The position numbers and the translations under genes were made by a program. A stretch of 64,000 bases of DNA from an uncultured Candidatus Actinomarina sp. (GTDB lineage Bacteria; Actinomycetota; Acidimicrobiia; Actinomarinales; Actinomarinaceae), in NCBI GenBank assembly GCA_902555985.1, contig CACDUI010000001.1, positions 67,291 to 131,290 on the forward strand, read 5' to 3'. Numbering within the stretch: the first letter of the stretch is position 1; the number at the start of each line of letters is the position of its first letter. Below are positions 1-64,000 of this stretch, piece after piece. The notes under the pieces are model-generated. The model worked only from the letters and a program-made list of their open reading frames with translations, was not told the origin of the DNA and did not search any database.

Positions 1-147
1 ATAAGTGCTGCTCACTTCAAATAATGTGTCAACACCATCAGCTATGGGTGGTTTCATATGTCCCATTAAAACATCAATATATTCATTGATTTCATTGTGC
101 AAATCTTGAGCACTAGACAAACCTTTTTTTAGTGGAAATTTTTGCAT
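1..147 (-). CDS. Hypothetical protein, N-terminal fragment; the gene runs off the window start
   Basis: Minus-strand ATG at 147..145 shares the A with the MurJ stop (TAATG overlap). The reading frame MQKFPLKKGLSSAQDLHNEINEYIDVLMGHMKPPIADGVDTLFEVSST stays open to position 1. No family recognised. Confidence 0.35.
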   Translation of the reverse strand, partial: MQKFPLKKGLSSAQDLHNEINEYIDVLMGHMKPPIADGVDTLFEVSSTY

Positions 148-1625
148 TATCTTCTTTTAGCTATATTAATATACTCAAAGTTTAGCAAACTTAGTGAGAC
201 AAAAATTATAACAACTGTCAATATTGAGCTAACAATCAGATTCGCTATCCCAGTAAGTGTAATTATGATTTCAAATATTAAAAATACAAAAGAAATCACA
301 AATAAAATTTTAATCAACTCAAAAAGAAGTTCTTTACTAAAGACCCATTCAGAATTGAATCTAAGAGATAACAGTAGCGTTGCACAATAAATATATAAGG
401 AAATAATAATAATCCAGGCATAAGCCTTTGCATCTCTAGCTGCATTAAAAAGTACTACAGAGCTGATCATGGTTATAAAGCTTCCAGTGATAACAGGAAA
501 CCAAAATTTTTGCTGAACATAATATGATCTTGTAAGTACTTGATTAATTGACCAAGGCACAATTGCTAAAGAAATAATTATAAAAACTGAACTTACTCTA
601 ATTGTGTCATCATTGGTAAAGGCACCACGTTCATAAATTATTTCTATTAAATATTCAGCATTTGTAATTGCAATCACCATAAGCGCACCACCAATAAGGA
701 ATAAATAAGATAGTTGCTTCTTGATAAGTTTTAATAATTCATCAATTTCATTCTTTTGAAAAAGTCTTGAGAGCAATGGATAGCTTGCTACACCAACTGC
801 TTGCGCAATAATTCCAACTGGTAAGAGAGCTATTCTTCTTGCGTACCTAAATGTGGCTATGCTTCCAGCTGTAAGAAAAGAACCAAAAATTCTAAATAAC
901 TGTTCATCTACTACTGCAATGGATTGACCTAAAATCAAAGGAAGTGAAATAGTGATGTAATCTTTTAAGTGAATGAACTTTGGTGAAACTAGATAAAAAT
1001 TCAATCCAGATTTCTTTGCACCGTATATCTGTATTAAAAAATGACCCATTAAAGAGCCTATTAAAGTTCCAATTGCAAAACCCTTAATTGTTCCTTCAGG
1101 CGTTGAAGAATTTATCCATCCAAAAAAAATAATTGTTGAATTGTAAACTAAAGGGGCTAAAGCGGCGTACTTAAAATTATCATAAAAATATTGATAAGAC
1201 ATGAGTATCGCACCTATAAAGAAAAATACTTGGCTGAAAATGATTGGTGTAAATACTTCTACAAAAAAATCTAATGATGTTACACCAAGCAATTCAGCAA
1301 ATTGAAATCTAAATGAGTATGTTATGAGTGAAAATATTACAAAAATTAATGACATTCCATAAAGTATTGAAAGAAAATAATTGTTTAATTCACTTTTCTT
1401 CTTCTCACTCATAATTGGAATTAAAGTAATTGCAAGATATCCGCCTGCAGAAAGATAAAACAAAAAATCAGGAATTATAAATGCTAAATCTAATGTATCA
1501 GTGGCTTCTGAAACACCAGCCCAATTAGCAAGAAGTATTTCTCTAAAAAACCCTAGTACTCTACTTGCGGCATATGAAAAAGTAATTATGGTTATTGAGC
1601 CAATTAATTTTTTATAATTTTCCAT
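147..1625 (-). CDS. murJ: Lipid II flippase MurJ (MviN family), polytopic membrane protein
   Basis: 492 aa and hydrophobic throughout. N-terminus SRVLGFFREILLANWAGVS matches the MurJ/MviN N-terminal consensus. Size is typical of MurJ. Confidence 0.7.
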   Translation of the reverse strand: MENYKKLIGSITIITFSYAASRVLGFFREILLANWAGVSEATDTLDLAFIIPDFLFYLSAGGYLAITLIPIMSEKKKSELNNYFLSILYGMSLIFVIFSLITYSFRFQFAELLGVTSLDFFVEVFTPIIFSQVFFFIGAILMSYQYFYDNFKYAALAPLVYNSTIIFFGWINSSTPEGTIKGFAIGTLIGSLMGHFLIQIYGAKKSGLNFYLVSPKFIHLKDYITISLPLILGQSIAVVDEQLFRIFGSFLTAGSIATFRYARRIALLPVGIIAQAVGVASYPLLSRLFQKNEIDELLKLIKKQLSYLFLIGGALMVIAITNAEYLIEIIYERGAFTNDDTIRVSSVFIIISLAIVPWSINQVLTRSYYVQQKFWFPVITGSFITMISSVVLFNAARDAKAYAWIIIISLYIYCATLLLSLRFNSEWVFSKELLFELIKILFVISFVFLIFEIIITLTGIANLIVSSILTVVIIFVSLSLLNFEYINIAKRR

Positions 1626-2490
1626 GCAACTCTTTCATTTTAGATAGTAATTCATAAGGAACCTTTATAGGGGAATTTTCATAACCTACGCCAAGTAAGT
1701 TGTTTGGTTTTCTACTTCCATGAAAATCACTACCACCTGAAACTAAAAGTTCATGGTTTTCACATATACTTAATAATGTACTTATTGTGTTGTGGGTATA
1801 TCCGGGATAATAAACTTCAACCCCGTCTATTCCGATATCTTTTAACGATTCAATATAATCATGAAATTCATTATTTATCCAGTTATCAGATTTTGAATAT
1901 AGCTGATTACTCATAAGTGTATGTGGATGCGCAAGAAAGACTAAAGATTTAGAACTTTTTGACAGCTTTACTATTTCATCAATGCTTAATTGATGATTGT
2001 CAATATCATCTATTTTCCCATTCCCTAAATATTTTGCAAAAGCTTCAGAAAGGTTACGAACATATTCTTTTTTGACCATAAGTTCTGCAATATGGGGCCT
2101 TCCTGGCACTTTGGTTTCTAATTCATCAAGTTCTTTTTTTTCTATAAATATTCCAAATTCTTTTAAATTATCAAGTATTGAATAGTTTCTTTGAATTTTA
2201 TTTAGCCTAAGTTCATGAAGCTTGTTGTTTAAAGGAGAGTCTTCTTCTAGGAAATATACAAGTAAATGTGTACCACCAAATTTGTTATTATTATCAAGAA
2301 GCTTCCAACTTACACTAATTTCTGCACCGTGAATAATTTCTATATGAGTTTGTTTGGGAACTTTTGTTAAGTATTCGTGATCAGATATACAAATTGCTTC
2401 TAATTGAAGCTCACTAGCCGATTCTAATATAGCCTCAATTGTTTCCGTCCCATCAGAATTTATTGAGTGAACATGCAAATCTATACTCAT
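1612..2490 (-). CDS. PHP-domain metal-dependent phosphoesterase
   Basis: N-terminal MSIDLHVHSINSDGT is the PHP motif-1 His pair; further His/Asp positions follow (GSDFHG). The 14-nt overlap with murJ suggests translational coupling. Confidence 0.7.
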   Translation of the reverse strand: MSIDLHVHSINSDGTETIEAILESASELQLEAICISDHEYLTKVPKQTHIEIIHGAEISVSWKLLDNNNKFGGTHLLVYFLEEDSPLNNKLHELRLNKIQRNYSILDNLKEFGIFIEKKELDELETKVPGRPHIAELMVKKEYVRNLSEAFAKYLGNGKIDDIDNHQLSIDEIVKLSKSSKSLVFLAHPHTLMSNQLYSKSDNWINNEFHDYIESLKDIGIDGVEVYYPGYTHNTISTLLSICENHELLVSGGSDFHGSRKPNNLLGVGYENSPIKVPYELLSKMKELHGKL

Positions 2491-2546
2491 AAAAACAAGG
2501 GTACTAGGGTCTTTAATTCTTTAATAAATTAATTAGAATGTTTCCT

Positions 2547-3755
2547 ATGGCATTAATAGTACAAAAATTTGGTGGAACAAGTGTTGCAGATACTGATTCG
2601 CTCAGAATAGTGGCTGAAAGAATTATTGAATGCAAAAAGAACGGATATGATGTAGTGGTCGTTCCTTCTGCAATGGGTTCTAGTACAGATGAACTTATTC
2701 AATTAGCTAATAATCTTTCTGAAAACCCAACACCAAGAGAACTGGATATGCTTCTTTCAGCAGGTGAGAGGATAACCATGTCATTGTTGTCAATGCATTT
2801 AAATAGTTTGGGATATAGTTCATTTTCGCTAACTGGTTCTCAAGCTGGCATTATTACAACTTCGAAACATGGACAAGCAGAAATAGAGGAAATTACGGGT
2901 GAAAGAGTAAAAGAGGGCTTAGATAGCGGAGATATTGTTATAGTTGCTGGTTTTCAAGGATTCAATAGAGATACAAAAGAAATAACAACACTTGGCAGAG
3001 GTGGTTCTGACGCAACAGCGGTGGCACTAGCTGCAGCATTAGGAGCAGAAAGGTGTGAAATATTTACTGATGTAGAAGGAGTGTACACTGCAGACCCGAG
3101 AGTAGTTAAATCAGCAGAATTAATTCCGGAAATAACTTATGAAGAAATGTTAGAGATGTCTTCATCTGGGGCTGGAGTTTTGATGGCTAGGTCTGTAGAA
3201 TTTGGCAGAAGGTATAATGTACCAATAATTGTAAAATCTACCTTCAAAAACAATGAAGGTACTGAGGTAAAAGAAAAAGTAATGGAAGAAGCATTAGTCA
3301 GTGGAGTGACGCATAATAAAAAAGAAGTTAAGTTCACTCTTTTTGAAGTTCCAGATCAACCTGGAATTGCTGGAACAGTTTTTGGTTCTTTGTCAGAAAT
3401 TGGTATAAATGTGGATATGATTGTTCAGAATGTTTCAAAAGACTCGATTACCGATATATCTTTTACCGCTCCTACAGAACAGAAAGATAAAGTTGAAAAA
3501 GAATTAATTAAGATTTCAAAAGAACTTAACGCAAAGGGCTATGACATTGATGAAAATGTTGGAAGAGTTTCAATAATTGGTGCTGGCATGAAGTCAGAAT
3601 CTGGAGTAGCTTCAAAAATGTTTAAAATTTTAGGAGAACATTCTATAAACATATCAATGATTTCAACTTCACCTATTAGAATTTCATGTGTAATTGATAA
3701 TAAAGATATTGAGACTGCTTTGGAAGTTCTGCATAAGGAATTTATAGAAAAATAA
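2547..3755 (+). CDS. lysC: Aspartokinase (LysC); probable true start at the second Met (MALIVQKFGGTS) rather than ORF-track 2538
   Basis: MALIVQKFGGTSV is the canonical aspartokinase N-terminus. The amino-acid kinase domain is followed by two ACT domains. Stop overlaps the asd start (ATGA). Confidence 0.9.
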   Translation: MALIVQKFGGTSVADTDSLRIVAERIIECKKNGYDVVVVPSAMGSSTDELIQLANNLSENPTPRELDMLLSAGERITMSLLSMHLNSLGYSSFSLTGSQAGIITTSKHGQAEIEEITGERVKEGLDSGDIVIVAGFQGFNRDTKEITTLGRGGSDATAVALAAALGAERCEIFTDVEGVYTADPRVVKSAELIPEITYEEMLEMSSSGAGVLMARSVEFGRRYNVPIIVKSTFKNNEGTEVKEKVMEEALVSGVTHNKKEVKFTLFEVPDQPGIAGTVFGSLSEIGINVDMIVQNVSKDSITDISFTAPTEQKDKVEKELIKISKELNAKGYDIDENVGRVSIIGAGMKSESGVASKMFKILGEHSINISMISTSPIRISCVIDNKDIETALEVLHKEFIEK

Positions 3756-4741
3756 TGAAGATCGCAATCGTTGGCGCAACAGGTCTTGTTGGTCGCAATA
3801 TTATTAAACTATGTGAAAAGAATTTCAATGAAGAAGTTGAATATAACCTTTTTGCTTCAAAATCTTCTGAAGGTAAAAAGATAACAATCAACAATAGAGA
3901 ATTCTTTGTTAAAGAACTAAAAAAAGAAAATATTGAAGAATATGACATTTCCCTTTTCTCAGCTGGCGGAGAGAGGTCTAAGGAACATGCAAAAGATTTT
4001 GTTAAGAACGGATCATTTGTAATTGACAATTCTTCTGTTTTCAGGATGAATGAAGATGTACCACTTGTTGTATATGGTATAAATGAAAATGAAATTTCAT
4101 CAGATTCAAAATTAATTTCTAATCCAAACTGTACAACTATGGGGCTTGTAATGGCACTAAAGCCTTTACATGATCAGTACACCTTAATGTCCATGACACC
4201 AGTTGCGTATCAAGCTGTTTCTGGATCGGGCTCTGAGGCTTTACAATCTTTAAATAACGAAACCCTAATTAGTGATGAATTAGATTCTGATTATGAAGAC
4301 ACGTATTATCCTAAACCAATAGCTAGGAACGTAATTCCTCTAGCAGGTAGCTTAACTGATAATGGATATTCAGATGAAGAAATGAAATTTGTACATGAGT
4401 CAAGAAAAATTCTTGCAATACCAAATTTAATTGTTGAGCCATCGAATGCAAGAGTTGGGGTTAGAACTGGACACGGAACTTTTTGCTCTGCAGTGTTTGA
4501 AAACGAAATCGATGTGGAAGAATGTTCTAAGTTACTTAGTGACTTTGAAGGAGTAGAAGTATGGAATGATTCATTACCAACTCCACTTGATGTTGAAGGC
4601 AAAAATGAAGTATTAGTATCAAGGCTTAGACAAGGTCTTTCCTCTAAAAATATTTTAAACTTTTGGGTAGTTTCTGACAACTTACTCAAGGGTGCTGCTT
4701 TGAACGCAGTGCAGATTGCAAAATTTTTAGAGAAATTATGA
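3755..4741 (+). CDS. asd: Aspartate-semialdehyde dehydrogenase
   Basis: MKIAIVGATGLVGR is a Rossmann N-terminus. SNPNCTT contains the catalytic Cys motif. Length is typical of the bacterial enzyme. lysC-asd operon arrangement. Confidence 0.9.
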   Translation: MKIAIVGATGLVGRNIIKLCEKNFNEEVEYNLFASKSSEGKKITINNREFFVKELKKENIEEYDISLFSAGGERSKEHAKDFVKNGSFVIDNSSVFRMNEDVPLVVYGINENEISSDSKLISNPNCTTMGLVMALKPLHDQYTLMSMTPVAYQAVSGSGSEALQSLNNETLISDELDSDYEDTYYPKPIARNVIPLAGSLTDNGYSDEEMKFVHESRKILAIPNLIVEPSNARVGVRTGHGTFCSAVFENEIDVEECSKLLSDFEGVEVWNDSLPTPLDVEGKNEVLVSRLRQGLSSKNILNFWVVSDNLLKGAALNAVQIAKFLEKL

Positions 4742-5388
4742 TTTCAACAACAGACAATATAGCCCAAAAAAATAGAAAAGTTCTTGGGCCACTTGGACGA
4801 TTCTTGCTAAAAGTATTTAGGTGGGAAATTAAAGGAAAAATTCCTAATTTAGAAAAAATGATTTTAATTGGGATTCCACATACTGCAATGAGGGATGCAT
4901 GGTACGCACTTTTGGCAGTTTGGGCTTTAGATTTAAAAATTAACTTTTTCGGCGCTGCATGGGTGTTCACTAGGCTTCCGAGTTTATTTACAGTATCTAA
5001 AAATTTAGACAGATTAGGAATCCCTTGGCCATTCTGGTGGTTACAAAAATATTTGATGTTGAAACTTGGAGGTATACCTGTTTATCGAGTAAATTCTAGA
5101 GGACTGATCAGGGGAGCAGTTGAGGAATTTAAAGTGATTGACAATTATATTCTTGTTATAGCTCCAGAAGGTGGAGTTGAAGCTGTAGATCAATTTAGAA
5201 GCGGTTTTTATTATTTAGCAAAAGGATTAAATATACCTTATGTACCGATTGAAATTGATTTCAAAAATAGATGTTTTAGAATCCAGGAACCAAAATTCAT
5301 AAACGGTACATTTGAACAGGAGTCAGAAAGAATAGCTAAATTATTTGATGGAGTTATTGGAGCAACAAGAACTTTTAAAATGTTATAA
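4738..5388 (+). CDS. Putative lysophospholipid (PlsC-type) acyltransferase
   Basis: HX4D motif (IPHTAMRD) near the N-terminus, and a later VIAPEGG motif resembling the acyltransferase PEG(T/R) block. ATGA overlap with asd. Confidence 0.45.
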   Translation: MISTTDNIAQKNRKVLGPLGRFLLKVFRWEIKGKIPNLEKMILIGIPHTAMRDAWYALLAVWALDLKINFFGAAWVFTRLPSLFTVSKNLDRLGIPWPFWWLQKYLMLKLGGIPVYRVNSRGLIRGAVEEFKVIDNYILVIAPEGGVEAVDQFRSGFYYLAKGLNIPYVPIEIDFKNRCFRIQEPKFINGTFEQESERIAKLFDGVIGATRTFKML

Positions 5389-6058
5389 ATAATGGAATAA
5401 AGAGACTTAAGATATAATTTCCAACCGGTATTTGTTTCAAACCTAGTAAATTAATCCCAACTCCCACAAGTAATACTCCTCCAATTCCAGCAATAGAATC
5501 AGCTACAATTTGATCAATTGATCCACCAAGTCCAAGCGCACATAATGTAAAGAATCCTTGATAAATAAGAATAGAAACTCCAGAATATACTGCGCCCTTT
5601 CCGCCACTTGAGGTTAGAAATAGAACCAGAAAACAATCAAGTGCAGTTTTGATTAAAAGCAATTCTATATTACCTTCAACAACATCAAGAAATGGACCAA
5701 CTATTGCAAGAGGTCCAGTAATGACTATTAATGATGCAGTTAAATAACTTTCTATAAACTTATTTTTCTCAGAACTTTCTTTTTCAAATTTATTATGAAG
5801 GTACTCTCCAAAATTTTTTATTCTTTCTTCAATTTTTAAATATGTTCCAATAATTGCCCCAATTAACACTGCAATTAAAGTAAGTAAAAATTCAGGACTT
5901 TTTAAAGATTCCCTTATTCCTAGTGTCAATACAAGAAGACCAAGCGGAAGTAAATTATTTTCAAAATTTTTAATTTCTTTTTTAACAAAAATTCTTGTGA
6001 CAATTCCAACACCAATTACTGCAAGAGAATTAATTATTGTGCCAATGCCTGGAATCAT
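5375..6058 (-). CDS. Polytopic membrane protein (DUF554/YqgA-like)
   Basis: 227 aa, about six hydrophobic helices and Gly-rich. The family assignment comes from size and topology only. Confidence 0.35.
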   Translation of the reverse strand: MIPGIGTIINSLAVIGVGIVTRIFVKKEIKNFENNLLPLGLLVLTLGIRESLKSPEFLLTLIAVLIGAIIGTYLKIEERIKNFGEYLHNKFEKESSEKNKFIESYLTASLIVITGPLAIVGPFLDVVEGNIELLLIKTALDCFLVLFLTSSGGKGAVYSGVSILIYQGFFTLCALGLGGSIDQIVADSIAGIGGVLLVGVGINLLGLKQIPVGNYILSLFIPLFITF

Positions 6059-6621
6059 TAGTTATTAAAGTCGTTATGACTCCTACTTGGAGTAGGCCCT
6101 TCTTGGCCCTGATATTTGCTACCGTAAATACCAGATCCATATTTAGATTCTGAGGGTGAATTGAGATAATAAAAAGAAATTTGTCCAATTTTCATTTCAG
6201 GATAAATTTTTATTGGTAAATTTGCTACATTTGAAAGTTCTAGTGTCAAGTAGCCTGAAAACCCGGGATCTACAAAACCAGCTGTAGAGTGTATTAATAA
6301 CCCAATCCTACCAAGAGAACTTTTTCCTTCAAGTCTTGCAACAACCTTATTTGAAAGAGATACTTTTTCAAAAGTAGTTCCTAGAACAAATTCACCTGGA
6401 TGAAGCACAAAAGGTTCTTCAATAGATGAAGTAACAAGAGTTGTAAGGTCATCTTGTTTTGATTTTGGGTCAATGTGAGAATATTTATGATTTTCAAAAA
6501 CTCTAAAATCTGTACCTACCCTTAAGTCAACGCTTGAAGGTTGAATGAAGTCTTCAATTAAGGGAGAAATTTCAATATCTTTATTTTTGATTGAATTTTT
6601 TATGTCAACATCTGATAACAC
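6058..6621 (-). CDS. dcd: dCTP deaminase (Dcd; possibly a bifunctional dCTP deaminase/dUTPase as in some Gram-positives)
   Basis: 187 aa. N-terminal MLSDxDIKNSI...VDLRVG and the C-terminal beta-rich region match the Dcd/dUTPase fold family. TAATG overlap with the downstream gene. Confidence 0.8.
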
Positions 6622-6667
6622 TTTTTTCCCTTTACTTTTTTAATATGATACTCGATTTTAAATACAT

Positions 6668-6868
6668 TTATCTATTTATTAAGGATGCGATAGACCAAAT
6701 AGTTATTAATAGTCCAACAGTTATTAAAAATATTGTTCTTCTCATATAAATATTTTCTTTATTTTCATTCTTGTTAAAAAAAGCAGCTAAATTTCCTGCA
6801 ACCATTGCTGCTCCAACACCCAAAAGTAGGAGAATAATTGTTAAATCTAGTGCAAATGGATCATTCAT
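6668..6868 (-). CDS. Small two-helix membrane protein (hypothetical)
   Basis: 66 aa with two clear hydrophobic segments, sitting between dcd and a divergent kinase gene. No homology recognised. Confidence 0.25.
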   Translation of the reverse strand: MNDPFALDLTIILLLLGVGAAMVAGNLAAFFNKNENKENIYMRRTIFLITVGLLITIWSIASLINR

Positions 6869-6878
6869 AACTTATATT

Positions 6879-7736
6879 ATGATAATGAATATGTTAAAAG
6901 CTAGTGAAGTGATAGAAATATTTTTGAATTATGATATTTCAAATGTAAAAGATCAAAGTAAATATGAAATTTCAGAACTAGATGGCATAACAAATACCAG
7001 CTTTGTTGTACTAGTTGATAATAAAAAGTTTGTTTTAAGAATCCCTGGTGAAAATCCAGATGTAATTAATAGATTGTCTGAAAAATACAATACCAAAAAG
7101 GCAGTGGAATACGGCTTGACACTTCCTTATTTAATTTTTGACGAAGACACAGGAATTAAGATTTCAGAATTTTTTGATATTTATACATACAAAGCTGCTG
7201 ATTTTAAAAATAAAAATATGAGAAACAGTGCTTTTAATGTATTGAATAAATTGCATAAATCGGATCTAATATTTAAAAATAATTTCTCACCCATGAATGT
7301 ATTTAAAGAAATTGCAGATATTTCAGTTTCAATAGAACAAGAAGCTAAAGAAGTTGGGATTAAAATTGTGAATAAACTAAATGAAATTGGTATTAATAAT
7401 CATCCATGTCATCAAGATCTCTATTCAGGAAACTTTATTTTATATAACGATGCTACTTATCTAATCGACTGGGAGTACTCATCAATGGGTGATAATTATT
7501 TTGATTTTGCTGATCTATTTTGGCAAAATGAGTTTGATTTTGATAAAAATCTACGAAATGAAGCTCTTAATGAAATTGGAATTTCTAAGGAAGATGAAAT
7601 ATACAAATTTGAAATTTTTGAAATATTATCAATGATTACATGGGGGTTGTGGGCTTTGAAAAGGTCTCCTAAAGACAATGATGGTCATAGAGCTTTAAAC
7701 AAAGCAATTAAACTTAGCATCGATAAAAAACTTTAA
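6879..7736 (+). CDS. APH/choline-kinase-family phosphotransferase (substrate unknown)
   Basis: Brenner-type catalytic motif HQDLYSGNF followed by DWEYSSMGD, the Mg-binding D-x-E region of the APH/ChoK fold. Start moved to ATG 6879 (MIMNMLK...) because the ORF-track start at 6771 overlaps the opposite-strand small gene. Confidence 0.55.
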   Translation: MIMNMLKASEVIEIFLNYDISNVKDQSKYEISELDGITNTSFVVLVDNKKFVLRIPGENPDVINRLSEKYNTKKAVEYGLTLPYLIFDEDTGIKISEFFDIYTYKAADFKNKNMRNSAFNVLNKLHKSDLIFKNNFSPMNVFKEIADISVSIEQEAKEVGIKIVNKLNEIGINNHPCHQDLYSGNFILYNDATYLIDWEYSSMGDNYFDFADLFWQNEFDFDKNLRNEALNEIGISKEDEIYKFEIFEILSMITWGLWALKRSPKDNDGHRALNKAIKLSIDKKL

Positions 7737-7806
7737 AAAGGTTTTCAATTAATGACGAAAACCCGTTAGACTTTCGCAGTTAGGAAAAAAGGAAATTATT
7801 TAATTT

Positions 7807-7902
7807 ATGGGATCTTTGATTAAAAAAAGACGTAAAAAAATGTCAAAACATAAATATCGTAAACGTCGTAAATCAAATAGACATAAGAAGAAAAGCGTTT
7901 AA
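7807..7902 (+). CDS. Ribosomal protein bS22-like (31 aa, Lys/Arg-rich); missed by the >=60-aa ORF track
   Basis: ATG GGA TCT TTG ATT AAA AAA AGA CGT ... TAA encodes MGSLIKKRRKKMSKHKYRKRRKSNRHKKKSV. This closely resembles mycobacterial bS22 (MGSVIKKRRKRMSKKKHRK...). A purine-rich stretch (AGGAAAAAAGGAAA) lies about 10 nt upstream. The stop abuts the next gene. Confidence 0.7.
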   Translation: MGSLIKKRRKKMSKHKYRKRRKSNRHKKKSV

Positions 7903-8751
7903 CTAAATTTCTCTTTCTTCATTTAAGAAATCTTCGATTTGTTGAACAAGATTGTCTTCTGAAAAATTATCTTCAATGCTGACATCTGCTTCTTCAAGCT
8001 TAGAAACGTACTCAGCTAAATCTTCTGAATTCTCCATTGCTTTATTAATCTTAAGATCAAACTGTTGACCTTCACTTTGTATTCCAGAATCATCAATTTC
8101 AATTTTTAAAATATCTGAAGTTTTATTAAGGAGTGCGCTCATTCCTTTAGGATACCCACCACTACTTAAATAGTGAGGCACTGCTGCCCAAAGTCCTGCA
8201 GTTTCAATTCCACTATCTCGCAAATTTTGACCAACAACGCTTGTTATACCTGTAGGTCCAGAGTAATTAGGGTTAAGAACGTTGTGTCTTGAATGAAAAG
8301 TTGGGTCTCCACTAACACCGAATATTGGAACTGGCAATGTGTGTGCTACTTGTCCAAAAAAAGCACCTAATGTTACTGCTTTTTTAACTCCTAGCTCAAG
8401 TAGAGTATCAGAAATGTTCCTAGAGTAATCTTTCCACTTCATAGAAGGTTCTTCACCAAAAACAAGTATCAAGTCACTTTTTAACTTGTAGTCTTCGATT
8501 GAGTAAAAGGAAGTTTGAGGCCAGTGAAAGTTTCTTTCCCCAAATTCTTTAACTTCTACAACAGGTCTTCTCATTTGATAGTTGTAATATGAATCTGAGT
8601 TCAGCTCGGCAAACGGTTCTACATCATAAGTGCTACTCAAGTTTTCTACACATCCAGTTGCGGTGTTTCCTGCATCACTCCAACCCTCGAAAGCAAGAAT
8701 AGCTACTGGTTCTGATAAAAGTGGTTTTCTATACCAAACTACGTCTTCCAT
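7903..8751 (-). CDS. PAC2 (proteasome assembly chaperone 2)-family protein
   Basis: N-terminal VAILAFEGWSDAGN matches the conserved AFEGWNDAG block of bacterial PAC2-family proteins. Acidic C-terminus. Confidence 0.5.
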   Translation of the reverse strand: MEDVVWYRKPLLSEPVAILAFEGWSDAGNTATGCVENLSSTYDVEPFAELNSDSYYNYQMRRPVVEVKEFGERNFHWPQTSFYSIEDYKLKSDLILVFGEEPSMKWKDYSRNISDTLLELGVKKAVTLGAFFGQVAHTLPVPIFGVSGDPTFHSRHNVLNPNYSGPTGITSVVGQNLRDSGIETAGLWAAVPHYLSSGGYPKGMSALLNKTSDILKIEIDDSGIQSEGQQFDLKINKAMENSEDLAEYVSKLEEADVSIEDNFSEDNLVQQIEDFLNEEREI

Positions 8752-8794
8752 ATTTGAAGGATAATCTCTAAACAGATTTATTTAAGATTTAATT

Positions 8795-10876
8795 TTAGAG
8801 TTTTCTTGAAGAGTTGATGACAACAGAAATGCTTGAAAGGGCCATTGCTAATGCAGCTAAATTAGGCGTAATGATACCTATTACTGCAATAGGTATCATT
8901 AAAGTGTTGTAAATAAATGCGAGAAAAAGGTTTTGATATATTCTAAGTTTTGACTTTTTAGATAATTTAAATATTTTATTTATAGTTTCTAAACCACCCT
9001 TGTGAATTAAAATATCTCCAGAAACTTGTGCTATCTGACTACTTGAAGAAGTAGTCACACCAACATCCGCTTGCTTGATAGAAGGTGAATCATTAATCCC
9101 ATCACCGATAAAAATAACTTGATTGCTTTTTTGCTTATTTTTTATAAACTCTAATTTTTCTTCAGGGTTTTTACCAGAGTGGTATTCATCTATGTTATGA
9201 TTTTCAGCAAATTTTTTAACATTAATTTGTTTATCACCTGAGAGAATTATGATTTCTTTTTTTGACTTAAGTTCACCTAAAAAATCTGTTGAAACAGAGG
9301 ATTCTTCTTCCAAGTAAATAATATAGATTTTCTCATCGATTGTAATCTTCAAAGAGGATTCTTTTGACTCATTATTTTTTTGAATCTTAATATTTTGTCC
9401 TTCAACAACTCCTTCAATACCAACACCTGATTCTTCTTTTACGTCCTGGGCTGAAAGCAGAGTTATTTCTCTTACTTCAGCTTGATAAACTATACTTCTT
9501 GCTATTGGATGTTGTGAGAAATTTTCAACACTTGCAACTAATTGCAAGAACATTTCTTCAGGTATGCCTTCTACAGGCATTTCTATTTTTGATATTCTAA
9601 AAATTCCAGACGAAAGCGTTCCTGTTTTATCGAAGATCATTGTGTTAATATCGCCAAACTTTTGTAATATATCAAAATTCTTAAAAAGAAATCCACTTAT
9701 TTTACTTTTTGTTGCTGTTTTAAATAAAACAATTGGTGTCGCAAGACCCAATGCACATGGACATGCAATTACAAGAACAGCAATTGAATTTTTTAATGCT
9801 TCTATTAAAACAATGTCTTGAATGAAATATTTATATAAAAATGTACTAAAACTTATAAGTAAGACAGTTGGTACAAAAAATTGTGTTATTTTGTCTAGGG
9901 ACTTTTGAATTTCTGGTTTTGTGCCTTGAGCCTTCCTTATCAAATCTTCAATGATGTTGTATGTTGATTTTTGGTAAGATTCTTTAACTTCAACTTCAAG
10001 ACTTCCTTGCAAGTTGATGCTTCCACCAACTACTTTGTCACCCATGTTTTTTGGCAAGGGAATGGACTCGCCAGTTAATAAGCTTTCGTCAACTGTTGTT
10101 TCTCCCCTGATAACTTCCCCATCAACAGGAATAAGCTGACCTGCAAGAACCGTAAATACATCTTTGATTTGAACATCTTTTGTAGGTATTTCGATATTTT
10201 CACCACTTCTTTTAACAATTAGTGTTTTAGGCATTCTACTTTTAATCGATTCAGAAGTTTTTACAGACTCTTCAATAACCTTGTCTTCAACTGACTTTCC
10301 AATAAGTAAAAATGAAATAATAAATGCCCCAGTATCTAGAAACATTTTGTTTTCTCCTGCTGATGAAACTAGCTGAGCAGGCAAAATAGAAATCAGTAGA
10401 GAGCTCAAGCTCCCCAAGGAGATTAATGTGTCCATGTTAAAATCGAAACTTTTAATTTTCTTATAGGCAGAAATATGAAAATTTCTTCCTAAATAAAGGA
10501 CAACAAAAAAACCTACAACATAGGCTAAGCCGTCATAACCTGTTTCAAAAAGATACTTCAGCGACAAAGTCATTAATAAAGAAATTATCGGTAAAAGTAA
10601 CTTAAGTTTTATTTTTTTATCTTCAACCTCACCTGATGCTTCTTTAGCTTTATACCCTATTTTGTTCACAGATTTGATAATTTCTTCTAGGCTATTGTTC
10701 TCGTCTGAAATGTCAACAATTGCAGATTTTAGAGGAAAGCTTACAGATGCATCAAGAACATTTTCATTTTTGGAAAGAATGCGTTCAATACGTGCTGCAC
10801 AAGCAGCACAAGTCATACCATCAATATCAAGATTTATTGATTTAACTTGGCTGGACAACTGTGTAACCTTGTTCAT
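8795..10876 (-). CDS. copA: Copper-translocating P1B-type ATPase
   Basis: N-terminal HMA domain (GMTCAACAARIE), CPC transmembrane metal site (ACPCALG), DKTGTLS phosphorylation motif and GDGINDSP hinge. Confidence 0.9.
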   Translation of the reverse strand: MNKVTQLSSQVKSINLDIDGMTCAACAARIERILSKNENVLDASVSFPLKSAIVDISDENNSLEEIIKSVNKIGYKAKEASGEVEDKKIKLKLLLPIISLLMTLSLKYLFETGYDGLAYVVGFFVVLYLGRNFHISAYKKIKSFDFNMDTLISLGSLSSLLISILPAQLVSSAGENKMFLDTGAFIISFLLIGKSVEDKVIEESVKTSESIKSRMPKTLIVKRSGENIEIPTKDVQIKDVFTVLAGQLIPVDGEVIRGETTVDESLLTGESIPLPKNMGDKVVGGSINLQGSLEVEVKESYQKSTYNIIEDLIRKAQGTKPEIQKSLDKITQFFVPTVLLISFSTFLYKYFIQDIVLIEALKNSIAVLVIACPCALGLATPIVLFKTATKSKISGFLFKNFDILQKFGDINTMIFDKTGTLSSGIFRISKIEMPVEGIPEEMFLQLVASVENFSQHPIARSIVYQAEVREITLLSAQDVKEESGVGIEGVVEGQNIKIQKNNESKESSLKITIDEKIYIIYLEEESSVSTDFLGELKSKKEIIILSGDKQINVKKFAENHNIDEYHSGKNPEEKLEFIKNKQKSNQVIFIGDGINDSPSIKQADVGVTTSSSSQIAQVSGDILIHKGGLETINKIFKLSKKSKLRIYQNLFLAFIYNTLMIPIAVIGIITPNLAALAMALSSISVVINSSRKL

Positions 10877-11051
10877 CTAACATCTCGGATATGAGAGATA
10901 GGTCTAAATCACTAGTAGATTTTACATCTACTGATTTTTGGTCAATATCTACAGTCACACTTAATACAGACTCAATACTGCCAACAGTTGACTCAATAGT
11001 TTCTTTACAATGTCCACAGCTAATTTCAGGTACAGTAAATTTTGTTTCCAT
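10842..11051 (-). CDS. copZ: Copper chaperone CopZ (HMA domain)
   Basis: 69 aa with a CGHC metal-binding motif in a ferredoxin-like HMA fold. The 3' end overlaps the copA start. Confidence 0.75.
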   Translation of the reverse strand: METKFTVPEISCGHCKETIESTVGSIESVLSVTVDIDQKSVDVKSTSDLDLSLISEMLDEQGYTVVQPS

Positions 11052-11059
11052 GTGTTTAT

Positions 11060-11107
11060 TTTAATATTCTTGGGTTATAAAATAAGCCCCTTTTTAAAGG
11101 GGCTTAT
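11060..11107 (-). terminator. Intrinsic-terminator-like hairpin downstream of the small Cys/His gene (10-bp perfect stem)
   Basis: ATAAGCCCCT-TTTTAA-AGGGGCTTAT at 11082..11107. The stem halves are exact reverse complements. A U-rich run (UUUAUAA) follows on the minus-strand transcript. Between the hairpin and the gene the minus-strand 3'UTR is an unusual C-rich tract. Confidence 0.5.
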
Positions 11108-11153
11108 AGGAAACCTCATGGGGGAGATTTCGTTAAGGGGGGGTAGTTAAAAC

Positions 11154-11348
11154 TTAAGCTGTTTCTTGGAGAATTCTGCCTCTTACTCGCGGGTATTTTA
11201 CCGGAGCATGGTTGAAGCAATGATCTCTTTTGTTATAAATACTAAGTTGAGTACTGCAAGATTCATCTTTACATACTCTGCCCTGGTCAAAACTTTTTGA
11301 TGGTCTAATACCACCTTTTATTTGACTAGCCTTTAATCCGTCTGTCAT
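11154..11348 (-). CDS. Small conserved Cys/His protein, paralog 1 (C-x4-C-x12-C-x2-H zinc-ribbon-like)
   Basis: 64 aa. About 55% identical to the 67-aa ORF at 35631..35834, with a shared block RVC..D.C....S.YNK...CF.HAPV.YPRVRG. Basic N-terminus. Confidence 0.55.
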   Translation of the reverse strand: MTDGLKASQIKGGIRPSKSFDQGRVCKDESCSTQLSIYNKRDHCFNHAPVKYPRVRGRILQETA

Positions 11349-11365
11349 TTTTATCCTTTATATAC

Positions 11366-11385
11366 TTTGTGAATATATTCACAAG
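11366..11385. promoter_or_regulatory. Perfect 18-bp palindrome TTGTGAATATATTCACAA (CRP/FNR-type TGTGA-N6-TCACA) about 20 bp upstream of the small Cys/His gene
   Basis: TGTGA (11368..11372) - ATATAT - TCACA (11379..11383), with flanking TT/AA extending the symmetry. Lies in the 65-bp gap between the peptidase stop and the small gene's start. Confidence 0.45.
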
Positions 11386-11413
11386 GTTAACACTTTTATT
11401 GTAGATGGCAACC

Positions 11414-13312
11414 TTATTTTGACAAGTTTTTTTGTGTTAAAAATGCACTATCGTTCCATTTTCTACCTAAAAAGTTTTGAACCATGGTCTCAGCCGGAAT
11501 TGTTCCTCCAGGCATTAATATTTTATTTTTATAGTCAACACCAACTAACTTTGAAAGAACCCCCTCATTTTCAAACCTACTAAATAAATCATCACCTATT
11601 ATTTCAGCCCATATATACCCGTAATAAGCAGCATCATATCCACCAAGTAAATGACCGAAGGCTGCTAGATGGTTTATGTCTTTGGGATAAGATATAGTAG
11701 TAACTTCTTGAGCAGCATGCTCAATTTCTAAAAGACTATCTTTAAAGTTTTTTCCATGCAAATGTTGATCTGCAAGACCAAATGATACTTGTCTAAGCGT
11801 AAGTAAACTTACACCAATATTTTTAGACTTATTAAGCTTTTCACAAATTTCATCAGATAAGGTATCTCCAGATTCAATATGTTTTGAAATTCTTTTCATG
11901 CACTCTACTTTCCAAACCCAGTGTTCCATAATTTGACTTGGTGCTTCTACAAAGTCCCACTCACAGTTTGCGCCAACAAACCTTGTATATTTTGATTTAC
12001 CAATTCCATTGTGCAATACATGCCCAAATTCATGAAACAGAGTTTCAACTTCATCAAATGTCATTAACCCATCTCCCGTATTCGGGCTTGGGAAATTTGC
12101 AACCATTGAACATATTGGTAAGTCTTGTCTGTTGGACCCACCAGAGGAAATGTCGAAAACAGCTGCGTGGGTAAATTTTCCTTCTCTTGGGTAAAGGTCT
12201 AAATAAAAATAAGCAAGTTGTTGCCCGTCTTTTTCCCATAAAGACCATAGCTCAACATCTTTATGCCAGGCAGTTTTATTTGATTCAGGTTTTATTTCTA
12301 AATCAAAGACTTCCTCACAAACTTTAAACATTTCAGTTTTTACATCATGTATAAAGAAGAATTTTTTTAGTTCGCTATTTTCAATAGCACTTACTTTGCT
12401 TCTCTGTGCTGAAATAAAATATCGGATATCCCAAGGTGATATGTCATCAATGTCAATATTATCTATTACAAGCTCTTTTTTTTCTATTTCAGCTGCTTTT
12501 TGTAATTTAGAAATTAAACTTTCATACATTAAAGTGACATTTTCAGGTGATTTTGCCATTCTGTTCTGCAATCTATAATGAGCCCAAGTTTCATATCCAA
12601 ACAAGTTAGCCTTTTCATTTCTTAGCTGGACAGCCTCTTTCAAAATGGGACTATTTTCTTCTACAGCACGATTATTAAATGCTTTCCAAACAATCTCTCT
12701 CGTTGCTCTTATGCTGCAATTTTCCATGACTGCATTAATTTCTGGATATGCCATGGTTATAACAAATCTGTCTTCAATTTTTTTTAAGTTTTTAAGTTCA
12801 CTTGCACTTAACCCTTTTAATTCATTTTCAGAAAATAAGACTTCTGTCTTATCTTTTGCAATATTTTCTGAAAATGAAATGCTTAGATCAATAAGTTTTT
12901 TCTCAATTTCTGTCAGCCTAGCTTTTTTTTCATCTGAAAGACCATGTCCCGTATCTTTGAAATCAATTTCTAAATCTTTATGAAATGATTTTGATTCATC
13001 ATCCAAACTAAGGGTTTGAATTTCGCTAAATTTTTCGTATAGTTCTTTATCCTTAAATAATTCGAGCACAAAATTTTGTATTTTTGAATCAGCTTCATTT
13101 CCAAAATCTCTAATTTTTTCATCTGGGTGTACATCTCCCATAAAAGCAATACGTCCAGAAAGATCATGAATTGTACTTTCTAGTTCATCAAAATTACTTA
13201 ATACAATATTTTCAAATGATTTAATATTTTTGACTAATGTTTTACAGTCTTTAATTGTACTTTCTAAGTCTTTTTGTAATATTTCCAATGTTATGTCTGA
13301 ATAGTTAAACAC
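11414..13312 (-). CDS. M3-family zinc oligopeptidase (thimet oligopeptidase/Dcp/OpdA-like)
   Basis: 632 aa. HEFGHVLH zincin motif with a downstream Glu. Overall length and layout match M3 peptidases. Confidence 0.85.
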   Translation of the reverse strand: MFNYSDITLEILQKDLESTIKDCKTLVKNIKSFENIVLSNFDELESTIHDLSGRIAFMGDVHPDEKIRDFGNEADSKIQNFVLELFKDKELYEKFSEIQTLSLDDESKSFHKDLEIDFKDTGHGLSDEKKARLTEIEKKLIDLSISFSENIAKDKTEVLFSENELKGLSASELKNLKKIEDRFVITMAYPEINAVMENCSIRATREIVWKAFNNRAVEENSPILKEAVQLRNEKANLFGYETWAHYRLQNRMAKSPENVTLMYESLISKLQKAAEIEKKELVIDNIDIDDISPWDIRYFISAQRSKVSAIENSELKKFFFIHDVKTEMFKVCEEVFDLEIKPESNKTAWHKDVELWSLWEKDGQQLAYFYLDLYPREGKFTHAAVFDISSGGSNRQDLPICSMVANFPSPNTGDGLMTFDEVETLFHEFGHVLHNGIGKSKYTRFVGANCEWDFVEAPSQIMEHWVWKVECMKRISKHIESGDTLSDEICEKLNKSKNIGVSLLTLRQVSFGLADQHLHGKNFKDSLLEIEHAAQEVTTISYPKDINHLAAFGHLLGGYDAAYYGYIWAEIIGDDLFSRFENEGVLSKLVGVDYKNKILMPGGTIPAETMVQNFLGRKWNDSAFLTQKNLSK

Positions 13313-13349
13313 TTAACTCCTTTAACTTTTTATATGATAGTATTTAGTT

Positions 13350-13586
13350 ATGGAAATCAAACTTGAATTTTGTGTAGTTTGAAACTACACACCTCGTGCA
13401 GTTGGCACGATAGAAGATGTCTTAGAAATTTACGGTAATAAAGTTACCAATATTCAATTGATTCCAAGTGGTGGTGGAGTATTTGAATTTCATTTAAATG
13501 AAAAATTAATATTTTCAAAAAAAGAACTAGAAAGACACTCAGAAGATGGGGAAATTCTTAAATTAATTGAAGAAGAACTTGGTTGA
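13350..13586 (+). CDS. SelW/Rdx-family selenoprotein (78 aa) with in-frame UGA = Sec at 13380..13382 (CxxU)
   Basis: The frame reads MEIKLEFCVV-U-NYTPRAVGTIEDVLEIYGNKVTNIQLIPSGGGVFEFHLNEKLIFSKKELERHSEDGEILKLIEEELG. Both the CVVU redox motif and the LIPSGGGVFEF block are Rdx/SelW hallmarks. A hairpin tCGTGC-AGTTG-GCACGa lies at 13392..13408, 9 nt after the UGA (a candidate bacterial SECIS). Without recoding the ORF would be only 10 codons. Confidence 0.7.
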
Positions 13587-14317
13587 ACTTACCGTTTGAT
13601 TTAACTCTATTTGAAGTAATTTTTATTGCACTATTGCTTTTTATTGGCTCTGCAGTCCAAGGCGTTTTGGGTTTTGGGTTTGCTGTTATCGCTTCACCAA
13701 TAATTGTTCAAATTGAACCTAATCTTGTACCACAGCTGCTTGCGTTACTTGGTTTACCACTTGCTTTGAGAGTTTTTTACAGAGAAAAAGATGAAGTTGA
13801 TTTATCTAAAGTAAGGCCACTTATTTTAGGTCGGTTAATAGGAGGACCACTTGGACTCTTGTTCTTATTAAACTTATCTGAGAAATATTTATCAATTTCC
13901 GTAGGGCTTATTGTTTTCATAGCAGGTGCAGGTTCTTTTTTTGGTTGGGAAATAAATAGAAATAATTTAAATTCGTTTTTTGCAGGTACTTTTTCTGGTA
14001 TTTTTGGAATGATTGCAGCAATTGGTGGCCCTCCAGTAGCTTTGCTTTATAGAAATACTAAATCTCAGGAATTTAGGCCATCCCTTAATAGTGTATTTAG
14101 TATAGGTATTTTGATTACATTGTCTCTTTTAGTATTTAGTGGGAATCTTTTTCTTGACCACCTACTTTTATTTTTGTTATTTCTTCCAGTTGTTTTGATT
14201 GGAATTCGAGTTTCTAGCTCTCTTTTCTCTAAAGCCTCAGATCGTTTTATTGCACAGTCAGTAACTTATTTTTCAATTATTTCTGGTCTTTATGTTATTT
14301 TGAGAAACATAAATTAG
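13583..14317 (+). CDS. TSUP (TauE/SafE, DUF81) family membrane transporter
   Basis: 244 aa with two repeated 4-TM halves containing Gly-rich GxGGG-type segments. An apparent TTG start overlaps the selenoprotein stop (TTGA), so the true start is uncertain. Confidence 0.65.
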   Translation: MNLPFDLTLFEVIFIALLLFIGSAVQGVLGFGFAVIASPIIVQIEPNLVPQLLALLGLPLALRVFYREKDEVDLSKVRPLILGRLIGGPLGLLFLLNLSEKYLSISVGLIVFIAGAGSFFGWEINRNNLNSFFAGTFSGIFGMIAAIGGPPVALLYRNTKSQEFRPSLNSVFSIGILITLSLLVFSGNLFLDHLLLFLLFLPVVLIGIRVSSSLFSKASDRFIAQSVTYFSIISGLYVILRNIN

Positions 14318-14354
14318 TTTATTTCAATTAAGAGGATTATTAATATATAAGCAT

Positions 14355-15845
14355 ATGTTTATGAACGCCACTATTGCCGGCTTGCTCTATTTCTTAAGTT
14401 TTCCTCCATATGATTTATGGTATTTAATATTTCCAGCACTGTATCTTTTTTATTATTCATTGTTATCAAAAGAAAAATCATTTTTATCAGGATTTATCTT
14501 TGGGTGTATTGCTTACGGTGTAATTTTATTAGGTATTCAATCAATAGGACTTGAAGCCTGGATTCCACTAACAATCTTAATGGGGTTGATGTACGGAATA
14601 TTCGGAAGACTATTTTCCTATCTAAATACAAAATCTGAAAACAATTTCTATGTTTTACTGTCAGCAATAGCAATTTTTGATTTATTTAGAGCGTATTTTC
14701 CATTTGGTGGTTTTCCCTGGGGGTTTCCTTCAACAGTTTTATTAACTAGTCCTATAAACAGTCCATTATTTTTTGAAATTCCTTTGTATTTCAAAAATTT
14801 TGGACCAACGGGAGCATCTCTTTTACTACAATCCTTTACATTAATAATTGCACTTGGTGTCTTTCTGAAAAGTAAACAAAAAAATTATTTGAAAAATTAC
14901 ATTATATTTTCATTAATAATTTTTATAATAATAATTTCTAATTTTGTGATAAGTGATTCTCAATATGCTCAAATAGAAGCATCAGAACTAAATATCGCAA
15001 TCGTTCAAGGAAACAGCCCGTGTCCTGGTGCAAAAAACAGATGCAACAATGAAAGACAAAAAATTTATGATAGTCATTTAACCCAAACGCAATCTCTTGA
15101 TGGGAATTTTGATTTAGTAGTTTGGCCGGAGAGCTCAACAGGATTTAATAATGATCCTGGAATACATAGCAAAGTTCAAAATGAAATTTCTGCCGAAGCC
15201 TTAAGACTAGATTCGTATTTTTTAATAGGTGGAGATAGGCCCATACAAAAAAAATATTTTGAAAATTATGGAATTTTTATAAACAAAGATGGAGAGATTA
15301 CAGGTCAATATTTAAAACAACACCCCGTCCCTTTTGGAGAGTATATTCCATTTAGAAAATATTTAGAATGGATTCCTCCATTAGCACTAGTTCCCCGGGA
15401 CATGATTAGGGGAGATAGTCAAAAAATATTTATGGTTAATGATGTAAAAATTTCATCTGTTATTTCATTTGAAGGTTCATTCCAAAGGTATATCCGAAAC
15501 AGTGTGCAGGATGGTGCAGAATTGGTTGTAATCCTTACTAACCAAGCAAGTTATGGAGAAAGCGGTATGTCAGACCAATTTATATTAATGTCTAGAGCAA
15601 ATGCAATCTCAAATGGGAGGCCGATTGTGCACGCAGCAATAACTGGTAAGTCAGCATTTATAGACCACAAGGGAACAGTAATTTCTAAAACTGAATTATT
15701 TGAAACAGGAATACTGACTGAAAAAATTGAGGTTATACAGACAGAAACTCCCTACAGCAAATATGGAAACTATTTAAATTATATTTTTATAGTATTTGGA
15801 GGCATCAGTCTTTTGTGGCCAAAGAATATGTTGAAGAAAACCTAG
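14355..15845 (+). CDS. lnt: Apolipoprotein N-acyltransferase
   Basis: N-terminal polytopic region followed by a C-terminal carbon-nitrogen hydrolase domain (VVWPESS Glu, Lys, and a Cys in ISFEGSF). Architecture is typical of Lnt. Confidence 0.8.
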   Translation: MFMNATIAGLLYFLSFPPYDLWYLIFPALYLFYYSLLSKEKSFLSGFIFGCIAYGVILLGIQSIGLEAWIPLTILMGLMYGIFGRLFSYLNTKSENNFYVLLSAIAIFDLFRAYFPFGGFPWGFPSTVLLTSPINSPLFFEIPLYFKNFGPTGASLLLQSFTLIIALGVFLKSKQKNYLKNYIIFSLIIFIIIISNFVISDSQYAQIEASELNIAIVQGNSPCPGAKNRCNNERQKIYDSHLTQTQSLDGNFDLVVWPESSTGFNNDPGIHSKVQNEISAEALRLDSYFLIGGDRPIQKKYFENYGIFINKDGEITGQYLKQHPVPFGEYIPFRKYLEWIPPLALVPRDMIRGDSQKIFMVNDVKISSVISFEGSFQRYIRNSVQDGAELVVILTNQASYGESGMSDQFILMSRANAISNGRPIVHAAITGKSAFIDHKGTVISKTELFETGILTEKIEVIQTETPYSKYGNYLNYIFIVFGGISLLWPKNMLKKT

Positions 15846-15888
15846 AAAAGCTTATCTATAAAATCTATGAAACTTTTTAGGAACTAAT

Positions 15889-17100
15889 TTATAATTCTGA
15901 ATCAATTATTGGCAAGCCTCTTGCAGCAGCAGCCTCCACTGTGCCGTCTTGAAATGCTCTTAGTCCAAACTTTGGTAATACTGCAAATATATGATCAAAT
16001 ATATCAGATTGTATACCTTCGTATTCAACCCAATCAATTGTATTTGTAAAGGTATATAACTCTAGAGGAACTCCTGTGGGAGTTGGCGAAAGTTGTCTTA
16101 CCAGCAAAGTCATCGTTTCTGTATTGAGACCATCATGATTTTGTAAATACTTAACAAGATATGCTCTAAATGTCCCAAGGTTAGTAAGTTTTCTTTTTTC
16201 TTTTTTTTCATCAACCAAAGAGTTAAATTTTTCAATATCTTTTATTTTTTCAGAGAGATATTTATTTACAGTTGGGATTTTCATTAGCTTATCAATATCT
16301 TTTTGCTCCATAAACCTAACACTTGATATATCTATGGAGATTGATCTTTTAATTCTTCTTCCTCCATACTCTGACATTCCTCGCCAGTTTTTTACAGATG
16401 TGGTGACAATCTTTGATGTTGGAATTGTTGTGATAGTTTTATCCCAGTTTTGTACCTTTACTGTATGTAAGGCAATGTCTACAACATCACCATCAGCACC
16501 ATATTCTGGTACCTCAATCCAGTCTCCATTATTAATAATGTTATTCTGACCAATTTGTACTGATGCTATAAATGACAAAATTGTGTCCTGGAAAACTAAC
16601 AACAGAACTGCTGTAAGGGCACCTAAACCACTAATGTAATAACTAACTGGTTGACCAGTCATAATTGCAAAAATAATTATGAATATAAAAGAGTTAACAA
16701 CAATTTTAACAATCTGAACGTAGCCCTTAATTGGCTTATTTTTTAGTGATTTGATATTTTCTGAAACCTTATTTAACACATTCAACATTTCAAGAAGAGT
16801 AAGGCCAACGAATAATGTTAAAAATGCACTAGAAACTCTCTTAGAAATTTCAGTATTAAATATTTCTAAATTGAACTGGGGTGTAGCAATTAAAAAATTA
16901 AACAAAACAAAAACGAATACATAAGAAACTCTATTTAAAAATTTTTTATCTAGGAATAGGTCGTCTATATATGTACTTGTTTTACTTGCACCACGTTTAA
17001 TTATTGGAAAAACTAATGATCGAAGAATTAGATAGGAAGCAATAAGAATTCCAATTAAATATGCGAGTGTAGGCAAGTCTGATGCTGTTAAATTATTCAT
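15889..17100 (-). CDS. MscS-family mechanosensitive channel
   Basis: N-terminal TM helices followed by the conserved MscS beta-domain (GDWIEV...GDVVDIALHTVKVQNWDKTITTIPTS) and a C-terminal alpha/beta domain. Confidence 0.8.
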   Translation of the reverse strand: MNNLTASDLPTLAYLIGILIASYLILRSLVFPIIKRGASKTSTYIDDLFLDKKFLNRVSYVFVFVLFNFLIATPQFNLEIFNTEISKRVSSAFLTLFVGLTLLEMLNVLNKVSENIKSLKNKPIKGYVQIVKIVVNSFIFIIIFAIMTGQPVSYYISGLGALTAVLLLVFQDTILSFIASVQIGQNNIINNGDWIEVPEYGADGDVVDIALHTVKVQNWDKTITTIPTSKIVTTSVKNWRGMSEYGGRRIKRSISIDISSVRFMEQKDIDKLMKIPTVNKYLSEKIKDIEKFNSLVDEKKEKRKLTNLGTFRAYLVKYLQNHDGLNTETMTLLVRQLSPTPTGVPLELYTFTNTIDWVEYEGIQSDIFDHIFAVLPKFGLRAFQDGTVEAAAARGLPIIDSEL

Positions 17101-17114
17101 ACATTAATCCTACT

Positions 17115-17855
17115 CTAAAAACCTTTTTGTTGACTTTTCCATGGGGCTGGTATGTTATTAATAAACTCGTCAACACTTGGACCGCCCAGAGACTGAAGTT
17201 TATTTTGTCCAATAATATAAGTAACGACCAATAAAATTAATGTTGTCTGATTTGATGATAAAAGTTTAATTGTTACAAGTATCTCAGGGGAATTGAAAAA
17301 TATTATTTGAAGACCACCCTTGATAAATAAGTATAAAGTCCAAATTATTGCAACTCTTGTATATGCAGGACGAACAAGTTCGTGTAGGTACCACCCTTGG
17401 GGCCATTTTCTAATTGCTTTAGAACTATAAATAGTAAATGGTTTTTTAATTATTATTGAAACAAAACCAACTACAGCAATTAAAATATCTCTAACGATTC
17501 CAGGAATAAAAAAGCCAGACGCACTTCCTTGAACTCTTGCTAGAAGAAGTGCTACCAATGTTCCTACTAATCCGTAGAATACAAATTTTAAATCTTGCTT
17601 TCTTAGAAGACGATAAAGAAACAAAAGTATTAACAAAATACCCGTATATAAAATTGCCTGATTAAGAGTTGTAAAATTATTGGTTACTACAAAAAAGATT
17701 GGGGCAACTACAGAATCAAAAACTCCTTCTTGATTAAAATTTAATTCTTTTAACTCTTCTTTGATTTCTAAATACTTTTTATAAAATTTTCTCAATTTAT
17801 TTGAACTTATTATTAAAAGAATCTTCATCATTTGAGAGCGAAGTTTCTTTTTCAA
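17115..17855 (-). CDS. Polytopic membrane protein (hypothetical). The start is probably downstream of the ORF-track start, since that overlaps the purB 3' end
   Basis: 246 aa with 5-6 hydrophobic helices. No motif recognised. Confidence 0.35.
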   Translation of the reverse strand: MKKKLRSQMMKILLIISSNKLRKFYKKYLEIKEELKELNFNQEGVFDSVVAPIFFVVTNNFTTLNQAILYTGILLILLFLYRLLRKQDLKFVFYGLVGTLVALLLARVQGSASGFFIPGIVRDILIAVVGFVSIIIKKPFTIYSSKAIRKWPQGWYLHELVRPAYTRVAIIWTLYLFIKGGLQIIFFNSPEILVTIKLLSSNQTTLILLVVTYIIGQNKLQSLGGPSVDEFINNIPAPWKSQQKGF

Positions 17856-19071
17856 TAAAATCTAAAATTAAATTTGAATCAATCTTAAATTTTTCAGAGA
17901 GTTTTGTCACAATTTCTTTAGTTGAAAAATTCTCAAATGTTAGATCCTGGACCGCCCTATAAGCCTCATCTCTATCAATATCATTTTTTACTAAGGCTGA
18001 AAGAATTTTCTGACTGCTTAATTTATCAGTTGCATCAGTTAGGTTTTTTTCTATAGCTTTGTAGTTTATATGAAGACCATCAAAAATTGATATTAAATCT
18101 TTAGTGATAAAACAAATTAAGTTAAAAGTATCAGGAAGGATAATTCTTTCAACAGAGGAATTAGAGATATCTCTTTCATGCCAGAGAACTATGTTCTCCA
18201 TACTGCTTAATGCATAACCCCTAACAACCCTTGCTAATCCTGTAATTCTTTCACTTGCTATTGGATTTTTTTTATGTGGCATAGCTGATGAACCTTTTTG
18301 TCCATCTTTAAAAGGTTCACTTAGTTCCGAAACCTCAGATCGTTGGTAACCCCTAATATTTGTCGCAACCCTTTCAAAACTACTAGCAAGAATTGCAAGA
18401 CTTGTAATAATTTCTGCATACCTATCCCTTGCTACGACTTGGCTTGCGAAGATTTCAGCTTCTAGTCCAAGTTTCTTAAGAGTTGTTCTCTCAATATTTT
18501 CATCTACTACGGTATGGTTTCCAACCGGTCCACTTAGTTTTCCTACTGAAATAGTTTTTACACAATTTTCTAAGCGCTCCCTGTTTCTTTTTATTTCTTG
18601 GTGCCAGTTACCAAAAATATTACCTAAAAATGTTGTTTCGGCAAAAACGCCATGAGTCCTGCCAACTATAGGTGTATGCATCTCCTGTTTAGCTTTGGCC
18701 TCAATCTGTTTTAAAAGTTCATCTAGTAATTCGATCGTTATAGATAAAGACTGTTTAATTAATAAGCTATTTGCTGTGTCAACTACATCTGAGCTTGTAA
18801 GACCATAATGAATCCAATTTGAATTGTCACCAACTTTAGATTGAAGTATATCGACAAATGAAGCTAAATCGTGATTTGTGATTTTCTCTCTTTCGTATAC
18901 TTCGTCCTTTGAAATCTCAGTTTTTTCAATGACCTCAGCTATTCCACCTGGAGAAATATTATTTTCTTCTAGGGTTTCAAGGTATTTTTGTTCTACAAGT
19001 TTCCAGGTATCAAATTTATTTTGATCATTCCAAATTTTTTCAATTTCGAGGTATTGGTATCTTTCAATCAT
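17797..19071 (-). CDS. purB: Adenylosuccinate lyase
   Basis: Fumarate-lyase signature GSSAMPHKKNP. Length 424 aa. The 8-nt overlap with purA suggests translational coupling. Confidence 0.9.
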   Translation of the reverse strand: MIERYQYLEIEKIWNDQNKFDTWKLVEQKYLETLEENNISPGGIAEVIEKTEISKDEVYEREKITNHDLASFVDILQSKVGDNSNWIHYGLTSSDVVDTANSLLIKQSLSITIELLDELLKQIEAKAKQEMHTPIVGRTHGVFAETTFLGNIFGNWHQEIKRNRERLENCVKTISVGKLSGPVGNHTVVDENIERTTLKKLGLEAEIFASQVVARDRYAEIITSLAILASSFERVATNIRGYQRSEVSELSEPFKDGQKGSSAMPHKKNPIASERITGLARVVRGYALSSMENIVLWHERDISNSSVERIILPDTFNLICFITKDLISIFDGLHINYKAIEKNLTDATDKLSSQKILSALVKNDIDRDEAYRAVQDLTFENFSTKEIVTKLSEKFKIDSNLILDFIEKETSLSNDEDSFNNKFK

Positions 19072-20344
19072 CAGTAATAACTATATTTTGGTTCCTTTCA
19101 GGCCCTACAGATATAAAAGTTATTGGAACTTCAATAAAATCCTCAATAGCATTTATATATTTTTTAGCATTTTCAGGTAAATCATCAAATTTTTTAACAG
19201 AAGTAATGTCTTCAGTCCAGCCATCTAGAATCTCATATACTGGTTCGGCAGTATTTAAAATATTTTGATCATATGGATAGTCAGTAGTAACTCCATTTTC
19301 ACTTTCATACCCTACACAAAGTTTCAATTCTTCAAGTCCAGAGAGAACATCAAGTTTTGTTATAAAAAGTTCAGTCAATGAATTAATTCTTACTGAGTAC
19401 TTTAAAGAAATTAGATCTAACCAACCACATCTTCTTCTTCTGCCAGTAACTACTCCAAACTCTGCACCTTTTTCTATTAGATAATCTCCAATTTCATTTT
19501 CTTGTTCTGTTAGAAATGGTCCACTTCCAACACGAGAAATATAGGCTTTAGTTACACCAACAATTCTATCTAAATTTTTTGGACCTACTCCCGAACCAGT
19601 AGCAGCGTTTGCTGAGGAAGTATTTGAGCTAGTTACAAAAGGGTATGTTCCATGATCAATATCTAATAATGTCCCCTGAGCCCCTTCAAATAAAATTGTT
19701 TTATTATTTTTTATTGCATTCGCAATTAATAGTGATGTGTCTGCAATATGATTAGAAACCATTTCAATATAATCATTAAACTCCTTGATAATCTCGTCAG
19801 CTACTATAGGCGCTTGGTTGTATATTTTTGTAAGAGTTAAGTTTGTTTCTTCAATATTATTTTTGACTTTTTGATCAAAAATATTTTTATCCAGTAAATC
19901 TTGAACTCTAATGCCTTTTCTCTGAATTTTATCTGCATAACATGGCCCAATTCCTTTTTTTGTTGTTCCAATTTTGTTTTCACCTAAGCCCTCTTCTATA
20001 AGTTCATCAAGTAATTTATGGTATGGCATAACCAAATGAGCATTTGGAGAAATAACTAATTTTTCTGTATTAACGTTTTTTTCATTTAGCATTTCTAGTT
20101 CTTGCTTTAAGAACCCAAGATCGACTACACAACCTGAGCCAATTACTGGTGTGCAGCTAGGGTAAAGAACTCCCGACGGTGTTAGAGACAATGCTACTTT
20201 ATCTTCTCCAACAACAATAGTGTGACCAGCATTATTTCCACCTTGAAATCTGACTACATAATCTGCAGTTGAAGCAAAAAAATCTGTGACTTTACCTTTA
20301 CCTTCATCACCCCACTGGGCTCCAAGTACTACGGTAGTAGACAA
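19064..20344 (-). CDS. purA: Adenylosuccinate synthetase
   Basis: GAQWGDEGKGK P-loop and GGNNAGHT motif. 426 aa. Confidence 0.93.
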   Translation of the reverse strand: MSTTVVLGAQWGDEGKGKVTDFFASTADYVVRFQGGNNAGHTIVVGEDKVALSLTPSGVLYPSCTPVIGSGCVVDLGFLKQELEMLNEKNVNTEKLVISPNAHLVMPYHKLLDELIEEGLGENKIGTTKKGIGPCYADKIQRKGIRVQDLLDKNIFDQKVKNNIEETNLTLTKIYNQAPIVADEIIKEFNDYIEMVSNHIADTSLLIANAIKNNKTILFEGAQGTLLDIDHGTYPFVTSSNTSSANAATGSGVGPKNLDRIVGVTKAYISRVGSGPFLTEQENEIGDYLIEKGAEFGVVTGRRRRCGWLDLISLKYSVRINSLTELFITKLDVLSGLEELKLCVGYESENGVTTDYPYDQNILNTAEPVYEILDGWTEDITSVKKFDDLPENAKKYINAIEDFIEVPITFISVGPERNQNIVITDD

Positions 20345-20543
20345 TTTCTCTCCTTAGATACAACATAAAATAATAATGGATTTTTCTTATAATCAGTAGA
20401 GGTTTCTTAGCGATTTTAGATTTAATTGCAAATTATTAGTTTTTTTCAATAATTATTAATTGCTACATAAATATAACTATATTAAATTAAAGACAATACA
20501 GCTTCTTTAAAGCTGTGTACTTTTAATTAAAAGGAGATAAACA

Positions 20544-21623
20544 TTGAATAAAAAAGCAATTGTTTTTCTTTTAGTATTTGCAATGGTAATTGTCGCTTGT
20601 GGAGACACAACCGAAGAAGCTGCTGTTGAAGCTACTGAAGAAGAACATGACCACGAAGGCGAGTCAACGCTTGAACAAGTTCAAGAAAGAGGATTCCTTA
20701 AGTGCGGTGTTAGCACCGGTGCTACTGGATTCACTGAAGTAGGGGACGACGGTTCTTACTCTGGATTTGACGTTGACTACTGTTATGCAGTTGCTGCTGC
20801 TATCTTTGGCGATTACAGTAAAGTTGAATTTAAGCAACTTACATCAGCTGAAAGATTTACAGCACTTAGCGCTGGCGAAATTGATGTCTTAATAAGAAAC
20901 ACAACTTGGACTCAAAGTCGTGATACTGAATTAGGTAACGATTTTGGACCAACAACTTATTATGATGGTCAACAATTAATGGGTAGAGTAGCTGATGGCT
21001 TGTCAAACAGCTCAACTGTCGCAGATATTGACGGTTTAAGAGTATGTACAAATGCTGGAACAACAACTGAGAAAAATATTACTGAGCGTGTTGGTCTTGC
21101 AGGTGGAACAATTCAGCTTATTACAGTAGAAGCATTCTCTGAAGCAATTGATAAATTTATTGCTGGTGAGTGTGATATTGTTACAACTGACGGTTCTGGA
21201 CTTGTTGGTAGAAGAGCAGTAAATGATGCTCTTAATGATTGGGTAATTTTCCCAACATCACCAATTTCCAAAGAACCACTTGGTCCTACTTATAGATCAA
21301 ATGATAGCCAGTGGGCAGACATCATTAACTGGACTGTATATGCAACAATTATCGCTGACGAATATGGCGTTACTGCTGCAAATGTAGATTCAGCTGATCT
21401 TGAAGCTAACCCAGAACTAGGAAGACTCTTTGGTGCAAACGATGGAGAACTTCAAACTAAGATGGGTCTTAGTGCAGATGCTTACTATCAGGTTATTAAG
21501 CAAGTCGGAAACTATGATGAAATCTTTTCAAGAAACCTAAATCCATTAGGTCTCTATAGAGAAGGTGGAGATAACGACCGATGGGCAGACGGCGGATTAA
21601 TTTACGCACCTCCTGCTAGATAA
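20544..21623 (+). CDS. Amino-acid ABC transporter substrate-binding lipoprotein (general L-amino-acid AapJ-like, PBP type 2)
   Basis: Signal peptide with lipobox IVAC. Family-3 solute-binding fold. TTG start 9 nt after AAAGGAG. An intrinsic terminator follows. Confidence 0.8.
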   Translation: MNKKAIVFLLVFAMVIVACGDTTEEAAVEATEEEHDHEGESTLEQVQERGFLKCGVSTGATGFTEVGDDGSYSGFDVDYCYAVAAAIFGDYSKVEFKQLTSAERFTALSAGEIDVLIRNTTWTQSRDTELGNDFGPTTYYDGQQLMGRVADGLSNSSTVADIDGLRVCTNAGTTTEKNITERVGLAGGTIQLITVEAFSEAIDKFIAGECDIVTTDGSGLVGRRAVNDALNDWVIFPTSPISKEPLGPTYRSNDSQWADIINWTVYATIIADEYGVTAANVDSADLEANPELGRLFGANDGELQTKMGLSADAYYQVIKQVGNYDEIFSRNLNPLGLYREGGDNDRWADGGLIYAPPAR

Positions 21624-21644
21624 TCGTTAAAAAAATTATTGCGA

Positions 21645-21674
21645 AAAGAGCCTTCGGGCTCTTTTTGCTTTTGT
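21645..21674 (+). terminator. Rho-independent terminator after the substrate-binding-protein gene
   Basis: AAAGAGCC-TTCG-GGCTCTTT stem-loop followed by TTGCTTTTG. Confidence 0.65.
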
Positions 21675-21720
21675 AGATATTTGAGTTTCATTTAACAGTT
21701 CAATCAAGTAATATTTTTCT

Positions 21721-23271
21721 ATGGTCAAATTGCTTAGTAAAATTGGAGCGTTTTTTAGAAACGTTGTTGTTTTAAAGTGGGCCGTACAATTTATTTTTCT
21801 CGGTGGTCTAATAGCTATTATTTTTAACTATTTAAATATTGCTGTCGGTAATTTAGCTAATACAAATATTGCTTTTTCATGGGGCTTTTTAGGTGAAACC
21901 CCTGGAGTTTCTATCGCCGAAGGACTTTATACACTTCCTAAATCTGGTCTTCAAATGCTTCAAACTGGAATGCTTAATATGTTACGTATTACCGTAACTG
22001 GGATAGTAGCAGCAACATTCTTTGGTACGATTCTTGGTATTGCACGATTATCTAATAATTATATTGTAGAAAAGACAGCCACTTCTCTTTTAGAAGTTGT
22101 CAGGAATGTTCCTCTATTAGTACAAATCTTATTTTTCCAGGCTTTAATTCTTTCTCTACCAAGACTAGAAGTTTATGATGTTGGATCTGTACTGTTCCAT
22201 GCCAGCTCAAAAGGGGTAGCCCTATCATGGCCAAACAGACAAGATGGAGCATGGATGTTCATGTTATATTTTTTAATAACCTTATACATCAGCAATCGAG
22301 TGTATAAACAAAGAGTAAAATTATTAGAAGAACAAGGAAGAGAAACAAAGCCTTTTCTTTGGTCTTTATTAACTCTAGTAATTTTATTTGCTATTGGCTG
22401 GTATGGAGGATACAGGATTGTTGGAATAATCGGTTTTGTCTCTGGTTTTATTTCACAGGGTCTTGAGGTACTTCCAGGTATTTTTTATCAAATTCTACTG
22501 TCTGTTTTAGCAGGTTATCTGTCATTTATATCTGTGAGGAAGCAAATTAATAGTAAAAGATCAGGAGAACTACAGGGCAAATATAGTGATGATGATTACT
22601 TCAAAATGATAATCACTATTGTTATCGCCATAGTGTTCATTGCTTTAATGTTTGCTCCTATAGGTCAAGGTATTTCAAAATTCTTAGTTGGAGACGAACT
22701 AACCTTTAAATCTGATTGGGGATTACCACAATTTTTTGGTGGAATTTCAAATGCACTTGATTGGTCTATTACAGGCGTCCCTTACGAGTTAAATATGGCC
22801 GAAATTGAACAAGTTGGAACAACAAAATTTAAGAAATATTCGACTGAGGTTGGAAAAAGTTTGACTGTTGGATATTTTGCTACATGGCTTGGTGTTGTTA
22901 TTTATACTGCAATATTTATTTCTGAAATAGTCAGAGCTGGAATTATGGCAGTTTCTAAAGGTCAGTCTGAAGCCGGATTATCTCTTGGTTTAAGAAGAAG
23001 TTCACTGCTAAGGCTCATTGTTCTTCCACAAGCGGTTAGAATTATGCTCCCTCCAATGGGTAACCAGTATCTTAATTTAGCAAAAAATACATCTCTAGGA
23101 ATTGCGGTTGGGTTTCCAGAAGTAGTTGCTGTTGGGCAAACATTATATAATCAAGAAGGCCAAACCCTTCCCGTTTTTCTTATTTGGATGATATTTTTTA
23201 GTACTGTTAGTCTAACTCTTTCAAGTATTGTCAATTATTACAATCGAAAACTAAAGATAGTAGAGAGATGA
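21721..23271 (+). CDS. Amino-acid ABC transporter permease (AapQ-like, long N-terminal membrane extension)
   Basis: The C-terminal approximately 220 aa carry the polar-amino-acid permease EAA-like loop (SEAGLSLGLRRSSLLRLIVLPQAVRIMLPPMGNQ). The N-terminal approximately 300 aa add further TM helices. Confidence 0.8.
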   Translation: MVKLLSKIGAFFRNVVVLKWAVQFIFLGGLIAIIFNYLNIAVGNLANTNIAFSWGFLGETPGVSIAEGLYTLPKSGLQMLQTGMLNMLRITVTGIVAATFFGTILGIARLSNNYIVEKTATSLLEVVRNVPLLVQILFFQALILSLPRLEVYDVGSVLFHASSKGVALSWPNRQDGAWMFMLYFLITLYISNRVYKQRVKLLEEQGRETKPFLWSLLTLVILFAIGWYGGYRIVGIIGFVSGFISQGLEVLPGIFYQILLSVLAGYLSFISVRKQINSKRSGELQGKYSDDDYFKMIITIVIAIVFIALMFAPIGQGISKFLVGDELTFKSDWGLPQFFGGISNALDWSITGVPYELNMAEIEQVGTTKFKKYSTEVGKSLTVGYFATWLGVVIYTAIFISEIVRAGIMAVSKGQSEAGLSLGLRRSSLLRLIVLPQAVRIMLPPMGNQYLNLAKNTSLGIAVGFPEVVAVGQTLYNQEGQTLPVFLIWMIFFSTVSLTLSSIVNYYNRKLKIVER

Positions 23272-25070
23272 TGAATATAGATATAAAAAAACAAACAAGA
23301 GTTATAAAAGAAAATTTATTTTCCTCTCCTGTGTCAACTTTGTTGACGTTTATTACTAGTTATATAATGATAAGTTTCTTTAGGGGAATGTTTGGTTTTG
23401 CAACAGCTCCAGATAAAGATTGGTTGTCGGTATTAAACAATATGCAACTTTATATGGTTCAAGCTTATCCGGAATCTGATTTCATAAGAATCTGGATTTG
23501 CGTAGGTTTAGGTTTTATATTTTCTGGGCTTTCTGTGGGACTTTGGGAAACAGAAGAAAAAACATCTCTTAGTAAGTTGTGTTTAACATTTTCAAAAATA
23601 GTTTCCGGTATTATTTTTCTTACAATTATTGCTCCAACAACTTCTGTTGTAGTCAGCACTGCTACGGGAATAAGAGAACAAGTAGACGTTTTTTCATATG
23701 CTGAAAGAATTCCATTATTAAGCATTTTACTAGGATTATTAGTAGTATTTTTTCTTATCTCAAAGATCAACTTAAGTTTTAACAAGTCATTATTGGTGTC
23801 AATATATTTACTTGTTCCAATAATTCTTCTGTGGATTATGAAAATTCCAACTATACAACTTGATGCAGACAATCAAAGAGTATTCCCAGATCCTTTAATG
23901 CCAATAGCTAATTCTACGAAAATACCTTGGACTTTAATATGGATTTCCTTTGTCGTGGCTTATTTAGTTGGTGTATATTTTAAAAATAAAAAACAGTTTA
24001 AGAATGCAGTGTCTATTTCGTGGGTACTACTTCCTTTATTGATATTTTCATGGATTTTTAAAAAACCTCTTATCGATCTTAACGAACTTATAAGAAATGA
24101 CATTCCAGTATTTATTGGATTTTTACTGATAGGTGTTTTAACTATATACTTTATTAATAATAAAATTGTTGAGAAGTTTTATAGTTATTATTTAGGCCTT
24201 CTTGTAGTTGTTACAATAGCCTCTCTATTTTTAAAAGTTATTCTACTTGTAAAAGCTGCTTTGTTATTGCTTTTACTATTTTCAGTTATTATTCCAGCAG
24301 TCTCTACTTCTGCAAAAGGTAAAAGAAGCTTAACTATTGTATGGGTAGTGTCTTTGACAACAACTGCATTTCTGCTTGAAGGAGGAACATCGACTACTCA
24401 GATAGTGGTTCCCGGCTCAAGTATTTTTGGAGGATTTTCACTAACGTGGCTATTAGCAATATTTGGTACATACGTATCTTTCCCCTTAGGAGTTCTATTA
24501 GCTTTAGGTAGAAATTCTTCACTTCCAATTATTAAAGGTGTTTGTACAGGAATAATCGAACTTGTAAGATCTGTTCCTTATATTACATGGTTATTTTTTG
24601 CTAGCGTGACTATGGCAGTATTTTTACCAGACGGTGTAGAGTTTAATCTTATAGTAAGAGTTTTGATTGTCACAGCTTTTTTTAGTGGTGCATATTTTGC
24701 AGAAAATATTAGAGGTGGCCTACAGTCAATACCTAAAGGACAATTTGAGGCTGCTGATGCAATTGGTATGAATACTGTTCAAAAGACATCATTAATTGTG
24801 CTTCCACAAGCCTTGAGGGCAATAGTTCCAACTCTAGTTAGTAGCATAATTACATCATTTAAAGACTCTAGCCTTGTTACAATCATTGGATTATTTGACT
24901 TTCTTACTATTGGTCGAATGGTAATTGGAAATCAATCAATTCCTATTAACTTCATAGGACACGATAGAGAAAACTTATTATTTATTGCATTTGTCTATTG
25001 GGTTTTTACATTTACATTATCTAGAAGAAGTATGAAATTTGAAAAGCGATTAGGATTAGGTGAAAGGTAA
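23268..25070 (+). CDS. Amino-acid ABC transporter permease (AapM-like) with about 350-aa extra N-terminal polytopic domain
   Basis: C-terminal domain carries the EAA-like loop [35 protein letters not shown] overlap with the upstream permease. 600 aa is unusually long for this family. Confidence 0.75.
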
Positions 25071-25803
25071 TAATATGAGCATTATAGAGGCTAAAGATGT
25101 AAAAAAATGGTTTGGGGATTTCCAGGCACTAAAAGGTATATCTATGGAGATTCAAGAGGGAGAAGTACTTGTAGTTTGTGGTCCATCAGGTTCTGGAAAA
25201 TCAACCTTCATTAGATGTATAAACAGATTAGAACAACACCAAGAAGGATCAATTATTGTTGACGGGATTGAGTTGACAAATGATATTAAAAATATTGAAG
25301 CAATCAGATCTGAAGTAGGGATGGTTTTTCAGAGTTTTAATCTATTTCCACATCTTACAGTTTTACAAAATATAACTCTTGCTCCTACATGGGTTAGAAA
25401 AAAAAGTAAATCCGACTCTGAGCAGAAAGCTATGGAACTTTTAGAGCGTGTAGGTATTCCAGAGCAAGCAAATAAGTTTCCTGGACAGCTATCAGGTGGA
25501 CAGCAACAAAGAGTTGCAATAGCAAGAGCCCTGGCCATGGAACCAAAAATTATGCTTTTTGATGAGCCCACATCAGCATTAGACCCTGAAATGATTAAAG
25601 AAGTTTTAGATGTAATGAAAGAATTAGCAAAATCTGGAATGACCATGATTGTTGTAACTCATGAAATGGGATTCGCTAAAGAAGTTGCTGATAGAGTAAT
25701 GTTGTTTGATGACGGTTTAATGGTTGAAGAAAATACTCCAAATGAGTTTTTTGATAATCCAAAAAACGATAGAACAAAGCTTTTTTTAAGCCAAATACTT
25801 TAA
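25060..25803 (+). CDS. Amino-acid ABC transporter ATP-binding protein (AapP/GlnQ-like)
   Basis: Walker [10 protein letters not shown], signature [15 protein letters not shown], Walker [12 protein letters not shown] and an H-loop. Confidence 0.9.
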
Positions 25804-26942
25804 AGCTTATCCCAAAGATTCTTCTCAGCTAAATCGATTATTGAAGCTCCCATTGCGTATGCTCCATCATAAATAGCTTTATGTCCACCCGCTGTTATAG
25901 TAGCCGCTGCGTACTCTGGTTGATGATTGACCGCTTTTTTTTCGCCAATGCCAAGCATTGGATGTATAGATGGGAAGATTTGAGATACATTTCCCATATC
26001 AGTAGAACCTAAACCAGGTCTCGTAGCATCTTTTTGTAGAATCATTTCCCTACCTACATCTTGAGCATTTTCCATAAAAAGTTTATACAGAGTTTCATTA
26101 TTGTTTATTTCCTCATATCTATAATCAGGAGATGTAATTTTTACTTCACATTTTGTTGAGAGTGCAGCAGCATTAGCAAAATTATAAAAGTCTTGTTCAA
26201 GTTGATTTAGACCTTCTTCATTAAGCGATCTTAAATACCATTCAGATTTTGTATATGATGGAATTATATTCGGCTTAAAACCACCCTCCCTAATCACCCC
26301 GTGCATTCTATTGCTCTGAACCATTTGTTGTCTGTAAGTTGATGCATTCACGAATAGTTGTATTTGCGCATCTAGAGCATTAATTCCTTGATCTGGAGCA
26401 CCAGCTGCATGGGCATCTTTACCAATATATTCAACGGTGTATTGTTCAATTGTTGTAAAGGTTGGGTTCACTACATCTTCATAGCCTGGATGTATCATCA
26501 TAGAACAAGAAGCATCTTCGAAGGCTCCCTCGTTAATAAGAATAATTTTCCCACCACCACCTTCCTCTGCAGGAGTTCCTAAAAGTTTTACCCTAATTCC
26601 TAATTTTGATGCAATATCTTTTAACCCCAACCCTGCACCTATAGAAGCTGTAGCAATAATATTGTGTCCACAAGCATGTCCGATTTCAGGCAAGGCATCA
26701 TACTCAACACAAATAACAACTAGAGGACCATCGTCGCCGAATGTTACATCAAAAGCTGTTTCAAGTCCATGTGAAGGATAATTTACAGATTTAGAGTTTT
26801 TCTGAATGTAGTCAACTAGATGCTTTGATGTTTTGAATTCTTGAAAACCTAATTCTGGATTTTCATACATCCAGTCACTTACATCACACAAGCTTTTATG
26901 TAACTCATCCAGATAATTTTTAAATTCAACTTTGAAGCTCAT
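25800..26942 (-). CDS. M20/M20D-family amidohydrolase (aminoacylase/hippuricase-like)
   Basis: 380 aa. Metal-ligand blocks (HACGHN..., [11 protein letters not shown]) are typical of M20D amidohydrolases. Confidence 0.7.
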
Positions 26943-28213
26943 GATTCAATTTTAGTAAAGAAATCTTCTTGATACACACTAGAATTATTCCAAATTATCC
27001 AATCAAGACCCTTGTCCTCAGCTGCTTTAATATTTAATGCAACATCTTTTGATGAGTGCCAAAATCCTTGAAGGAATGGCCTTAGTTTTTTTTGATCCAC
27101 CCCTCTTAAAAGACCTTGATTTAACGATGCTGTGACAACTTCATATGGGTGGTTATTTGGATAATTATATCCAAAAGAACCTCTTGAATAATGAGATGGG
27201 TAAACCATTGGCGAAATAAAATCTACCGTATTTACTATTGTTTCTAAGTATTGACCTATTCCATTATCATTTTTGGAATTTAGAACATATCCGAATATAT
27301 CTGCCGAAGCTAAACAGCCGATATCGTGTAAGGCATTTGTAGCATTAAGAAGAAACGAATCAATATTCTTTGTTCTATTTTCAAAGTTACTTTCTTCATC
27401 GTAGACAAGACCTTGGTAAGAGGTGTCTGGGTATCGAATATAATCAAACTGAATTTCATCAAAACCAAGCAAGCAGGCTTCAAGTGCAATATTTAATACA
27501 TAATCTTTGCTGTTTTCATCGCTTGGATCAAGAAAGTATTGACCATTTTGTGAATAGGGAGTATTTGTTTTTGAATCAATAATTGACGATTGTGAATATT
27601 TTCTTGAAAAAATTGGATCTTGAAAAGCAACTACACGACCAATCAAATAAATATTAAGCTCCTCTTTAAGGTACTTAAGCGCTGTTGAGTCATATTTTAT
27701 TCTTTCGTTATCTAATTGCTCAACAGACTCTATTTGACTGTCGTACATTAAATGGCCGTTGTCAGTTTTAACATCAAGCACTATAGTGTTCACAATTGTA
27801 TTTTTGACTATTTCTTTGATTGGATTAATTTTATCTTCTCTCAGTAAATGATAGCCACTTAAGTAAATCCCTTTAATACCATTATTGGTTTTGCTAAATG
27901 TTTCCCATCTATTTTTAGCGATAAAAGCATTTACACCTTTCAATGTTTCTATTTGCAAGCTTTCATATTGACTTAAAAAGCTATTTTGTGAATCGCTGAG
28001 AGAAGTAAAGTTTTTACTGATCTGGGCTCTTTGCTCTTCGGAAATAATAATTTCTACTTCTTCTGCTGGTTCAGAATCATTTATTAAACTGGATCCAAAC
28101 TCAGTGATTAGTTCAAAGTAACTAATTCCCTCACTGTTTATGTTGTTTATGCTTAATGGAATCACCAGTAGTGAAATAAATAGTATTAAAAAAAATACCC
28201 TGTTCATAATCAT
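26939..28213 (-). CDS. Secreted TIM-barrel glycoside-hydrolase-like protein (GHL/DUF4015-like)
   Basis: N-terminal signal peptide. Internal GFDEIQFDYIRYPD block, as seen in the glycoside-hydrolase-like families of unknown specificity. Assignment is tentative. Confidence 0.45.
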   Translation of the reverse strand: MIMNRVFFLILFISLLVIPLSINNINSEGISYFELITEFGSSLINDSEPAEEVEIIISEEQRAQISKNFTSLSDSQNSFLSQYESLQIETLKGVNAFIAKNRWETFSKTNNGIKGIYLSGYHLLREDKINPIKEIVKNTIVNTIVLDVKTDNGHLMYDSQIESVEQLDNERIKYDSTALKYLKEELNIYLIGRVVAFQDPIFSRKYSQSSIIDSKTNTPYSQNGQYFLDPSDENSKDYVLNIALEACLLGFDEIQFDYIRYPDTSYQGLVYDEESNFENRTKNIDSFLLNATNALHDIGCLASADIFGYVLNSKNDNGIGQYLETIVNTVDFISPMVYPSHYSRGSFGYNYPNNHPYEVVTASLNQGLLRGVDQKKLRPFLQGFWHSSKDVALNIKAAEDKGLDWIIWNNSSVYQEDFFTKIES

Positions 28214-28263
28214 ATTTTAGATTACTAATATTAATCTTTCTCAGCTAGTTTTATAATATCTAT

Positions 28264-29013
28264 ATGAACAACCAGAAATATTTGAAAGCAGAAAAGTTTT
28301 TCGAAGTACCTGTGATGATTTCGGTACTTATGCTTATTCCGGTATTAATAATTGAATACACACAACAATCGCTTGGTACGGTTGCTCTATATTTGAACTG
28401 GGGAATTTGGATAGTTTTTTTGCTGGAGTACATAATTTTGTTCTATTTTGCAGAAGATAAAATAAGATTTGTTAAAAGCCATAAAATTGAATTAATTATT
28501 GTAATTTTTTCATTTCCGATTGTCCCCGAGGGTTTGGAGTCATCTGGTTTTTTGAGGTTTGCTCGATTACCAAGATTATTAAATGCATTAAGATTTTTTA
28601 GACTTGCAGCTTTACTAAGTAGGTTTGGAACAACTGTTAAATCAATCTTTAATTCAAAAGGATTGAGATTTATTGTTTATGCAACCATTGCAATTGTTTT
28701 ATTTTTTGGCTTTCTGTTTTATATTTCTGAACCAGATGTTCAATCATATAGTGATGGATTGTGGTGGGCACTTGTGACAATAACTACTGTTGGATACGGA
28801 GATATTACTCCGCTAACAAACCTTGGACGCATAATTGCTAGCTCTTTGATGATTATGGGTATTGGGTTTATTGCAACGATTACAGCAGCTGTATCTTCAT
28901 ATTTTATTTCTAGCTTTAGTGATAAAGAACTTACTATTAATGAACTAGGTGATAAGTTAGATAAACTAGAAGATGAAATAAAAAGCTTAAAAAAGGAAAT
29001 CAATGACAAATAA
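28264..29013 (+). CDS. Voltage-sensor-containing K+ channel (short Kv-like: S4 + pore), C-terminal coiled coil
   Basis: Selectivity filter TTVGYGD. S4-like Arg repeats LRFARLPRLLNALRFFRLAALLSRF. C-terminal heptad-rich tail (LDKLEDEIKSLKKEI). Confidence 0.75.
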   Translation: MNNQKYLKAEKFFEVPVMISVLMLIPVLIIEYTQQSLGTVALYLNWGIWIVFLLEYIILFYFAEDKIRFVKSHKIELIIVIFSFPIVPEGLESSGFLRFARLPRLLNALRFFRLAALLSRFGTTVKSIFNSKGLRFIVYATIAIVLFFGFLFYISEPDVQSYSDGLWWALVTITTVGYGDITPLTNLGRIIASSLMIMGIGFIATITAAVSSYFISSFSDKELTINELGDKLDKLEDEIKSLKKEINDK

Positions 29014-30694
29014 CGAATTGCAACAGCTCTCTCAGGACTTTTTTCAAAACTCTCTAGATTCTTCTCCCACATCAGCAATCATGAGAGGACACAAGCAATA
29101 TTTTGATCAAATAGAAGAGATGACCGATGAAACTTTTGAAAAAGAAACAAAAAAAGTAAATGATTTTATTTCAAGGCTTGAGAGCATAAACGCAGAATCT
29201 TTATCGAACAGAGAAAAAGTTACTCATGGAATGTTGGAGTTTGCTTTAAGTTCTAACAAAGATTCTTTGTTAGACAGGAGTTGGGAGTTTGGAGCCGGTG
29301 TCTCTGGCTTCACAGGATTTCTTATTGACTATAACCAGCAAATGTTTGTTCCAGATTCAGAATCTGCTGATATGTTGTTAAAAAGACTTGAACTTTATAA
29401 AAGACTTTATACACAGATCGCAGAGGTACAAAAAATCGGCTTAAACAACAACAGGGTAGCTACAGAACGAAATTTACTCAGAACAATTGATCAATTGGAA
29501 AATTACTTGGGTTCATCGCTGGAAGAAGATCCATTATTACTAATTAATTTTTCACCAGAAATTTCAGAATCTTTTATATCTGATTGGAAAGAAAAAGCTA
29601 AAAAAATTATAGATGTAAACATAAGGCCTACAGTATTAACTTATTTAGATCAATTAAAAACAGAACACATTCCTAAAGGACGTACAGATGAGCATTCTGG
29701 AATAATGTGGATTGAAGGTGGGGAAGAGACGTACTTAAGAGCATTAAGAAAATACACAGGCCATAAAGATATAACTGTACAAGAAGTTCATAACGTAGGA
29801 CTTTCTGAAATAGGTAGGCTAAAAAAAGAATTTTTTGAGATTGGAGAAAATGTATTTCCTGGAGTCAGTACTCCAGAAGAAGTCTTACAAAAAATGCAAA
29901 CAGAGCCCTCAATGAGATATGAAAGCAAAGAGCAGATGTTACAGTTAGCTGTTGATACTATTGAACGAGCCTATAAGCCTTTAGAAGAGTGGTTTACAGT
30001 ATTTCCAAAATCTCCTTGCAAGGTCTTGCCAGTTCCAGCTGAGTCTGAACAGCATGCTCCACCTGCATATTATTACCCACCTTTACCTGATGGTTCAAGG
30101 GATGGGACATATTTTCTTAACACTTACAAAGCAGAAGCAAAAAGTATTTTTGAAGCAGAATCTGTAGCTTTTCATGAGGCGATACCAGGTCATCACCTTG
30201 ATAGAACTATTGCAGTTGAGCTACAAGATGTACCAGACTTTCAAAAGTATGTAGCTTCAACAGCATTTGTTGAGGGCTGGGGACTTTATTCAGAGCAATT
30301 AGCTAATGAAATGGGCCTTTATTCCAATGATGTTCAACAGCTAGGAAGACTTGGAAATGATGCATGGAGAGCTTGTCGTCTTGTTCTTGATACAGGCATG
30401 CATGGAATGGGCTGGTCAAGAGACAAAGCAATTAAGTTTTTCAAAGCAAATTCGCCAATTGAAGCTATAAATGCAGAAATTGAGACCGACAGATATATTG
30501 CCTGGCCTGGACAAGCATGTTCATATAAAATGGGCCAATTGAAGATTGAAGAACTACGAAGAAAAGCTGAAAATGAACTAGGTGATAAGTTTGATATTAG
30601 GTATTTTCATGATGAAGTCTTATGCGATGGGGGAATAACGCTTCCAATTTTAGAAAATAAGATTGATACATTTATTGAAAAGCATAAAAGCTAA
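29003..30694 (+). CDS. DUF885-family protein (putative metallopeptidase-like)
   Basis: 563 aa. HEAIPGHH motif and an overall layout typical of DUF885. Confidence 0.65.
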   Translation: MTNNELQQLSQDFFQNSLDSSPTSAIMRGHKQYFDQIEEMTDETFEKETKKVNDFISRLESINAESLSNREKVTHGMLEFALSSNKDSLLDRSWEFGAGVSGFTGFLIDYNQQMFVPDSESADMLLKRLELYKRLYTQIAEVQKIGLNNNRVATERNLLRTIDQLENYLGSSLEEDPLLLINFSPEISESFISDWKEKAKKIIDVNIRPTVLTYLDQLKTEHIPKGRTDEHSGIMWIEGGEETYLRALRKYTGHKDITVQEVHNVGLSEIGRLKKEFFEIGENVFPGVSTPEEVLQKMQTEPSMRYESKEQMLQLAVDTIERAYKPLEEWFTVFPKSPCKVLPVPAESEQHAPPAYYYPPLPDGSRDGTYFLNTYKAEAKSIFEAESVAFHEAIPGHHLDRTIAVELQDVPDFQKYVASTAFVEGWGLYSEQLANEMGLYSNDVQQLGRLGNDAWRACRLVLDTGMHGMGWSRDKAIKFFKANSPIEAINAEIETDRYIAWPGQACSYKMGQLKIEELRRKAENELGDKFDIRYFHDEVLCDGGITLPILENKIDTFIEKHKS

Positions 30695-31836
30695 ACAAAA
30701 AGATAAGTAAGTTTTCTCCAGAACCATTCAAGCGGACCATATCTCCACTTATCTAAAATTGGTTTTGACCAGTATATTTGCAACCCCCAAATAATGACTA
30801 TATACAGAACTAATTGAGACCTTGAAAAAGTTCCAATTCCAAATAAACCACTAAGCACAAATACACCAAGCAATGTTTGAGTTATATAGTTTGTAAATGC
30901 CATCTTCCCACATGCACGTAATCTAGTTGAAATATTTTCTCTGAGTTTTATATTCATGATTGTTAGCAATCCAACATAACCAAGCACCATTGGCATTACT
31001 GAGAGGGTAAGCCATAGCTTACTTGTAACTGCAATTGCAGCGCTATATTCAGATGAAATAAGTAAATAAATACTATAAATTGAAAAAGGCAAACCTATGC
31101 CAAATCCGCAAAACATCAATTTTTTATAAAAATTAAGCTCTCTAGTTCCTTGAATTATGTTCAATCTGTACAGTAAAATTCCCACAATCATTAAAGTCAT
31201 TGCTCTATTGCCGCCATCTAAAATAAATAAAAGTCCAAATATATTTCCCCACTCAGATTCTTGAGGAAACCAAAACTTTCCTAAATTTAAAGAACCGCCT
31301 TCACTTGCAGCAACCACCCAGGCTTCTTCTAAAATTAAATTTCCAGAAGGATCATATAAAGAACCAACATAATTTATGAGCAAAAGGTCTATAAAAACTA
31401 AAAATGTGATAGAAAATATTATTATTTTATTATTTTGGACCTGAGGAAATAAAATAATAAAAAAAGCACATGAAGCATAAGTTATGAGAATATCTCCTTC
31501 CCAAATTGACAAATGAGCAATGCCAAATATAAGTAATAAAAAGTTTCTCCAAAAAGATAGCAATTTAGGCCTTTTAACTTTTGGTTTTGCATTATCAAGA
31601 AAAATCATAAGGCCAACACCAAAAAGCATAGAAAATAAGCCCATCATTTTATATTCAAAAAATACTGAAGAGATCACGATAACAACCCAATCTAATAAGT
31701 TCTCCGCACCATAAGTAGAGTGATTAAATAGAGCTGTAACAGGCAAGCCAAATGATATTACATTTATTATAAGGATTCCAAGAACAGCAAAGCCCCTGAT
31801 AAAGTCAAGGTTTGTAATTCTTTGAGAAGAATTCAT
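30691..31836 (-). CDS. YeiB-like membrane protein (DUF418)
   Basis: N-terminus RITNLDFIRGFAVLGILIINV matches the YeiB family start. About 10 TM helices. Confidence 0.55.
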   Translation of the reverse strand: MNSSQRITNLDFIRGFAVLGILIINVISFGLPVTALFNHSTYGAENLLDWVVIVISSVFFEYKMMGLFSMLFGVGLMIFLDNAKPKVKRPKLLSFWRNFLLLIFGIAHLSIWEGDILITYASCAFFIILFPQVQNNKIIIFSITFLVFIDLLLINYVGSLYDPSGNLILEEAWVVAASEGGSLNLGKFWFPQESEWGNIFGLLFILDGGNRAMTLMIVGILLYRLNIIQGTRELNFYKKLMFCGFGIGLPFSIYSIYLLISSEYSAAIAVTSKLWLTLSVMPMVLGYVGLLTIMNIKLRENISTRLRACGKMAFTNYITQTLLGVFVLSGLFGIGTFSRSQLVLYIVIIWGLQIYWSKPILDKWRYGPLEWFWRKLTYLFV

Positions 31837-31840
31837 TCAA

Positions 31841-32056
31841 TTATTCTTCTTCGATATAACTTTTATTAAACATCCAAAGTATTGTGTAGGCCAAAGCAAG
31901 TCCGAATATGAAGAAATTAAAATTTGGAAGTTCGTTAATTTCCAATTCAAAAATACCATCAACTATAGCTATTAAAACTCTGAGAACGATTCCAGAACCA
32001 ATTAGCCTACCAAAACTAAATTTTTTTAAAAATGAAATTATATTCCCGGTATCCAT
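31841..32056 (-). CDS. Small two-helix membrane protein, immediately downstream of hspR (possibly co-transcribed)
   Basis: 71 aa, two hydrophobic segments, 10-bp gap after hspR on the same strand. Confidence 0.25.
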   Translation of the reverse strand: MDTGNIISFLKKFSFGRLIGSGIVLRVLIAIVDGIFELEINELPNFNFFIFGLALAYTILWMFNKSYIEEE

Positions 32057-32066
32057 TGAATTTATT

Positions 32067-32456
32067 TTAGAAGGTTTTTCTTATTGTTTGATTATTTTTT
32101 TTAACGATTTCGTTCTTATAACTTTTATGAATTTCTTTTGCTTTATTTTTAGAATCAATTTTTTCACTTGAGATTTCATTTTCTAAAGAAATAATTTTTT
32201 CTTGTAGTTCTTCAATCTTATCTCTCATCTCATAAATTATTTTTATACCATCTAAGTTGATTCCTCGTTGAGACAGATTTTGAATTTGTATCAACTTATC
32301 TATATCTTCTTGAGAATAACGTCTTGTTCCCCCTCCAGTCCTGAACGGTTTTATTAACCCTTTTTCTTCATAAGTCCGAATTGTTTGTTGATGTATGCCC
32401 GAGAGTGTAGAGGCTACGGATATAAAGTATATTGCGTTTGACTCTTCACTACTCAT
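32067..32456 (-). CDS. hspR: Heat-shock repressor HspR (MerR family)
   Basis: MerR-type HTH (ISVASTLSGIHQQTIRTYEEKGLIKP) plus a C-terminal coiled coil. Last gene of the dnaK-grpE-dnaJ-hspR operon. Confidence 0.8.
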   Translation of the reverse strand: MSSEESNAIYFISVASTLSGIHQQTIRTYEEKGLIKPFRTGGGTRRYSQEDIDKLIQIQNLSQRGINLDGIKIIYEMRDKIEELQEKIISLENEISSEKIDSKNKAKEIHKSYKNEIVKKNNQTIRKTF

Positions 32457-33318
32457 CTAAATACTTTCTTGGAGAATCACCAGATTCAAACTGTTCTTTA
32501 AATTTTTCCAGGTGTTTTTTTGCAGACCTTGATAAGTCCACAGGGGGAGTAATAAATACTTTCACATATAAATCACCGGACCTTCTTCCTTGCGGAGCTA
32601 TACCCTCACCTCGAATTTTAAATGTTTTTCCGCTAGGTGTTCCAGATGGAATTTTTAATGTGACAGATTTTGTTAATGTGGGAATCTTAATGCTCGCACC
32701 TAGGGCAGCTTCAGTAAAGAGTAGGGGGATTTCTAAAATTAAGTCCATATTGCTTCTTTTAAAGAACTTATGAGGCTGAACGGAAACTTGTACCAATAGA
32801 TCTCCATCAGGTGCCCCAGCAGCTCCAGGACCTCCACGGCCCCTAAGCCTAATTACACTTCCATTATCTACACCTGCGGGAACTTTTATTTTTATCGATT
32901 CGTTTTCTATAGGTAGTACTACTTCAATACCAGAGGCAGCTTCAGCAAATGATATAGTGATATTAGTTTGGTATGTTTGACCCTTTCTTCTTCCGCCAAA
33001 ACCAAAAATATCACCAAGGTTTTCAAAGATATCTCCAAAGTCATCAACAGTAAAGCCCTGACTAGTGAAACCTCCAAAACCTGAACTTCCCATTGCTCTG
33101 ATTTGATCATATTCTTGACGTTTCCTATCATCGCCTAATACAGCGTGTGCTTCAGAAATTTCTTTAAACTTTTTTTCTGCTTCAATGTTTTCTGGGTTTA
33201 AATCCGGATGATTTTCCCTTGCTAATTTTTTGTAAGCTTTTTTTATTTCATCTGAGGTTGCATTTTGGGGTACGCCAAGTGTGGCATAGAAATTTTTATC
33301 TAGCCAATCTCTACTCAC
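32449..33318 (-). CDS. dnaJ: DnaJ-class co-chaperone (type II/CbpA-like: J domain + G/F region + C-terminal domains, no CxxCxGxG zinc finger)
   Basis: J domain with HPD (ENHPDLNP). G/F-rich linker. No cysteine repeats anywhere in the 289-aa protein. 8-nt overlaps with both grpE and hspR. Confidence 0.85.
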   Translation of the reverse strand: MSRDWLDKNFYATLGVPQNATSDEIKKAYKKLARENHPDLNPENIEAEKKFKEISEAHAVLGDDRKRQEYDQIRAMGSSGFGGFTSQGFTVDDFGDIFENLGDIFGFGGRRKGQTYQTNITISFAEAASGIEVVLPIENESIKIKVPAGVDNGSVIRLRGRGGPGAAGAPDGDLLVQVSVQPHKFFKRSNMDLILEIPLLFTEAALGASIKIPTLTKSVTLKIPSGTPSGKTFKIRGEGIAPQGRRSGDLYVKVFITPPVDLSRSAKKHLEKFKEQFESGDSPRKYLDE

Positions 33319-33799
33319 TTTTGACCTTAACCATGGCAGGTCGAATTAGGTTCCCTTGAAATTGATACCCTTTACGTAAAACTACATCAATTTTTTGTAT
33401 ATTACCTTCACCAGTATGTTCAACAGCCTCATGTAAAGCAGGGTCAAAATCCTCTCCAGCATCTCCAATTTCTGTGACTTGAAGACTTTCTAAAACTGAC
33501 GACAATAGGCTACTAAATGTTTCAACTTCTTTAGTAACTTTATCTTGAGACATAGCCATTTCAAAATTGTCTATGAGAGGAAATAAAGTATTTACAAAAT
33601 ACGCAATAGAAGCTGAGCCAATATTTTCTTTCTCTTTTTCAGATCTTTTTTTATAATTATCAAAGTCAGCAGCAAGTCTTAAGTAGTCATCTTTTATTTT
33701 TTCGTACTGAGAAAGAGGGACGCTTGATTCATCAGCTTCTGTATTTTCATTTTCAGAAGAATCATCAGGTTCTTCAGTATGCTCCTCTTCGTTACTCAT
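33311..33799 (-). CDS. grpE: Nucleotide exchange factor GrpE
   Basis: Acidic N-terminus, coiled coil, C-terminal beta domain ([19 protein letters not shown]). Position between dnaK and dnaJ. Confidence 0.9.
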
Positions 33800-35600
33800 C
33801 TTCTATGACTTCACCTTCTACCACGTCATCGGATTCACTTGAAGACGGATCAGGAGTATCATTTTGTGTTTCTGAATATAACTTTTCAGCAAATGATTGA
33901 CTAGCTTTAGAAAGCTCTTCAATAGCAACCTTGAGATCATTAACTTCGTTATCTTCATTTTCTAGGAGTTTCTTTAGATTTTCATTTGCATCAGTAATCG
34001 ATTTAATCTCATCATCAGTTGCTTTATCTTTGTTATCTTCCAACATTTTTTCTGTTGAAGTAACCATTCCTTCAGCCATATTTCTTGTCTCGACAAGATC
34101 TTTCTTTTTTGCATCTTCATTTGCATGTTGTTCTGCATCTTTTATCATTCTGTCTATCTCATCGTCTTCTAAAGCAGTTCCACCAGTAATTGTTATTGCT
34201 TGCTCCTTACCAGTGCCAAGGTCTTTAGCATTTACATTGACAATTCCATTTGCATCAATATCAAAAGTTACCTCTATCTGAGGTGTACCAGCCATTGCTG
34301 CAGGGATATCGGTTAATGTGAATCTGCCCAAAGATTTGTTACCAGAGGCCATATCTCTTTCACCTTGCAAGATGTGTATTTCAACCTGAGTTTGATTGTT
34401 TTCAGCAGTACTAAATACTTCTGACCTCTTAGTTGGAATAGTAGTGTTTCTTTCGATCATCTTTGTCATGATTCCACCTTTTGTTTCAACACCAAGTGTA
34501 AGTGGAGTGACATCGAGCAAAAGAACATCCTTTACATCACCTTTAAGAACGCCAGCTTGTATGGCAGCACCAGAAGCAACAACTTCGTCTGGGTTTACAC
34601 CTTTATGAGGATCTTTACCAGTTAAAGATTTAACAAGCTCTTGCACTGATGGCATTCTTGTAGAACCTCCAACTAATATTATGTGATTTATATCTGAAAA
34701 TTTCATTCCAGCATCAGACAAAGCATTTTCAACAGGTGCTTTTGTACGGTCTACTAAATCAGCTGTAATTTTTTCAAATTCAGACCTACTTAACTTTTCT
34801 AATAAATGTTGGGGACCAGCATCATTAGCAGTAATGAAAGGTAAATTAATTTCTGTTTCACTTGTAGAAGAAAGTTCAATTTTTGCTTTCTCTGCACCTT
34901 CTTGAATTCTTTGGATAGCCATTTTGTCTTTTGATAAATCAATGCCTGTTGATGATTTAAATTTATCAATTAACCAGTCCATAACTCTCTGATCCCAGTC
35001 ATCACCACCTAGTTTTGAATCACCAGAGGTTGACTTTACTTCAAAGACTCCTTCAGAAATTTCCAGAATAGAAACATCAAATGTACCACCACCCAGATCA
35101 AATACTAAAATTTTCTGATCTTGATTATTTTCTAAACCATACGCAAGTGATGCAGCTGTAGGTTCGTTAATGATTCTTAAAACGTTTAATCCAGCTATCT
35201 GACCTGCCTCTTTAGTCGCTTGTCTTTCTGCGTCATTAAAATATGCAGGCACAGTAATAACAGCTTCAGTAACGTCATCTCCTAAGTATGCTTCAGCATC
35301 CCTTTTTAATTTTTGAAGTATTCTTGCTGATATTTCTTGTGGAGTATAATCTTTCCCTTCAAAGCTTTCTTTCCAATCAGTTCCGATGTGTCTTTTAATT
35401 GATCTTATGGTGTTATCAGGATTTGTTATTGCTTGTCTTTTTGCAAGCTCTCCAACCAGTACTTCTTCAGACTTGAAAGCAACTATGGATGGAGTCGTCC
35501 TATTTCCTTCTGCATTTGCAATTACAGTTGGTTCGCCGCCTTCTAATACTGCGACAACACTATTTGTCGTTCCTAAATCAATTCCTACAGCTTTTCCCAT
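33792..35600 (-). CDS. dnaK: Chaperone DnaK (Hsp70)
   Basis: [16 protein letters not shown] and the VxDLGGGT motifs. 602 aa. Acidic EEVD-like C-terminus. Confidence 0.97.
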
Positions 35601-35630
35601 TTCGGATTATCCTTTCTTAAAAATTTCTAA

Positions 35631-35834
35631 TTATGAGATAGGTTCTTGTTCTCTTGGTAAATGGCCTCTTACTCTTGGGTAGGAGACAGGTGCATGAAGA
35701 AAACAAAATTTCTTTTTGTTGTATACACTTATTACTGTTTCACAAGCATCAAATGCGCATACACGACCTGTAGTGTATTTTTTTGACCTTCTAACACCAG
35801 GCTTAACTTGAGATGCAGTTAATGTTCCGCTCAT
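35631..35834 (-). CDS. Small conserved Cys/His protein, paralog 2. First gene of the dnaK operon, ending 30 bp upstream of the dnaK start
   Basis: 67 aa, MSGTLTASQVKPGVRRSKKYTTGRVCAFDACETVISVYNKKKFCFLHAPVSYPRVRGHLPREQEPIS. Shares the C-x4-C-x12-C-x2-H block with the ORF at 11154..11348. Confidence 0.55.
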   Translation of the reverse strand: MSGTLTASQVKPGVRRSKKYTTGRVCAFDACETVISVYNKKKFCFLHAPVSYPRVRGHLPREQEPIS

Positions 35835-35869
35835 TTTTTACCTTTCTAATCTATACTTTATTATATATA

Positions 35870-35895
35870 AAATCTATGTAAATTTACTTAGATTT
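35870..35895. promoter_or_regulatory. 26-bp near-perfect palindrome AAATCTATGTAAATTTACTTAGATTT (24/26 symmetric), about 35 bp upstream of the dnaK-operon first gene
   Basis: The two halves AAATCTA.GTAAA / TTTAC.TAGATTT are reverse complements except at one symmetric position pair. Lies in the 165-bp AT-rich divergent region between the dnaK operon and proC. Confidence 0.45.
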
Positions 35896-35999
35896 GTATT
35901 AAATATAACATAATATCGATATTAAACAAAAAAAAATAAAAAAAATTTTAAAAAGTAGCTTTTTTTAACCTCTCATCATTTAACTGATATTATTGAAGA

Positions 36000-36794
36000 A
36001 TGGAAAAATTAGATATTCACATAGTTGGTTTAGGTAATTTAGGATCTGCATTCTTAAAAGGTTTAAATATTGTTGATGGTATCAACTTATTTTTATACGA
36101 GGATTTAGATGTTGTTAGACAATCTATAAATGATGAATTTTCTATTACTCCAGATGACTCAATAATTTCTATTCAAAATGGGGTACTTATTCTTTGTATT
36201 AAGCCTCAAAATATAAATAATTTTTTTACAAATAACAAAGATAAAATAGACCCGGATGTTTTAATTTGCTCCCCTGTTGCTGGGTTAGAAATTAAAACAA
36301 TAGAAAGTTTTATCGATAATAAAATTCTTCGAATAATGCCTAATTTACTCATCGGTGATAATAAAGGATTTATTCCATATGTATCAAATTATGATGGAGA
36401 TTATTTCACTTTTAAGAAGAATGTTTTGGCGAAACTTGGTGCTATAAAAGAATTTGACGAGGCAATGTTTCCAATAATTACAGCTTTGTCAGGAAGTGGT
36501 CCTGCTTGGTATTACGAGCTATCAAGTCAACTTGTTAACTCTGGTCAAGAATTGGGACTTAGCTTAGATGATTCCGAAATGATAATTAAAGAACTTGTAA
36601 AAGCCCTTCCAACACTTGTGGCAGAAGACAGCTCATTTAAAGATCTAGTAGAGCAAGTAAAGTCACCTAATGGCACAACTGAGGCTGGACTCAATTCGCT
36701 TAATAATGATTCATTTGATAGAATAATTCTCGATGCTATTCAAAAAGCAACGCACAGATCTACTGAAATATCAAGAGAACTAAGTAATGAATAA
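36000..36794 (+). CDS. proC: Pyrroline-5-carboxylate reductase
   Basis: N-terminal Rossmann (IHIVGLGNLGSAF). C-terminal ProC signature region VKSPNGTTEAGL. Confidence 0.75.
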   Translation: MEKLDIHIVGLGNLGSAFLKGLNIVDGINLFLYEDLDVVRQSINDEFSITPDDSIISIQNGVLILCIKPQNINNFFTNNKDKIDPDVLICSPVAGLEIKTIESFIDNKILRIMPNLLIGDNKGFIPYVSNYDGDYFTFKKNVLAKLGAIKEFDEAMFPIITALSGSGPAWYYELSSQLVNSGQELGLSLDDSEMIIKELVKALPTLVAEDSSFKDLVEQVKSPNGTTEAGLNSLNNDSFDRIILDAIQKATHRSTEISRELSNE

Positions 36795-38946
36795 ATTTTT
36801 AAATAAATACAAAGCAAATGATTACGTGCTTCTGTTTTCTGCAGGAGCTGCAGTAGGCACTCTTTTTTTGTGGGCAGCAAGCTATATATTTCCTGAAGGG
36901 GAAATAGTAGGTGGAAGAAGAGTATTTGAAAATATTCCTAAAGTACTTCAATACATATTTTATGTTTTAAGTGCTACAACTGTCTATATATCAGGTTATT
37001 TGTTTTCACTCAGAGTAAAAAACTGGACAAGAGGCAAAGAAGAGAAGCGAAATGTAAAGTTGTCACAGAGAATTTTTAGTCTTTTTGATGGCTTGACTAT
37101 GAGAACTGTGCTCAGGTTTAAAGCTGCAGGGTTAATGCATTCACTTATTTATATAGGATTCCTTGGCTTGTTCGCTGGAACTATTACTTTAGAGATTCAT
37201 CATCTAATGCCACCATCATTAAAATTCCTTCAAGGCACAACTTACATCGTTTATTCATTCACTTTAGAGCTGGCTACGATAGCTTATTTAATTGGTCTTT
37301 TTTGGGCTTTAGCAAGACGTTTAATCGGTACAGAATACAGAATTAAAACAAAAACAACTATAGATGACTATTTAACTCTTTCCTTATTAATTTTTATTGG
37401 AATTTCGGGTATAACTACTGAAGCTGGAAGAATAGCATTAGAAAATTTTCCAGATTATGAACGATGGTCATTTATTGGATATGCAGTAGGTGAAGTTCTA
37501 AATCTTTCTAACCCAGGCCTTTTTCACAGAGTTTCCTGGGTTCTACATGTTGTGTCATTTTTTGTTTTCCTAATTGCAATACCGTTATCAAAGTTGAGGC
37601 ATATATTTACATCACCAATAAATATGTTTATGTCTCCAAAAGAAAGACCTAAAGGTGCAATGAAATTTATTGGAAATTTACTTGAGGCAGAAGATATTGA
37701 TTCTGTTGGCGCTGGAATAGTTGACCACTTTACTTGGAAGCAATTAATGGATTTAGATGCTTGTACTGTTTGCGGTCGCTGTACTTCAGTATGTCCTGCA
37801 AATCAAACTGGTAAATCCTTAGATCCCAGAGAGATTATTCTAAAAGTTGGCCAAGTAATGTCTGAATCAGGACAACCCGCTGTACCAGCAACAGTTTCAA
37901 CTCCAGGTCCTTTACGTGTTAATTCTGACAATGTATTTGAAAGAATAACTTCTGAAGAGCTTTGGGCTTGTACCTCTTGCAAGGCATGTGACGAGATATG
38001 TCCTGTAAATATTGAAATTCTGGACAAGATATTGGATATGAGAAGACATTTAGCTTTAATGGAATCTGACTTTCCTGCTGAGCTTGGTAAAGCATATGTT
38101 GCGATGGAGAACTCATCAAACCCTTGGGGAGCTTCTCAAAATGATAGATTGAAATGGACTGAAGATCTGGACTTTGAAGTCCCTGTAATAGACGAAAAAA
38201 ATCATGAAGAATATGATTATTTATATTGGATAGGGTGTGCGGGAGCTTTTGATGATAGAAACGTACCTGTAACAAAGGCAGTAGCTACTCTCTTAAAGCG
38301 TGCGGGAGTTTCTTTTGCTGTCCTTGGCCCTAAAGAAGTTTGCACAGGAGATTCTGCAAGAAGAACCGGTAATGAATTTGTATTTCAACAATTAGCAATC
38401 CAAAATATTGAAAATATGAACAATCTAAAAGTAGATAAAATTATCACTCAATGTCCGCACTGTTTTAACACAATAAAAAATGAGTATCCACAATTAGGTG
38501 GTAATTATGAAGTCATTCATCACAGTCAGCTATTAACAGAATTAGTCCAGTCTGGAAGGATTGAAGTAGGAACAAGCGACAAGCCTTATAAGATAACTTA
38601 TCACGATTCGTGTTACCTAGGTAGACATAATGATATTTACACTGCTCCACGAGAGATAGTAGGTTCTATTGGTGGAATTGAAATTCGTGAAATGAAGAGA
38701 CAGGGAACTCAAAGCTTCTGCTGCGGCGCCGGAGGCGGAAGAATGTGGATGGAAGAATCTGTTGGAAAAAAAGTCAACATTGAGAGATCACAGGAAGCTA
38801 TTGAAACAGGTGCAGACGAGGTGGCGGTTGCGTGTCCTTTTTGTTATATAATGATGGATGATGGCGTTAAAGAATTGGGGTATGGTGATAATGTCAGAGT
38901 AAGAGATGTATCTTTAATTCTCTTAGATAATCTCAAGAAAGATTAA
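36787..38946 (+). CDS. Membrane-anchored Fe-S oxidoreductase: NarI-like b-type membrane domain fused to HdrD/GlpC-like 2x[4Fe-4S] + 2xCCG domains (HmeCD/DsrMK-fusion type)
   Basis: N-terminal approximately 280 aa with 5-6 TM helices and conserved His residues. Two ferredoxin motifs (CTVCGRCTSVCP, CTSCKACDEICP). Two C-terminal Cys-rich CCG-type domains (CPHCFNT...; FCCGAGGG...CPFC). 8-nt overlap with proC. Confidence 0.8.
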   Translation: MNKFLNKYKANDYVLLFSAGAAVGTLFLWAASYIFPEGEIVGGRRVFENIPKVLQYIFYVLSATTVYISGYLFSLRVKNWTRGKEEKRNVKLSQRIFSLFDGLTMRTVLRFKAAGLMHSLIYIGFLGLFAGTITLEIHHLMPPSLKFLQGTTYIVYSFTLELATIAYLIGLFWALARRLIGTEYRIKTKTTIDDYLTLSLLIFIGISGITTEAGRIALENFPDYERWSFIGYAVGEVLNLSNPGLFHRVSWVLHVVSFFVFLIAIPLSKLRHIFTSPINMFMSPKERPKGAMKFIGNLLEAEDIDSVGAGIVDHFTWKQLMDLDACTVCGRCTSVCPANQTGKSLDPREIILKVGQVMSESGQPAVPATVSTPGPLRVNSDNVFERITSEELWACTSCKACDEICPVNIEILDKILDMRRHLALMESDFPAELGKAYVAMENSSNPWGASQNDRLKWTEDLDFEVPVIDEKNHEEYDYLYWIGCAGAFDDRNVPVTKAVATLLKRAGVSFAVLGPKEVCTGDSARRTGNEFVFQQLAIQNIENMNNLKVDKIITQCPHCFNTIKNEYPQLGGNYEVIHHSQLLTELVQSGRIEVGTSDKPYKITYHDSCYLGRHNDIYTAPREIVGSIGGIEIREMKRQGTQSFCCGAGGGRMWMEESVGKKVNIERSQEAIETGADEVAVACPFCYIMMDDGVKELGYGDNVRVRDVSLILLDNLKKD

Positions 38947-39260
38947 AAATTTTGACCCATAAAAAATTTTTGAACACTTCCATCTGAATTTCTAATACTG
39001 TAAATTACATATAGAGCGATAGTAAAACTTCCCATCGTCATAACAAAAAAAGTCCAAATAACTGCCGGTAGAACTCTTTCTTTATAAAATATCCATATAC
39101 TAAATAATATAAATCCGGAGTAAAGATCAACTAAAGAAACAATACCCCAAGGCATGCCTGCAATAGGCGAGTCAAATATTGACACTTCACCCTGAGCCCA
39201 AATTATTACTCCTGCCATAGAAACAGTTATAAAGTATGAAATAATTTTTGTTATAGTCAT
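38943..39260 (-). CDS. Small 3-TM membrane protein (hypothetical)
   Basis: 105 aa, convergent with the Fe-S oxidoreductase gene. Confidence 0.3.
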   Translation of the reverse strand: MTITKIISYFITVSMAGVIIWAQGEVSIFDSPIAGMPWGIVSLVDLYSGFILFSIWIFYKERVLPAVIWTFFVMTMGSFTIALYVIYSIRNSDGSVQKFFMGQNF

Positions 39261-39292
39261 AAGATAGATTTTAAATAAGGAAAAAATAAATA

Positions 39293-39910
39293 ATGAGTGA
39301 AAGACAAATATTTTCTAAAATCTTACGTCTTGATAAATATATTTACAATGAGCTAATAGTCCTTGACGGAGCTTTACAAAGAGGAATAGCAATTTTCTTA
39401 GCTGTTACAACCTTAACTACCTTGAGTGCTTTTAGACTTTTTAATGGCTTAATTGAATTCCTTGAGAGCAACCTTGTTTTATTTAGCGGTGAAATGTCTG
39501 ACGAAGAGTTTGCAATGTTTAAATCCTTAATTGATGAACTCTCAATAATTTTTATTCAACAAGACTCGACTACCACACTACTTTTCTCATCAATAGTCTC
39601 AACAACAGTTACTTCAATAGTCGGTCTTATTGTTTGCTTTTTAATTCTTAAATTTTTGTTTAGAAAAGAACCCAGGCCAATTGATTTAATTATTATTTCA
39701 TTTTTTTCAAGCGCTCCTGGCTTGCTTGTATTTCCGGTTCTTTTTATTTCAGATTCTTTTTTTCAAGCGATACTAGTACTAGTAACTTCTATCTATGCTC
39801 TTGTAGCTTTTGGATCTGGACTTAAGCAGGTTTATTTCTTAAGAAACATTGAAGTAATTTTGGTAATAGTAGCTCTTACTTTTGGCGGTTCAATACTAGG
39901 ATCATTTTGA
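39293..39910 (+). CDS. Polytopic membrane protein (Yip1-like topology, hypothetical)
   Basis: 205 aa with about five hydrophobic helices after a soluble N-terminus. 4-nt overlap with the next gene. Confidence 0.35.
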   Translation: MSERQIFSKILRLDKYIYNELIVLDGALQRGIAIFLAVTTLTTLSAFRLFNGLIEFLESNLVLFSGEMSDEEFAMFKSLIDELSIIFIQQDSTTTLLFSSIVSTTVTSIVGLIVCFLILKFLFRKEPRPIDLIIISFFSSAPGLLVFPVLFISDSFFQAILVLVTSIYALVAFGSGLKQVYFLRNIEVILVIVALTFGGSILGSF

Positions 39911-40509
39911 TTATGAATGCAGCAGTTATACTAGCAGCTGGTGATTCAAGTAGAATGGGCTTCCCAAAACAGCTAGCAGAAGTAAAAGAGAAGCCTTTAC
40001 TTCAACTAATTATCGATAAAGTTAATAATAAATTCGAATATTCTTCTGTTGTTCTAGGATCAGAAAATGAAGTAATTTCAGAAAAAATTGATTTCAAAAA
40101 TTCAAACATTTTGATTAATGAAAGCTGGACAGAGGGCATCACATCTTCCATCAGGACATCATTGTTTTTTTATCAAGGCCAAAAAGAAATTGAAAATATA
40201 ATATTTTTTCTTGCTGATCAACCAGAGGTAGAAAGTGAAGTTATAGATAGTCTGATAAATAATGATCACGATGGAACGAAAATTTTAATTCCACAATATC
40301 GGTACAAATTAGGGTTTCCCATTTTAGTTCCAAGATTATTCTGGCCTAAGCTAGAACTTATTACTCAAGATGATAATTTGGATGAAGAAAAATCTGTTTT
40401 TCAAGATTTTGATTTAATTGATTTCTTTATTTCGTCAGAAATAGAAACTAGAAATTTAAATTTTAATTTTTTAGAACCGATCGATTATGACGAAGAAAAA
40501 GATTTTTAA
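39907..40509 (+). CDS. MobA-like NTP-transferase-domain protein (nucleotidyltransferase, substrate unknown)
   Basis: N-terminal AVILAAGDSSRMGFPKQL is the GxG(S/T)RMG...K nucleotide-binding motif of MobA/MocA/IspD-type transferases. 200 aa. Confidence 0.5.
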   Translation: MIMNAAVILAAGDSSRMGFPKQLAEVKEKPLLQLIIDKVNNKFEYSSVVLGSENEVISEKIDFKNSNILINESWTEGITSSIRTSLFFYQGQKEIENIIFFLADQPEVESEVIDSLINNDHDGTKILIPQYRYKLGFPILVPRLFWPKLELITQDDNLDEEKSVFQDFDLIDFFISSEIETRNLNFNFLEPIDYDEEKDF

Positions 40510-40572
40510 GAGTGGGAAAAACTCTTAAAAAAAATCGTTTCTTTATCTAAATTATTTTGTAAAATTTAAAAC

Positions 40573-40977
40573 ATGAATTCAATTGACTCTATAAATGGTA
40601 TGACACACACCGAAGCAACAAAATTAAGAAGAGCTAGAGTCAGAACAACAACAACTTTCTTACAGATTGCATCTTCTAGGTCTGGCAGAGCATTGCTTAC
40701 TAAAGAGACCGGCATAAGTTCTCCAAAACTTTTACACTGGGCAAGAAGAGCAGAGTTAATGAAAATTAAAAATCTTGGAAGAGATTATGCAGACTTACTT
40801 GAAGCAGCTGGTGTTGAAAGTGTATCTGAGTTAAAACGTAGAAACCCTGAATCTCTTCATGAAATGATGGCAAAAATTAATTTTAAAAAAAACATTGTAG
40901 ACAGGATGCCCTCATTAAAAAGAGTATCAAAGTGGATTGACGATTCTAAAGATATAGAAATTAAGGTTTCTTCATAA
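40573..40977 (+). CDS. Small basic HhH-like protein (DUF4332-like), hypothetical
   Basis: 134 aa. The central region (IKNLGRDYADLLEAAGVESVSELKRRNPESL) resembles tandem helix-hairpin-helix repeats. Tentative. Confidence 0.35.
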   Translation: MNSIDSINGMTHTEATKLRRARVRTTTTFLQIASSRSGRALLTKETGISSPKLLHWARRAELMKIKNLGRDYADLLEAAGVESVSELKRRNPESLHEMMAKINFKKNIVDRMPSLKRVSKWIDDSKDIEIKVSS

Positions 40978-41003
40978 CCAAACATCCCATCTATCATTAA
41001 ATT

Positions 41004-42710
41004 GTGAATAAAAAAACCATAAGAATTACTGGTGCACAAATGTCATTTCCAGTTGGTGCGATACAGAAGAACAAGCAAACTATCTTAGACTGTTTTGAAA
41101 TAGCTGAAGAAAAAGAAACTGACATCTTAATATTCCCAGAACTGGCTTTAACAGGATATCCTCCAGAAGATTTACTCTTGAGAGAAAGTTTTATTGGTAA
41201 AAACTTTGCAGTTCTAGAAGAGCTTGCAGAATTTTCTAGTGCTACCAGTGGTGTTATTGGTTTTGTGGATAGAAACTTAGATGAAGACCACACAGATAAG
41301 CAAAAAAGAGGAATAGCTAATGCTGCAGCAATAATTCAAAATGGTGATGTAAAAGGAATTTATCATAAGTGTTACCTTCCGAATTATTCTGTTTTTGATG
41401 AAGCTAGATATTTTGCTAAAGGGAATAATCCTGGCAATCTTTTTTGGTATAACGATGTAGCAATAGGAATTAGTATTTGTGAAGATATTTGGATTGATGA
41501 AGGGCCGTCACTACAACAAGTTGAAAATGGAGCGTCTTTAATAATAAACATAAATGCTTCACCTTATGACCAAAACAAAAGTAACTCTAGAAAAGAACTT
41601 GTAATTAGTCAGGCAAAAAAACTTAAAGTGCCAATAATTTATTTAAATATGGTTGGCGGTCAGGACGAACTCGTTTTTGACGGTGGGTCATTTGTTGTAG
41701 ACGGGGAAGGAAAAGTAATTTATCAAGCCAAGCAATTTGAGGAAGAATTATTTCATATCGATTTAGATCTTGAAGTAAAAAAACAACCTATTGGATCGGC
41801 TTTAGAGATTAGGGAAAAGACCACAGAACTTGAAAAATTATACTCTTCTGCACTACTCTCAAAAAATGAATCTTTGTATGCAGCACTAAAACTAGGGCTT
41901 TTCGACTATGTGAAGAAAAATAATTTTGAAAAAGTACTCATAGGGCTATCCGGAGGAATTGATTCTGCATTGACAGCTACAGTCGCTGTAGATGCTCTGG
42001 GTTCTGAAAATGTTATAGGTGTTGCCATGCCATCTAAATATAATTCAAAAGAATCTCTTATTGATGCAAAGTCTTTAGCTGAAAATCTTAAAATAGAATT
42101 TAAAACTATAGAAATTGAAACAATAGTAGAAAATTTTAGAACTACGTTAGCTGGCATAATCAATGAAGATCTTGGACAAACAACTGATGAAAACATACAG
42201 TCAAGGGTTAGAGGCAATATTTTAATGGCCCTTTCTAATCAAACTGGAGCCATGGTTGTGTCTACAGGAAATAAATCAGAAATGGCAGTAGGCTATTCAA
42301 CGCTTTACGGTGACTTAGCAGGAGGATTTGCATTATTAAAAGATTTATATAAAACAGAAGTTTATAATTTATCAAATTTTAGAAATACAATTTCCAAGGT
42401 AATACCACAAAATACAATTGATAAAGAGCCAAGTGCAGAATTAAGGCCAAATCAGTTTGATAAAGATTCACTACCAGAATATGACCTACTTGATAAAATA
42501 CTTCGTTTGTATATTGAGGAAGACAGCTCTTCAGAAAAAATTATCTCTTCTGGAATTAATGAAAATATTGTTTACGATGTCTTGTCTAAAGTCGACAGAA
42601 ATGAATATAAAAGAAAACAGGTTGCTCCAGGGGTAAAATTAACTGAAAAAGCATTTGGCAAAGATAGAAGAATGCCAATTACAAATACATATATTAGAGA
42701 ACAGGATTAA
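41004..42710 (+). CDS. nadE: Glutamine-dependent NAD+ synthetase
   Basis: N-terminal CN-hydrolase (glutaminase) domain with a catalytic Cys in ISICEDIW. C-terminal NAD synthase domain with the SGGIDS PP-loop. Confidence 0.9.
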   Translation: MNKKTIRITGAQMSFPVGAIQKNKQTILDCFEIAEEKETDILIFPELALTGYPPEDLLLRESFIGKNFAVLEELAEFSSATSGVIGFVDRNLDEDHTDKQKRGIANAAAIIQNGDVKGIYHKCYLPNYSVFDEARYFAKGNNPGNLFWYNDVAIGISICEDIWIDEGPSLQQVENGASLIININASPYDQNKSNSRKELVISQAKKLKVPIIYLNMVGGQDELVFDGGSFVVDGEGKVIYQAKQFEEELFHIDLDLEVKKQPIGSALEIREKTTELEKLYSSALLSKNESLYAALKLGLFDYVKKNNFEKVLIGLSGGIDSALTATVAVDALGSENVIGVAMPSKYNSKESLIDAKSLAENLKIEFKTIEIETIVENFRTTLAGIINEDLGQTTDENIQSRVRGNILMALSNQTGAMVVSTGNKSEMAVGYSTLYGDLAGGFALLKDLYKTEVYNLSNFRNTISKVIPQNTIDKEPSAELRPNQFDKDSLPEYDLLDKILRLYIEEDSSSEKIISSGINENIVYDVLSKVDRNEYKRKQVAPGVKLTEKAFGKDRRMPITNTYIREQD

Positions 42711-42715
42711 GCAAC

Positions 42716-43540
42716 GTGTATTTTATAAATGAGGAAGAGGTTAAGAAAGAGGATTTTCACTTACCAGTTGAAAATTTAGCTGTATGGAGAGGTGACGGAG
42801 TTTTTGAAGCTCTAAGAATACATGATCGTTACCCTTTTGGTATAGAAAAGCATATTGATAGGCTAAAGCAGTCTTGTAGAAAGCAGTTATTTGAAAATGT
42901 TGATTTCAGTCTTATTGAGAATAATATTTCAAAAATTGCATCACAGTATGAAAATGGCTACGTCAGAATTCTTATTTTGAGAAATGATTCTGATGAAGAT
43001 TTTACGATTTATTCTTTTTATCAATTACCAATTAAAATATCAGAAAATTATAAATTAGAATCTCAACCTGCTCCCTGGCATCCTGGGGGAGATTTTGATG
43101 TTAATAGTGATAACATTGTAGGGTCTAAATCAACTTCATATGCATATAATATTAAGCAAACAAGAGATGCTATTAGGAATGGGTTTAGTGACGCACTACT
43201 CCTTAGCAGCAAAGGGGTAGTTCTTGAGGGCCCCACCTTCTCAGTGGGATGGATTAAAGATGAGGTAGTATACGTTCCAGATCTAGATTTGGGAATACTC
43301 GACTCAATCACTAGGAAATACTTGCTTGAATTTGGAAGTGCAAATAAAATCAATACAGCAGTATCCAGAGTCACTATAGATGAGTTATATACGGTAGATA
43401 CAGTTTTTGCTATGTCAACTGCCAAACACGGAATATTTGTATCTAAAATTGATGACAAAGAGTACACACAGTCGCCTCTATTGAACACTATTCAAGATTT
43501 ATTCAAGAAAGAAGTTTTAAAGGAAAAACAAGAAAGTTAA
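42716..43540 (+). CDS. Class IV (fold-type IV) PLP aminotransferase-family protein (BCAT/ADC-lyase-like)
   Basis: 274 aa. Domain order and the GSKSTSYAYN Lys region fit the fold-type IV family. Confidence 0.6.
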   Translation: MYFINEEEVKKEDFHLPVENLAVWRGDGVFEALRIHDRYPFGIEKHIDRLKQSCRKQLFENVDFSLIENNISKIASQYENGYVRILILRNDSDEDFTIYSFYQLPIKISENYKLESQPAPWHPGGDFDVNSDNIVGSKSTSYAYNIKQTRDAIRNGFSDALLLSSKGVVLEGPTFSVGWIKDEVVYVPDLDLGILDSITRKYLLEFGSANKINTAVSRVTIDELYTVDTVFAMSTAKHGIFVSKIDDKEYTQSPLLNTIQDLFKKEVLKEKQES

Positions 43541-43550
43541 GGAGGGTAAA

Positions 43551-44579
43551 GTGAGACTTACAGAGTATTCTCATGGCTCAGGTTGAGCATGTAAACTCTC
43601 CCAAGGAGAGCTTGCTCAGGTTCTGAAGCAATTACAACAAAATAATCACAGCAATCCTGAAATTTTAGTAGGACTAGATAACCCTGATGACGGTGCAGTT
43701 ATTGATTTGGGTAATAATTTAAAAATAGTTCAAACTGTAGATTTTTTTACACCTATCCTAGACGACCCTTATGACTGGGGGAGAGTTGCTGCTGCTAATG
43801 CATTGTCTGATATATATGCCATGGGTGGAGTGCCTATTTCCTCACTTCAGTTAGTAAGTTGGCCAAGAGAAGATATTGGATTTGATATCTTATCAAGTGT
43901 AATTAATGGCGGTTCAGATGTAATGAAATCAGCAAACTGCAGCATTGTAGGCGGGCATAGTATTGATGATAAAGAACCAAAATATGGCTTTGCTGTGACA
44001 GGGATAATCAATGAAAAAATATATAAAAAAACTGATATTAAAAAAGGGGATAGACTCTTTTTGACCAAACCACTCGGCTCAGGAATAATTGCAACAGCAA
44101 TCAAAAAAGGTAAAGCCGAAAAAGAAGCTATAAGTCAAGTTACAGAGATTATGACAACATTAAATGACAGAGGTCTAGCAGTAGCCAAAAATCTAAATGC
44201 TAATGCTGTTACAGATGTGACCGGTTTTGGACTCTTAGGGCATTTAAGCGAAATGTTAATCAATGATAATTTGTCAGCAAATTTAATTTTTGACGACATT
44301 CCAATAATTGAGTATGCAAAAAAATATTTTGAGGAGGGTATCTACCCATCTGGAAGTCAAAGAAACTTTAATAGTTTGAAAGATTTCATAACATTTGAAA
44401 ATGAAGACGAAGCATTAATATTATCTGATGCTCAAACTAGCGGAGGACTTTTAATTGCAGCTCCTAAAGAAACAAATGTAGATTTTAGCGAAATTGAAAA
44501 ATCACATGGGGTAACAATAAAAGAAATTGGGAATATAACTGATAGATATAATAAAAAAATAAATATTATTAGTAATTGA
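43551..44579 (+). CDS. selD: Selenophosphate synthetase SelD, itself a selenoprotein: in-frame UGA (43584..43586) at the catalytic SGxACK position
   Basis: GTG start at 43551, 5 nt after AAGGAGGG. Translation VRLTEYSHGSG-U-ACKLSQGELAQVL... continues in frame into the ORF-track protein (43707 onward), giving full-length SelD with its glycine-rich loop and AIR-synthase-like domains. Hairpin CUCUCC-CAA-GGAGAG lies at 43596..43610, 9 nt after the UGA (a candidate SECIS). Confidence 0.85.
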
Positions 44580-45496
44580 TGATAAAAACATTAACCAAAA
44601 TATTTGCACTAACAGCAGTGACAAAAAGCTTACTTGAAACAAAGAAAAGTCAATCTGAGGGAACAACTCAGTTACATCCAAGTAAACTTCCAGGAAGAAC
44701 TCTATTTATTAGAGAACAAGAGTTCTTTATTAGGGAAAACTTAGTAGAGGGAACAATTCCAGTAGTATTTCTTCACAGCTGGGGATCTGACTCTTTAGGA
44801 AGCTGGTTTAAAATACTTCCAAAAATAAAGAACGAGAGTTCGTTTATAGCAATTGATATGCGTAATCATGGCAAGTCTGATGCTAGTTGGGATAGGTGGG
44901 ATGTTGATGAGAATGCAGATATTGTTATCAGTATTTTAAAAGAACTAAGTATTTCACAATGCAATATAGTTGGATGGTCAATGGGCAGCGCTGTTGCAAT
45001 GTCTATAGCTAAAAAAAATAAATCACTAGTGAATAAACTTGTTTTAATTACTCCTTTCAGCTGGCTTGGTGGAGCAGTGTACAATGATAAAATAGCTTTT
45101 AAAATTTTTGTAAGTTTTGTACGTATTAGAGAAAGACTATTTCCTAACTTTAATCCTAAGTCTAAGTTTTCCTTTTTAAGAAAATCAAACTCTATAAATG
45201 ACGAATATACAGAGTGGGCATGGAACAACCTACATAAATTGAAAGATGATTTTATTTATGCGGATGGAGGAAGATTTGTTGTTCCATACGATGCGCGTCC
45301 CTGGATAGAAGAGATAGAAGCAGAAACACTGGTTATAACTGGTGGTAAAGATAAACTTGTGCCAGAGGAGACGTCAAACGATGTTGTTAAGAGATTGAAT
45401 AATGTCAAAGTTCAAACTTTTCCTGATGCTGGGCACTCAGTGCCTTGGACTCATGAAAATGAACTAATTAAAGAATTGAAAGAATTTTTTCAATAA
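44576..45496 (+). CDS. Alpha/beta-fold hydrolase
   Basis: Nucleophile elbow GWSMGS. An HGKSD region and a C-terminal His (DAGHSVPW). ATGA overlap with selD. Confidence 0.7.
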   Translation: MMIKTLTKIFALTAVTKSLLETKKSQSEGTTQLHPSKLPGRTLFIREQEFFIRENLVEGTIPVVFLHSWGSDSLGSWFKILPKIKNESSFIAIDMRNHGKSDASWDRWDVDENADIVISILKELSISQCNIVGWSMGSAVAMSIAKKNKSLVNKLVLITPFSWLGGAVYNDKIAFKIFVSFVRIRERLFPNFNPKSKFSFLRKSNSINDEYTEWAWNNLHKLKDDFIYADGGRFVVPYDARPWIEEIEAETLVITGGKDKLVPEETSNDVVKRLNNVKVQTFPDAGHSVPWTHENELIKELKEFFQ

Positions 45497-45497
45497 T

Positions 45498-46628
45498 ATG
45501 AAAAATGTTTTATTTGTTTCACCAACATTTTACAATCTTCCCTTGAGTGAAAATATCATAAAAAAACATAAATACCTTAATGAAGTTGCAAATGTTACAG
45601 TTCTTGCATTCGCAAATCAAAAAAAAATTTTTGAAGAATCTGAAACTAACTTTTATTTAAGTAAAAAAATAAACTCAAGACTCTTAAATTATTTGAAGAT
45701 CTTACTTATATCATATTTTAAAATTCCAAAACTAATTAATAAGCACAAGATAGAAATAGTCACATTTCAGGATCCCGTTACTAGTTTTTTAGGAGTTTAT
45801 AAAATTAAAAAAAAATTCAAAAATGTAAAAATTGTTTTAGAGTCACATGGGGACTTCATAAATACTTTAGACCTTGAGAAAAATCTTGTAATTCCACAAG
45901 TTTATAAAAAATTATTTTCAAAAATGGCTTCATTTACAATTAGTAATTCAGACATACTTAGAGCAGTATCTTCTTCTACTGAAGAACAAGCTTTGTCATT
46001 TGATCCCTCAAAGAAAGTTGTAAGATTTCCTGCATGGGTTGATTTTGAAATATTTAGTAATGTTAAGCCTTTAAGAAACAATGAAAAAAATTTTAAAATT
46101 TTATTTATTGGAAGCGTAACAGATAGAAAGAAGCCCCATTTAATTGTTGAAGCAATGAATAATTTCAATAGTAAAGATATAAAACTATACATTGTCGGCC
46201 CAACACCTAATGAAAATTATTTATCTCAATTAAAAAAACTTGTCCAAGAGTATGACTTAGTTGATCAAGTTTCATTTACTGGTTCTATTGATAGGAAATC
46301 GGTGATGGACCATTATGCGGATACAAATTTGATGATTTTACCATCAGTTTCTGAAGGCTTAGCAAGAGTCATATTTGAATCCCAGGTTACTGCGTGTCCA
46401 GTACTTGTAACCGATGCTCCAGGAATGGGTGATATTGTAATTGATGGACAAACAGGGTATATATTTGAGAGTGATAATCTTGAAAGTCTCACTAGTAAAA
46501 TACAAGAAATTAAAAACAATTATCAAGACGCAATCCATGTTGGTAATAATGCAAAAAATTTTATACTAAGTAACTATTCAGCAGATAATTTTAAATTTAG
46601 TTTTAAAAAGCTTTTTGATGCAGTCTAG
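45498..46628 (+). CDS. GT4-family glycosyltransferase
   Basis: C-terminal EX7E motif (EGLARVIFESQ) and a GT-B layout. Confidence 0.75.
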   Translation: MKNVLFVSPTFYNLPLSENIIKKHKYLNEVANVTVLAFANQKKIFEESETNFYLSKKINSRLLNYLKILLISYFKIPKLINKHKIEIVTFQDPVTSFLGVYKIKKKFKNVKIVLESHGDFINTLDLEKNLVIPQVYKKLFSKMASFTISNSDILRAVSSSTEEQALSFDPSKKVVRFPAWVDFEIFSNVKPLRNNEKNFKILFIGSVTDRKKPHLIVEAMNNFNSKDIKLYIVGPTPNENYLSQLKKLVQEYDLVDQVSFTGSIDRKSVMDHYADTNLMILPSVSEGLARVIFESQVTACPVLVTDAPGMGDIVIDGQTGYIFESDNLESLTSKIQEIKNNYQDAIHVGNNAKNFILSNYSADNFKFSFKKLFDAV

Positions 46629-46724
46629 ATAAATTAATTATTGTTTATATCTGATACAGGGTTACTGCAGGATTGTAACACTCTTATCTATCAAATTGTC
46701 TGTACTAATTGCTATTCTTAAACT

Positions 46725-47750
46725 ATGGAAATAGGATTTTATATATTAATTATTTTGCTTCTTGGAGCAAATCTTTATTTTGTTACAAAAAAAGACACCG
46801 AAGAAGAAAACCATGATGATGAGTACTTAATTAAAGGTATTGTGAGCGAAATAATTGAAAATGAAGAATCTCAAATATATAAATTACTTAACAAGTCTGA
46901 CCAAACTGTAAAAGAGTTTTTAGAAAAAACTGGAGAAATTAAAAGTTCTATAACTGGTGTAGATCAGCAAACTAGAAATTTGATTTCTGTACTTAATAAC
47001 AATCAAAGTAGAGGGCAATGGGCTGAATTTCAAGTAGAAGATCTACTTGAAATTATGGATTATAAGGCTGGAATTCATTATCAAACTCAAAAAAGAATGT
47101 CTAGTGGCACTATTCCTGATTTTACTTTTTACCTTCCTGAAAATAAAACCATTAACATGGATTCAAAATTTCCACTTACAATTTATATGGAAATTGCAAA
47201 GCTTAATAGCGATTTAGAAAATGAAACTCTTGATGAAATTGCTAGAAGAGATATATTAGAATCTATTAAAAATAAAAATAAAGAATTTTTAGATAAAGCA
47301 ATTAAAACAAAAATTGATGAAACATCTTCAAGGGAAGGTTATATATCTTCAGAGGAAGGAACTGTTGACTTTGTCTTGATGTATATACCACTTGAGAATT
47401 TATATCATTTTTTATTAACATCTGAGATCGGAGCAAATAAAACCCCAGTAATTCAATATGCTTTTTCAAAGAAAGTAATCTTGGTAAGCCCACAAACTTT
47501 AATGGCGTATCTTGAAACCATAAGACACTCAATGAAATTATTCAGTTTACAAACAGACACGAAAAATATTTTGGCTACACATGAAAAAGTAAAAGATGAG
47601 CTCAGAAAGTTTATAGATTCATTCGACGATGTTACAAAGAGACTAGACCAAACTGTAAAGTCGTTTGACGCGTTAAAGACGACTAGAGTTAATAAGCTTG
47701 AAAAATCTTTTGAAGACTTAGATAGCGTAAATAAGGAACTCGAAGACTAA
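46725..47750 (+). CDS. rmuC: DNA recombination protein RmuC
   Basis: N-terminal TM helix, long coiled coil and a C-terminal RmuC nuclease-like domain. 341 aa. Confidence 0.8.
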   Translation: MEIGFYILIILLLGANLYFVTKKDTEEENHDDEYLIKGIVSEIIENEESQIYKLLNKSDQTVKEFLEKTGEIKSSITGVDQQTRNLISVLNNNQSRGQWAEFQVEDLLEIMDYKAGIHYQTQKRMSSGTIPDFTFYLPENKTINMDSKFPLTIYMEIAKLNSDLENETLDEIARRDILESIKNKNKEFLDKAIKTKIDETSSREGYISSEEGTVDFVLMYIPLENLYHFLLTSEIGANKTPVIQYAFSKKVILVSPQTLMAYLETIRHSMKLFSLQTDTKNILATHEKVKDELRKFIDSFDDVTKRLDQTVKSFDALKTTRVNKLEKSFEDLDSVNKELED

Positions 47751-48139
47751 TAATTATTTTGAAGTCTCGCCACAACCATAATGCATTTGTCATCAATATA
47801 GTTTTTATTTTGAGATTTTAAATAATTTGAGATTTCTTGACTCTCAGCTCCGGGTTGGTACCAATAATTGTCATAACCACCCTCAACTAAATCTTTTGTA
47901 ATTTTTAAGCCAACACTAGGAGGCACCACAAAATTAATTATTGATGGTTTTTCTGACATTTCAGATACATTTTTGTATGTTTTTAATCCAGCGATTATTT
48001 CCTCTTTTGGATTAATGGGCACAACTTTGTGTTTTTTTGAAATCAAATCTAATAAAATTTTGTTTCCATATTTATTTTTATCATTAGATGCACCGATTAA
48101 GGCGATTACATTATTTTTATTGTTTAATAACTCAAGCAA
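47747..48139 (-). CDS. CoA-binding-domain protein (YccU-like)
   Basis: VIALIGASNDKNKYGNKI Rossmann-like CoA-binding N-terminus. 130 aa. Confidence 0.7.
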   Translation of the reverse strand: MLELLNNKNNVIALIGASNDKNKYGNKILLDLISKKHKVVPINPKEEIIAGLKTYKNVSEMSEKPSIINFVVPPSVGLKITKDLVEGGYDNYWYQPGAESQEISNYLKSQNKNYIDDKCIMVVARLQNNY

Positions 48140-49930
48140 TTAAAAGTTTTCTGCCTTCATAGCATATAGATCATCTTTTCCTGCAGTTACAGACGAAGCA
48201 TATCCTGAAGCTAATGGAAGCAGTTGTTCGATATAAAATTTTGATAATGTAATTTTATCTTTGTAAAATTCATCACCAGTTTCTTTAAACTTTTTGTTTG
48301 CAAGCATTGCGGCTTTACCCATATAGTAACCACCTAAGACTTGTCCAAACATTTTTAAGTAAGGTGTTGCACCTGAACTCGCATCAACTAATTCTCCTTC
48401 AAGCAGCTTAGAACCTAACCATAAAGTTATTTCAGAAAGTGTATTTACTTCTTTTTCTAGCTTTTCAGCCATTAAAACTATATCTTCATCATCTTTTTTC
48501 ATTTCTTCAATAACTTTATTCACATCTGAAAGGAGCCTTTGCATGGCTTGACCATTATCTAAAGGAAGTTTTCTAAACATTAGATCTAGTGCTTGAATAC
48601 CATTAGTTCCTTCATAAATTGGAGCAATTCTTGCATCTCGTAAATACTGGGCTACTCCTGTTTCTTCCACATATCCCATACCACCATAGACTTGAATCGC
48701 TATATTAGATAATTCAACTCCAAGGTCAGATATCCAGGCTTTTGTGATTGGTGTTAAAATACCACACCTTTCTTCACCAAAGGACTTCATTTCTTCATCT
48801 TCTCCAAAATATTCAACATCAAGCATTAATTGATTGTCATACATTAAATATCTCATTGCATCAACATAAGCCTTTATTGTCATCAACATTCTTCTGACAT
48901 CCGCATGGTCAATAATTGTTGAATTTTTAGCATCTTCTTTTGACATTCCTACAGGCCTGCCTTGTACTCTATCTCTTGCATATTGAGCAGCACCTTGTAA
49001 AGAACCTGAAGCACAAGCTAGACCTTGTCCCCCTACCCACACACGAGCTTCGTTCATCATGGTAAACATGTAATTAAGACCTCTATTTTCTTCACCAACT
49101 AAATATCCAACTGAGCCATCATATTCCATTACACAAGTAGGGCTTGCATGTATTCCTAATTTTTCTTCTATAGATATACAACTTACGTTGTTTGACTCGC
49201 CAACAGACCCATCATCATTAACAATATTTTTAGGAACAATAAACATAGATATACCTTTAGTACCTTCAGGAGATCCAGGAACCTTAGCCAAGACAAGATG
49301 AATTATATTTTCTGTCATGTTGTGTTCGCCAAATGTGATCCAAACTTTTGTACCAGTAATTTTGTAAGAACCATCATCTTGAGGTTCAGCTTTTGTAGTA
49401 ATCGTTCCAAGATCTGAACCAGATTGAGGTTCACTTAAGTTCATTGTTCCAGTCCACTCACCCGAAACAAGTTTTGGTAAAAATTTATCTTTTTGCTCCT
49501 GGCTTCCATGAAAATTTATTGCAGAAATTGCACCTGCACTTAATCCTGGAGCAAGACCGAAGGCTAAATTTGCTGTACTTAATATTTCTAATGTTCCCCC
49601 AGATAGGGAAATTGGCATTCCGCCACCACCAATTTCAGATGGAAGAGAAATTGAAGCCCACCCTGCTTCAGAAAATTTTTTATATGCATCTACAAACTCT
49701 TCAGGCATTGTAACAACACCATCTTGGATAGTCGCACCTTGCTGGTCTCCGATTGCATTAATTGGTGCAAGAACTTCTTCTGAGAATTTAGCACACTCTT
49801 CCATTGTTGGAACAACAATATCCTCTGAGAAATCACTAAATGCAGAAATTTTATTTAAAACATTGTACGAATCAATAACTTCGTATCCAAATACAATATC
49901 TTTAACTGGAGCTTTATATGGAACTGCCAT
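48140..49930 (-). CDS. Long acyl-CoA dehydrogenase (AidB/FadE-type, with C-terminal extension domain)
   Basis: 596 aa with ACAD N-terminal, middle beta-barrel and C-terminal helical domains. An extra C-terminal region is typical of long ACADs. Confidence 0.85.
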   Translation of the reverse strand: MAVPYKAPVKDIVFGYEVIDSYNVLNKISAFSDFSEDIVVPTMEECAKFSEEVLAPINAIGDQQGATIQDGVVTMPEEFVDAYKKFSEAGWASISLPSEIGGGGMPISLSGGTLEILSTANLAFGLAPGLSAGAISAINFHGSQEQKDKFLPKLVSGEWTGTMNLSEPQSGSDLGTITTKAEPQDDGSYKITGTKVWITFGEHNMTENIIHLVLAKVPGSPEGTKGISMFIVPKNIVNDDGSVGESNNVSCISIEEKLGIHASPTCVMEYDGSVGYLVGEENRGLNYMFTMMNEARVWVGGQGLACASGSLQGAAQYARDRVQGRPVGMSKEDAKNSTIIDHADVRRMLMTIKAYVDAMRYLMYDNQLMLDVEYFGEDEEMKSFGEERCGILTPITKAWISDLGVELSNIAIQVYGGMGYVEETGVAQYLRDARIAPIYEGTNGIQALDLMFRKLPLDNGQAMQRLLSDVNKVIEEMKKDDEDIVLMAEKLEKEVNTLSEITLWLGSKLLEGELVDASSGATPYLKMFGQVLGGYYMGKAAMLANKKFKETGDEFYKDKITLSKFYIEQLLPLASGYASSVTAGKDDLYAMKAENF

Positions 49931-49971
49931 AAGTAATTATATTAGTAGATTTTTTTGAAAAGTATAAATTG

Positions 49972-50823
49972 CTATCGGAGGTTTACGTCAACGAGTGATG
50001 ATATTTCTTGAATTTTTTCTAAGGTTGGTTTTTCATTTGTGCCAGCTATTATAGCTCCTGCCGCACATGCATTTTTAATAGTAGGTATTAAATCGTTGAT
50101 ACCAAACGCAGCAATATAAGCAGCTGTTGCATCTCCCGCACCAGTTGAGTTAATAGTTTTAAAATCAGGAGGTACAATTTCTATGTTGCCTTCTGAGCTA
50201 ATTAGTCTTGCAGGCAGGCTTGATGATGTTAATAGTATATATTTTACTCTCTTAGTTTCAATTAAATCATTTGCTTGCTTTACAGTAATTTCATCTTTGC
50301 TAACTATTAAAAAATCTAATTTATAGTTAATTTCATATTGGTAACCAGCCTGGCATATAAATAAATTAGTTTCATTTTTGAGATTTTTGAGATCATCCTT
50401 AATAAATTGGATTGAATATCTATCTAAAATAAGAGAATCAAAATTATTTAAATTTTCTAAACTACTCCACTTGAGCGCTTCATAACCTGAGGAAACAATA
50501 GTTCTTTCACCAGAAGAGTCAACAAAAATAGAGCATGTGGGAGTAGATGTATCATTAATAATTACATCGTCATATTGAATATTATTTTGCTTTAAATGAT
50601 TAACTAAAAATATACCCATAGGATCATTACCAATGCTGTTTCCCCTTACATGCACAGGCTTATTCCAGAGAGCTATAAGTTCTGAACAATTTATTGCCGT
50701 TCCACCTGCTCTTATTTTTGAGCTATAGCTTCTAATGTCGTCACCTCGATTAGGTAACTTATCAACGAAGTAAATTAAATCAGGATTTAATGTGCCAAAG
50801 CAAAGAATATTATTAAAAGACAT
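49972..50823 (-). CDS. PfkB-family (ribokinase-like) sugar/nucleoside kinase
   Basis: GAGDATAAY anion-hole/catalytic Asp motif near the C-terminus. 283 aa. Confidence 0.75.
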   Translation of the reverse strand: MSFNNILCFGTLNPDLIYFVDKLPNRGDDIRSYSSKIRAGGTAINCSELIALWNKPVHVRGNSIGNDPMGIFLVNHLKQNNIQYDDVIINDTSTPTCSIFVDSSGERTIVSSGYEALKWSSLENLNNFDSLILDRYSIQFIKDDLKNLKNETNLFICQAGYQYEINYKLDFLIVSKDEITVKQANDLIETKRVKYILLTSSSLPARLISSEGNIEIVPPDFKTINSTGAGDATAAYIAAFGINDLIPTIKNACAAGAIIAGTNEKPTLEKIQEISSLVDVNLR

Positions 50824-50842
50824 AAAAAAATAGTAGGTTTAG

Positions 50843-52810
50843 CTACACAAGTCCACTAATTATTGCACCTGCAACCAGGATTGCGACATAACTAAACAAA
50901 CCGCCGACTATAGCAGCTAGTTTCATACTCCGAGAAATTGCACTAGGTCCGACAAGATGGTAAACCAAAACTCCAAAAAATGGAACAAGGTAAACAACAC
51001 CTAACCAAACGTATTTCATACTTCCGTTGACTCTTTCATTAGAGTCAATGTCTTTTATTGCCAAAGCAGCCCATGCAGCGTACAACACAAACGGCATTAA
51101 ATATCCGTAAAGTTGAAATAGTAGCTGCCATATTGTTGGGCTTGAAATTGGTACTCCGCTCATAATTATCTCCTTTTCAGCATTGTAGTAATTTTCTAAA
51201 TTCTCGTTAAGTAAGTTTGTCGGCACCTGGATTGATTCAAGATCAGGTACATAAAATAAATTTATTGCTGGTGAAGGTTTATTTAAATCATCGAATTGCA
51301 TGTTTTTTTGCTCTTTTGGCCATGGATATTCTTTGTACTTATTCTTATCAAGTTCAGTTGTTTGTGCATCCGCAAAAAATCCAGCAAGCATCATTAAACC
51401 AGAAGGGTCACCCTGGAGAGGAAACCTTGCAATAACATTCGAAGAATCTATAGATGAGCAGTTATGAAGTTGTTCTAGAAGAGGCGGCGTGCTTGTTTGA
51501 TATATATTATTTTCAAAACAGTTACCTGGACCCCATGGACCTGCAAGCGCTAAGTCTGTATATCCAGAATCTAAAACAACGTTGTTTTTAACACTTACAT
51601 GTTGTGAAAAATATAAATTTGCATCCAACATAGGACTTGCAACTATTCCATATCTGTCATGATTAACGACCAAATTTTTCTCTATTATATCGCCAACCCT
51701 TCCAGGCACTACAATCCCCATTCCTTTTGCGACAACACCAAATCTATTTGTTGGAGCATCATAATTATTATTATCTATAACCAGATTTCCAACAATTGTA
51801 GTTTCTCTTCCAGGTGGATTTAGTTCTGAGTCGAGTGTATTTGGTACGATTCCCGACATGTTATCTCTCCAAATATTATTGTATAAATATAAATGACCAC
51901 CAGCATTTGTTCCTGAATAACCCAATGCATTACCCTCTACAACATTGTCATAAATTAAAGAATTACAAGGGTAACATTGTCCAATGTAGATTCCACTATC
52001 TGGATGTCCGGATGCATAAACATTGTCAAAGACTCCATCGGTAGAATTAAATGCGTAAACCCCATAATCTCCATTGTTGTAAACAGTTAAGTAAGAACCT
52101 TTAAAACCCTTTGATGTATTCCAATACACTCCATTTAAAGTAAAATTTCTCACAGATAAATTTTCAACGGCTACACCATCTGTTTCATATATCTGTATTC
52201 CATTTTCACTCATAAACTGACCATCAATAATCACTTTGTTTCTATCTGTACCCCGAAGTGTTATATAGGATGTAGTCACTGTTACGCTTTCGTTATAGAC
52301 ACCAGGCCCTATAAGTACCAAGTCTCCTGTACCTGCATCATCAACTGCATCCTGTATTTTTGTGTACTGTTCGTTTTTACCAACTTTTAGCACATTGTCA
52401 CTTAAGGTCACCTCGGCAACTTCTTCCGTGACTACGTAATCTACATCACCTACAACTATGGTGCCAACCATACCTTTATTATTTGTTCCATGATATGGAC
52501 AATAATATTCATATATGCCTGGCTCATCAAAAGTATGCTCATACTGATCACCCTTAGTGATGATTCCATAATCAAAATAGTCTGATGAAATTGCCTGCCA
52601 TGACCCATCACTAGCAATCACATTATGATCGTTTGCTCCTCCGGATTCCCAAATTACGGTTGTACCTGGCTCAACATACAAAACTCTTGGTGAAAACTCA
52701 TCATCAACGACTTTTACAATTTGTGGATCAAGACCTGCAGCTTCTTCAGAGCCACAGGCAAATAGGAATAATAGCATTGAAAGAGACAGAACTCTTAAAA
52801 ATCTAGACAT
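50843..52810 (-). CDS. Putative lipoprotein: cupredoxin (type-1 copper) domain + right-handed parallel beta-helix (NosD-like) + C-terminal 2-3 TM PLDc_N-like anchor
   Basis: Signal peptide ending LFLFACGS. Candidate T1-Cu ligands are the His in NDHNV and the Cys/His/Met of YYCPYHGTNNKGM. Central region holds repeated G/N/V-rich beta-helix turns. The tail WLGVVYLVPFFGVLVYHLVG resembles the PLDc_N membrane domain. Confidence 0.55.
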   Translation of the reverse strand: MSRFLRVLSLSMLLFLFACGSEEAAGLDPQIVKVVDDEFSPRVLYVEPGTTVIWESGGANDHNVIASDGSWQAISSDYFDYGIITKGDQYEHTFDEPGIYEYYCPYHGTNNKGMVGTIVVGDVDYVVTEEVAEVTLSDNVLKVGKNEQYTKIQDAVDDAGTGDLVLIGPGVYNESVTVTTSYITLRGTDRNKVIIDGQFMSENGIQIYETDGVAVENLSVRNFTLNGVYWNTSKGFKGSYLTVYNNGDYGVYAFNSTDGVFDNVYASGHPDSGIYIGQCYPCNSLIYDNVVEGNALGYSGTNAGGHLYLYNNIWRDNMSGIVPNTLDSELNPPGRETTIVGNLVIDNNNYDAPTNRFGVVAKGMGIVVPGRVGDIIEKNLVVNHDRYGIVASPMLDANLYFSQHVSVKNNVVLDSGYTDLALAGPWGPGNCFENNIYQTSTPPLLEQLHNCSSIDSSNVIARFPLQGDPSGLMMLAGFFADAQTTELDKNKYKEYPWPKEQKNMQFDDLNKPSPAINLFYVPDLESIQVPTNLLNENLENYYNAEKEIIMSGVPISSPTIWQLLFQLYGYLMPFVLYAAWAALAIKDIDSNERVNGSMKYVWLGVVYLVPFFGVLVYHLVGPSAISRSMKLAAIVGGLFSYVAILVAGAIISGLV

Positions 52811-52971
52811 ACCAAATTTTACCCCGCTATTTTTTACCAGTCCATTTAAAAGTAATTTTAGATATTTTTTACTATCCTCTGATTGTGGATCAAAAAAGAT
52901 ACCCAGTTCAGAAAAAACAGTGAGTCTGCCCTAAGTGCGAATCTACTAGTTTTTCAGAAGACACTGTTACG

Positions 52972-53115
52972 ATGACAGGCAAAACTTGGTCACGTTTTAT
53001 GAATATTCAAAATCGAAAATTTATAGCAATCACTTGTTCAAATTGCCAATATACAGAGTTCTATAAAGGTACATCTAAGGGTTGGGAAAGCGTCATTGAT
53101 TTTCTAGGAAATTAG
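52972..53115 (+). CDS. Possible small ORF (47 aa, one CxxC), hypothetical
   Basis: MTGKTWSRFMNIQNRKFIAITCSNCQYTEFYKGTSKGWESVIDFLGN, in a 333-bp gap between two minus-strand genes. No RBS and no homology recognised. Confidence 0.2.
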   Translation: MTGKTWSRFMNIQNRKFIAITCSNCQYTEFYKGTSKGWESVIDFLGN

Positions 53116-53143
53116 ATTATTTAATTTTTATATAAAACTTAAT

Positions 53144-53995
53144 TTATAAAGCTTGAATCCAATCTTCAGGATTGTCATCAACAAAAAAGTCTGAAACCAG
53201 AGTTGCTTCTGGATCAATCGCGTACTGATCAAAATCTGTAATACCTTCTTCTTCTAAAACATCTTGATCTAAAAAGAAATTACCTGTACATGTTGAAGAA
53301 TCTCTCTTTAATACTGCATAAGCAGCATCTGCATAAATAGATGGCTTTCTAGATCCTTTTACCAACTCTTCACCAATTACATTTCTGACAGCGGCAGTAT
53401 CAAGCGAGGTTCTTGGCCAAAGGCAATTAGACGCTACATTCTGTTTTCCAAGTTCTTCAGCTAAGCCATGAGCAACAAGTGACATTCCGTATTTTGCTGT
53501 TGTATAAGCTAATGTAATTCCAAACCACTTTCTTGATATATCAAGCGGCGGGGAAAGGGTTAAGATATGGGAATTATCGCCCTTTATTAAATGAGGAATA
53601 CATTTTTGACTAAGCATGAATGTTCCTCGAACATTAATGTTGTGCATTAAGTCATATCTTTTCATTGGAGTATTGATTGTATCGGTTAAATGAATAGCAC
53701 TTGCATTATTGATACAAATATCGATACCGCCAAATTTGCTCGCAGTTTCTTCAACAGCAGCTTCTACTTGCTCTTCGTATCTAATATCACAAACTATCGG
53801 AAGAGCAGTTCCTCCTACTTCCTCAATTTCTTTTGCAGCTGTAAAAATAGTACCTGGAAGTGTAGGATGTGGCTCAGTTGTTTTCGCTAGTATTGCAATA
53901 TTTGCACCATCTCTTCCTAATGCTTTTGCAATTTCAAGACCCACACCACGTGAGCCTCCACTCATTATTACTGTTTTGTTTTTAAAATATGTCAT
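53144..53995 (-). CDS. Short-chain dehydrogenase/reductase (SDR)
   Basis: SGGSRGVGLEIA cofactor motif and the YTTAKYG catalytic YxxxK. Confidence 0.85.
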   Translation of the reverse strand: MTYFKNKTVIMSGGSRGVGLEIAKALGRDGANIAILAKTTEPHPTLPGTIFTAAKEIEEVGGTALPIVCDIRYEEQVEAAVEETASKFGGIDICINNASAIHLTDTINTPMKRYDLMHNINVRGTFMLSQKCIPHLIKGDNSHILTLSPPLDISRKWFGITLAYTTAKYGMSLVAHGLAEELGKQNVASNCLWPRTSLDTAAVRNVIGEELVKGSRKPSIYADAAYAVLKRDSSTCTGNFFLDQDVLEEEGITDFDQYAIDPEATLVSDFFVDDNPEDWIQAL

Positions 53996-54007
53996 TTTTA
54001 TATTCTA

Positions 54008-55267
54008 TTAAAATTGTGCATTCTCTGTAGAGTCTTTTTCTGAAAGTAATTCCGAGTCATCTCCAAGCAAAGCTTCACCAATTTTTTCATAATAGTTTCC
54101 ACCAACTTCTTGCTGATGTCTCATTCCTGTATAGCCATCTTTGGACAGGTCTTTTTCAAATTGTTGTAATTCAATTATGGCATTCATATTTCCACCCTTG
54201 TATTTATTTGCTAGATCATACATAGAACTAGCTAGGGAGTGAAACCCTGCAAGCGAAACAAATTGAAGTTTATAACCATAATCATTTAGATTATTTTGAA
54301 AATTTTCAACTTCTTCTTTAGTAAATTTATCTAACCAATTGAAAGACGGAGAGCAATTGTAAGCAAGAATTTTATTAGGAAAAGATTTCTTAATTTCATC
54401 AGCAAACTCTTTAGCAAATCCTAAATCAGGGGTATTTGTCTCGCACCAAATGACATCAGCATACTCGGCATAGCTTAATGATTTAGAGATGGCCATCTCA
54501 TTATTATTTTCAATTAAAAAATAACCATCAGAAGTTCTTTTTTTACTTAAAAATTCCCTGTCTCTATCATCGAAATCTGATGTCATTAATTTTGCATTTA
54601 GTGCATCCGTTCTTGCGATAATAACTATTGGTATACCTGCAACATCTGATGCAAGTCTTGCAGAATTTAATTTTTTAATATATTCATGAGTTGGTATAAC
54701 AACTTTTCCACCAACATGGCCACATTTTTTTTCTGAAGCAAGTTGATCTTCAAAATGAATTCCTGATACGCCAGCATCTATAAATTGATTAGTAAGTTCG
54801 AATACATTATAAATTCCACCAAATCCCGACTCTCCGTCAGCAACAATTGGAGGCAACTTATCTTTGTTGAGTTCTGCCATTCTTCTGAGTAAAGTATTGT
54901 TTATTTTTTTTACAAAATTTGGAGTACTGTTTGAAGGGTAAAGAGATAAGTCTGGATAGGTGTTTGTACCTATATTGCTCTCTGCTGCAACTTGCCAACC
55001 ACTGACATAAATAATTTCATAATCAAGATGAAACATTTGAAGTGCTTGTTGTACTGTCGCAGCGCCTAGTCCAGAAACCCAAGAATCGTGTCTGTTAAGA
55101 AGGTCTAAAAGTGACTTGGATCCTATTTCAGATAAAGAGTGTTCAACTTTAAATGAAGGCCTTAAAGAACAAATATCGCTCGCAGAGTATTCTCTCTTTA
55201 CACTAGACCATGTATCAGATGCTAAATATTCTTCTACTGTTTTTATATCATTAAAAATTTGATTCAT
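54008..55267 (-). CDS. aceA: Isocitrate lyase. Start probably at MNQIFNDIK... rather than ORF-track 55300
   Basis: KKCGHVGGK active-site signature. About 419 aa. The later start removes the overlap with the upstream gene. Confidence 0.88.
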   Translation of the reverse strand: MNQIFNDIKTVEEYLASDTWSSVKREYSASDICSLRPSFKVEHSLSEIGSKSLLDLLNRHDSWVSGLGAATVQQALQMFHLDYEIIYVSGWQVAAESNIGTNTYPDLSLYPSNSTPNFVKKINNTLLRRMAELNKDKLPPIVADGESGFGGIYNVFELTNQFIDAGVSGIHFEDQLASEKKCGHVGGKVVIPTHEYIKKLNSARLASDVAGIPIVIIARTDALNAKLMTSDFDDRDREFLSKKRTSDGYFLIENNNEMAISKSLSYAEYADVIWCETNTPDLGFAKEFADEIKKSFPNKILAYNCSPSFNWLDKFTKEEVENFQNNLNDYGYKLQFVSLAGFHSLASSMYDLANKYKGGNMNAIIELQQFEKDLSKDGYTGMRHQQEVGGNYYEKIGEALLGDDSELLSEKDSTENAQF

Positions 55268-55271
55268 AAAT

Positions 55272-56393
55272 TTAGTGTTGGCTTGCTGCCACACTAGCAA
55301 TTATCACAATAAGAGTCAATACACCTGCGGATGCGATCACAACTTCACTTCTTGTAATTTTTATCTTCGGTGCTGCGCTCATGGCACTTGCAAATAACAA
55401 GATTGCAGCTGAAATAATCAATGCAAAAAGCGGAGCATATTCATGAAAGTTTAAGAATACTTGAGCAATGGCCACAGCAATTAAACCACCAACAACTATT
55501 GATCCCATTGGAATCATAATTGACCCAACAATTCTTTGACGTATTTTCTGGGCTTCATTATCTTCATACTCCTCTAAGCCCTTTGGAACGCCTAAGATCA
55601 TTGTAAATACAGAAATAGCAGCTTGAACAAAAGTTGACAGAATAACAACTCTCCAAAAAGTACCTCCGACTGTAATTAAATTTATTACAGGGTCTTCTGG
55701 CAAGATTGGCTCTATAGTTTGGCCAATGGTGTTTATTATAAGAAACGCTGTTGAAGATCCAAATAGTAACCCCAAACCTCCACCAGTAAATATTGATTCT
55801 CTGTCAGTAGTCAATATTCCAAAACCATCGTAACTTGAATCTAAAAACTTTTTAATATTTAATGAATTAAGTGTCCCAAGAAAACTTGTTGATAGAGAAA
55901 TAATTAATACAAATGATAAGGTGTTGTATTCAGCTATTAATTTTTGTGTTTCAGCTTCAAGTATTAGTCCATCATAAAGATAGGAGCTAGAAAGTAGGCC
56001 TTGAACAAATCCTGCAATGACACCAAAACCTAAACCAAATTTTAGAGATTTTAGAACTTTTTCGCCAATACCAACAGGTGGGGGTAAGTCCTCTTTTATT
56101 AAGACTTCAGTTTGAATAGATGGTGCTGTAATTTCAGGTTCAACCTCTTCTATTTTTTCTTCTATAATTTCCTCTGAAAAACTTGGAGATTGTTCTTCTA
56201 TAGTTGCCACTTCAGTTTCCGGTTCAGTTGTTGTGCTTGGCGAAGCTTGGATAGCTTCTCCACCAGTCCAACTATTTAGTACGTCATCTGTAGAAACACC
56301 AGATGCTTCTGCTCTAGCTTGAGCAGATCTTGAAACGAGCATTTGTGGGATACCACTGCTTGTACTGATTTGTTCTACTAGTTTTTCGTCCAT
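55272..56393 (-). CDS. Membrane protein with acidic/Pro-rich N-terminal soluble region (hypothetical), directly downstream of the oxidase cluster
   Basis: 373 aa. Low-complexity E/T/P-rich linker followed by about six TM helices. 18-bp gap after the preceding gene. Confidence 0.35.
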   Translation of the reverse strand: MDEKLVEQISTSSGIPQMLVSRSAQARAEASGVSTDDVLNSWTGGEAIQASPSTTTEPETEVATIEEQSPSFSEEIIEEKIEEVEPEITAPSIQTEVLIKEDLPPPVGIGEKVLKSLKFGLGFGVIAGFVQGLLSSSYLYDGLILEAETQKLIAEYNTLSFVLIISLSTSFLGTLNSLNIKKFLDSSYDGFGILTTDRESIFTGGGLGLLFGSSTAFLIINTIGQTIEPILPEDPVINLITVGGTFWRVVILSTFVQAAISVFTMILGVPKGLEEYEDNEAQKIRQRIVGSIMIPMGSIVVGGLIAVAIAQVFLNFHEYAPLFALIISAAILLFASAMSAAPKIKITRSEVVIASAGVLTLIVIIASVAASQH

Positions 56394-56411
56394 AATAAAA
56401 TCTATATAATT

Positions 56412-57191
56412 CTAGTCATTTGAGTTGTTTCTAACTACATCATCAAACGTTTTTTCATCTTGGTACCACCTCATCCAAATAACTAAGATAGAAACCCATA
56501 AAATGATTCCACCACCAAGTTTTAAAATTAAACCTGCCAATGTTTGGTCATTAATTACTGAAATGTTAAATATGTTGTCACTCATAATATAAGCAGAGTA
56601 AAGTGGTTCGGTGCCAAAAGCTAGAAAACTCGCAGGTATTGTTGGTAATAAAGACTGAAGAAATAAGTATGCTATTTTTGCAGCAGAGTTAATAGGCCTA
56701 ATCTCTTCATTAAATCCAATTACAGGTACCCACATATTTAGTGAGACTAAAAGCATTATTGAATGTATAAAGAAGTGGGCAACAGTATTGGTAACCATTA
56801 AATTTACAACAGATGACCAATGCATTCCAACCATTACAAAGTTAAACAAAAAAAATGCAACTACAGGTTTAGAAGTTATTTTTAATATTTTGATAAATGG
56901 TTTAACTGAAATAAGCTCTTTCATTTCTTTATGCATACCCATTAATAAAAGTGGAGGGGACACTAATGCAAGGACAAGATGTTCTACTGAATGAACAGAA
57001 AATAGATACTTTTCTCCAATATCATGTATTGGGTAATCAGTAAATATCCAAAGCACTACTAGTCCCGAGTACCAGGTTTTTCTCTTTGGTTTTTTTATAT
57101 GATCTTTATTAGTAGTGAATTCAAAGAAAACAACAAGGGTAACAATTAATGCCCATACGTCATAGTGAGGATGCCATGTTAAGTTTTCCAT
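56412..57191 (-). CDS. Polytopic membrane protein, candidate caa3-type oxidase assembly factor (CtaG/Caa3_CtaG-like)
   Basis: 259 aa, 6-7 TM helices, last gene of the ctaC-ctaD-ctaE-subunit IV string. Assignment by position and topology only. Confidence 0.4.
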   Translation of the reverse strand: MENLTWHPHYDVWALIVTLVVFFEFTTNKDHIKKPKRKTWYSGLVVLWIFTDYPIHDIGEKYLFSVHSVEHLVLALVSPPLLLMGMHKEMKELISVKPFIKILKITSKPVVAFFLFNFVMVGMHWSSVVNLMVTNTVAHFFIHSIMLLVSLNMWVPVIGFNEEIRPINSAAKIAYLFLQSLLPTIPASFLAFGTEPLYSAYIMSDNIFNISVINDQTLAGLILKLGGGIILWVSILVIWMRWYQDEKTFDDVVRNNSND

Positions 57192-57198
57192 TTATATT

Positions 57199-57498
57199 CT
57201 AAGAATAATTCGCTGACGCTCTTTCCAACATTACAATAGTGAAAAGTATTAATGCCAATATCATACCGCCAATAAAGAATCTATTAACTGTTTTATTTTC
57301 ATATCGTAAATGCATGAACCAACCAACGACAATTATAAATTTACCAATTGCAAGAAAGATTAAAAGGGGATCAGTGAACACACCAACAATGTCTTCTGTG
57401 TAGTAAAGAGCAATTTCAATTGCTGTTAAAATACCAAGGACAATTGCTATTTGAACATATTTTTTTGGTGTTGGGTGCTCTAAGTGATTTTCAGACAT
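57199..57498 (-). CDS. Cytochrome c oxidase small subunit IV-like (bacterial COX4/CtaF-like)
   Basis: 99 aa, three hydrophobic helices, immediately after ctaE (1-bp gap). Confidence 0.45.
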   Translation of the reverse strand: MSENHLEHPTPKKYVQIAIVLGILTAIEIALYYTEDIVGVFTDPLLIFLAIGKFIIVVGWFMHLRYENKTVNRFFIGGMILALILFTIVMLERASANYS

Positions 57499-57499
57499 A

Positions 57500-58084
57500 T
57501 TAAATTAAATAAACTACAGTAAACAACACTATCCATACAATATCAACAAAGTGCCAATACAGAGCAACAAATTCGAGATTCATGCCTCCTTCAAGAGTCA
57601 AACCTTTTTGTCGTTGACCAATCCCCCAAAGCGCAAGAAGCAGAACAACACCAACAAATACATGTAAGCCGTGGAAGCCTGTTAGTACGTAAAAAGATGA
57701 ACTAAAAATATTTGTGGAGAGTTCAAAACCTTTGTGATAAAACTCAGTGAATTCATATATTTGACCAGCTAGAAATACCGCCCCAAGCATAGCTGTTGCA
57801 AGAAGCCACACCCTTGTCTTTTCTTGATCATTTGCTTCCAAAGCATTGTGAGCCAGAACCATAGTCAATGAGCTCATTAATAATATAAATGAGCTAATGG
57901 AGGTAAACGGAATATCGTATACATCTGTTAATTTCATTCCTGGGAAGTCACTGCCTTTAAAAATCATAAAGGTTGTAATTAGTGTTCCAAAAAACAATAT
58001 TTCTGTAGATAAGAAAACCCAGAAGCCAAGTTTTCTTGTTTCAACACCAGTTGGTTCATGCGGGTAAGCGTGTGAGCTACTCAT
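57500..58084 (-). CDS. ctaE: Cytochrome c oxidase subunit III
   Basis: 194 aa, 5 TM helices with conserved subunit III blocks (GFHGLHVFVGVVLL, WHFVDIVW). Confidence 0.88.
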   Translation of the reverse strand: MSSSHAYPHEPTGVETRKLGFWVFLSTEILFFGTLITTFMIFKGSDFPGMKLTDVYDIPFTSISSFILLMSSLTMVLAHNALEANDQEKTRVWLLATAMLGAVFLAGQIYEFTEFYHKGFELSTNIFSSSFYVLTGFHGLHVFVGVVLLLALWGIGQRQKGLTLEGGMNLEFVALYWHFVDIVWIVLFTVVYLI

Positions 58085-60035
58085 CTGAATCTTCGTGAAT
58101 TTCTTCTTCTAGCGGCTCAGTGCCCCAACCAAAACCTCCTATGAGCAGTAATACAGCGCCTATAAATGCTAACGGTATTGATTTGTAAATGACAGCGTAT
58201 CCAAGAAGGGGGAGGCCAGAAGCCAGAACAATCGGAAAATATGATGGATTTGGTAATGCAATATGTTCACTTGGATTGAGGCCCTCTTCTTCTAAATCGA
58301 GTAATATTTGATCGGTTTCTTCACGCCTAACAGCTCGACCTTCTTCATCTTCTGTGTACTTTGTATGCCAGAAATCATCAAGGGCTCTTACTTCAGGTGC
58401 TTTTGAGAAGTTCCAAACTGGTGTAGGTGATGGAATAGTCCATTCAATTGTTCTTGCATCCCATGGATCAAATGGTGCTTTCTCACCGTTTCTTTTGGAA
58501 AAAATCCAATTTATCATAAAGACAATTATTGAAAGCGCAATTATAAAAGCACCAACTGTGACAACTATATTCCAAAATTGCAAGTTGGTTTCTTCTGCAT
58601 ACACCCAAGTACGTCTTACTTGACCTTGCAACCCTAACCAATGCATTGGCCCAAAAGTTAAATTAAAGCCAATCATCATTAACCAGAAATGAATTTTTCC
58701 AAGAGATTCGTTATACATTTTCCCCCAAACTTTTGGGAACCAGTAGTAAAGACCTGAGAAGATACCAAACAAAGCTCCTCCAAAAAGAACATAGTGGAAA
58801 TGTGCAACAACATAATAGGTATCTGTTTGCTGAGTGTCAGCTGGAACTATAGAGTGGGTAACTCCACTTAACCCTCCAATAACAAACATTCCAATAAATC
58901 CAAGCGAAAATAGCATTGGGGTATTGAGCTTCAACTTTCCTCCCCATATTGTTCCGAGCCAATTAAAAATTTTCACACCCGTTGGGACTGCAATAACCAT
59001 TGTTGAAAGACCAAAACCAGCTTGAGCAACCGGACTAATTGCCGAAGCAAACATATGATGTGCCCAAACTCCAAAACCAATAAATGCTATTCCAAATCCA
59101 GCAAATACTATTGCCGCATAACCGAATAATGGTTTTCTAGAAAATGTTGGTAACACTTCAGACACAATTCCAAAAGCAGGAAGAATTAATATATAAACTT
59201 CTGGATGACCAAACAACCAAAAAAGGTGCTGCCATAATACAGGATCACCACCTCCTTCTACTAAGAAAAAAGATGTTCCAAATTTTCGGTCGAATGTGAC
59301 ATAAAAAAGTGCAATTGCAATTATTGGTAGTGAAAACGCAAGTAAGAACGAAACAGCAAAGGTCATCCAAACAAACACAGGCATTCTCATGAAACGCATA
59401 CCTTTTGTTCGCATATTGATAATTGTTGTTATAAAGTTAAATGCAGAAATTAGTGAAGCTATACCAAGTATTTGTAATCCAATAGCCCAGAAGTCCATTG
59501 CAGTGCCAGGTGAGTATTTCATACCTGCGTTAGGTTGATAACCAAACCACCCTCCGTTGGGAGCAGATCCTAGCCATCCAACTTCTTCTGCTAGGTAGCC
59601 ACCTTCTGGAGCACCAGCAGTTCCAAATATAAATGTTGAATATAAAAAAGCTCCACCGAAAATAAATATCCAAAAGGAAAGAGCATTTAATCTTGGAAAA
59701 GCTACATCACGAGCTCCAATCTGTAGAGGAAGAAGATAATTAAAGAAAGCTGCACTTATAGGCATTATTGCCAAAAAAATCATAGTAGTTCCATGCATAG
59801 TAAACATTGCATTATATTCTGCAGCGGTTAAAAAATTATTATCTGGTTGAGAGAGCTGAATTCTTAGAACAAGCGCTTCAAGACCACCAATTAAAAGAAA
59901 GAAAAAAGCTGCATAACCATACATAATCCCTATTCTTTTATGGTCAACAGTGGTTATCCAGCTCCATATACCAGTTTCAGAAGAAGGTCTTCTAAAAATA
60001 TTACTTTGTTTACTTGGTTCAATTATTTTTGTCAT
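58077..60035 (-). CDS. ctaD: Cytochrome c oxidase subunit I (heme-copper oxidase), with about 90-aa C-terminal two-helix extension
   Basis: Twelve-helix core with canonical His ligands (WFFGHPEVY, HHMF...). 652 aa, against a typical approximately 550. Confidence 0.95.
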   Translation of the reverse strand: MTKIIEPSKQSNIFRRPSSETGIWSWITTVDHKRIGIMYGYAAFFFLLIGGLEALVLRIQLSQPDNNFLTAAEYNAMFTMHGTTMIFLAIMPISAAFFNYLLPLQIGARDVAFPRLNALSFWIFIFGGAFLYSTFIFGTAGAPEGGYLAEEVGWLGSAPNGGWFGYQPNAGMKYSPGTAMDFWAIGLQILGIASLISAFNFITTIINMRTKGMRFMRMPVFVWMTFAVSFLLAFSLPIIAIALFYVTFDRKFGTSFFLVEGGGDPVLWQHLFWLFGHPEVYILILPAFGIVSEVLPTFSRKPLFGYAAIVFAGFGIAFIGFGVWAHHMFASAISPVAQAGFGLSTMVIAVPTGVKIFNWLGTIWGGKLKLNTPMLFSLGFIGMFVIGGLSGVTHSIVPADTQQTDTYYVVAHFHYVLFGGALFGIFSGLYYWFPKVWGKMYNESLGKIHFWLMMIGFNLTFGPMHWLGLQGQVRRTWVYAEETNLQFWNIVVTVGAFIIALSIIVFMINWIFSKRNGEKAPFDPWDARTIEWTIPSPTPVWNFSKAPEVRALDDFWHTKYTEDEEGRAVRREETDQILLDLEEEGLNPSEHIALPNPSYFPIVLASGLPLLGYAVIYKSIPLAFIGAVLLLIGGFGWGTEPLEEEIHEDSDE

Positions 60036-61045
60036 TTAAGTGTCCCTAAATACGCAATTAAAGCATTAATTTCTGCTTCAGTCAATTCTAGGTTAGGCAT
60101 AAATGTACCGGGTTTTATTTCAGCTGGATTTGCCAGCCATTTACTCAGATTTTCTTCAGTATTATATAGAGCTGCACCTGCAAAAACATTTCTATTGGCG
60201 AAATGTGTTAAGTTTGGTGCAATCCTGTCTCCCTGGACATCCCAAACACCATCTATTACATGACATTGGGTACATCCAGCATTTAGATAAACTTGCTGGC
60301 CTTCAGCTGCAAGAGAGTTTCCTTCAAGTTGAATTGCATTTTGTTGTTGATTTTTTACCCATGTTTGAAATTCATTTTCTGAAAGTGAAAGTACTCGACC
60401 TCGCATTTTAGAATGGCTCAAACCACAATACTCACCACATTGTGCCCAAAATTCATCAGGTGAATCAGCATGAAGATTTAAATAAGTGGTTTGTCCCGGA
60501 ACGAGATATCTTTTTCCATTTAATTTTGGTACCCAGTAATTATGAAGAACATCATTAGACCACATTTCAAGTCTCACAGGCCTGTCTGCAGGAATAACTA
60601 GTACATTTGCTGTGGTTATGTCGTAATCAGGGTATTTGTATTCAAACCACCATTGATGTCCAATTACTTCAATTTTTAATGCATCTTCTGGCTCATTAGC
60701 TAGGTCGAAAATCGTTCTAACAGTAGGTACTGCAATTACTGCCAAAATAATTACAGGGATAACAGTCCATAGGATTTCTAATTTAGTATTTCCATGAATC
60801 TGTTTTGGTTCAGGGCTATCTGGTTTTTCTTTGAATACAAAAACAGAAAGTAGTAAAGCGCCTTGAACAATAACAAAAATTACCACTGCTATCCAAAATG
60901 TTAGCCAGAATAATTCATCTATAGATCTTGCATAAGGGCCTTCTGGACTTAAAGAGTCTAAGGGAGCATTTTCTATACAAGCAGATAAGAATATTAAAAG
61001 AAAATATCTTAGATTCTTTAATTTAAAAATATTTTTCACAAGCAT
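60032..61045 (-). CDS. ctaC: Cytochrome c oxidase subunit II with fused C-terminal cytochrome c domain (caa3-type); lipoprotein signal
   Basis: CuA site H...CGEYCGLSHSKM. C-terminal CTQCH heme-c motif. Start placed at MLVKNIFKLKNLRYFLLIFLSAC, a 23-aa signal with lipobox LSAC. ORF-track start 61102 would give an implausibly long 42-aa signal. Confidence 0.85.
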   Translation of the reverse strand: MLVKNIFKLKNLRYFLLIFLSACIENAPLDSLSPEGPYARSIDELFWLTFWIAVVIFVIVQGALLLSVFVFKEKPDSPEPKQIHGNTKLEILWTVIPVIILAVIAVPTVRTIFDLANEPEDALKIEVIGHQWWFEYKYPDYDITTANVLVIPADRPVRLEMWSNDVLHNYWVPKLNGKRYLVPGQTTYLNLHADSPDEFWAQCGEYCGLSHSKMRGRVLSLSENEFQTWVKNQQQNAIQLEGNSLAAEGQQVYLNAGCTQCHVIDGVWDVQGDRIAPNLTHFANRNVFAGAALYNTEENLSKWLANPAEIKPGTFMPNLELTEAEINALIAYLGTLK

Positions 61046-61117
61046 ATTTATATTATCAACAATTATTAAGGATAGCGTTGAAACAATATATAGTGTAATC
61101 ATAAGTACTATGTCGTT

Positions 61118-61999
61118 ATGGATCTTGTAAGTAAAAAATCTATATCAAAATATTTAAGACTTTCAAAACTAAGAATAGTTGAGCTTTTATTAATCACAAC
61201 AGTTCCATCGATGGTTGTCTCTATATATGGTTTTCCACCCTTAGATTTAATTATTTACACTTTGTTGGGAGGCACTCTTCTAGCAGTTAGTGCAAATGTT
61301 CTAAATCAGATATTTGAAATTGAAACTGACAGATTAATGGAAAGGACAGCCAATCGCCCACTTGTAACAGGGGAAATCACAAAAAACAGTGCTTATGTTT
61401 ATTCAATCTTTCTTGGAGTAAGTGGATTTCTAATTTTGTATACTCAGACAACTGAACTGGCCGCTTTGATAGCGCTTTCAGCTAATATTTTTTATTCATT
61501 TATTTATACTCTTTTTCTAAAACCAAGAACAAATCAAAATATTGTTATAGGCGGTGCAGCTGGTGCTGCTCCTGTGCTCATAGGATGGTCTGCAACGGGT
61601 ACAAATTTAGAAACGGGCTCATGGCTGTTATTCTTATTGGTATTTCTTTGGACACCAGCTCATTTTTGGGCACTATCTATTGACAAATTAAATGACTATA
61701 AAGATGCTAATTTTCCAATGTTGCCAACTCAGGAAAGCTATAAAAGAACATCAATTTTTATTGGAATATACTCATGTGCAACGGTCCTTACATCGCTGCT
61801 GCTTGCACCAATATTACAGCTAGGTATTGTTTACCTTTTACTAGCCCTAATATTTGGTATATATTTGATGTATAAATCATATCAACTTTATCAAAAAAAA
61901 ATAAAAGCTATCTCTTACTTCGTATTTTCGAATACTTATCTTGCAGCAATATTTCTATCAATGGTCGCTGATATATTCTTTACTTTGAGTAATATCTAA
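61118..61999 (+). CDS. ctaB: Protoheme IX farnesyltransferase (heme O synthase)
   Basis: UbiA-fold prenyltransferase, 293 aa, with an Asp-rich motif (NQIFEIETDRLMERTANRP). Divergent from ctaC. Confidence 0.88.
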   Translation: MDLVSKKSISKYLRLSKLRIVELLLITTVPSMVVSIYGFPPLDLIIYTLLGGTLLAVSANVLNQIFEIETDRLMERTANRPLVTGEITKNSAYVYSIFLGVSGFLILYTQTTELAALIALSANIFYSFIYTLFLKPRTNQNIVIGGAAGAAPVLIGWSATGTNLETGSWLLFLLVFLWTPAHFWALSIDKLNDYKDANFPMLPTQESYKRTSIFIGIYSCATVLTSLLLAPILQLGIVYLLLALIFGIYLMYKSYQLYQKKIKAISYFVFSNTYLAAIFLSMVADIFFTLSNI

Positions 62000-62001
62000 A
62001 T

Positions 62002-62835
62002 ATGGAAGAACTTCTTTTCTCAATAACCTATCCTCCAATACCTATTACCCAAATAGGGCCTGTTGCATTATCGCTGCACGGTGTTTTTGCAGCTGTTGGT
62101 TTTTATTTTGGTGCAAATCATGCATTGAAACTTTCTGAAGAAGATGGTGCTGATACTGAACTGTTTTCTGAAGCATTTACTTGGGCTATTTTTGGTGCAA
62201 TCCTAGGCGCAAGATTTTTTACTATTCCTGCTCAGTGGTATGCCAATCCTAATTATGGATTGGACGATATATTCACACTTGCAGGAAGCTACTCAATTAT
62301 GGGTGGTATGGCAGGTGGAATAATCGCTGCTTATTTAAAAATAACAGTATTAAATAAGCAAGATTTTAAACAATATGGTGATTATGCTGCAACAGGTTTG
62401 ATACTAGGAACAGTGATTGGCAGAATTGGAGATCTAGCAATTGTCGAACACTTAGGAAGAGAAACAAATTTCTTTTTGGGTTATGAAATAAAACCAGGTT
62501 ACGATGTAGCCCCTCAACACAACTCACTTGAGTGCTTTGAGCCTTTAACAACTTGTGGAACTTTTCATCATGTTGCCATGTACGATCTCCTACTTGCATT
62601 GCTAATCTTTTATATATTTAGAAACTTTCAGACTCGCTTTACTTTTGGAAAAGGTTCTTGGATAGGCTTGTGGGCTGTATGGTATGGGTCACAAAGGGCT
62701 GTTCTAGACACACTAAGATTTGGAATGGGTGATTCAACCATAGGAATCTTTACTTGGAACCAAATTGGTGGGTTGATGCTTGCTTTAATTGGATTAATTA
62801 TTTTTTTAAAAAATAAAGATACTAAAACAAGCTAA
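62002..62835 (+). CDS. lgt: Prolipoprotein diacylglyceryl transferase
   Basis: 277 aa polytopic protein. Lgt-like N-terminus (IGPVALSLHGVFAAVGFYFG) and a GRIGD... region resembling the Lgt signature. 2-bp gap after ctaB. Confidence 0.7.
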   Translation: MEELLFSITYPPIPITQIGPVALSLHGVFAAVGFYFGANHALKLSEEDGADTELFSEAFTWAIFGAILGARFFTIPAQWYANPNYGLDDIFTLAGSYSIMGGMAGGIIAAYLKITVLNKQDFKQYGDYAATGLILGTVIGRIGDLAIVEHLGRETNFFLGYEIKPGYDVAPQHNSLECFEPLTTCGTFHHVAMYDLLLALLIFYIFRNFQTRFTFGKGSWIGLWAVWYGSQRAVLDTLRFGMGDSTIGIFTWNQIGGLMLALIGLIIFLKNKDTKTS

Positions 62836-63745
62836 TAAGAAACAGGACATACAAAGCAATAAAGACATATCCGAGTATCGAATTCCTCTTTATTATATTT
62901 CTTGATAAAAATATGACAATAAAAGAAACAAAGTACATTATAAAAAGTTGATAGTCAATTACAGAACTTATTTCTCCTGGACTAATCATTATGGCTGCTC
63001 CACCAACTAATCCAATGTTGAACAAGTTTGAACCAAAAATATTTCCAAAGACTATATCCGGCTTTCTCATTTTTGCTGCAGATATAGTGCCAGCAACTTC
63101 TGGCAAGCTAGTACCAATTGCAATAATTGTTGAACCTATAACCAATGAAGAGACTCCAAATATTGATGCAATCTCAACTGCATTCTCTACTACTAACTGG
63201 CTTCCATATAGAGTTGCAACTAATGACATTCCGCCTCTTAACCAAACATAACTTTTTTCTTCTTCTATTAAGCTTTCCTCATCATCGCTTTCTGAACTTA
63301 TCATTTTATAAATTACATACAGAACTAAAACAAGAAGAGCTACACCAAGTAAAAATGGAAATTTATTTGTAAGTACATAAGTTGAAACAAAAATTGTAGT
63401 TAATATTGCCATCCAGGTGGGGCTGATTTTATTCAAATTTATTTTTTTTGAATAATCCTTTGGCAACGCCAGGTAAAGAACTGCAACTACTAGTAAGGAA
63501 TTTGCAATATTAGAACCCACTATATTTCCAATTCCAAGATCTAAGTCACCTTTTAAAGCTGCACGTGTACTTGCAAACAGCTCCGGGGCAGAAGTTCCAA
63601 AACCAATAAAGGTTGCACCAACTATTGAACTTGGAAGTTTAAATTTTAAAGCAATTTGAATCGCAGAACTGACCATTTCATCGGCCCCTTTTACTAAAAG
63701 AACCAAACCAATCGAAAATCCAAAGAGAAGAATGATTATGTCCAT
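62822..63745 (-). CDS. Ca2+/cation antiporter (CaCA family, YrbG-like)
   Basis: Two alpha-repeats (GTSAPELF and GTSLPEVA) in a 307-aa, 10-TM protein. Confidence 0.85.
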   Translation of the reverse strand: MDIIILLFGFSIGLVLLVKGADEMVSSAIQIALKFKLPSSIVGATFIGFGTSAPELFASTRAALKGDLDLGIGNIVGSNIANSLLVVAVLYLALPKDYSKKINLNKISPTWMAILTTIFVSTYVLTNKFPFLLGVALLVLVLYVIYKMISSESDDEESLIEEEKSYVWLRGGMSLVATLYGSQLVVENAVEIASIFGVSSLVIGSTIIAIGTSLPEVAGTISAAKMRKPDIVFGNIFGSNLFNIGLVGGAAIMISPGEISSVIDYQLFIMYFVSFIVIFLSRNIIKRNSILGYVFIALYVLFLISLF

Positions 63746-63754
63746 TATTTAAAT

Positions 63755-64000
63755 TTACTCTTTAGAGTCTCTCCAAGCGATCCATTCTTTTACTTGTGTA
63801 AGGTCGTAAGAAGGTCCATTAACGGCTAATGTAATTTCTGTTGCACCAGCTTCTAGCAAATCATCGGCTAAGTCAATTCTTTTAATATCAATCCCAATTG
63901 ATCTACTAATCTCATTAGGGTCTCTGCCTACTTTTTCACACCAATTGTTTAGTACGCTGTTTTTGTGTGCCACAGTTTCTATTCCACTTCTCTCTTCTGT
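63755..64000 (-). CDS. C-terminal part of a gene running off the window end (hypothetical; possibly luciferase-like/TIM-barrel oxidoreductase C-terminus)
   Basis: The open frame continues to the window edge. Only the last approximately 80 aa are visible (…EITLAVNGPSYDLTQVKEWIAWRDSKE). The family guess is weak. Confidence 0.3.
   Translation of the reverse strand, partial: TEERSGIETVAHKNSVLNNWCEKVGRDPNEISRSIGIDIKRIDLADDLLEAGATEITLAVNGPSYDLTQVKEWIAWRDSKE

What the first reader, a model, noticed from the sequence alone, without database searches (positions are those of the whole stretch)
7807..7902. 31-codon ribosomal protein bS22-like gene missed by the ORF track
MGSLIKKRRKKMSKHKYRKRRKSNRHKKKSV has the length, composition and N-terminal MGS(V/L)IKKRRK motif of bS22, the tiny Lys/Arg-rich 30S protein first seen in mycobacterial ribosomes. 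A purine-rich tract precedes it and its stop abuts the next gene. It also acts as a lineage marker, since bS22 has a restricted phylogenetic distribution.
Basis: partly seen in the sequence, partly recalled or inferred. Interest (0 to 1): 0.5.

Follow-up and report, generated by a model that had tools for sequence, protein, structure and literature searches.

The report
Small ribosomal protein bS22 gene
The 31-codon reading frame is a real, strongly conserved gene for the tiny ribosomal protein bS22 in a marine actinobacterium (Candidatus Actinomarina); it is an ordinary member of a known family.

Summary
The ORF is at 7807-7902 (+) and encodes the quoted 31-aa peptide. It is a real gene. In 50 Candidatus Actinomarina species genomes, found through the neighbouring PAC2 gene rather than the ORF, the frame is always intact with no indels. 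Residues 1-29 are invariant, and all 22 variable nucleotide sites in those codons are synonymous. In contigs of up to 73% GC the DNA is recoded while the peptide is kept (25/87 nt differ, 28/29 aa identical).

It passes Pfam PF08213 (COX24_C/DUF1713): 35.3 bits against a cut-off of 23. Its only NCBIfam hit is the bS22 equivalog (E 1.4e-6). It also matches bS22 chains of solved Mycobacterium and Cutibacterium ribosomes. Shuffled controls give no hit. Lys16, the helix-44 contact in M. smegmatis, is conserved.

Caveats:
- The NCBIfam score of 28.3 is below the naming cut-off of 34.
- The Shine-Dalgarno-like tract sits 13 nt from the start.
- Ribosome binding is inferred, not shown.
- "Missed" reflects only a length threshold, since public assemblies already call this gene.
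- Presence of bS22 alone is a weak lineage marker (also Bacteroidetes, Borrelia; homologous to mS38).

The finding is already known in kind and of low interest.

The parts
7807..7902 (+). Coding sequence of the 31-aa bS22 orthologue (ATG to TAA, stop included)
   Evidence: Translation. Pfam PF08213 at 35.3 bits against a gathering score of 23. NCBIfam NF047430 ribo_bS22 is the only hit, E 1.4e-6, 28.3 bits. Matches PDB bS22 chains. In 50 species genomes residues 1-29 are invariant and all 22 variable nucleotide sites are synonymous.
7782..7795 (+). Purine-rich tract AGGAAAAAAGGAAA in the presumed 5' UTR; a likely weak or long-spaced Shine-Dalgarno element (inferred)
   Evidence: Sequence. The tract is present in nearly all 50 Actinomarina loci. 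Its GGA ends 13 nt before the ATG, whereas other SD-like cores in the window lie 4-11 nt away. In higher-GC relatives, 46 of 49 loci have an SD core 3-12 nt before the start.
7766..7793 (+). Conserved intergenic block TTAGACTTTCGCAGTTAGGAAAAAAGGA. It contains a -10-like TAGACT (7767-7772, TANNNT type), suggesting the mini-gene has its own promoter (inferred)
   Evidence: The block is conserved across the Actinomarina loci while the surrounding intergenic DNA varies. The hexamer varies as TAGAAT, TAGACT or TACACT. The block is unique in the window, with 0 matches expected by chance. The simple sigma-70 scan did not flag it.
7903..8751 (-). Context only: a convergent PAC2-family gene whose stop codon touches the bS22 stop
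   Evidence: ORF. PF09754 PAC2 is recorded on the orthologous gene in L001-L010. The convergent bS22/PAC2 arrangement is kept in all 50 Actinomarina genomes and in 17 of 28 high-GC contigs with enough downstream DNA.

Best explanation
The ORF is the gene for ribosomal protein bS22 of a Candidatus Actinomarina bacterium.

Shown here: it is a protein-coding gene under very strong purifying selection, and it is homologous to the bS22 proteins modelled in actinobacterial ribosome structures.

Inferred from those structures and the literature: the 3.9-kDa peptide (55% Lys/Arg) is translated from its own short transcript and inserts as a bent helix into the pocket formed by 16S rRNA helices h2/h27/h44/h45, next to the decoding centre. 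There its basic side chains, including the conserved Lys16, contact the rRNA backbone. It would also contribute an inter-subunit contact to the 23S rRNA (given as H68 in one paper, H67 in the other).
For: - Family match: PF08213 COX24_C at 35.3 bits against a cut-off of 23, E 1.1e-8. The only NCBIfam hit is the bS22 equivalog, E 1.4e-6.
- Solved structures: phmmer hits bS22 chains of Cutibacterium (8crx_X) and Mycobacterium (32nj_x, 5o5j and others) ribosomes, aligned from residue 1, with 16/29 residues identical.
- Control: shuffles of the peptide give no hit.
- Graded series: intact 29-32-codon ORFs from metagenomes link this peptide to the Mycobacterium type. A profile of that series hits bS22 chains at E about 5e-13 and mS38 chains at about 1e-5 (the alignment included one M. 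smegmatis row).
- Near relatives pass the strict rule: sequences 90-93% identical to this one, with L or I at position 21, pass the NCBIfam cut-off at 35.3 and 36.9 bits.
- Coding selection: 50 species genomes found via PAC2 (83-98% PAC2 identity) all carry the ORF with no indels. Residues 1-29 are invariant, and all 22 variable sites are synonymous. Among distinct alleles pS is 0.41 and pN/pS 0.013. All other frames either contain stops or score worse.
- Recoding: in L071 (62% GC contig) 25/87 nt differ, 21 of them at third positions, yet 28/29 aa are the same.
- Translation signals: 46/49 relatives outside Actinomarina have an SD core 3-12 nt before the start.
- Key residue: Lys16, reported to contact h44 in M. 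smegmatis (PMC10081302), is invariant in alignment A3.
- Published properties: bS22 proteins are described as 55-65% basic (PMC10085706) and as binding in the h2/h27/h44/h45 pocket (PMC10618245).
Against: - The NCBIfam score (28.3 bits) is below the curated cut-off of 34.
- The C-terminal half (KRRKSNRHKKKSV) differs from the structurally characterised Mycobacterium type ([15 protein letters not shown]); the two hydrophobic residues at positions 20-21 are replaced by Arg.
- In this genome the SD-like tract is 13 nt from the ATG, and no terminator-like site was found.
- There is no direct evidence of expression or of presence in the ribosome. No rRNA lies in the window, so the binding pocket could not be examined.
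- Synonymous divergence is about six times lower than in the neighbouring PAC2 gene (0.12 against 0.68). Some nucleotide-level constraint or codon bias therefore acts as well.
Confidence: 0.93

Rival explanations
1. A conserved, translated cationic peptide that carries the COX24_C-like sequence but acts mainly outside the ribosome, for example as an antimicrobial or cell-penetrating peptide.
For: Synthetic C. acnes bS22 inhibited growth of other bacteria and inhibited cell-free translation (PMC10085706, read). bS22 is dispensable for growth in M. smegmatis (PMC10081302). The peptide is 55% Lys/Arg.
Against: Every structurally studied homologue sits in the 30S subunit. The Actinomarina peptide has lost the hydrophobic residues at positions 20-21, so it is less amphipathic than the peptides that were tested. 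There is no signal peptide or export gene next to it. Invariance of 29/29 residues across a genus fits an rRNA-embedded protein better.
Confidence: 0.04
2. A chance ORF in an A-rich intergenic stretch of a 32% GC genome. AAA/AAG runs read as Lys and give a spurious low-complexity match to a Lys/Arg-rich profile.
For: The window holds 634 ORFs of 20-70 codons. The genome is AT-rich. The profile is short and compositionally biased.
Against: All 22 variable sites in codons 1-29 are synonymous, where about 18% would be expected under neutrality; as a rough calculation that ignores shared ancestry, the chance of this is about 4e-20. There are no indels in 50 genomes. The peptide is kept in contigs of 60-73% GC with recoded DNA. 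Shuffled peptides of the same composition do not hit the profile.
Confidence: 0.01
3. A conserved non-coding RNA or regulatory element (small RNA, 3' UTR of the upstream kinase-like gene, or antisense partner of the PAC2 3' end) that only happens to be open in one frame.
For: Synonymous divergence is about six times lower than in PAC2. The upstream block 7766-7793 is conserved. The gene is convergent with PAC2 and has no terminator.
Against: Variation has a strict three-base periodicity: across the whole ORF, 23 of 29 variable sites are third positions, and within codons 1-29 all changes are synonymous. The nucleotide sequence is not conserved in high-GC relatives, but the peptide is. There is no Rfam family in the window. 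Relatives carry SD motifs in front of the start.
Confidence: 0.01

Closest known systems
bS22 of Mycobacterium smegmatis / M. tuberculosis (MSMEG_0945; 33 aa; PDB 5o5j, 5o61, 5v93 and others)
   Same: Same length class and the same N-terminus (MGSxIKKRRKxMSK.K.RK): 16/29 residues identical, aligned from residue 1 without gaps. Lys16 is conserved. Both belong to the same Pfam domain and the same phylum.
   Different: The C-terminal half is KRRKSNRHKKKSV instead of [15 protein letters not shown], and the peptide is 31 rather than 33 aa. It scores 28.3 bits on the NCBIfam model, against 62.6 for the M. smegmatis protein. The downstream neighbour here is a convergent PAC2 gene; the mycobacterial neighbourhood was not examined.
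bS22 of Cutibacterium acnes (33 aa, PDB 8crx chain X; annotated as AURKAIP1/COX24 domain-containing protein)
   Same: Best bS22-named PDB match (E 0.0037 in pairwise phmmer), with 16/28 residues identical. It is described as a helical peptide lying between h27, h44 and h45 (PMC10085706).
   Different: Same C-terminal differences as for the Mycobacterium protein. Antimicrobial activity has been shown only for the C. acnes peptide.
'KHKYRKRxKANRHK' subtype of bS22 in uncultured high-GC bacteria (metagenome loci L069-L110; probably other Acidimicrobiia, taxonomy not established here)
   Same: 76-97% identical over 29 residues to the window peptide. The same convergent PAC2 gene, often followed by copA, lies downstream in 17 of 28 contigs with enough sequence.
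   Different: Most have L, I or V at position 21 and A at position 23, where Actinomarina has R21 and S23. They have a clear GAGG-type SD 3-10 nt from the start. Some use GTG or TTG starts.
bS22 of Flavobacterium johnsoniae (7jil) and Borreliella burgdorferi (8fmw); mitochondrial mS38 (AURKAIP1/Cox24) C-terminal domain; eukaryotic eL41
   Same: Short basic helix reported in the equivalent small-subunit pocket (PMC10618245). Weak but detectable sequence similarity: E 0.02-0.5 pairwise, and mS38 at about 1e-5 with the profile.
   Different: They lack the MGSxIKKRRK N-terminus. mS38 proteins are much longer, with the domain at the C-terminus. The Borrelia gene uses a GUG start and was not annotated in its genome (PMC10618245).

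Membership tests
bS22 (small-subunit ribosomal protein; Pfam PF08213 COX24_C/DUF1713) | Match to the COX24_C/DUF1713 domain model above Pfam's gathering score | tested here: met
   35.3 bits against a cut-off of 23, E 1.1e-8, residues 1-29 on profile positions 1-29 of 33. Nine shuffles of the peptide give no hit.
bS22 | Sequence homology to proteins physically modelled as bS22 in solved bacterial ribosomes | tested here: met
   phmmer against PDB: 8crx_X at E 0.0037 and 32nj_x/5o5j at E 0.013, aligned from residue 1. A profile of the graded series A3 gives E about 5e-13 to these chains (A3 contains one M. smegmatis row, so this match is partly by construction).
bS22 | Reaches the curated cut-off of the NCBIfam equivalog NF047430. 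This is an annotation naming rule, not a biological property. | tested here: not met
   28.3 bits against a cut-off of 34, although it is the only family hit at E 1.4e-6. Relatives 90-93% identical, with L or I at position 21, score 35.3 and 36.9 and pass. Those with Q or R at position 21 score 25-30 and fail. At E <= 1e-8, 16 of the 26 sequences in the series match. An HMM-only pipeline would therefore not name this gene bS22.
bS22 | About 28-35 residues and 55-65% Lys/Arg (figures from PMC10085706 and PMC10618245) | tested here: met
   31 aa, 17 Lys/Arg (55%), calculated pI about 12, 3.9 kDa.
bS22 | Conservation of Lys16, the residue reported to contact the h44 backbone in M. smegmatis (PMC10081302) | tested here: met
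   K16 is present here and invariant in the 26-sequence alignment A3 and in the 15-sequence alignment A1.
bS22 | Maintained as a protein-coding gene (purifying selection on the peptide) | tested here: met
   50 of 50 genomes are intact, with 0 amino-acid changes in residues 1-29 and 22 synonymous variable sites. In a 62% GC contig 28/29 aa are identical although 25/87 nt differ.
bS22 | Physically bound in the 30S pocket formed by 16S helices h2/h27/h44/h45 | not testable with these tools
   This needs ribosome cryo-EM or mass spectrometry. There is no rRNA gene in the window to inspect the pocket.
bS22 | Expressed at ribosomal-protein levels | not testable with these tools
   No transcriptome or proteome data are available here. 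The indirect hints are a conserved -10-like element and purine tract, and synonymous divergence lower than in the neighbouring gene.

The most novel reading that the evidence does not exclude
The Actinomarina form (Arg at positions 20-21, Ser23) might be a functionally shifted bS22 that has become indispensable in one of the smallest free-living bacterial genomes. The evidence for unusual constraint is 29/29 invariant residues and slowed synonymous change, whereas the M. smegmatis orthologue can be deleted without a growth defect.

Alternatively, the deeply conserved tail-to-tail arrangement with PAC2, which here has no spacer or terminator, might couple expression of the two genes through overlapping transcripts.
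Probability: 0.08. Interest if true: 0.35.

Novelty: already known. Interest (0 to 1): 0.12.

Why it matters
The practical value is for annotation.

- Very short ribosomal protein genes are lost under ORF-length thresholds.
- This lineage's bS22 also falls about 6 bits short of the NCBIfam naming cut-off.
- In high-GC relatives the same gene is often called with a spurious N-terminal extension.
- Large protein collections that drop proteins shorter than 40 aa cannot see it at all.

Biologically, the finding confirms that a highly streamlined marine actinobacterium keeps bS22 under very strong constraint. It also independently supports placing the window in Actinomycetota. It opens no new question.

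Tried and rejected
- The listing of cluster members did not find the exact sequence, although the gene-position index holds it in 259 blocks. That collection appears to lack proteins this short.
- The search of protein representatives returned only 41-100-aa entries with the bS22 core at the C-terminus of over-extended gene calls, or in one case followed by a C-terminal extension. This was useful for showing the subtype exists in high-GC genomes, but it gave no taxonomy or context.
- Rfam found no RNA family in the window.
- The promoter/terminator scan found nothing specific next to the ORF. The -10-like TAGACT rests on conservation only.
- A leader-peptide or upstream-ORF role was rejected because no co-directional gene follows the ORF.
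- The antisense frame -2 is open and has a low pN/pS (0.13), but its wobble positions coincide with those of the sense frame. It has no listed ORF of 25 aa or more, and it scores ten times worse than the sense frame.
- Structure prediction was not attempted. A 31-aa peptide that folds only inside rRNA would give an uninformative model.

Full report
**Observation**

The window carries an ATG-to-TAA reading frame at 7807-7902 on the plus strand. It translates exactly to MGSLIKKRRKKMSKHKYRKRRKSNRHKKKSV. An in-frame TAA at 7801-7803 leaves the ATG at 7807 as the only possible start.

A purine-rich tract, AGGAAAAAAGGAAA (7782-7795), precedes the ORF, and its GGA ends 13 nt before the ATG. The stop touches the stop of the next gene. 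That gene, a PAC2-family protein at 7903-8751, lies on the minus strand, so the two genes are convergent.

A 31-codon ORF is unremarkable in a 32% GC sequence: the window has 634 ORFs of 20-70 codons. This one is the extreme outlier in Lys+Arg content, at 0.55 against a mean of 0.11 (sd 0.07).

**Is it a gene?**

I collected related loci through the neighbouring PAC2 protein, so that the ORF itself did not bias the sample. This gave 50 species-representative genomes, almost all labelled Candidatus Actinomarina or OCS155, with PAC2 83-98% identical to the window's.

- Every one of them has the mini-ORF intact at the same place, with no insertion or deletion. Residues 1-29 are invariant, and only the last two residues vary.
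- In codons 1-29 there are 22 variable nucleotide sites: 20 at third positions and 2 at first positions of Arg codons. All are synonymous.
- Among the 31 distinct alleles, pS is 0.41 and pN/pS is 0.013. The small non-zero pN comes only from path averaging of CGT-to-AGA changes.
- Four of the other five frames contain stops in most or all alleles. The fifth is the antisense frame whose wobble positions coincide with the sense wobble; it scores ten times worse.
- About 18% of sites are synonymous, so chance cannot explain an all-synonymous pattern. A rough calculation that ignores shared ancestry gives about 4e-20.

A metagenome scan with the peptide alignment added 67 loci with GC content from 29% to 73%. 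The complete copies encode intact 29-32-codon ORFs. In L071, a 62% GC contig, 25 of 87 nucleotides differ from the window, 21 of them at third positions, yet 28 of 29 residues are the same. Of the 49 loci outside Actinomarina, 46 have a Shine-Dalgarno core 3-12 nt before the start (AGGT was also counted as a core, which is slightly lenient).

It was tested, and the opposite was found.

**What is it?**

- Pfam: COX24_C (PF08213, formerly DUF1713) at 35.3 bits, above the gathering score of 23.
- NCBIfam: a single hit, the equivalog 'ribo_bS22' (NF047430), E 1.4e-6 and 28.3 bits. This is below its curated cut-off of 34.
- PDB sequences: the peptide aligns from residue 1 with bS22 chains of Cutibacterium acnes (8crx_X) and Mycobacterium (5o5j and others) ribosomes, and more weakly with mS38 chains. 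Identity to the M. smegmatis protein is 16/29, concentrated in MGSxIKKRRKxMSK.K.RK.
- Control: nine shuffles of the peptide and another Lys-rich small ORF from the window give no COX24_C hit, so the match does not come from composition alone.

The sub-threshold NCBIfam score is explained by the C-terminal half. The window peptide belongs to a 'KHKYRKRxKANRHK' subtype. Members with L or I at position 21, which are 90-93% identical to the window peptide, pass the cut-off at 35.3 and 36.9 bits. Those with Q or R at position 21 score 25-30 bits. The metagenome peptides form a graded series from this subtype to [32 protein letters not shown], which is essentially the Mycobacterium type. A profile of the series hits bS22 chains at about 5e-13 and mS38 chains at about 1e-5 (the alignment included one M. 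smegmatis row).

Lys16 is invariant in the series. A preprint on the M. smegmatis deletion strain identifies this residue as the contact with the helix-44 backbone that shapes the aminoglycoside pocket (PMC10081302).

**How it most likely works**

Shown: this is a conserved coding gene, and it is homologous to bS22.

Inferred from published structures: the peptide forms a bent basic helix buried in the pocket made by 16S helices h2, h27, h44 and h45, near the decoding centre. It also touches the 23S rRNA (given as H68 in PMC10618245 and H67 in PMC10085706), adding an inter-subunit bridge.

Inferred from conservation: the gene probably has its own promoter. A block at 7766-7793 (TTAGACTTTCGCAGTTAGGAAAAAAGGA) is conserved while the surrounding intergenic DNA varies. 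It is unique in the window. It contains a TANNNT-type hexamer (TAGACT, TAGAAT or TACACT), which from general knowledge resembles actinobacterial -10 elements. A start site near 7778-7781 would give a 5' UTR of about 28 nt that carries the purine tract.

The 13-nt spacing of the tract is longer than the 4-11 nt seen for other SD-like cores in this window, so how translation is initiated here is the weakest step. No terminator-like site lies between the convergent genes.

**Context**

The order kinase-like gene, then bS22, then convergent PAC2, then copA with a small HMA-domain gene, is the same in ten public assemblies that encode the identical peptide and in all 50 Actinomarina genomes.

The convergent PAC2, often followed by copA, is also present downstream of bS22 in 17 of 28 high-GC contigs that have at least 1.5 kb of downstream DNA. 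PAC2 in those contigs is only 35-46% identical to the window's. Contigs with the more Mycobacterium-like peptide lack this neighbour.

**Comparison with what is known, and novelty**

- bS22 was found in mycobacterial ribosomes and is described as conserved throughout Actinobacteria (PMC10081302).
- It has since been seen in C. acnes (PMC10085706), in Bacteroidetes, and in Borrelia, where it was not annotated and uses a GUG start (PMC10618245).
- It is homologous to mitochondrial mS38 and structurally analogous to eL41.
- No paper in the searched library links it with Actinomarina.
- The exact protein is already a called gene in 259 blocks of public assemblies.

This is therefore an ordinary orthologue of a known ribosomal protein in a phylum where it is expected. 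As a lineage marker, the N-terminal motif fits Actinomycetota. Presence of bS22 in itself is not narrowly diagnostic.

**Residual points of interest**

- Synonymous divergence of the mini-gene relative to the window is about six times lower than that of PAC2 (0.12 against 0.68). This fits codon selection in a highly expressed gene or AT-biased Lys codons, but it was not resolved.
- The Actinomarina form replaces the hydrophobic residues at positions 20-21 with Arg.
- bS22 is dispensable in M. smegmatis (PMC10081302), yet here 29 of 29 residues are frozen across a genus. Whether it matters more in this streamlined genome cannot be tested with these tools.

**Verdict**

The finding is already known in kind and of low interest (0.12). 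Its value is mainly as an annotation note.

Noticed in passing
L043 (NYXO01000052.1) and L049 (NZKG01000031.1): Two contigs carry the Actinomarina-type PAC2 + bS22 locus (PAC2 84% identical to the window's). They are filed in public MAGs named 'Methanobacteriota archaeon ARS96' and 'Marinoscillum sp. MED1001', so they are probably mis-binned.
   Followed up: no
P0001-P0056, e.g. P0022, P0045, P0050: In the 1.84-billion-protein representative library, the bS22 core appears only inside 41-100-aa entries. It usually sits at the C-terminus after a non-conserved Ala/Arg/Pro/Gly-rich stretch. These look like gene calls extended upstream across GC-rich non-coding DNA. P0002 instead has a 34-aa C-terminal extension.
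   Followed up: partly
window 7807-7902; The exact 31-aa protein is on record as a called gene in 259 blocks of assemblies. It is absent from the 15-billion-protein collection, whose search tool refuses queries under 40 aa. Very short proteins appear to be invisible to that resource.
   Followed up: partly
L069-L110 (metagenome contigs, GC 45-72%); window 7807-10876: The arrangement of bS22, convergent PAC2 and then a copA-type P-type ATPase is kept in 17 of 28 high-GC contigs, although PAC2 is only 35-46% identical there. This gene order is old, probably spanning Acidimicrobiia, and has no obvious functional link.
   Followed up: partly
L070, L072, L101, L107, L110, L113, L114, L121: Several relatives start the mini-gene with TTG or GTG instead of ATG. 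This echoes the GUG start reported for the Borrelia bS22 gene and is another reason why automatic annotation can miss it (PMC10618245).
   Followed up: no
window 7807-7893 compared with 7906-8751: Synonymous divergence of bS22 relative to the window (mean pS 0.12) is about six times lower than in the adjacent PAC2 gene (0.68) in the same 22 genomes. Candidate causes are codon-usage selection, AT-biased Lys codons and an RNA-level constraint; none was tested.
   Followed up: no
window, e.g. gene starts at 53995(-), 57191(-), 49930(-), 56393(-): Many long ORFs in the window have no SD-like motif. Instead they have a TANNNT-like hexamer (TAGAAT, TATAAT) a few bases before the ATG, which suggests leaderless transcripts. 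The ORF starts were chosen only crudely.
   Followed up: no
window 6668-6868 (-): A 66-aa hydrophobic ORF with no Pfam hit is called at the same position in all ten public assemblies examined. It is probably a conserved small membrane protein.
   Followed up: no
window 7900-7905; L001-L010 5093-5096: The 3' ends of the convergent bS22 and PAC2 genes abut in the window (TAA followed by CTA). In other Actinomarina genomes, where PAC2 is 283-286 aa instead of 282, they overlap by 4 nt.
   Followed up: no

Follow-up and report, generated by a model that had tools for sequence, protein, structure and literature searches.

Two small Cys3His proteins encoded beside the copper and dnaK genes of a Candidatus Actinomarina genome and the Acidimicrobiia family to which they belong

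Why would a streamlined genome keep two copies of a tiny gene, one of them beside copper genes and the other at the head of the dnaK operon? The question is raised by a contig of an uncultured Candidatus Actinomarina species, of which a stretch of 64,000 nucleotides with a G+C content of 33%, hereafter the window, was analysed. The original prediction was that the two genes are functional paralogues of no known family, that they encode a Cys/His metal site and that each is associated with a stress operon. Both open reading frames are present on the minus strand and are called X1 and X2 here; all coordinates are those of the window.

11,154-11,348, minus strand: X1, a basic Cys3His mini-protein of 64 amino acids, pI 9.7, with the C-terminal end ...PRVRGRILQETA (open reading frame list)
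35,631-35,834, minus strand: X2, a basic protein of 67 amino acids, pI 10.0, paralogue of X1 and first gene of the dnaK operon (open reading frame list)

Each gene has a purine-rich ribosome binding site 5-8 nt upstream of its ATG. BLASTP aligned the two proteins without gaps at 33 of 62 positions identical (53%), with 71% positives and an E value of 1e-25, close to the identity of about 55% that had been predicted. The conserved block RVC..C.T..S.YNK...CF.HAPV.YPRVRG and the spacing C-x4-C-x12-C-x2-H, both claimed previously, are legible in the two translations, the ligands of X1 being C26-x4-C31-x12-C44-x2-H47. The back-translated motif pattern matched twice in the 64-kb window and not at all in 100 shuffles, and a family HMM run against the six-frame translation of the window identified X1 (E 9e-29) and X2 (E 2e-26) as the sole copies.

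An exhaustive HMMER search at E ≤ 1e-3 showed that the family comprises 373 representative clusters at 50% identity, nearly all of them 60-80 residues long and almost wholly from Acidimicrobiia. Orthologues of X1 in six other Actinomarinales genomes were 93-100% identical. With synonymous sites almost saturated, dN/dS was 0.006-0.05 for the Actinomarinales orthologues of X1 and 0.015-0.175 for those of X2, so that neither an absence of homologues elsewhere nor a dN/dS near 1 was found. Given this strong purifying selection and wide conservation, X1 and X2 are considered to be functional, true paralogues, as the duplication of so small a gene had led the original prediction to suppose. A distance tree grouped the X sequences by gene context into several paralogous clades, at least three of them within Actinomarinales and two of these in the window; at least one Actinomarinales genome (L052) carries a third X paralogue elsewhere in the genome.

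Neither X1 nor X2 had a match at E ≤ 10 in Pfam or NCBIfam. Scans of Pfam, NCBIfam and PHROGs with X1, X2 and 114 relatives gave only sub-threshold matches to cysteine motifs, and a profile search of PDB sequences with the family gave nothing under E 0.4. The C-terminal extension of the longer members matched no known domain, a plasmid search gave no match and a phage search gave only weak matches in Streptomyces phages. Every named member is entered in the databases as 'hypothetical protein' and a literature search found no description of the family. The claim that the pair has no known family is thus upheld by the Pfam, NCBIfam and PDB searches, and X1 and X2 are members of an undescribed family of marine and soil Acidimicrobiia. 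These bacteria, Candidatus Actinomarina included, are among the most abundant Actinobacteria of ocean and soil and almost none have been cultured. A conserved mini-protein left blank by automated annotation has thereby been named, delimited and placed in a regulatory context.

The family consensus is R-V-C-x3-G-C-x-T-x-L-S-x-Y-N-x4-C-x2-H-x-P-x3-P-R-x-R-G and the median pI is 10.1. Across 114 diverse members C31, C44, H47 and G57 are invariant, while conservation is 90% or more at R24, C26, S36, Y38, N39, R54 and R56. The single Cys3His site is the invariant core of the family, and its ligand pattern suggests that it binds a metal. Of the metal site originally envisaged, one Cys3His site conserved in the 114 members stands; the two C-x2-C knuckles and beta-hairpins that make up a ribosomal zinc ribbon were not found. 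The structure prediction that had been proposed as a check for a treble-clef or zinc-ribbon fold yielded an AlphaFold2 model of the family alignment with a mean pLDDT of 84.6, but the model was virtually devoid of secondary structure and no fold could be matched.

The genomic surroundings of the family were obtained from a species-level scan using one genome per GTDB species and a 95-nt degenerate DNA pattern, which gave at least 120 loci and is a sample rather than a census. Open reading frames were called in the loci and clustered, and the clusters were named by Pfam and NCBIfam; neighbour clusters c7, c8 and c10, which look like spurious antisense frames of high-GC DNA, were set aside. Among the matches listed there were 80 record titles, of which 49 named Acidimicrobiia lineages (Acidimicrobiales, Actinomarina, OCS155, Microthrix), 21 gave Actinomycetota or Actinomycetes only, 6 gave 'bacterium' and 4 carried other labels, probably as a result of binning errors. 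Cultured genera of the class Actinomycetes were absent from the matches listed, which came from MAGs only, one of them labelled Ca. Microthrix.

X is usually the 5' member of a co-oriented operon, and its commonest context is sigH-rsrA-X-Zincin_2 peptidase-tilS. About 43 of the 119 loci among the matches listed had sigH and/or rsrA upstream of X, or Zincin_2 (DUF2342)-tilS downstream, and in the loci examined further tilS was followed by hpt and folE-folP-folB. Where rsrA was called, the gap between it and X was mostly 5-90 nt, and independent gene calls supported the order sigH-rsrA-X. The best model for the neighbouring sigma factor was SigH_actino (TIGR02947) with 244 bits, just below its cut-off of 251.6, and the neighbouring anti-sigma factor lay above the RsrA equivalog cut-off (77 bits vs 62.5). 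X itself has no match to the zf-HC2 pattern (H-x3-C-x2-C) of the ZAS anti-sigma factors RsrA and RshA, the true RsrA being the adjacent gene. The clade of X1 has the context M3 peptidase-X-(CsoR or MerR)-copZ-copA-PAC2 across Acidimicrobiia at 50-65% identity, a gene order seen with Pfam labels in contigs L001-L008 and in about 30 genome loci among the matches listed. The order X-dnaK-grpE-dnaJ-hspR was found in Actinomarinales only, in 6 of the 119 loci among the matches listed; an X2 homologue of 80% identity (P0014) was recovered in six places, likewise ahead of dnaK. A recurrent place upstream of dnaK, suggested as something to look for across the family, is thus limited to Actinomarinales. 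The association with stress operons is nevertheless real and wider than had been claimed, the commonest home of X being directly after sigH-rsrA and furnished with SigH-type promoter motifs.

Since X is small, very basic and confidently predicted to be extended without secondary structure, as are some ribosomal proteins, it could be a ribosome- or RNA-associated mini-protein comparable to type-Z S14, L31 or L36, or could replace one of these under stress. SigR of Streptomyces controls a zinc-ribbon ribosomal paralogue, which would suit such a role. However, X1, X2 and 114 members matched no ribosomal family, the ligand spacing differs from that of C-x2-C ... C-x2-C ribbons, none of the 119 loci among the matches listed lay in a ribosomal operon and the presence of at least three paralogous clades within Actinomarinales also speaks against it. 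The resemblance to type-Z S14 put forward originally found no profile match and no pair of C-x2-C knuckles, and a ribosomal function now appears very improbable.

The consensus of SigH/SigR promoters in Streptomyces is GGAAT-N18-19-GTT (PMC9205884) and close variants are used in Mycobacterium and Corynebacterium (PMC3489674). Of 113 X genes in loci among the matches listed, 63 had GGAA-N17-20-GTT in the preceding 160 nt, compared with 3.1 ± 1.7 genes in shuffled controls; the background was 0.036 matches per 160 nt over the loci, and 31 of 729 other genes had the motif. As a positive control, the search recovered, ahead of rsrA and within the 3' end of sigH, the sequence GGAAGAA-N16-GTT, a site matching the mapped SigH-dependent rshA promoter of C. 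glutamicum, TGGAAGA ... TGTTAAA (PMC3489674). The motif was distributed over the clades as follows.

Clade Ia (...PRTRGKKIA): 23 of 28, with the GTT end usually 9 nt from the ATG and a variable spacer
Clade Ic (sigH locus): 14 of 15, within the 3' end of rsrA
Clade Ib: 5 of 10, 54-124 nt upstream of the ATG
X1-clade relatives: 15 of 27, 29-42 nt upstream of the ATG
Other contexts: 5 of 21, 33-84 nt upstream of the ATG
Actinomarinales X1: 1 of 6, 131 nt upstream and within the peptidase gene
Actinomarinales X2: 0 of 6

The position of the motif in clade Ia, ending 9 nt from the ATG, implies a leaderless transcript. The motif of clade Ic lies in the rsrA coding sequence with a conserved spacer and may therefore be a coding artefact. 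X genes placed after sigH-rsrA and preceded by GGAAT-N18-GTT-type motifs resemble the SigH/SigR-RsrA regulon (PMC9205884, PMC3489674), whereas in the window no SigH motif was found in promoter position upstream of X1 or X2. Only two sigma factors and very few paralogues have been reported for genomes of Actinomarinales (PMC7771536). On the motif counts, the X family is a candidate member of the SigH/SigR stress regulon outside Actinomarinales and would be an addition to a well-studied stress circuit. In the literature searched, no comparable small Cys3His gene is known to us as a member of this regulon in Streptomyces, Mycobacterium or Corynebacterium. Small zinc proteins of actinobacterial stress regulons are themselves known; the family and its regulatory and evolutionary picture are new.

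Taken further, X might be a lineage-specific effector of the SigH/RsrA disulfide-stress system, although we regard this as doubtful. The effector would be a zinc switch of about 60 residues with a Cys3His site, made from leaderless SigH transcripts, which upon thiol oxidation would directly modulate a core machine (RNA polymerase/sigma, the DnaK system or a metalloprotease) and would be indispensable enough for a 1-Mb genome with two sigma factors to keep two or three copies of it rewired to HspR and another repressor.

The features around X2 bear on the rewiring.

32,067-35,600, minus strand: dnaK-grpE-dnaJ-hspR (dnaK 33,792-35,600, grpE 33,311-33,799, dnaJ 32,449-33,318, hspR 32,067-32,456), co-oriented, overlapping and 3' of X2 (open reading frame lists; Pfam labels in related contigs)
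35,855-35,882, minus strand: candidate sigma-70-like promoter of the X2-dnaK operon, TTTACA-16-TAAAGT, 9 of 12 positions (consensus scan)
35,870-35,895, no strand assigned: inverted repeat AAATCTAAGTAAA/TTTACATAGATTT over the -35 hexamer, HAIR-like, presumed HspR operator

The stop codon of X2 is 30 nt ahead of the dnaK ATG (35,600) and no terminator was found between the two genes, in agreement with the earlier placement of X2 as the first gene of the dnaK-grpE-dnaJ-hspR operon. The repeat TCTAAGT-N6/7-ACTTAGA is conserved in nine Actinomarinales upstream regions. The HAIR operator is CTTGAGT-N7-ACTCAAG, with which the X2 repeat agrees at four of seven positions per arm. The gene order dnaK-grpE-dnaJ-hspR and an inverted repeat over the promoter are as in the HspR/HAIR dnaK operon of Actinobacteria; X2 as an extra first gene and the sequence of the arms are where the present operon differs. 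The repeat was tentatively assigned to HspR because hspR is the last gene of the operon, and it is most simply read as an HspR operator. This would suggest that a streamlined genome may keep a stress gene after the driving sigma factor has been lost by attaching it to the dnaK operon.

At the other locus X1 is 102 nt upstream of copZ.

7,903-13,312, minus strand: X1 neighbourhood with M3 peptidase (11,414-13,312), X1, copZ (10,842-11,051), copA (8,795-10,876) and a PAC2-family protein (7,903-8,751) (open reading frame list)
11,398-11,425, minus strand: candidate sigma-70-like promoter of X1, TTGTCA-16-TACAAT, 10 of 12 positions (consensus scan)
11,384-11,411, minus strand: second candidate X1 promoter, TTGCCA-16-TAACCT, the one kept among orthologues
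11,367-11,384, no strand assigned: perfect 18-bp palindrome TTGTGAATATATTCACAA between the X1 promoter and the ribosome binding site, core TGTGA-N6-TCACA, CRP/FNR-like
11,087-11,101, minus strand: terminator-like intrinsic hairpin and T-run between X1 and copZ (terminator scan)

An alignment of seven X1 upstream regions showed conservation of TTGCAT/TTGCCA ... TAANCT. The palindrome occurs once in the window and is invariant in seven of seven Actinomarinales genomes, where its flanks and the synonymous sites have diverged. Folded as RNA it gave -6.6 kcal/mol with a z-score of -0.98. This fold is weak and a DNA operator is therefore more likely than an RNA structure; the RNA hairpin was rejected.

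The adjacency of X1 to copZ-copA invites the idea that X1 is a copper-responsive regulator of these genes in a streamlined genome without a CsoR or MerR gene at the locus. Other bacteria have a regulator in the slot that X1 occupies, the protein offers Cys and His as ligands, and between X1 and copZ the window carries neither a CsoR nor a CueR gene. The terminator-like hairpin between X1 and copZ, however, indicates that X1 is monocistronic. In relatives a MerR or CsoR regulator gene is often found between X and copZ, so that orthologues of X1 coexist with the dedicated regulators; two loci (L059 and L068) keep the M3 peptidase-X-PAC2 order with copZ-copA missing, and X is inverted in three others (L024, L099 and L131). 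Given that the cop genes are optional and their regulators CsoR and MerR are separate genes, the copper module looks like an insert and X1 not like its regulator. Orthologues of X1 moreover have SigH-type promoter motifs and the paralogue X2 has no copper link. On the terminator, the coexisting regulators, the cop-less loci and the lack of a copper link for X2, a role of X1 in copper regulation was rejected as scarcely credible. The original observation of X1 beside copZ-copA is thus correct as to adjacency, while a functional tie is not supported, X1 having its own candidate promoter and terminator, relatives having CsoR or MerR and some loci being cop-less.

A broader connection with metals would have X produced in response to thiol or copper stress as a buffer or metallochaperone, capturing zinc from oxidised sites or passing it to the neighbouring zinc peptidases. 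The Cys3His site, the zinc metallopeptidase neighbours in two clades (M3 and Zincin_2), copZ-copA beside X1 and a cupredoxin-like membrane protein near X, between it and Zincin_2 in loci L026 and L118, are all consistent with this, and RsrA itself is reported to lose zinc when oxidised. Against it, a single site in 64 residues would buffer poorly, the strong conservation of the surface beyond the ligands points to a specific partner, the cop genes are not a constant part of the locus and the place of X2 before dnaK has no metal logic. A buffering or zinc-delivering function is considered improbable.

The reading that we tentatively prefer, with low confidence, is that X is a stress-induced zinc-thiolate mini-protein which acts in protein quality control in a Ruc-like manner. 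Ruc of M. tuberculosis (Rv0991c) is a small zinc protein whose gene neighbours include dnaK, grpE, clpB and ftsH and whose activity is switched on by oxidation (PMC7448276). Quality control is favoured on this precedent and because X has proteostasis neighbours in three clades independently (Zincin_2 peptidase; M3 peptidase and PAC2; dnaK-grpE-dnaJ). A Ruc-type neighbourhood is present both where X2 precedes dnaK-grpE-dnaJ-hspR and, in other clades, beside Zincin_2, M3 peptidase and PAC2. Like Ruc and Hsp33, X would be a small zinc protein with a largely disordered remainder, situated near dnaK/grpE/dnaJ and protease genes, whose thiolates could free zinc when oxidised (PMC7448276). X would be produced upon thiol oxidation or protein unfolding; its four ligands would hold Zn(II) and so shape an otherwise unstructured basic peptide, and the thiolate-rich site would be a switch that oxidants or thiophilic metals could open. 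X would then act on a conserved quality-control partner, either the DnaK system or the neighbouring metallopeptidases, in a mode resembling that of Ruc and Hsp33, redox chaperones that depend on zinc, though with an unrelated fold. The ECF sigma factor would have been lost in Actinomarinales and the X genes rewired to HspR and another repressor. The protein is short and easily synthesised, which suits it to tests of zinc-thiolate switching.

There are points to be set against the quality-control reading. The zinc ribbon of Ruc is N-terminal and of the C4 type, CxxC-N17-CxxC, it is followed by a variable, hydrophilic, disordered tail, and the protein is pan-bacterial (PMC7448276), whereas X has a central C-x4-C-x12-C-x2-H with both flanks conserved and is a strongly basic protein restricted to Acidimicrobiia; X and Ruc showed no detected similarity in sequence or fold. 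The sigH neighbourhood is weak evidence, since X is found there where sigH-rsrA adjoins the housekeeping genes tilS-hpt-folE. Zincin_2 is itself uncharacterised, only the 15 of 27 X1-clade relatives noted above have the SigH motif, and the sigma factor model scored just below its curated cut-off. The extended invariant surface set R, S, Y, N, R, R and G is more like specific recognition of a nucleic acid or a single protein than a promiscuous holdase. The hydrophilic basic sequence and the invariant Arg/Tyr/Asn surface fit a nucleic acid or RNA polymerase partner better than they fit a holdase, and for this reason a small transcription factor, binding nucleic acid or RNA polymerase, is considered almost as probable as the quality-control reading.

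Such a factor would bind DNA or RNA polymerase/sigma through its zinc knuckle and basic flanks, as Wbl and RbpA proteins do in other Actinobacteria, and would tune the stress regulon, the target of either paralogue perhaps being the operon downstream of it. The high median pI, the invariant Arg, Tyr and Asn, the PR-x-RG tail, the usual position of X at the 5' side of its operon and the conserved palindromes upstream of X1 and X2 are in keeping with this. RbpA is under stress-sigma control and in Streptomyces it is a SigR target with a Cys3His zinc site. RbpA and Wbl proteins are, like X, small, Cys-rich and phylum-restricted, with basic tails, and are metal-binding partners of RNA polymerase/sigma. 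Their ligand patterns, C-xn-C-x2-C-x5-C for the Fe-S cluster of Wbl and C-x3-H ... C-x2-C for Streptomyces RbpA, are both unlike that of X, which also has no sigma-interacting helices. The N-termini of X and RbpA look alike by eye (MADRVLRGSRLG vs MADTLKGNRLRGG); however, hhalign of X with the RbpA sequences of M. tuberculosis and S. coelicolor gave a probability of 0.1%, and with an N-terminal profile RbpA ranked about 100th of 20,000 shuffles, so the resemblance was discarded. More generally, searches of Pfam, NCBIfam and PDB gave no significant similarity to families binding DNA or RNA polymerase. The repeat at X2 is better explained by HspR and the palindrome at X1 by a CRP-family protein, and the cop genes of relatives already have CsoR or MerR.

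Weak echoes of the knuckle were seen in other proteins. The first site of the plant SBP domain, EsV-1-7, CxC6, WRKY19 and the phage family phrog_10853 have the ligand order C-x4-C-x(12-16)-C-x2-H and part of the register of X (C-x3-G-C ... L-S ... Y-x5-C-x2-H). Sub-threshold matches to SBP chains, which are DNA-binding, had E values of 0.6-1.4 in the register C-x3-G-C-x-[AT]-x-L-S ... Y-x5-C-x2-H, the range being 0.4-1.4 when the RAR1 CHORD domain is included. EsV-1-7, CxC6 and WRKY19 gave sub-threshold Pfam matches at E 0.005-0.09 per member and phrog_10853 gave E 0.003-0.05, its Streptomyces phage members carrying GRIRVCATSGCDTRLSRYNDGKVCQKC amid recombination genes. These matches add something to the idea of a transcription factor. 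However, the SBP domain spans about 76 residues and requires a C2HC site besides the first, and its loop is four residues longer, whereas the ligands of X total four. No family of this group is bacterial-chromosomal or stress-linked, their matches are below family thresholds and homology with X is not established. X may work like Ruc or like Wbl/RbpA, yet it belongs to neither, nor to type-Z S14, ZAS or SBP, the defining features of which it lacks. Should RNA polymerase or DnaK turn out to be its target, X would represent a novel type of small stress modulator.

Finally, the 5' leaders of the X1-clade relatives were folded. RNAalifold gave no consensus from a poor automatic alignment; single-sequence folds showed a GGCCC...GGGCC hairpin around the ribosome binding site, with modest z-scores (median -1.0).

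The genes for both Cys3His mini-proteins, X1 beside copZ-copA and X2 at the head of the dnaK-grpE-dnaJ-hspR operon, are preceded by a symmetrical sequence.

Window 35870-35895: inverted repeat AAATCTAAGTAAA/TTTACATAGATTT, ahead of the X2-dnaK operon and covering its -35 hexamer.
Window 11367-11384: perfect 18-bp palindrome TTGTGAATATATTCACAA, upstream of X1, with a CRP/FNR-type core TGTGA-N6-TCACA.

The X2-dnaK repeat is kept in nine genomes in the form TCTAAGT-N6/7-ACTTAGA. Compared with HAIR, the classical HspR operator, the repeat of the window agrees in part only, and probably represents an AT-rich form of this operator. The dnaJ product of the same operon (window 32449-33318) is a protein of 289 aa without the CXXCXGXG zinc-finger domain, whereas the DnaJ encoded at the same operon position in the related Actinomarinales contigs L009-L013 has 359 aa and contains this domain (PF00684).

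The palindrome occurs once within the window and was found to be invariant ahead of X1 in the seven Actinomarinales genomes compared. A different element was observed in the high-GC Acidimicrobiia, where the 5' leaders of X1-clade genes share a candidate hairpin, GGCCC-N9-11-GGGCC, 35 nt before the X start (loci L021, L023, L045, L080, L094, L103, L106, L112, L122, L126 and L130). The ribosome-binding site falls within the loop and 3' arm of this candidate hairpin, for which single-sequence folding gave modest z-scores, median -1.0.

No CsoR- or MerR-type copper-sensing regulator was found at the copZ-copA locus (window 8795-11153), whereas in other Acidimicrobiia such a regulator is placed between X and copZ. 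If the longest copA reading frame is taken, copA and copZ overlap by 35 nt (10842-10876). In most of the contigs L001-L008, a gene of 29 aa matching COX24_C (PF08213) is present near the X1-type locus, some 3.5-4 kb downstream of X, though it was not called in L008. Its product is interpreted as bS22, a very small ribosomal protein.

Loci typical of Acidimicrobiia were also encountered in bins labelled Methanobacteriota, Kiloniellales and Acidobacteriota (L061, L065, L045, L081). The member at L061 shares 95% identity with X1 as well as its gene neighbourhood, and these four contigs are probably mis-binned or mislabelled.

A third Actinomarinales paralogue of 67 aa, ...PKTYPRVRGYITLPINDDGGDK, is encoded in OCS155 bacterium AG-333-G23 (L052, 1761-1964); it adjoins neither dnaK nor copZ, and neighbour clustering left the surrounding genes without a name. 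Seven longer members of 103-123 aa (P0075, P0078, P0099, P0107, P0142, P0170 and P0180) carry a C-terminal extension which contains an additional C-x2-C ... H ... C pattern and gave no match to a known domain. Streptomyces phage Circinus gp68 (L135, 1348-1629; phrog_10853) is a 93-aa protein with two zinc knuckles predicted from its sequence, the second of which, RVCATSGCDTRLSRYNDGKVCQKC, is X-like. Its gene is flanked by one for an exonuclease of the Cas4 family and one for a RuvC-like resolvase.

At the sigH-rsrA-X loci, GGAAGAA-N16-GTT is conserved within the 3' end of the sigH coding sequence, ∼40-70 nt ahead of rsrA (loci among L015-L133, e.g. L028, L030 and L102). This motif agrees with the rshA promoter of Corynebacterium glutamicum, which has been mapped and depends on SigH (PMC3489674), and therefore an internal feedback promoter in sigH may be ancient in Actinobacteria. 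In L026 and L118, X and the Zincin_2 peptidase gene are separated by an inserted gene, which encodes a secreted and membrane-anchored cupredoxin-like protein with a C-x2-H-x4-M motif. Small acidic single-pass membrane proteins (clusters c11 and c24) take its place in other genomes.

Follow-up and report, generated by a model that had tools for sequence, protein, structure and literature searches.

A perfect 18-bp inverted repeat upstream of a gene for a small, uncharacterised zinc protein in Candidatus Actinomarina is very probably an operator (ROP) of the redox-sensing repressor Rex. This reading draws on the sequence of the repeat, on its position over a predicted promoter, and on a second copy that stands ahead of the NADH dehydrogenase I genes of the same genus, close to rex itself. 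The type of operator is already known and belongs to textbook biology; new is the predicted target, an uncharacterised gene for a CCCH zinc protein.

A perfect inverted repeat ahead of a small zinc-protein gene

The window (by which we mean the whole 64-kb stretch of DNA analysed) has a base composition of 33.5% GC and contains a sole perfect 18-bp palindrome, TTGTGAATATATTCACAA, at positions 11367-11384, an inverted repeat of the form TTGTGAA-TATA-TTCACAA. A first-pass annotation had set its limits at 11366-11385; the palindrome is real, but the outermost base on each side is non-palindromic. The TGTGA-N6-TCACA architecture described there is matched exactly by the core, and the location given, with the centre about 27 bp before a start codon in a 65-bp gap, agrees well with our measurements. 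The centre, at 11375.5, lies 27.5 bp upstream of the ATG (A at 11348, minus strand) of a gene for a 64-aa Cys/His protein, and the palindrome is contained in a 65-bp gap (11349-11413) bordered by this small gene on one side and by the stop codon of an M3 peptidase gene on the other. The features of the locus are as follows.

11076-11107, minus strand: intrinsic terminator, ATAAGCCCC-loop-GGGGCTTAT with a T-run, after the small gene and before copZ-copA
11154-11348, minus strand: small gene (paralog 1), encoding a 64-aa basic CCCH zinc-knuckle protein (C26, C31, C44, H47; C-terminal PRVRG); predicted Rex target
11354-11358, minus strand: Shine-Dalgarno-like AAGGA, 5 nt upstream of the small-gene ATG
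11384-11392, minus strand: extended -10 element predicted from conservation, TGT-TAACCT (TGT 11390-11392, TAACCT 11384-11389)
11406-11411, minus strand: -35 element predicted from conservation, TTGCCA, 16 nt upstream of the -10
11414-13312, minus strand: M3 peptidase gene, the stop codon of which bounds the gap with the palindrome
13350-13586, plus strand: gene for a SelW/Rdx-like small protein (MEIKLEFCVV-TGA-NYTPRA...IPSGGGVFE...), with an in-frame TGA at 13380-13382

Conservation and promoter geometry

A scan of genome contigs provided 57 loci of the small gene, each from a different species-level genome of Ca. Actinomarina, together with 23 loci of a paralogue, and column-level conservation was scored on the 46 distinct upstream sequences from those 57 genomes, anchored on the palindrome. 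Sixteen of the 18 palindrome columns proved invariant, and each of the remaining two, both in the central N4, has a single variant. By comparison, only 3 of the 64 third codon positions in the adjacent coding sequence are invariant, and very strong purifying selection thus acts on the palindrome throughout Ca. Actinomarina. The block TGTTAnnC-TTGTGAATATATTCACAA-AGT was found in all 57 orthologous loci. The palindrome stays constant while its flanks, the length of the leader and even the upstream gene differ, and its distance to the ATG ranges from 11 to 23 nt among the orthologues. In about 20 species without the peptidase gene, the promoter stands opposite the divergent SelW-like gene and the site is unchanged. 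Presence of the peptidase gene depends on the clade; it is missing in loci L029 and L033-L056, where the promoter is divergent from the SelW-like gene.

Every lineage has TTGNNN upstream of the palindrome, followed by a spacer of 16-17 nt with variable sequence and by TGn-TAnnCT. In the anchored alignment, columns T-8, G-7, T-6, T-5, A-4, C-1 and T0 of the extended -10 are kept in at least 43 of the 46 sequences and columns -3 and -2 are variable (hence TAnnCT); the last T of the predicted -10 is the first base of the palindrome. Transcription is inferred to start about 7 nt past the -10, which would place the start inside the left half-site and the operator at about -7 to +11. An alternative promoter suggested by a consensus scan, TTGTCA(11425-11420)-16-TACAAT(11403-11398), would leave the operator past the start, from about +7 to about +24. 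The palindrome would have a repressor position with either predicted promoter; lying over the predicted transcription start, it would occupy the place of a repressor and not that of a class II activator. An AGGA, GGGGA or AAGGA motif is present in all orthologous leaders.

Rex and its probable operators in Candidatus Actinomarina

The consensus of Rex operators, TTGTGAA-N4-TTCACAA (PMC5355995), is matched by the palindrome at all 14 of its specified positions. Published examples include TTGTGAANNNNTTCACAA in Streptomyces (S. avermitilis) and TTGTGAAWWWWTTCACAA in Staphylococcus aureus; DNase footprints of Rex overlap the promoter or lie shortly past the start, and the direct targets of Rex include nuoA-N (PMC5355995). 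Some observations count against assigning the palindrome to Rex: its central TATA is kept more strongly than the Rex consensus demands, the TGTGA-N6-TCACA core is compatible with sites of the CRP family too, and the same class of palindrome is common in phage contigs and usable by other protein families. A LexA/Cheo box was also considered for the palindrome and rejected, the spacing of the half-sites being different (GAA-N4-TTC here, GAAC-N4-GTTC in the Cheo box).

Rex itself was sought by back-translating its invariant motif, R-x-D-x-S-Y-x-G-x2-G-x2-G-V-G-Y, with Actinomarina codon preferences and scanning metagenome contigs for the result. The scan returned 104 matches, 37 of which, on marine contigs with 29-35% GC, code for a single family of Rex proteins of 214 aa. 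By exact look-up, these sequences are named 'redox-sensing transcriptional repressor Rex [Candidatus Actinomarina]' by NCBI (e.g. MDA9607494.1 and MBL6836576.1). They comprise a winged-helix domain (PF06971) and a Rossmann NAD(H) domain (PF02629), and full-length alignment to solved structures of Rex, among them 3IKT, the complex of T. thermophilus Rex with DNA, gives E values from 1e-50 to 1e-30. Judging from these sequences, Ca. Actinomarina encodes a full-length Rex. Searches with Rex sequences (tblastn) found no rex in the 64-kb window or in the 80 small-gene and paralogue loci, and it is from congeners that we infer the gene in this exact genome.

A geranylgeranyl-reductase-like gene, with nuoABCDEFGHI after it, is divergent from rex in the rex contigs. 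A perfect TTGTGAA-N4-TTCACAA stands about 13 nt before the nuoA start codon (13 nt in locus L319), in the 79-bp gap upstream of nuoA and about 1.4 kb from rex. Across 23 loci with 17 distinct sequences, the half-sites of this box are invariant and the centres vary (AAAT, ATTT, ACTT, AGTT, AACT, AATT), a signature of a dimer that reads the half-sites. The rex gene starts with GTG, and about 20 nt upstream there is a conserved CATTAGATTGTGCATTAGTG that includes the Rex half-site TTGTGCA only, no full box being present (L216-L317). A full autoregulatory box at rex is usual; with a half-site only, autoregulation, if any, would be atypical. The window also harbours a cytochrome c oxidase cluster (ctaE, ctaD, ctaC, a ctaG-like gene and ctaB) at 57500-62835, upstream of which no Rex-like box occurs within three mismatches. 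The paper on Actinomarinales genomes and its supplements mention neither Rex nor CRP. A published KEGG table covers 48 genomes of the sister order UBA5794, of which about 44 have rex and about 10 have crp.

Alternative explanations

Perfect palindromes of this length are not in themselves rare in such DNA. The first-pass annotation had called perfect 18-mers improbable by chance in 64 kb; yet when the window was simulated 300 times with a first-order Markov model at its 33.5% GC, 48% of the simulated windows had one (mean 0.62). An exact TGTGA-N6-TCACA appeared in 7% of the simulated windows, and 2.5 chance matches are expected if one mismatch is allowed. The palindrome might on these numbers be a functionless product of AT-rich intergenic DNA, a reading to which we give a negligible probability and which the conservation data already refute. 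The site is invariant over 57 species-level genomes in which neutral sites are saturated, and the specific motif TTGTGAA-N4-TTCACAA, with its one occurrence in the window, was absent from all 100 shuffles. It is also highly improbable that the repeat acts in RNA, be it as a hairpin in the 5'-UTR for stability or translation or as the terminator of the upstream peptidase gene. A 7-bp stem with a 4-nt loop could form, and the repeat is located just past the peptidase stop codon; however, the fold is weak (-6.6 kcal/mol, z = -0.9 relative to shuffles), a T-run is lacking, the region has no match in Rfam, the predicted start falls within the palindrome, and the site is retained in species without the peptidase gene. 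The stem has no compensatory changes because it is invariant.

Binding of another protein to the palindrome deserves closer attention. The first-pass annotation had regarded it as a CRP/FNR-family site, which is probably wrong given the complete match to the Rex consensus, the Rex encoded in Actinomarina and the same box at nuoA beside rex. CRP/GlxR regulators are widespread in Actinobacteria, and a CRP dimer on the exactly matched TGTGA-N6-TCACA core might repress or, less likely, activate the small gene. We nevertheless consider this improbable. When E. coli CRP and M. tuberculosis Crp served as tblastn queries, neither the window nor about 1.2 Mb of low-GC Actinomarina-like loci, which represent part of the genomes, yielded a CRP homologue, and crp is sporadic in the sister order UBA5794, where rex is near-universal. 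The invariant positions reach out to TTGTGAA/TTCACAA, as in Rex operators, and, viral contigs aside, the sole other copy found stands ahead of nuoA, beside rex. Class II activation, which had been offered along with repression as a mode of direct control of the small gene, is excluded by geometry: the palindrome adjoins the predicted -10 without a gap, and if its centre were at -41.5, as for a class II activator, transcription would have to begin 41.5 bp further on, inside the ORF. Of that proposal, repression is left as the most likely mode, with the operator on the predicted start. It is decidedly improbable, too, that the palindrome serves some other DNA-binding protein, be it the small zinc protein regulating its own gene or a phage-type repressor. 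The small protein is basic and predicted to bind zinc, the central TATA is unusually conserved, and at least 120 viral contigs of IMG/VR contain TTGTGAA-W4-TTCACAA, in some cases 6 to 9 times, so that proteins other than Rex probably use such sites. On the other hand, the paralogue of the small gene has a different operator, an HspR/HAIR-like repeat, at the same promoter position, which makes autoregulation an unlikely trait of the family; the box at nuoA, next to rex, points to Rex; and there is no further transcription factor nearby, HspR being the only one that Pfam scans revealed among the 46 ORFs of the window. Two ORFs (4738-5388 and 39293-39910), comparable to rex in length and unmatched in Pfam, were examined as candidate regulators and discarded, as they look like an acyltransferase-like and a membrane protein. 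In the viral contigs (L095-L174 and more from IMG/VR, e.g. L167 and L139), the multiple copies of the palindrome lie within a few kb, which suggests phage repressors that use the same palindrome or a hijacking of the host Rex.

The small zinc-protein family and its genomic context

The product of the gene behind the putative Rex operator is identical to proteins in many Actinomarina single-cell and metagenome assemblies, an identity that places the window in this genus. Its C31, C44 and H47 are invariant and C26 is nearly so, and the C-terminal motif is PRxRG. At codon positions 1, 2 and 3, respectively, 50/64, 60/64 and 3/64 columns are invariant, a pattern that identifies the ORF as a real coding gene. 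The protein has no Pfam or NCBIfam match, and its AlphaFold model (pLDDT 84.7), which contains almost no regular secondary structure, yielded no significant fold match in the PDB with Foldseek. An exhaustive HMMER search puts the size of the family at 826 representatives of clusters at 50% identity.

A second member of the family is encoded in the window itself, with the following features.

35649-35834, minus strand: paralogue of the small CCCH gene, first gene of a dnaK-grpE-dnaJ-hspR operon
about 35872-35893: AT-rich HAIR-like inverted repeat of the paralogue, ATCTAAGT-N7-ACTTAGAT (CTAAGT-N7-ACTTAG), conserved in L058-L080

The promoter of the paralogue consists of TTGCAT, about 17 nt and TGnTATATT, followed by the HAIR-like repeat, which is the same layout as at paralog 1. 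The repeat is presumably an operator of HspR.

Among more distant homologues, the gene neighbourhood could be read for five; the contig of a sixth had no informative neighbours. Two of these directly follow genes for an ECF sigma factor and a zf-HC2 anti-sigma factor (L081 and L090; SigH/RshA-like, ZAS). Another is situated upstream of MerR-copZ, with an AGAACGTTTGTTCT box (GAAC-N4-GTTC, Cheo/LexA-like; L084, about 1151-1164), and a fourth is preceded by two TTAGTGCTAA repeats similar to CIRCE half-sites (L082, about 3955-3979); the neighbourhood of the fifth has nothing notable. From these contexts, the family of CCCH zinc knuckles of about 65 aa looks like a component of stress regulons. One may speculate, with more doubt than confidence, that the family consists of stress effectors whose Actinomarina paralogues were rewired to Rex (redox) and HspR (heat), that the small protein acts as a hitherto unrecognised factor in redox and proteotoxic stress, perhaps in partnership with DnaK or RNA polymerase, and that Rex gates copper efflux in the clades without the terminator.

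The terminator between the small gene and copZ-copA has a variable loop length among the orthologues (L001-L057), with compensatory changes in its stem (AGACCCC...GGGGTTT). The hairpin is missing in several clades, in which the small gene abuts copZ and may be co-transcribed with copZ-copA. The same G/C-tract palindrome had been considered as a CsoR operator, a possibility dropped in favour of a terminator on account of the variable loop, the covarying stem and the absence from some clades. Ahead of copZ there is no Shine-Dalgarno sequence, and TAAAAT lies 6 nt from the ATG; copZ may thus be leaderless.

On the other side of the peptidase gene, the in-frame TGA of the SelW-like gene occupies the CxxU position and is kept in 16 loci, where the surrounding sequence reads either CVV*N or CIT*N. 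A hairpin, CGTGC-AGTTG-GCACG, is found at 13395-13409, 12 nt downstream of this TGA; the TGA probably encodes selenocysteine, with the hairpin as its SECIS element. The ORF list of the window shows just the 42-aa C-terminal part of the protein.

Proposed regulation and significance

If the palindrome is indeed a Rex operator, a Rex dimer bound to it at a low NADH/NAD+ ratio would block RNA polymerase and keep the gene for the small CCCH zinc protein off. A build-up of NADH, as under limited respiration, would make Rex leave the DNA, upon which the small gene would be derepressed jointly with NADH dehydrogenase I. In species without the downstream terminator, read-through may extend the response to copZ-copA.

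Few free-living bacteria are more streamlined than Ca. Actinomarina, the gene regulation of which is almost wholly uncharted. Its genome of about 1.1 Mb encodes two sigma factors and no two-component systems (PMC7771536). The predicted action of Rex on conserved operators at NADH dehydrogenase I and at the small zinc-protein gene makes up one of the few regulatory circuits of Actinomarina. Its recognition corrects a plausible mis-annotation, that of a Rex box as a CRP box, and provides a way into a family of uncharacterised proteins which are widespread in metagenomes and appear to have been wired repeatedly into stress regulons. Since operators of this kind are textbook material, the finding is of moderate general significance. 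Its novelty is modest and comes from the target gene and from a probable Rex regulon in a marine actinobacterium whose genome is extremely streamlined.

Comparison with known systems

The closest parallels to the palindrome are the Rex operators of Streptomyces coelicolor, S. avermitilis and Staphylococcus aureus, which have the same 18-bp repeat, TTGTGAA-N4-TTCACAA. The AT-only centre of the palindrome matches the WWWW at the centre of the S. aureus operator, and known Rex operators overlap or directly follow the core promoter, much like the geometry predicted here. The Actinomarina Rex shares the winged-helix and Rossmann architecture of known Rex systems. The Rex regulon of Streptomyces and S. 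aureus includes nuoA-N, cydABCD, atp, rex-hemACD and wblE, of which nuoA-N is a predicted target in Actinomarina as well; the uncharacterised 64-aa CCCH zinc protein, in contrast, is absent from the Rex targets named in PMC5355995. Actinomarina further differs from known Rex systems in its streamlined marine genome of about 1.1 Mb with very few regulators, in that the full box was not seen at rex, and in the conserved central TATA.

The CRP/GlxR sites of E. coli, Corynebacterium and Mycobacterium have an identical 16-bp core and are likewise bound by a dimeric protein with a winged helix or HTH. The flanking T/A and the inner A/T of the palindrome, however, follow the Rex and not the CRP consensus, and its place on the predicted -10/+1 region is unsuited to activation. 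Finally, the control of the dnaK operon by HspR and HAIR in Actinobacteria, to which the paralogue of the small gene appears to be subject, has the promoter-then-operator layout of the palindrome locus in common with it, but differs in the sequence of the operator, in the repressor and in the stimulus, which is heat shock instead of redox state.

Follow-up and report, generated by a model that had tools for sequence, protein, structure and literature searches.

The stretch of DNA analyzed here, referred to as the window, comprises 64,000 nucleotides from an uncultured Candidatus Actinomarina species. It carries a small gene of the Rdx/SelW type whose reading frame is interrupted by an in-frame TGA, together with a second UGA-interrupted gene, encoding a selenophosphate synthetase of the selenocysteine (Sec) type. 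The small gene lies between a divergently oriented M3 peptidase gene and a gene for a TauE/SafE (TSUP) permease. The protein-coding features are as follows.

13350-13586, plus strand: predicted Rdx/SelW-like selenoprotein coding sequence, 78 aa (MEIKLEFCVVUNYTPRAV...EEELG), stop codon included
13371-13382, plus strand: predicted CxxU redox motif, composed of Cys8 (TGT, 13371-13373), Val, Val, and Sec11 (TGA, 13380-13382)
13583-14317, plus strand: TauE/SafE (TSUP) permease gene, Pfam PF01925 at E = 2.7e-21, TTG start at 13583-13585
43551-44579, plus strand: selenophosphate synthetase SelD, Sec type, SHGSG-U-ACK, UGA at 43584-43586

The frame opens with the ATG at 13350, runs for ten codons (MEIKLEFCVV) to the in-frame TGA at 13380-13382, and continues for 67 more codons, which include the block LIPSGGGVFEF, to a terminal TGA at 13584-13586. 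Both the sequence and its translation agree with the original prediction, which had described a 10-codon frame followed by 67 in-frame codons within an apparent intergenic gap of 270 bp. The gap itself measures 270 nt between table-11 open reading frames (13313-13582), and is bounded by the GTG start of the M3 peptidase gene on the minus strand (13312) and by the plus-strand table-11 frame beginning at 13583. The accompanying claim that automated annotation misses the gene entirely was overstated, as JGI and ENA carry partial or altered calls. The gene is in fact mishandled by pipelines in three ways: it is left as a gap; it is reduced to a 42-aa stub, the C-terminal 42 aa that the JGI annotation names "selenoprotein W-related protein"; or it is turned into an 84-aa code-4 artefact by the ENA pipelines, with Trp at the Sec site (CVVW...) and a translation that passes through the true stop to ...GWTYRLI.

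Family assignment and identity of the UGA codon

Profile searches were carried out with the 78-aa read-through product, in which the residue encoded by UGA was replaced with Cys. The Pfam Rdx model PF10262 matches residues 3-74 of the 78 with an E-value of 2.3e-15 and 57 bits, against a gathering cutoff of 22.6, and the NCBIfam model TIGR02174 (CXXU_selWTH), whose cutoff is 34.2, scores 44.6 bits; the search of Rdx-family profiles that had been proposed as a check thus returned both models above their curated thresholds. The top-scoring NCBIfam model is NF041051 (SelTWH_Campy; 79.2 bits, E = 2e-22). As this score falls under the curated cutoff of 88, the gene is related to the Campylobacter equivalog, but is not a member of it. 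Sequence matches in the PDB include 3dex, 2fa8, 2ojl, and 2p0g, which are solved bacterial SelW-related proteins. The second Cys of C-T-Q-C in 3dex, 2fa8, and 2ojl is the counterpart of the UGA position, and LIPSGGGVFE aligns with LIPSTGGLFE. Both of the segments first read as hallmarks of the Rdx/SelW family, C-V-V-U and LIPSGGGVFEF, are present.

An AlphaFold2 model, made on a 96%-identical database entry that carries Trp at the Sec site, has a mean pLDDT of 88.7 and predicts the order beta1 (2-8), alpha1 (14-31), beta2, beta3, beta4, and alpha2, a thioredoxin-like Rdx topology in which the CxxU motif would be placed at the beta1/alpha1 junction. The six residues that this entry reads through past the true stop are disordered in the model (pLDDT <50). 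Foldseek comparison of the model returned bacterial SelW-related proteins for all of the best 21 PDB matches, with TM scores of 0.79-0.86 and an rmsd of about 1.3 Å, and MIEN1, mouse SelW (2npb), and thioredoxins among the lower-ranked matches. By profile and predicted fold, the product is a member of the Rdx (SelT/SelW/SelH) family, and a role as a thioredoxin-fold oxidoreductase is proposed for the 78-residue protein.

One scan of a genome collection and one metagenome scan provided 86 orthologous loci, of which 85 are complete in the region. TGA occupies the Sec codon in all 85 complete orthologs, which span 47-95% protein identity and include one from a Tissierellia MAG, and neither TGT nor TGC was found at this codon in any of the 85, one of the two search patterns being specific for Cys forms. 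The nearest ortholog locus in genomes belongs to a Candidatus Actinomarina single-cell genome (91% identity), the others being from OCS155/Actinomycetota, and four GOS contigs (AACY02...) are also among the orthologous loci. What related genomes keep at this place is thus the UGA-containing gene, and not the non-coding sequence that would have spoken against the prediction. For Actinomarinales-type genes (49 unique sequences), column entropies at codon positions 1, 2, and 3 average 0.17, 0.00, and 0.62 bits over codons 2-7, and 0.49, 0.25, and 1.10 bits over codons 22-76; the order 3 > 1 > 2 thus recurs upstream and downstream of the UGA and indicates purifying selection on the protein, in frame, on either side of it.

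More remote homologs were collected by searching 1.8 billion cluster representatives exhaustively with HMMER. The full-length homologs comprise 37 representatives with CxxC and 39 with "CxxW", the latter being code-4 miscalls, and 60 others start past the Sec position. The CxxC representatives lie at about 40-47% identity, so that a Cys partner of the Sec form is known only at 47% or below; a classical Sec/Cys homolog pair therefore exists, with the Sec form fixed within the clade. Cys-containing orthologs, which had been suggested as a check, are accordingly represented by the 37 remote CxxC sequences and by the solved CxxC structures, but by none of the 85 orthologs.

The second recoded gene, selD, had been placed about 30 kb from the Rdx gene, and this is borne out: the gene at 43551-44579 matches TIGR00476 with 379 bits (cutoff 125), and its UGA lies 30.2 kb from the Rdx UGA. 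It is preceded by a strong Shine-Dalgarno sequence (AAGGAGG), and a long stem-loop begins at its UGA. A six-frame scan of the window leaves only selD and the Rdx gene as credible UGA-interrupted genes, in keeping with the two recoding events counted originally. Within the 64-kb window, ARAGORN found no tRNA-Sec, and Pfam searches of ten large open reading frames found neither selA nor selB. For the genus, a preprint describes selA, selB, selC, and selD as present in every one of 84 complete Actinomarina genomes (10.64898/2026.04.03.716425). The Sec machinery, whose genome-wide absence would have told against a selenoprotein, is thus represented by selD in the window and by selA, selB, and selC as reported for the genus (preprint 10.64898/2026.04.03.716425).

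The reading of this locus as a 78-aa Rdx gene in which UGA codon 11 specifies selenocysteine is very likely to be correct. The evidence shown here consists of the frame, the profile matches, the predicted fold, the conservation of the UGA, the Sec/Cys pair, the conservation and covariation of the hairpin described below, and conserved synteny, and selenium would, judging from sequence, be incorporated at the UGA. Were the locus instead a pseudogene, or a Cys-type Rdx gene with a sequencing or assembly error, the UGA would be a nonsense codon and nothing functional would be made. Gene callers do halt at the UGA, and the N-terminal frame is only ten codons long, but this account is barely credible when TGA recurs without a single TGT or TGC in 85 of 85 independent orthologs drawn from SAGs, MAGs, and many metagenomes, when purifying selection flanks the codon, and when RNA-level constraint follows directly 3' of it. 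The likelihood is also vanishingly small that UGA is reassigned to Trp or Gly (code 4 or 25), as implied by the 84-aa ENA product CVVW...GWTYRLI and by the dozens of database entries that have W at the site and read past the real stop. The window otherwise uses the standard code: table-11 open reading frames cover 93.5% of it, TGA terminates 7 of its 55 long open reading frames, and TGG, at 1.2%, supplies the Trp residues. Moreover, only two genes in the 64 kb need read-through, both are classic selenoproteins, and in both of them the UGA falls at the position of a redox or active-site Cys, while the six extra C-terminal residues produced by reassignment are those predicted to be disordered, and the TSUP gene begins at the overlap with the stop codon.

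Start region and the TSUP permease gene

The spacer between the Rdx ATG and the divergent M3 start is only 37 nt long and contains the M3 Shine-Dalgarno sequence. One further feature is found within it.

13335-13343, plus strand: -10-like motif with a TG extension, TGATAGTAT, ending 6 nt 5' of the ATG

A Shine-Dalgarno sequence was not found before the Rdx ATG, where the anti-Shine-Dalgarno duplex has an energy of +0.1 kcal/mol, versus -11.6 kcal/mol for selD. A sigma-70 consensus scan called no promoter upstream of the Rdx gene and found no match to a -35 element. The upstream motif, TGATA(G/C)TAT, is conserved in Actinomarinales loci, and distant orthologs have GGAGG in its place. As about 40% of the genes in the window show a similar start context, a leaderless start is plausible and would be ordinary here, and the Rdx gene is probably leaderless.

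At the other end of the gene, the TTG start of the TSUP gene overlaps the Rdx stop codon TGA (13584-13586) within the sequence TTGA. This overlap is found in 72 of 72 Actinomarinales-type genes, and the order Rdx-TSUP-Lnt is kept in every Actinomarinales-type locus with enough downstream sequence. The permease itself varies across these loci (58-94% identity), and xxPFDL at its N-terminus is retained while its codons change synonymously. Before the TTG start, the match to a Shine-Dalgarno sequence is weak (-2.6 kcal/mol). Gene order in the genus is described as fluid, with no universal gene adjacency in Actinomarina (preprint 10.64898/2026.04.03.716425), which makes the conserved linkage of Rdx and TSUP notable. 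Distant Sec orthologs have other neighbors and no adjoining TSUP gene, and a literature search for a link between TSUP/TauE and SelW or selenium returned nothing relevant. The TTGA overlap suggests that translation of the permease may be coupled to that of the Rdx gene; were termination-reinitiation the main route to the permease, the TSUP start would be reached only by ribosomes that had inserted Sec.

RNA structures around the UGA

Two local RNA structures, one following the UGA and the other enclosing it, are considered in this region.

13394-13410, plus strand: likely bacterial SECIS hairpin, with 13394-13399 and 13405-13410 as stem arms and AGUUG at 13400-13404 as apical loop
13371-13391, plus strand: UGA-loop hairpin in the MFE fold, UGUGUAGUU-[UGA]-AACUACACA, a perfect 9 bp with the Sec codon as triloop

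The hairpin at 13394-13410, UCGUGC-AGUUG-GCACGA, is present with the 6-bp stem given in the original prediction, but its 5' arm starts 11 nt past the UGA, not 9 nt. The published consensus for bacterial SECIS elements (bSECIS) calls for a loop of 3-9 nt with a G within its first two positions, followed by G or U, an upper stem of 4-16 bp, a UGA-to-loop distance of 16-37 nt, and an MFE of -7.5 kcal/mol or below (PMC13188914). The Actinomarina hairpin has a loop of 5 nt with G at position 2 and then U, a stem of 6 bp, a UGA-to-loop distance of 17 nt, and a folding energy of -8.5 kcal/mol; the bSECIS search that had been recommended for this region thus yields an element that agrees with every published constraint (PMC13188914), and that shows covariation in addition. 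The energy as such is unexceptional (z = -0.56), as 53 of 200 shuffled sequences fold equally well. It was therefore dropped as evidence for a SECIS element, and the support for the hairpin is comparative. An Rfam scan of the window gave zero matches at the gathering score; the SECIS models in Rfam are mainly eukaryotic, and a general bacterial model is not among them, which makes this outcome uninformative for bacterial elements.

In 31 distinct 60-nt sequences, the stem cells of this hairpin are paired in 186 of 186 cases, and RNAalifold predicts the helix independently. The basal pair covaries, being U-A in 22 sequences, C-G in seven, G-C in one, and U-G in one, and two other stem pairs alternate between G-C and G-U only. 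The covarying pair joins position 3 of a Pro codon, where the change is synonymous, with position 1 of an Ile/Leu/Val codon. All 49-50 unique genes have CGT, GCA, GTT, and ACG at codons 16, 17, 18, and 20 (permutation p = 1.4e-4), whereas four-fold-degenerate codons elsewhere in the gene show synonymous entropies of 1.0-1.9 bits. Overlap with a promoter of the M3 peptidase gene was considered as an explanation for these frozen synonymous sites and was rejected, as both the element and its covariation are kept in loci that have no M3 gene. Orthologs from outside the Actinomarinales have different GC-rich stems with GUU or GUC caps, for example, CGCCA-GUU-UGGCG, AAGGCU-GUU-AGCCUU, and GAGAGC-AGUU-GCUCUU, and the loop lies in a shifted codon register in some of these distant orthologs, which argues that it is the RNA, and not the peptide, that is conserved. 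In the Actinomarina gene, the hairpin overlies a conserved P-R-A-V peptide, and its conservation is thus partly at the level of the protein. The hairpin nearest the UGA of selD has a CAA loop without G, so that the SECIS candidates of the two genes share no obvious loop motif; the candidate hairpins in selD are at 43596-43610 and, with a CAG-GUU-CUG stem, at 43616-43624.

The UGA-loop hairpin was absent from the original description of the locus. Across the Actinomarinales (31 distinct sequences), 93% of its cells are paired, and RNAalifold recovers 7 bp of it. One pair shows a compensatory change from G-C to A-U, which couples a Val-to-Ile replacement with a change from TAC to TAT, and another pair varies between G-C and G-U; in 8 of the 31 sequences, the pair that closes the loop cannot form. 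Val9 is encoded by GTA in 43 of 43 genes. The hairpin was not found in orthologs from outside the Actinomarinales. For the UGA to be decoded, this structure must melt. An outer helix around both hairpins, seen in the MFE fold of 91 nt, is missing from the RNAalifold consensus and was dropped.

On these grounds, the hairpin at 13394-13410 is likely to be the site recognized by SelB, as judged from sequence comparison. It is quite improbable that the gene encodes a true selenoprotein but that the SelB element lies elsewhere, for instance, in 13371-13391 or in a non-canonical signal, with the conservation of 13394-13410 reflecting the P-R-A-V-(G/S)-T peptide and codon bias. The ordinary folding energy, the strongly conserved peptide, and the different loop of the hairpin beside the selD UGA would fit such an arrangement, and some bSECIS elements are said in a review to deviate from the consensus (PMC13188914). 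It is opposed by the four codons that show no synonymous change in 50 unique genes, when other four-fold sites reach 1-1.9 bits, by the covariation of the basal pair between Pro position 3 and position 1 of the Ile/Leu/Val codon, by the GUU- or GUC-loop hairpins that distant orthologs keep despite a different codon register, and by the geometry of 13394-13410, which fits the consensus. A separate possibility concerns what the recoding is for. The Sec codon may serve, besides encoding a catalytic residue, as a selenium-dependent translational gate on the TSUP permease, or the role of the UGA and its SECIS element may even be primarily regulatory, with Sec insertion in this short, probably leaderless cistron gating the permease through TTGA termination-reinitiation and the Rdx protein being secondary or a partner. 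Such a gate is compatible with the selenoprotein reading, and permease synthesis would then follow the selenium supply. The invariant TTGA overlap (72 of 72), the TTG start with its weak SD-like match, the order-wide arrangement Rdx-TSUP-Lnt in a genus of reportedly fluid gene order, and the extra conserved hairpin centered on the UGA all lean towards it. However, the Rdx protein is under strong purifying selection and has a normal family fold in prediction, stop/start overlaps are common in compact genomes, distant orthologs lack the TSUP neighbor, and the literature search gave no TSUP-SelW link; a regulatory gate is, on balance, speculative and rather unlikely.

Proposed mechanism and relation to known selenoproteins

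In the mechanism proposed for the selenoprotein reading, the Rdx gene would be transcribed, probably without a leader. When the UGA enters the A site, the hairpin at 13394-13410 would stand at the mRNA entrance of the ribosome and present its apical G-U to the SelB·GTP·Sec-tRNA(Sec) complex, which would deliver Sec at codon 11 in competition with RF2. In the completed protein, the Cys8-x-x-Sec11 motif would be expected to cycle between the selenolate/thiol and selenenylsulfide states, and translation of the Rdx gene would be coupled, through the TTGA overlap, to that of the TauE/TSUP anion permease gene.

The closest structural relatives of the product are the Cys-type Rdx proteins Atu0228 (2fa8), SAV_2001 (3dex), 2obk, 2oka, 2ojl, and 2p0g, to which the predicted fold can be superimposed with TM scores of 0.80-0.86 and rmsd values of 1.3-1.5 Å. 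They share with it the C-x-x-C/U...RA and (L)IPS.GG.FE blocks; in contrast, they have CxxC in place of CxxU, are about 20-25 residues longer, and are 17-24% identical to it in structural alignment. Mouse SelW (2npb) and MIEN1 (2ljk) have the same thioredoxin-like Rdx fold with the same CxxU position, but match weakly (TM 0.63-0.66). Interactions with 14-3-3 proteins and glutathione are known only from the animal proteins. In eukaryotes, the SECIS element lies in the 3' UTR and acts through SBP2/eEFSec. The reference bacterial element, that of E. coli fdhF, is a hairpin that follows the UGA immediately and belongs to the coding region. The Actinomarina hairpin resembles it in this placement, in an upper stem that begins 11 nt past the UGA, and in an apical G-U some 20 nt away from that codon, and differs from it in having no bulged U and a shorter, perfect 6-bp stem. 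Furthermore, the Actinomarina UGA sits in a local hairpin of its own, whereas the lower stem of the fdhF structure is continuous with the SECIS element.

In the Sargasso Sea and GOS surveys of 2005-2008, SelW-like proteins already ranked first among marine selenoprotein families (PMC1088965, PMC2398784), and the GOS data contained 427 Sec forms versus 56 Cys forms of SelW-like proteins, which were, together with SelD, the most widespread selenoproteins (PMC2398784). The Rdx gene described here agrees with these marine SelW-like selenoproteins in its TIGR02174 family, its CxxU motif, its length of about 80 aa, a bSECIS element right after the UGA, and its origin in a surface-water organism. The surveys do not assign the family to Actinomarina or mention Actinobacteria (PMC1088965, PMC2398784), nor do they describe a UGA-loop hairpin, a leaderless-type start, or TSUP coupling for such a gene. 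A recent preprint (10.64898/2026.04.03.716425; bioRxiv, April 2026) reports about five selenoproteins predicted by deep-Sep per Actinomarina genome, the commonest of which is a near-universal 78-aa "uncharacterized" family given without sequence, UniRef90 or KEGG match, or SECIS element. The genus and length are the same as for the Rdx gene, and the genomes carry a Sec-type selD (MRLT prefix, 342-346 aa). Judging from genus, length, and occurrence, the 78-aa family of the preprint is very probably the Rdx gene, for which family, fold, and SECIS element, all missing from the preprint, are assigned here. The "K07090" selenoprotein group of the preprint may likewise be an artefact of mapping, caused by the 4 nt in which Rdx and TSUP overlap.

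The Rdx gene is thus a genuine and ordinary member of the commonest marine selenoprotein family and not a new kind of selenoprotein, and the novelty implied originally was overstated. New here are the assignment of family and fold to the 78-aa selenoprotein of Actinomarina, the comparative demonstration of its SECIS element, the UGA-loop hairpin, the probable leaderless-type start, and the conserved TTGA overlap with the TSUP permease gene. The commonest "uncharacterized" Actinomarina selenoprotein of the preprint thereby receives a name and a recoding signal. Among free-living bacteria of the sea, Actinomarina is one of the smallest and also one of the most abundant, and the Actinomarinales are a likely contributor to the prevalence of SelW-like proteins and SelD in surface-ocean metagenomes. 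The conserved linkage to the TSUP gene provides a first clue, from genomic context, to what bacterial SelW-like proteins do. If the translational gate on the permease were real, the permease, and possibly also the downstream Lnt, would be tied to the selenium supply, and the Rdx selenoprotein would be functionally linked to the transport of sulfur or selenium oxyanions.

Hairpins at the two Sec codons

The Sec codon of the Rdx gene, which encodes the SelW-like selenoprotein, and that of selD, the Sec-type selenophosphate synthetase gene, both reside within predicted secondary structures.

13371-13391, hairpin with a perfect 9-bp stem and the Rdx Sec UGA as its triloop
43584-43586, selD Sec UGA, inside a long stem-loop (region 43551-43650)

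The Rdx hairpin is conserved only within the Actinomarinales orthologs, among which 93% of cells are paired and one compensatory pair occurs. The 90-nt fold of the selD stem-loop region has an energy of -28.3 kcal/mol (z = -2.2), and the apical loop nearest the UGA, CUCUCC-CAA-GGAGAG (43596-43610), contains no G in its loop. An alternative candidate hairpin in selD, CAG-GUU-CUG (43616-43624), would present a GUU loop 32 nt past the UGA, resembling the Rdx element (the SECIS hairpin with the loop AGUUG), and local pairing of the selD UGA itself is also possible through GCUCA-GGU-UGAGC.

The Rdx–TSUP junction and database records

The Rdx gene is joined directly to the downstream TauE/TSUP permease gene, which is followed by lnt in Actinomarinales-type loci.

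13583-13586, TTGA stop/start overlap of the Rdx and TauE/TSUP permease genes

This overlap is retained in all 72 Actinomarinales-type genes (72/72; loci L001-L073), and the "K07090" selenoprotein group of a preprint on the genus Actinomarina (10.64898/2026.04.03.716425) may be a mapping artefact of the Rdx/TSUP coordinate overlap. Database records of the Rdx gene (proteins P0001-P0073) are also affected by gene calling: ENA and Logan calls on short low-GC contigs use code 4, which produces artefact proteins of 84 aa that carry Trp in place of Sec and end in six spurious residues. In JGI and NCBI the gene is represented by N-terminally truncated stubs of 42-58 aa, and N-terminal truncation is also found in 60 of the 145 remote cluster representatives.

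An Actinomarinales-type Rdx–TSUP–lnt locus occurs on a contig labelled "Methanobacteriota archaeon ARS96" (L005, NYXO01000052.1), and a 58-aa fragment (P0074) is assigned to "Flavobacteriaceae bacterium TMED206"; both sources are probably mis-binned Actinomarinales contigs.

Neighbouring genes and translation starts

A copper-handling gene pair (8795-11051), the members of which overlap by 35 nt, lies closely upstream of the Rdx gene. Elsewhere in the window, an in-frame TGA falls in a short ORF that appears to encode a small zinc-ribbon protein beginning past this TGA, rather than a selenoprotein.

8795-10876, P-type ATPase with an HMA domain
10842-11051, HMA chaperone, 69 aa
13313-13349, spacer between the Rdx gene and the divergent M3 peptidase gene, just 37 nt
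52885-53115, short ORF with an in-frame TGA, followed by VCPKCES...

The spacer provides no Shine-Dalgarno sequence for the Rdx gene; a conserved TGATAGTAT lies upstream of the ATG, with 6 nt between the end of the motif and the ATG. Any Shine-Dalgarno sequence is likewise absent in about 40% of window genes, and TAnnnT-like boxes are often located directly upstream of these genes, which together suggests that leaderless mRNAs are widespread among the genes of the window.
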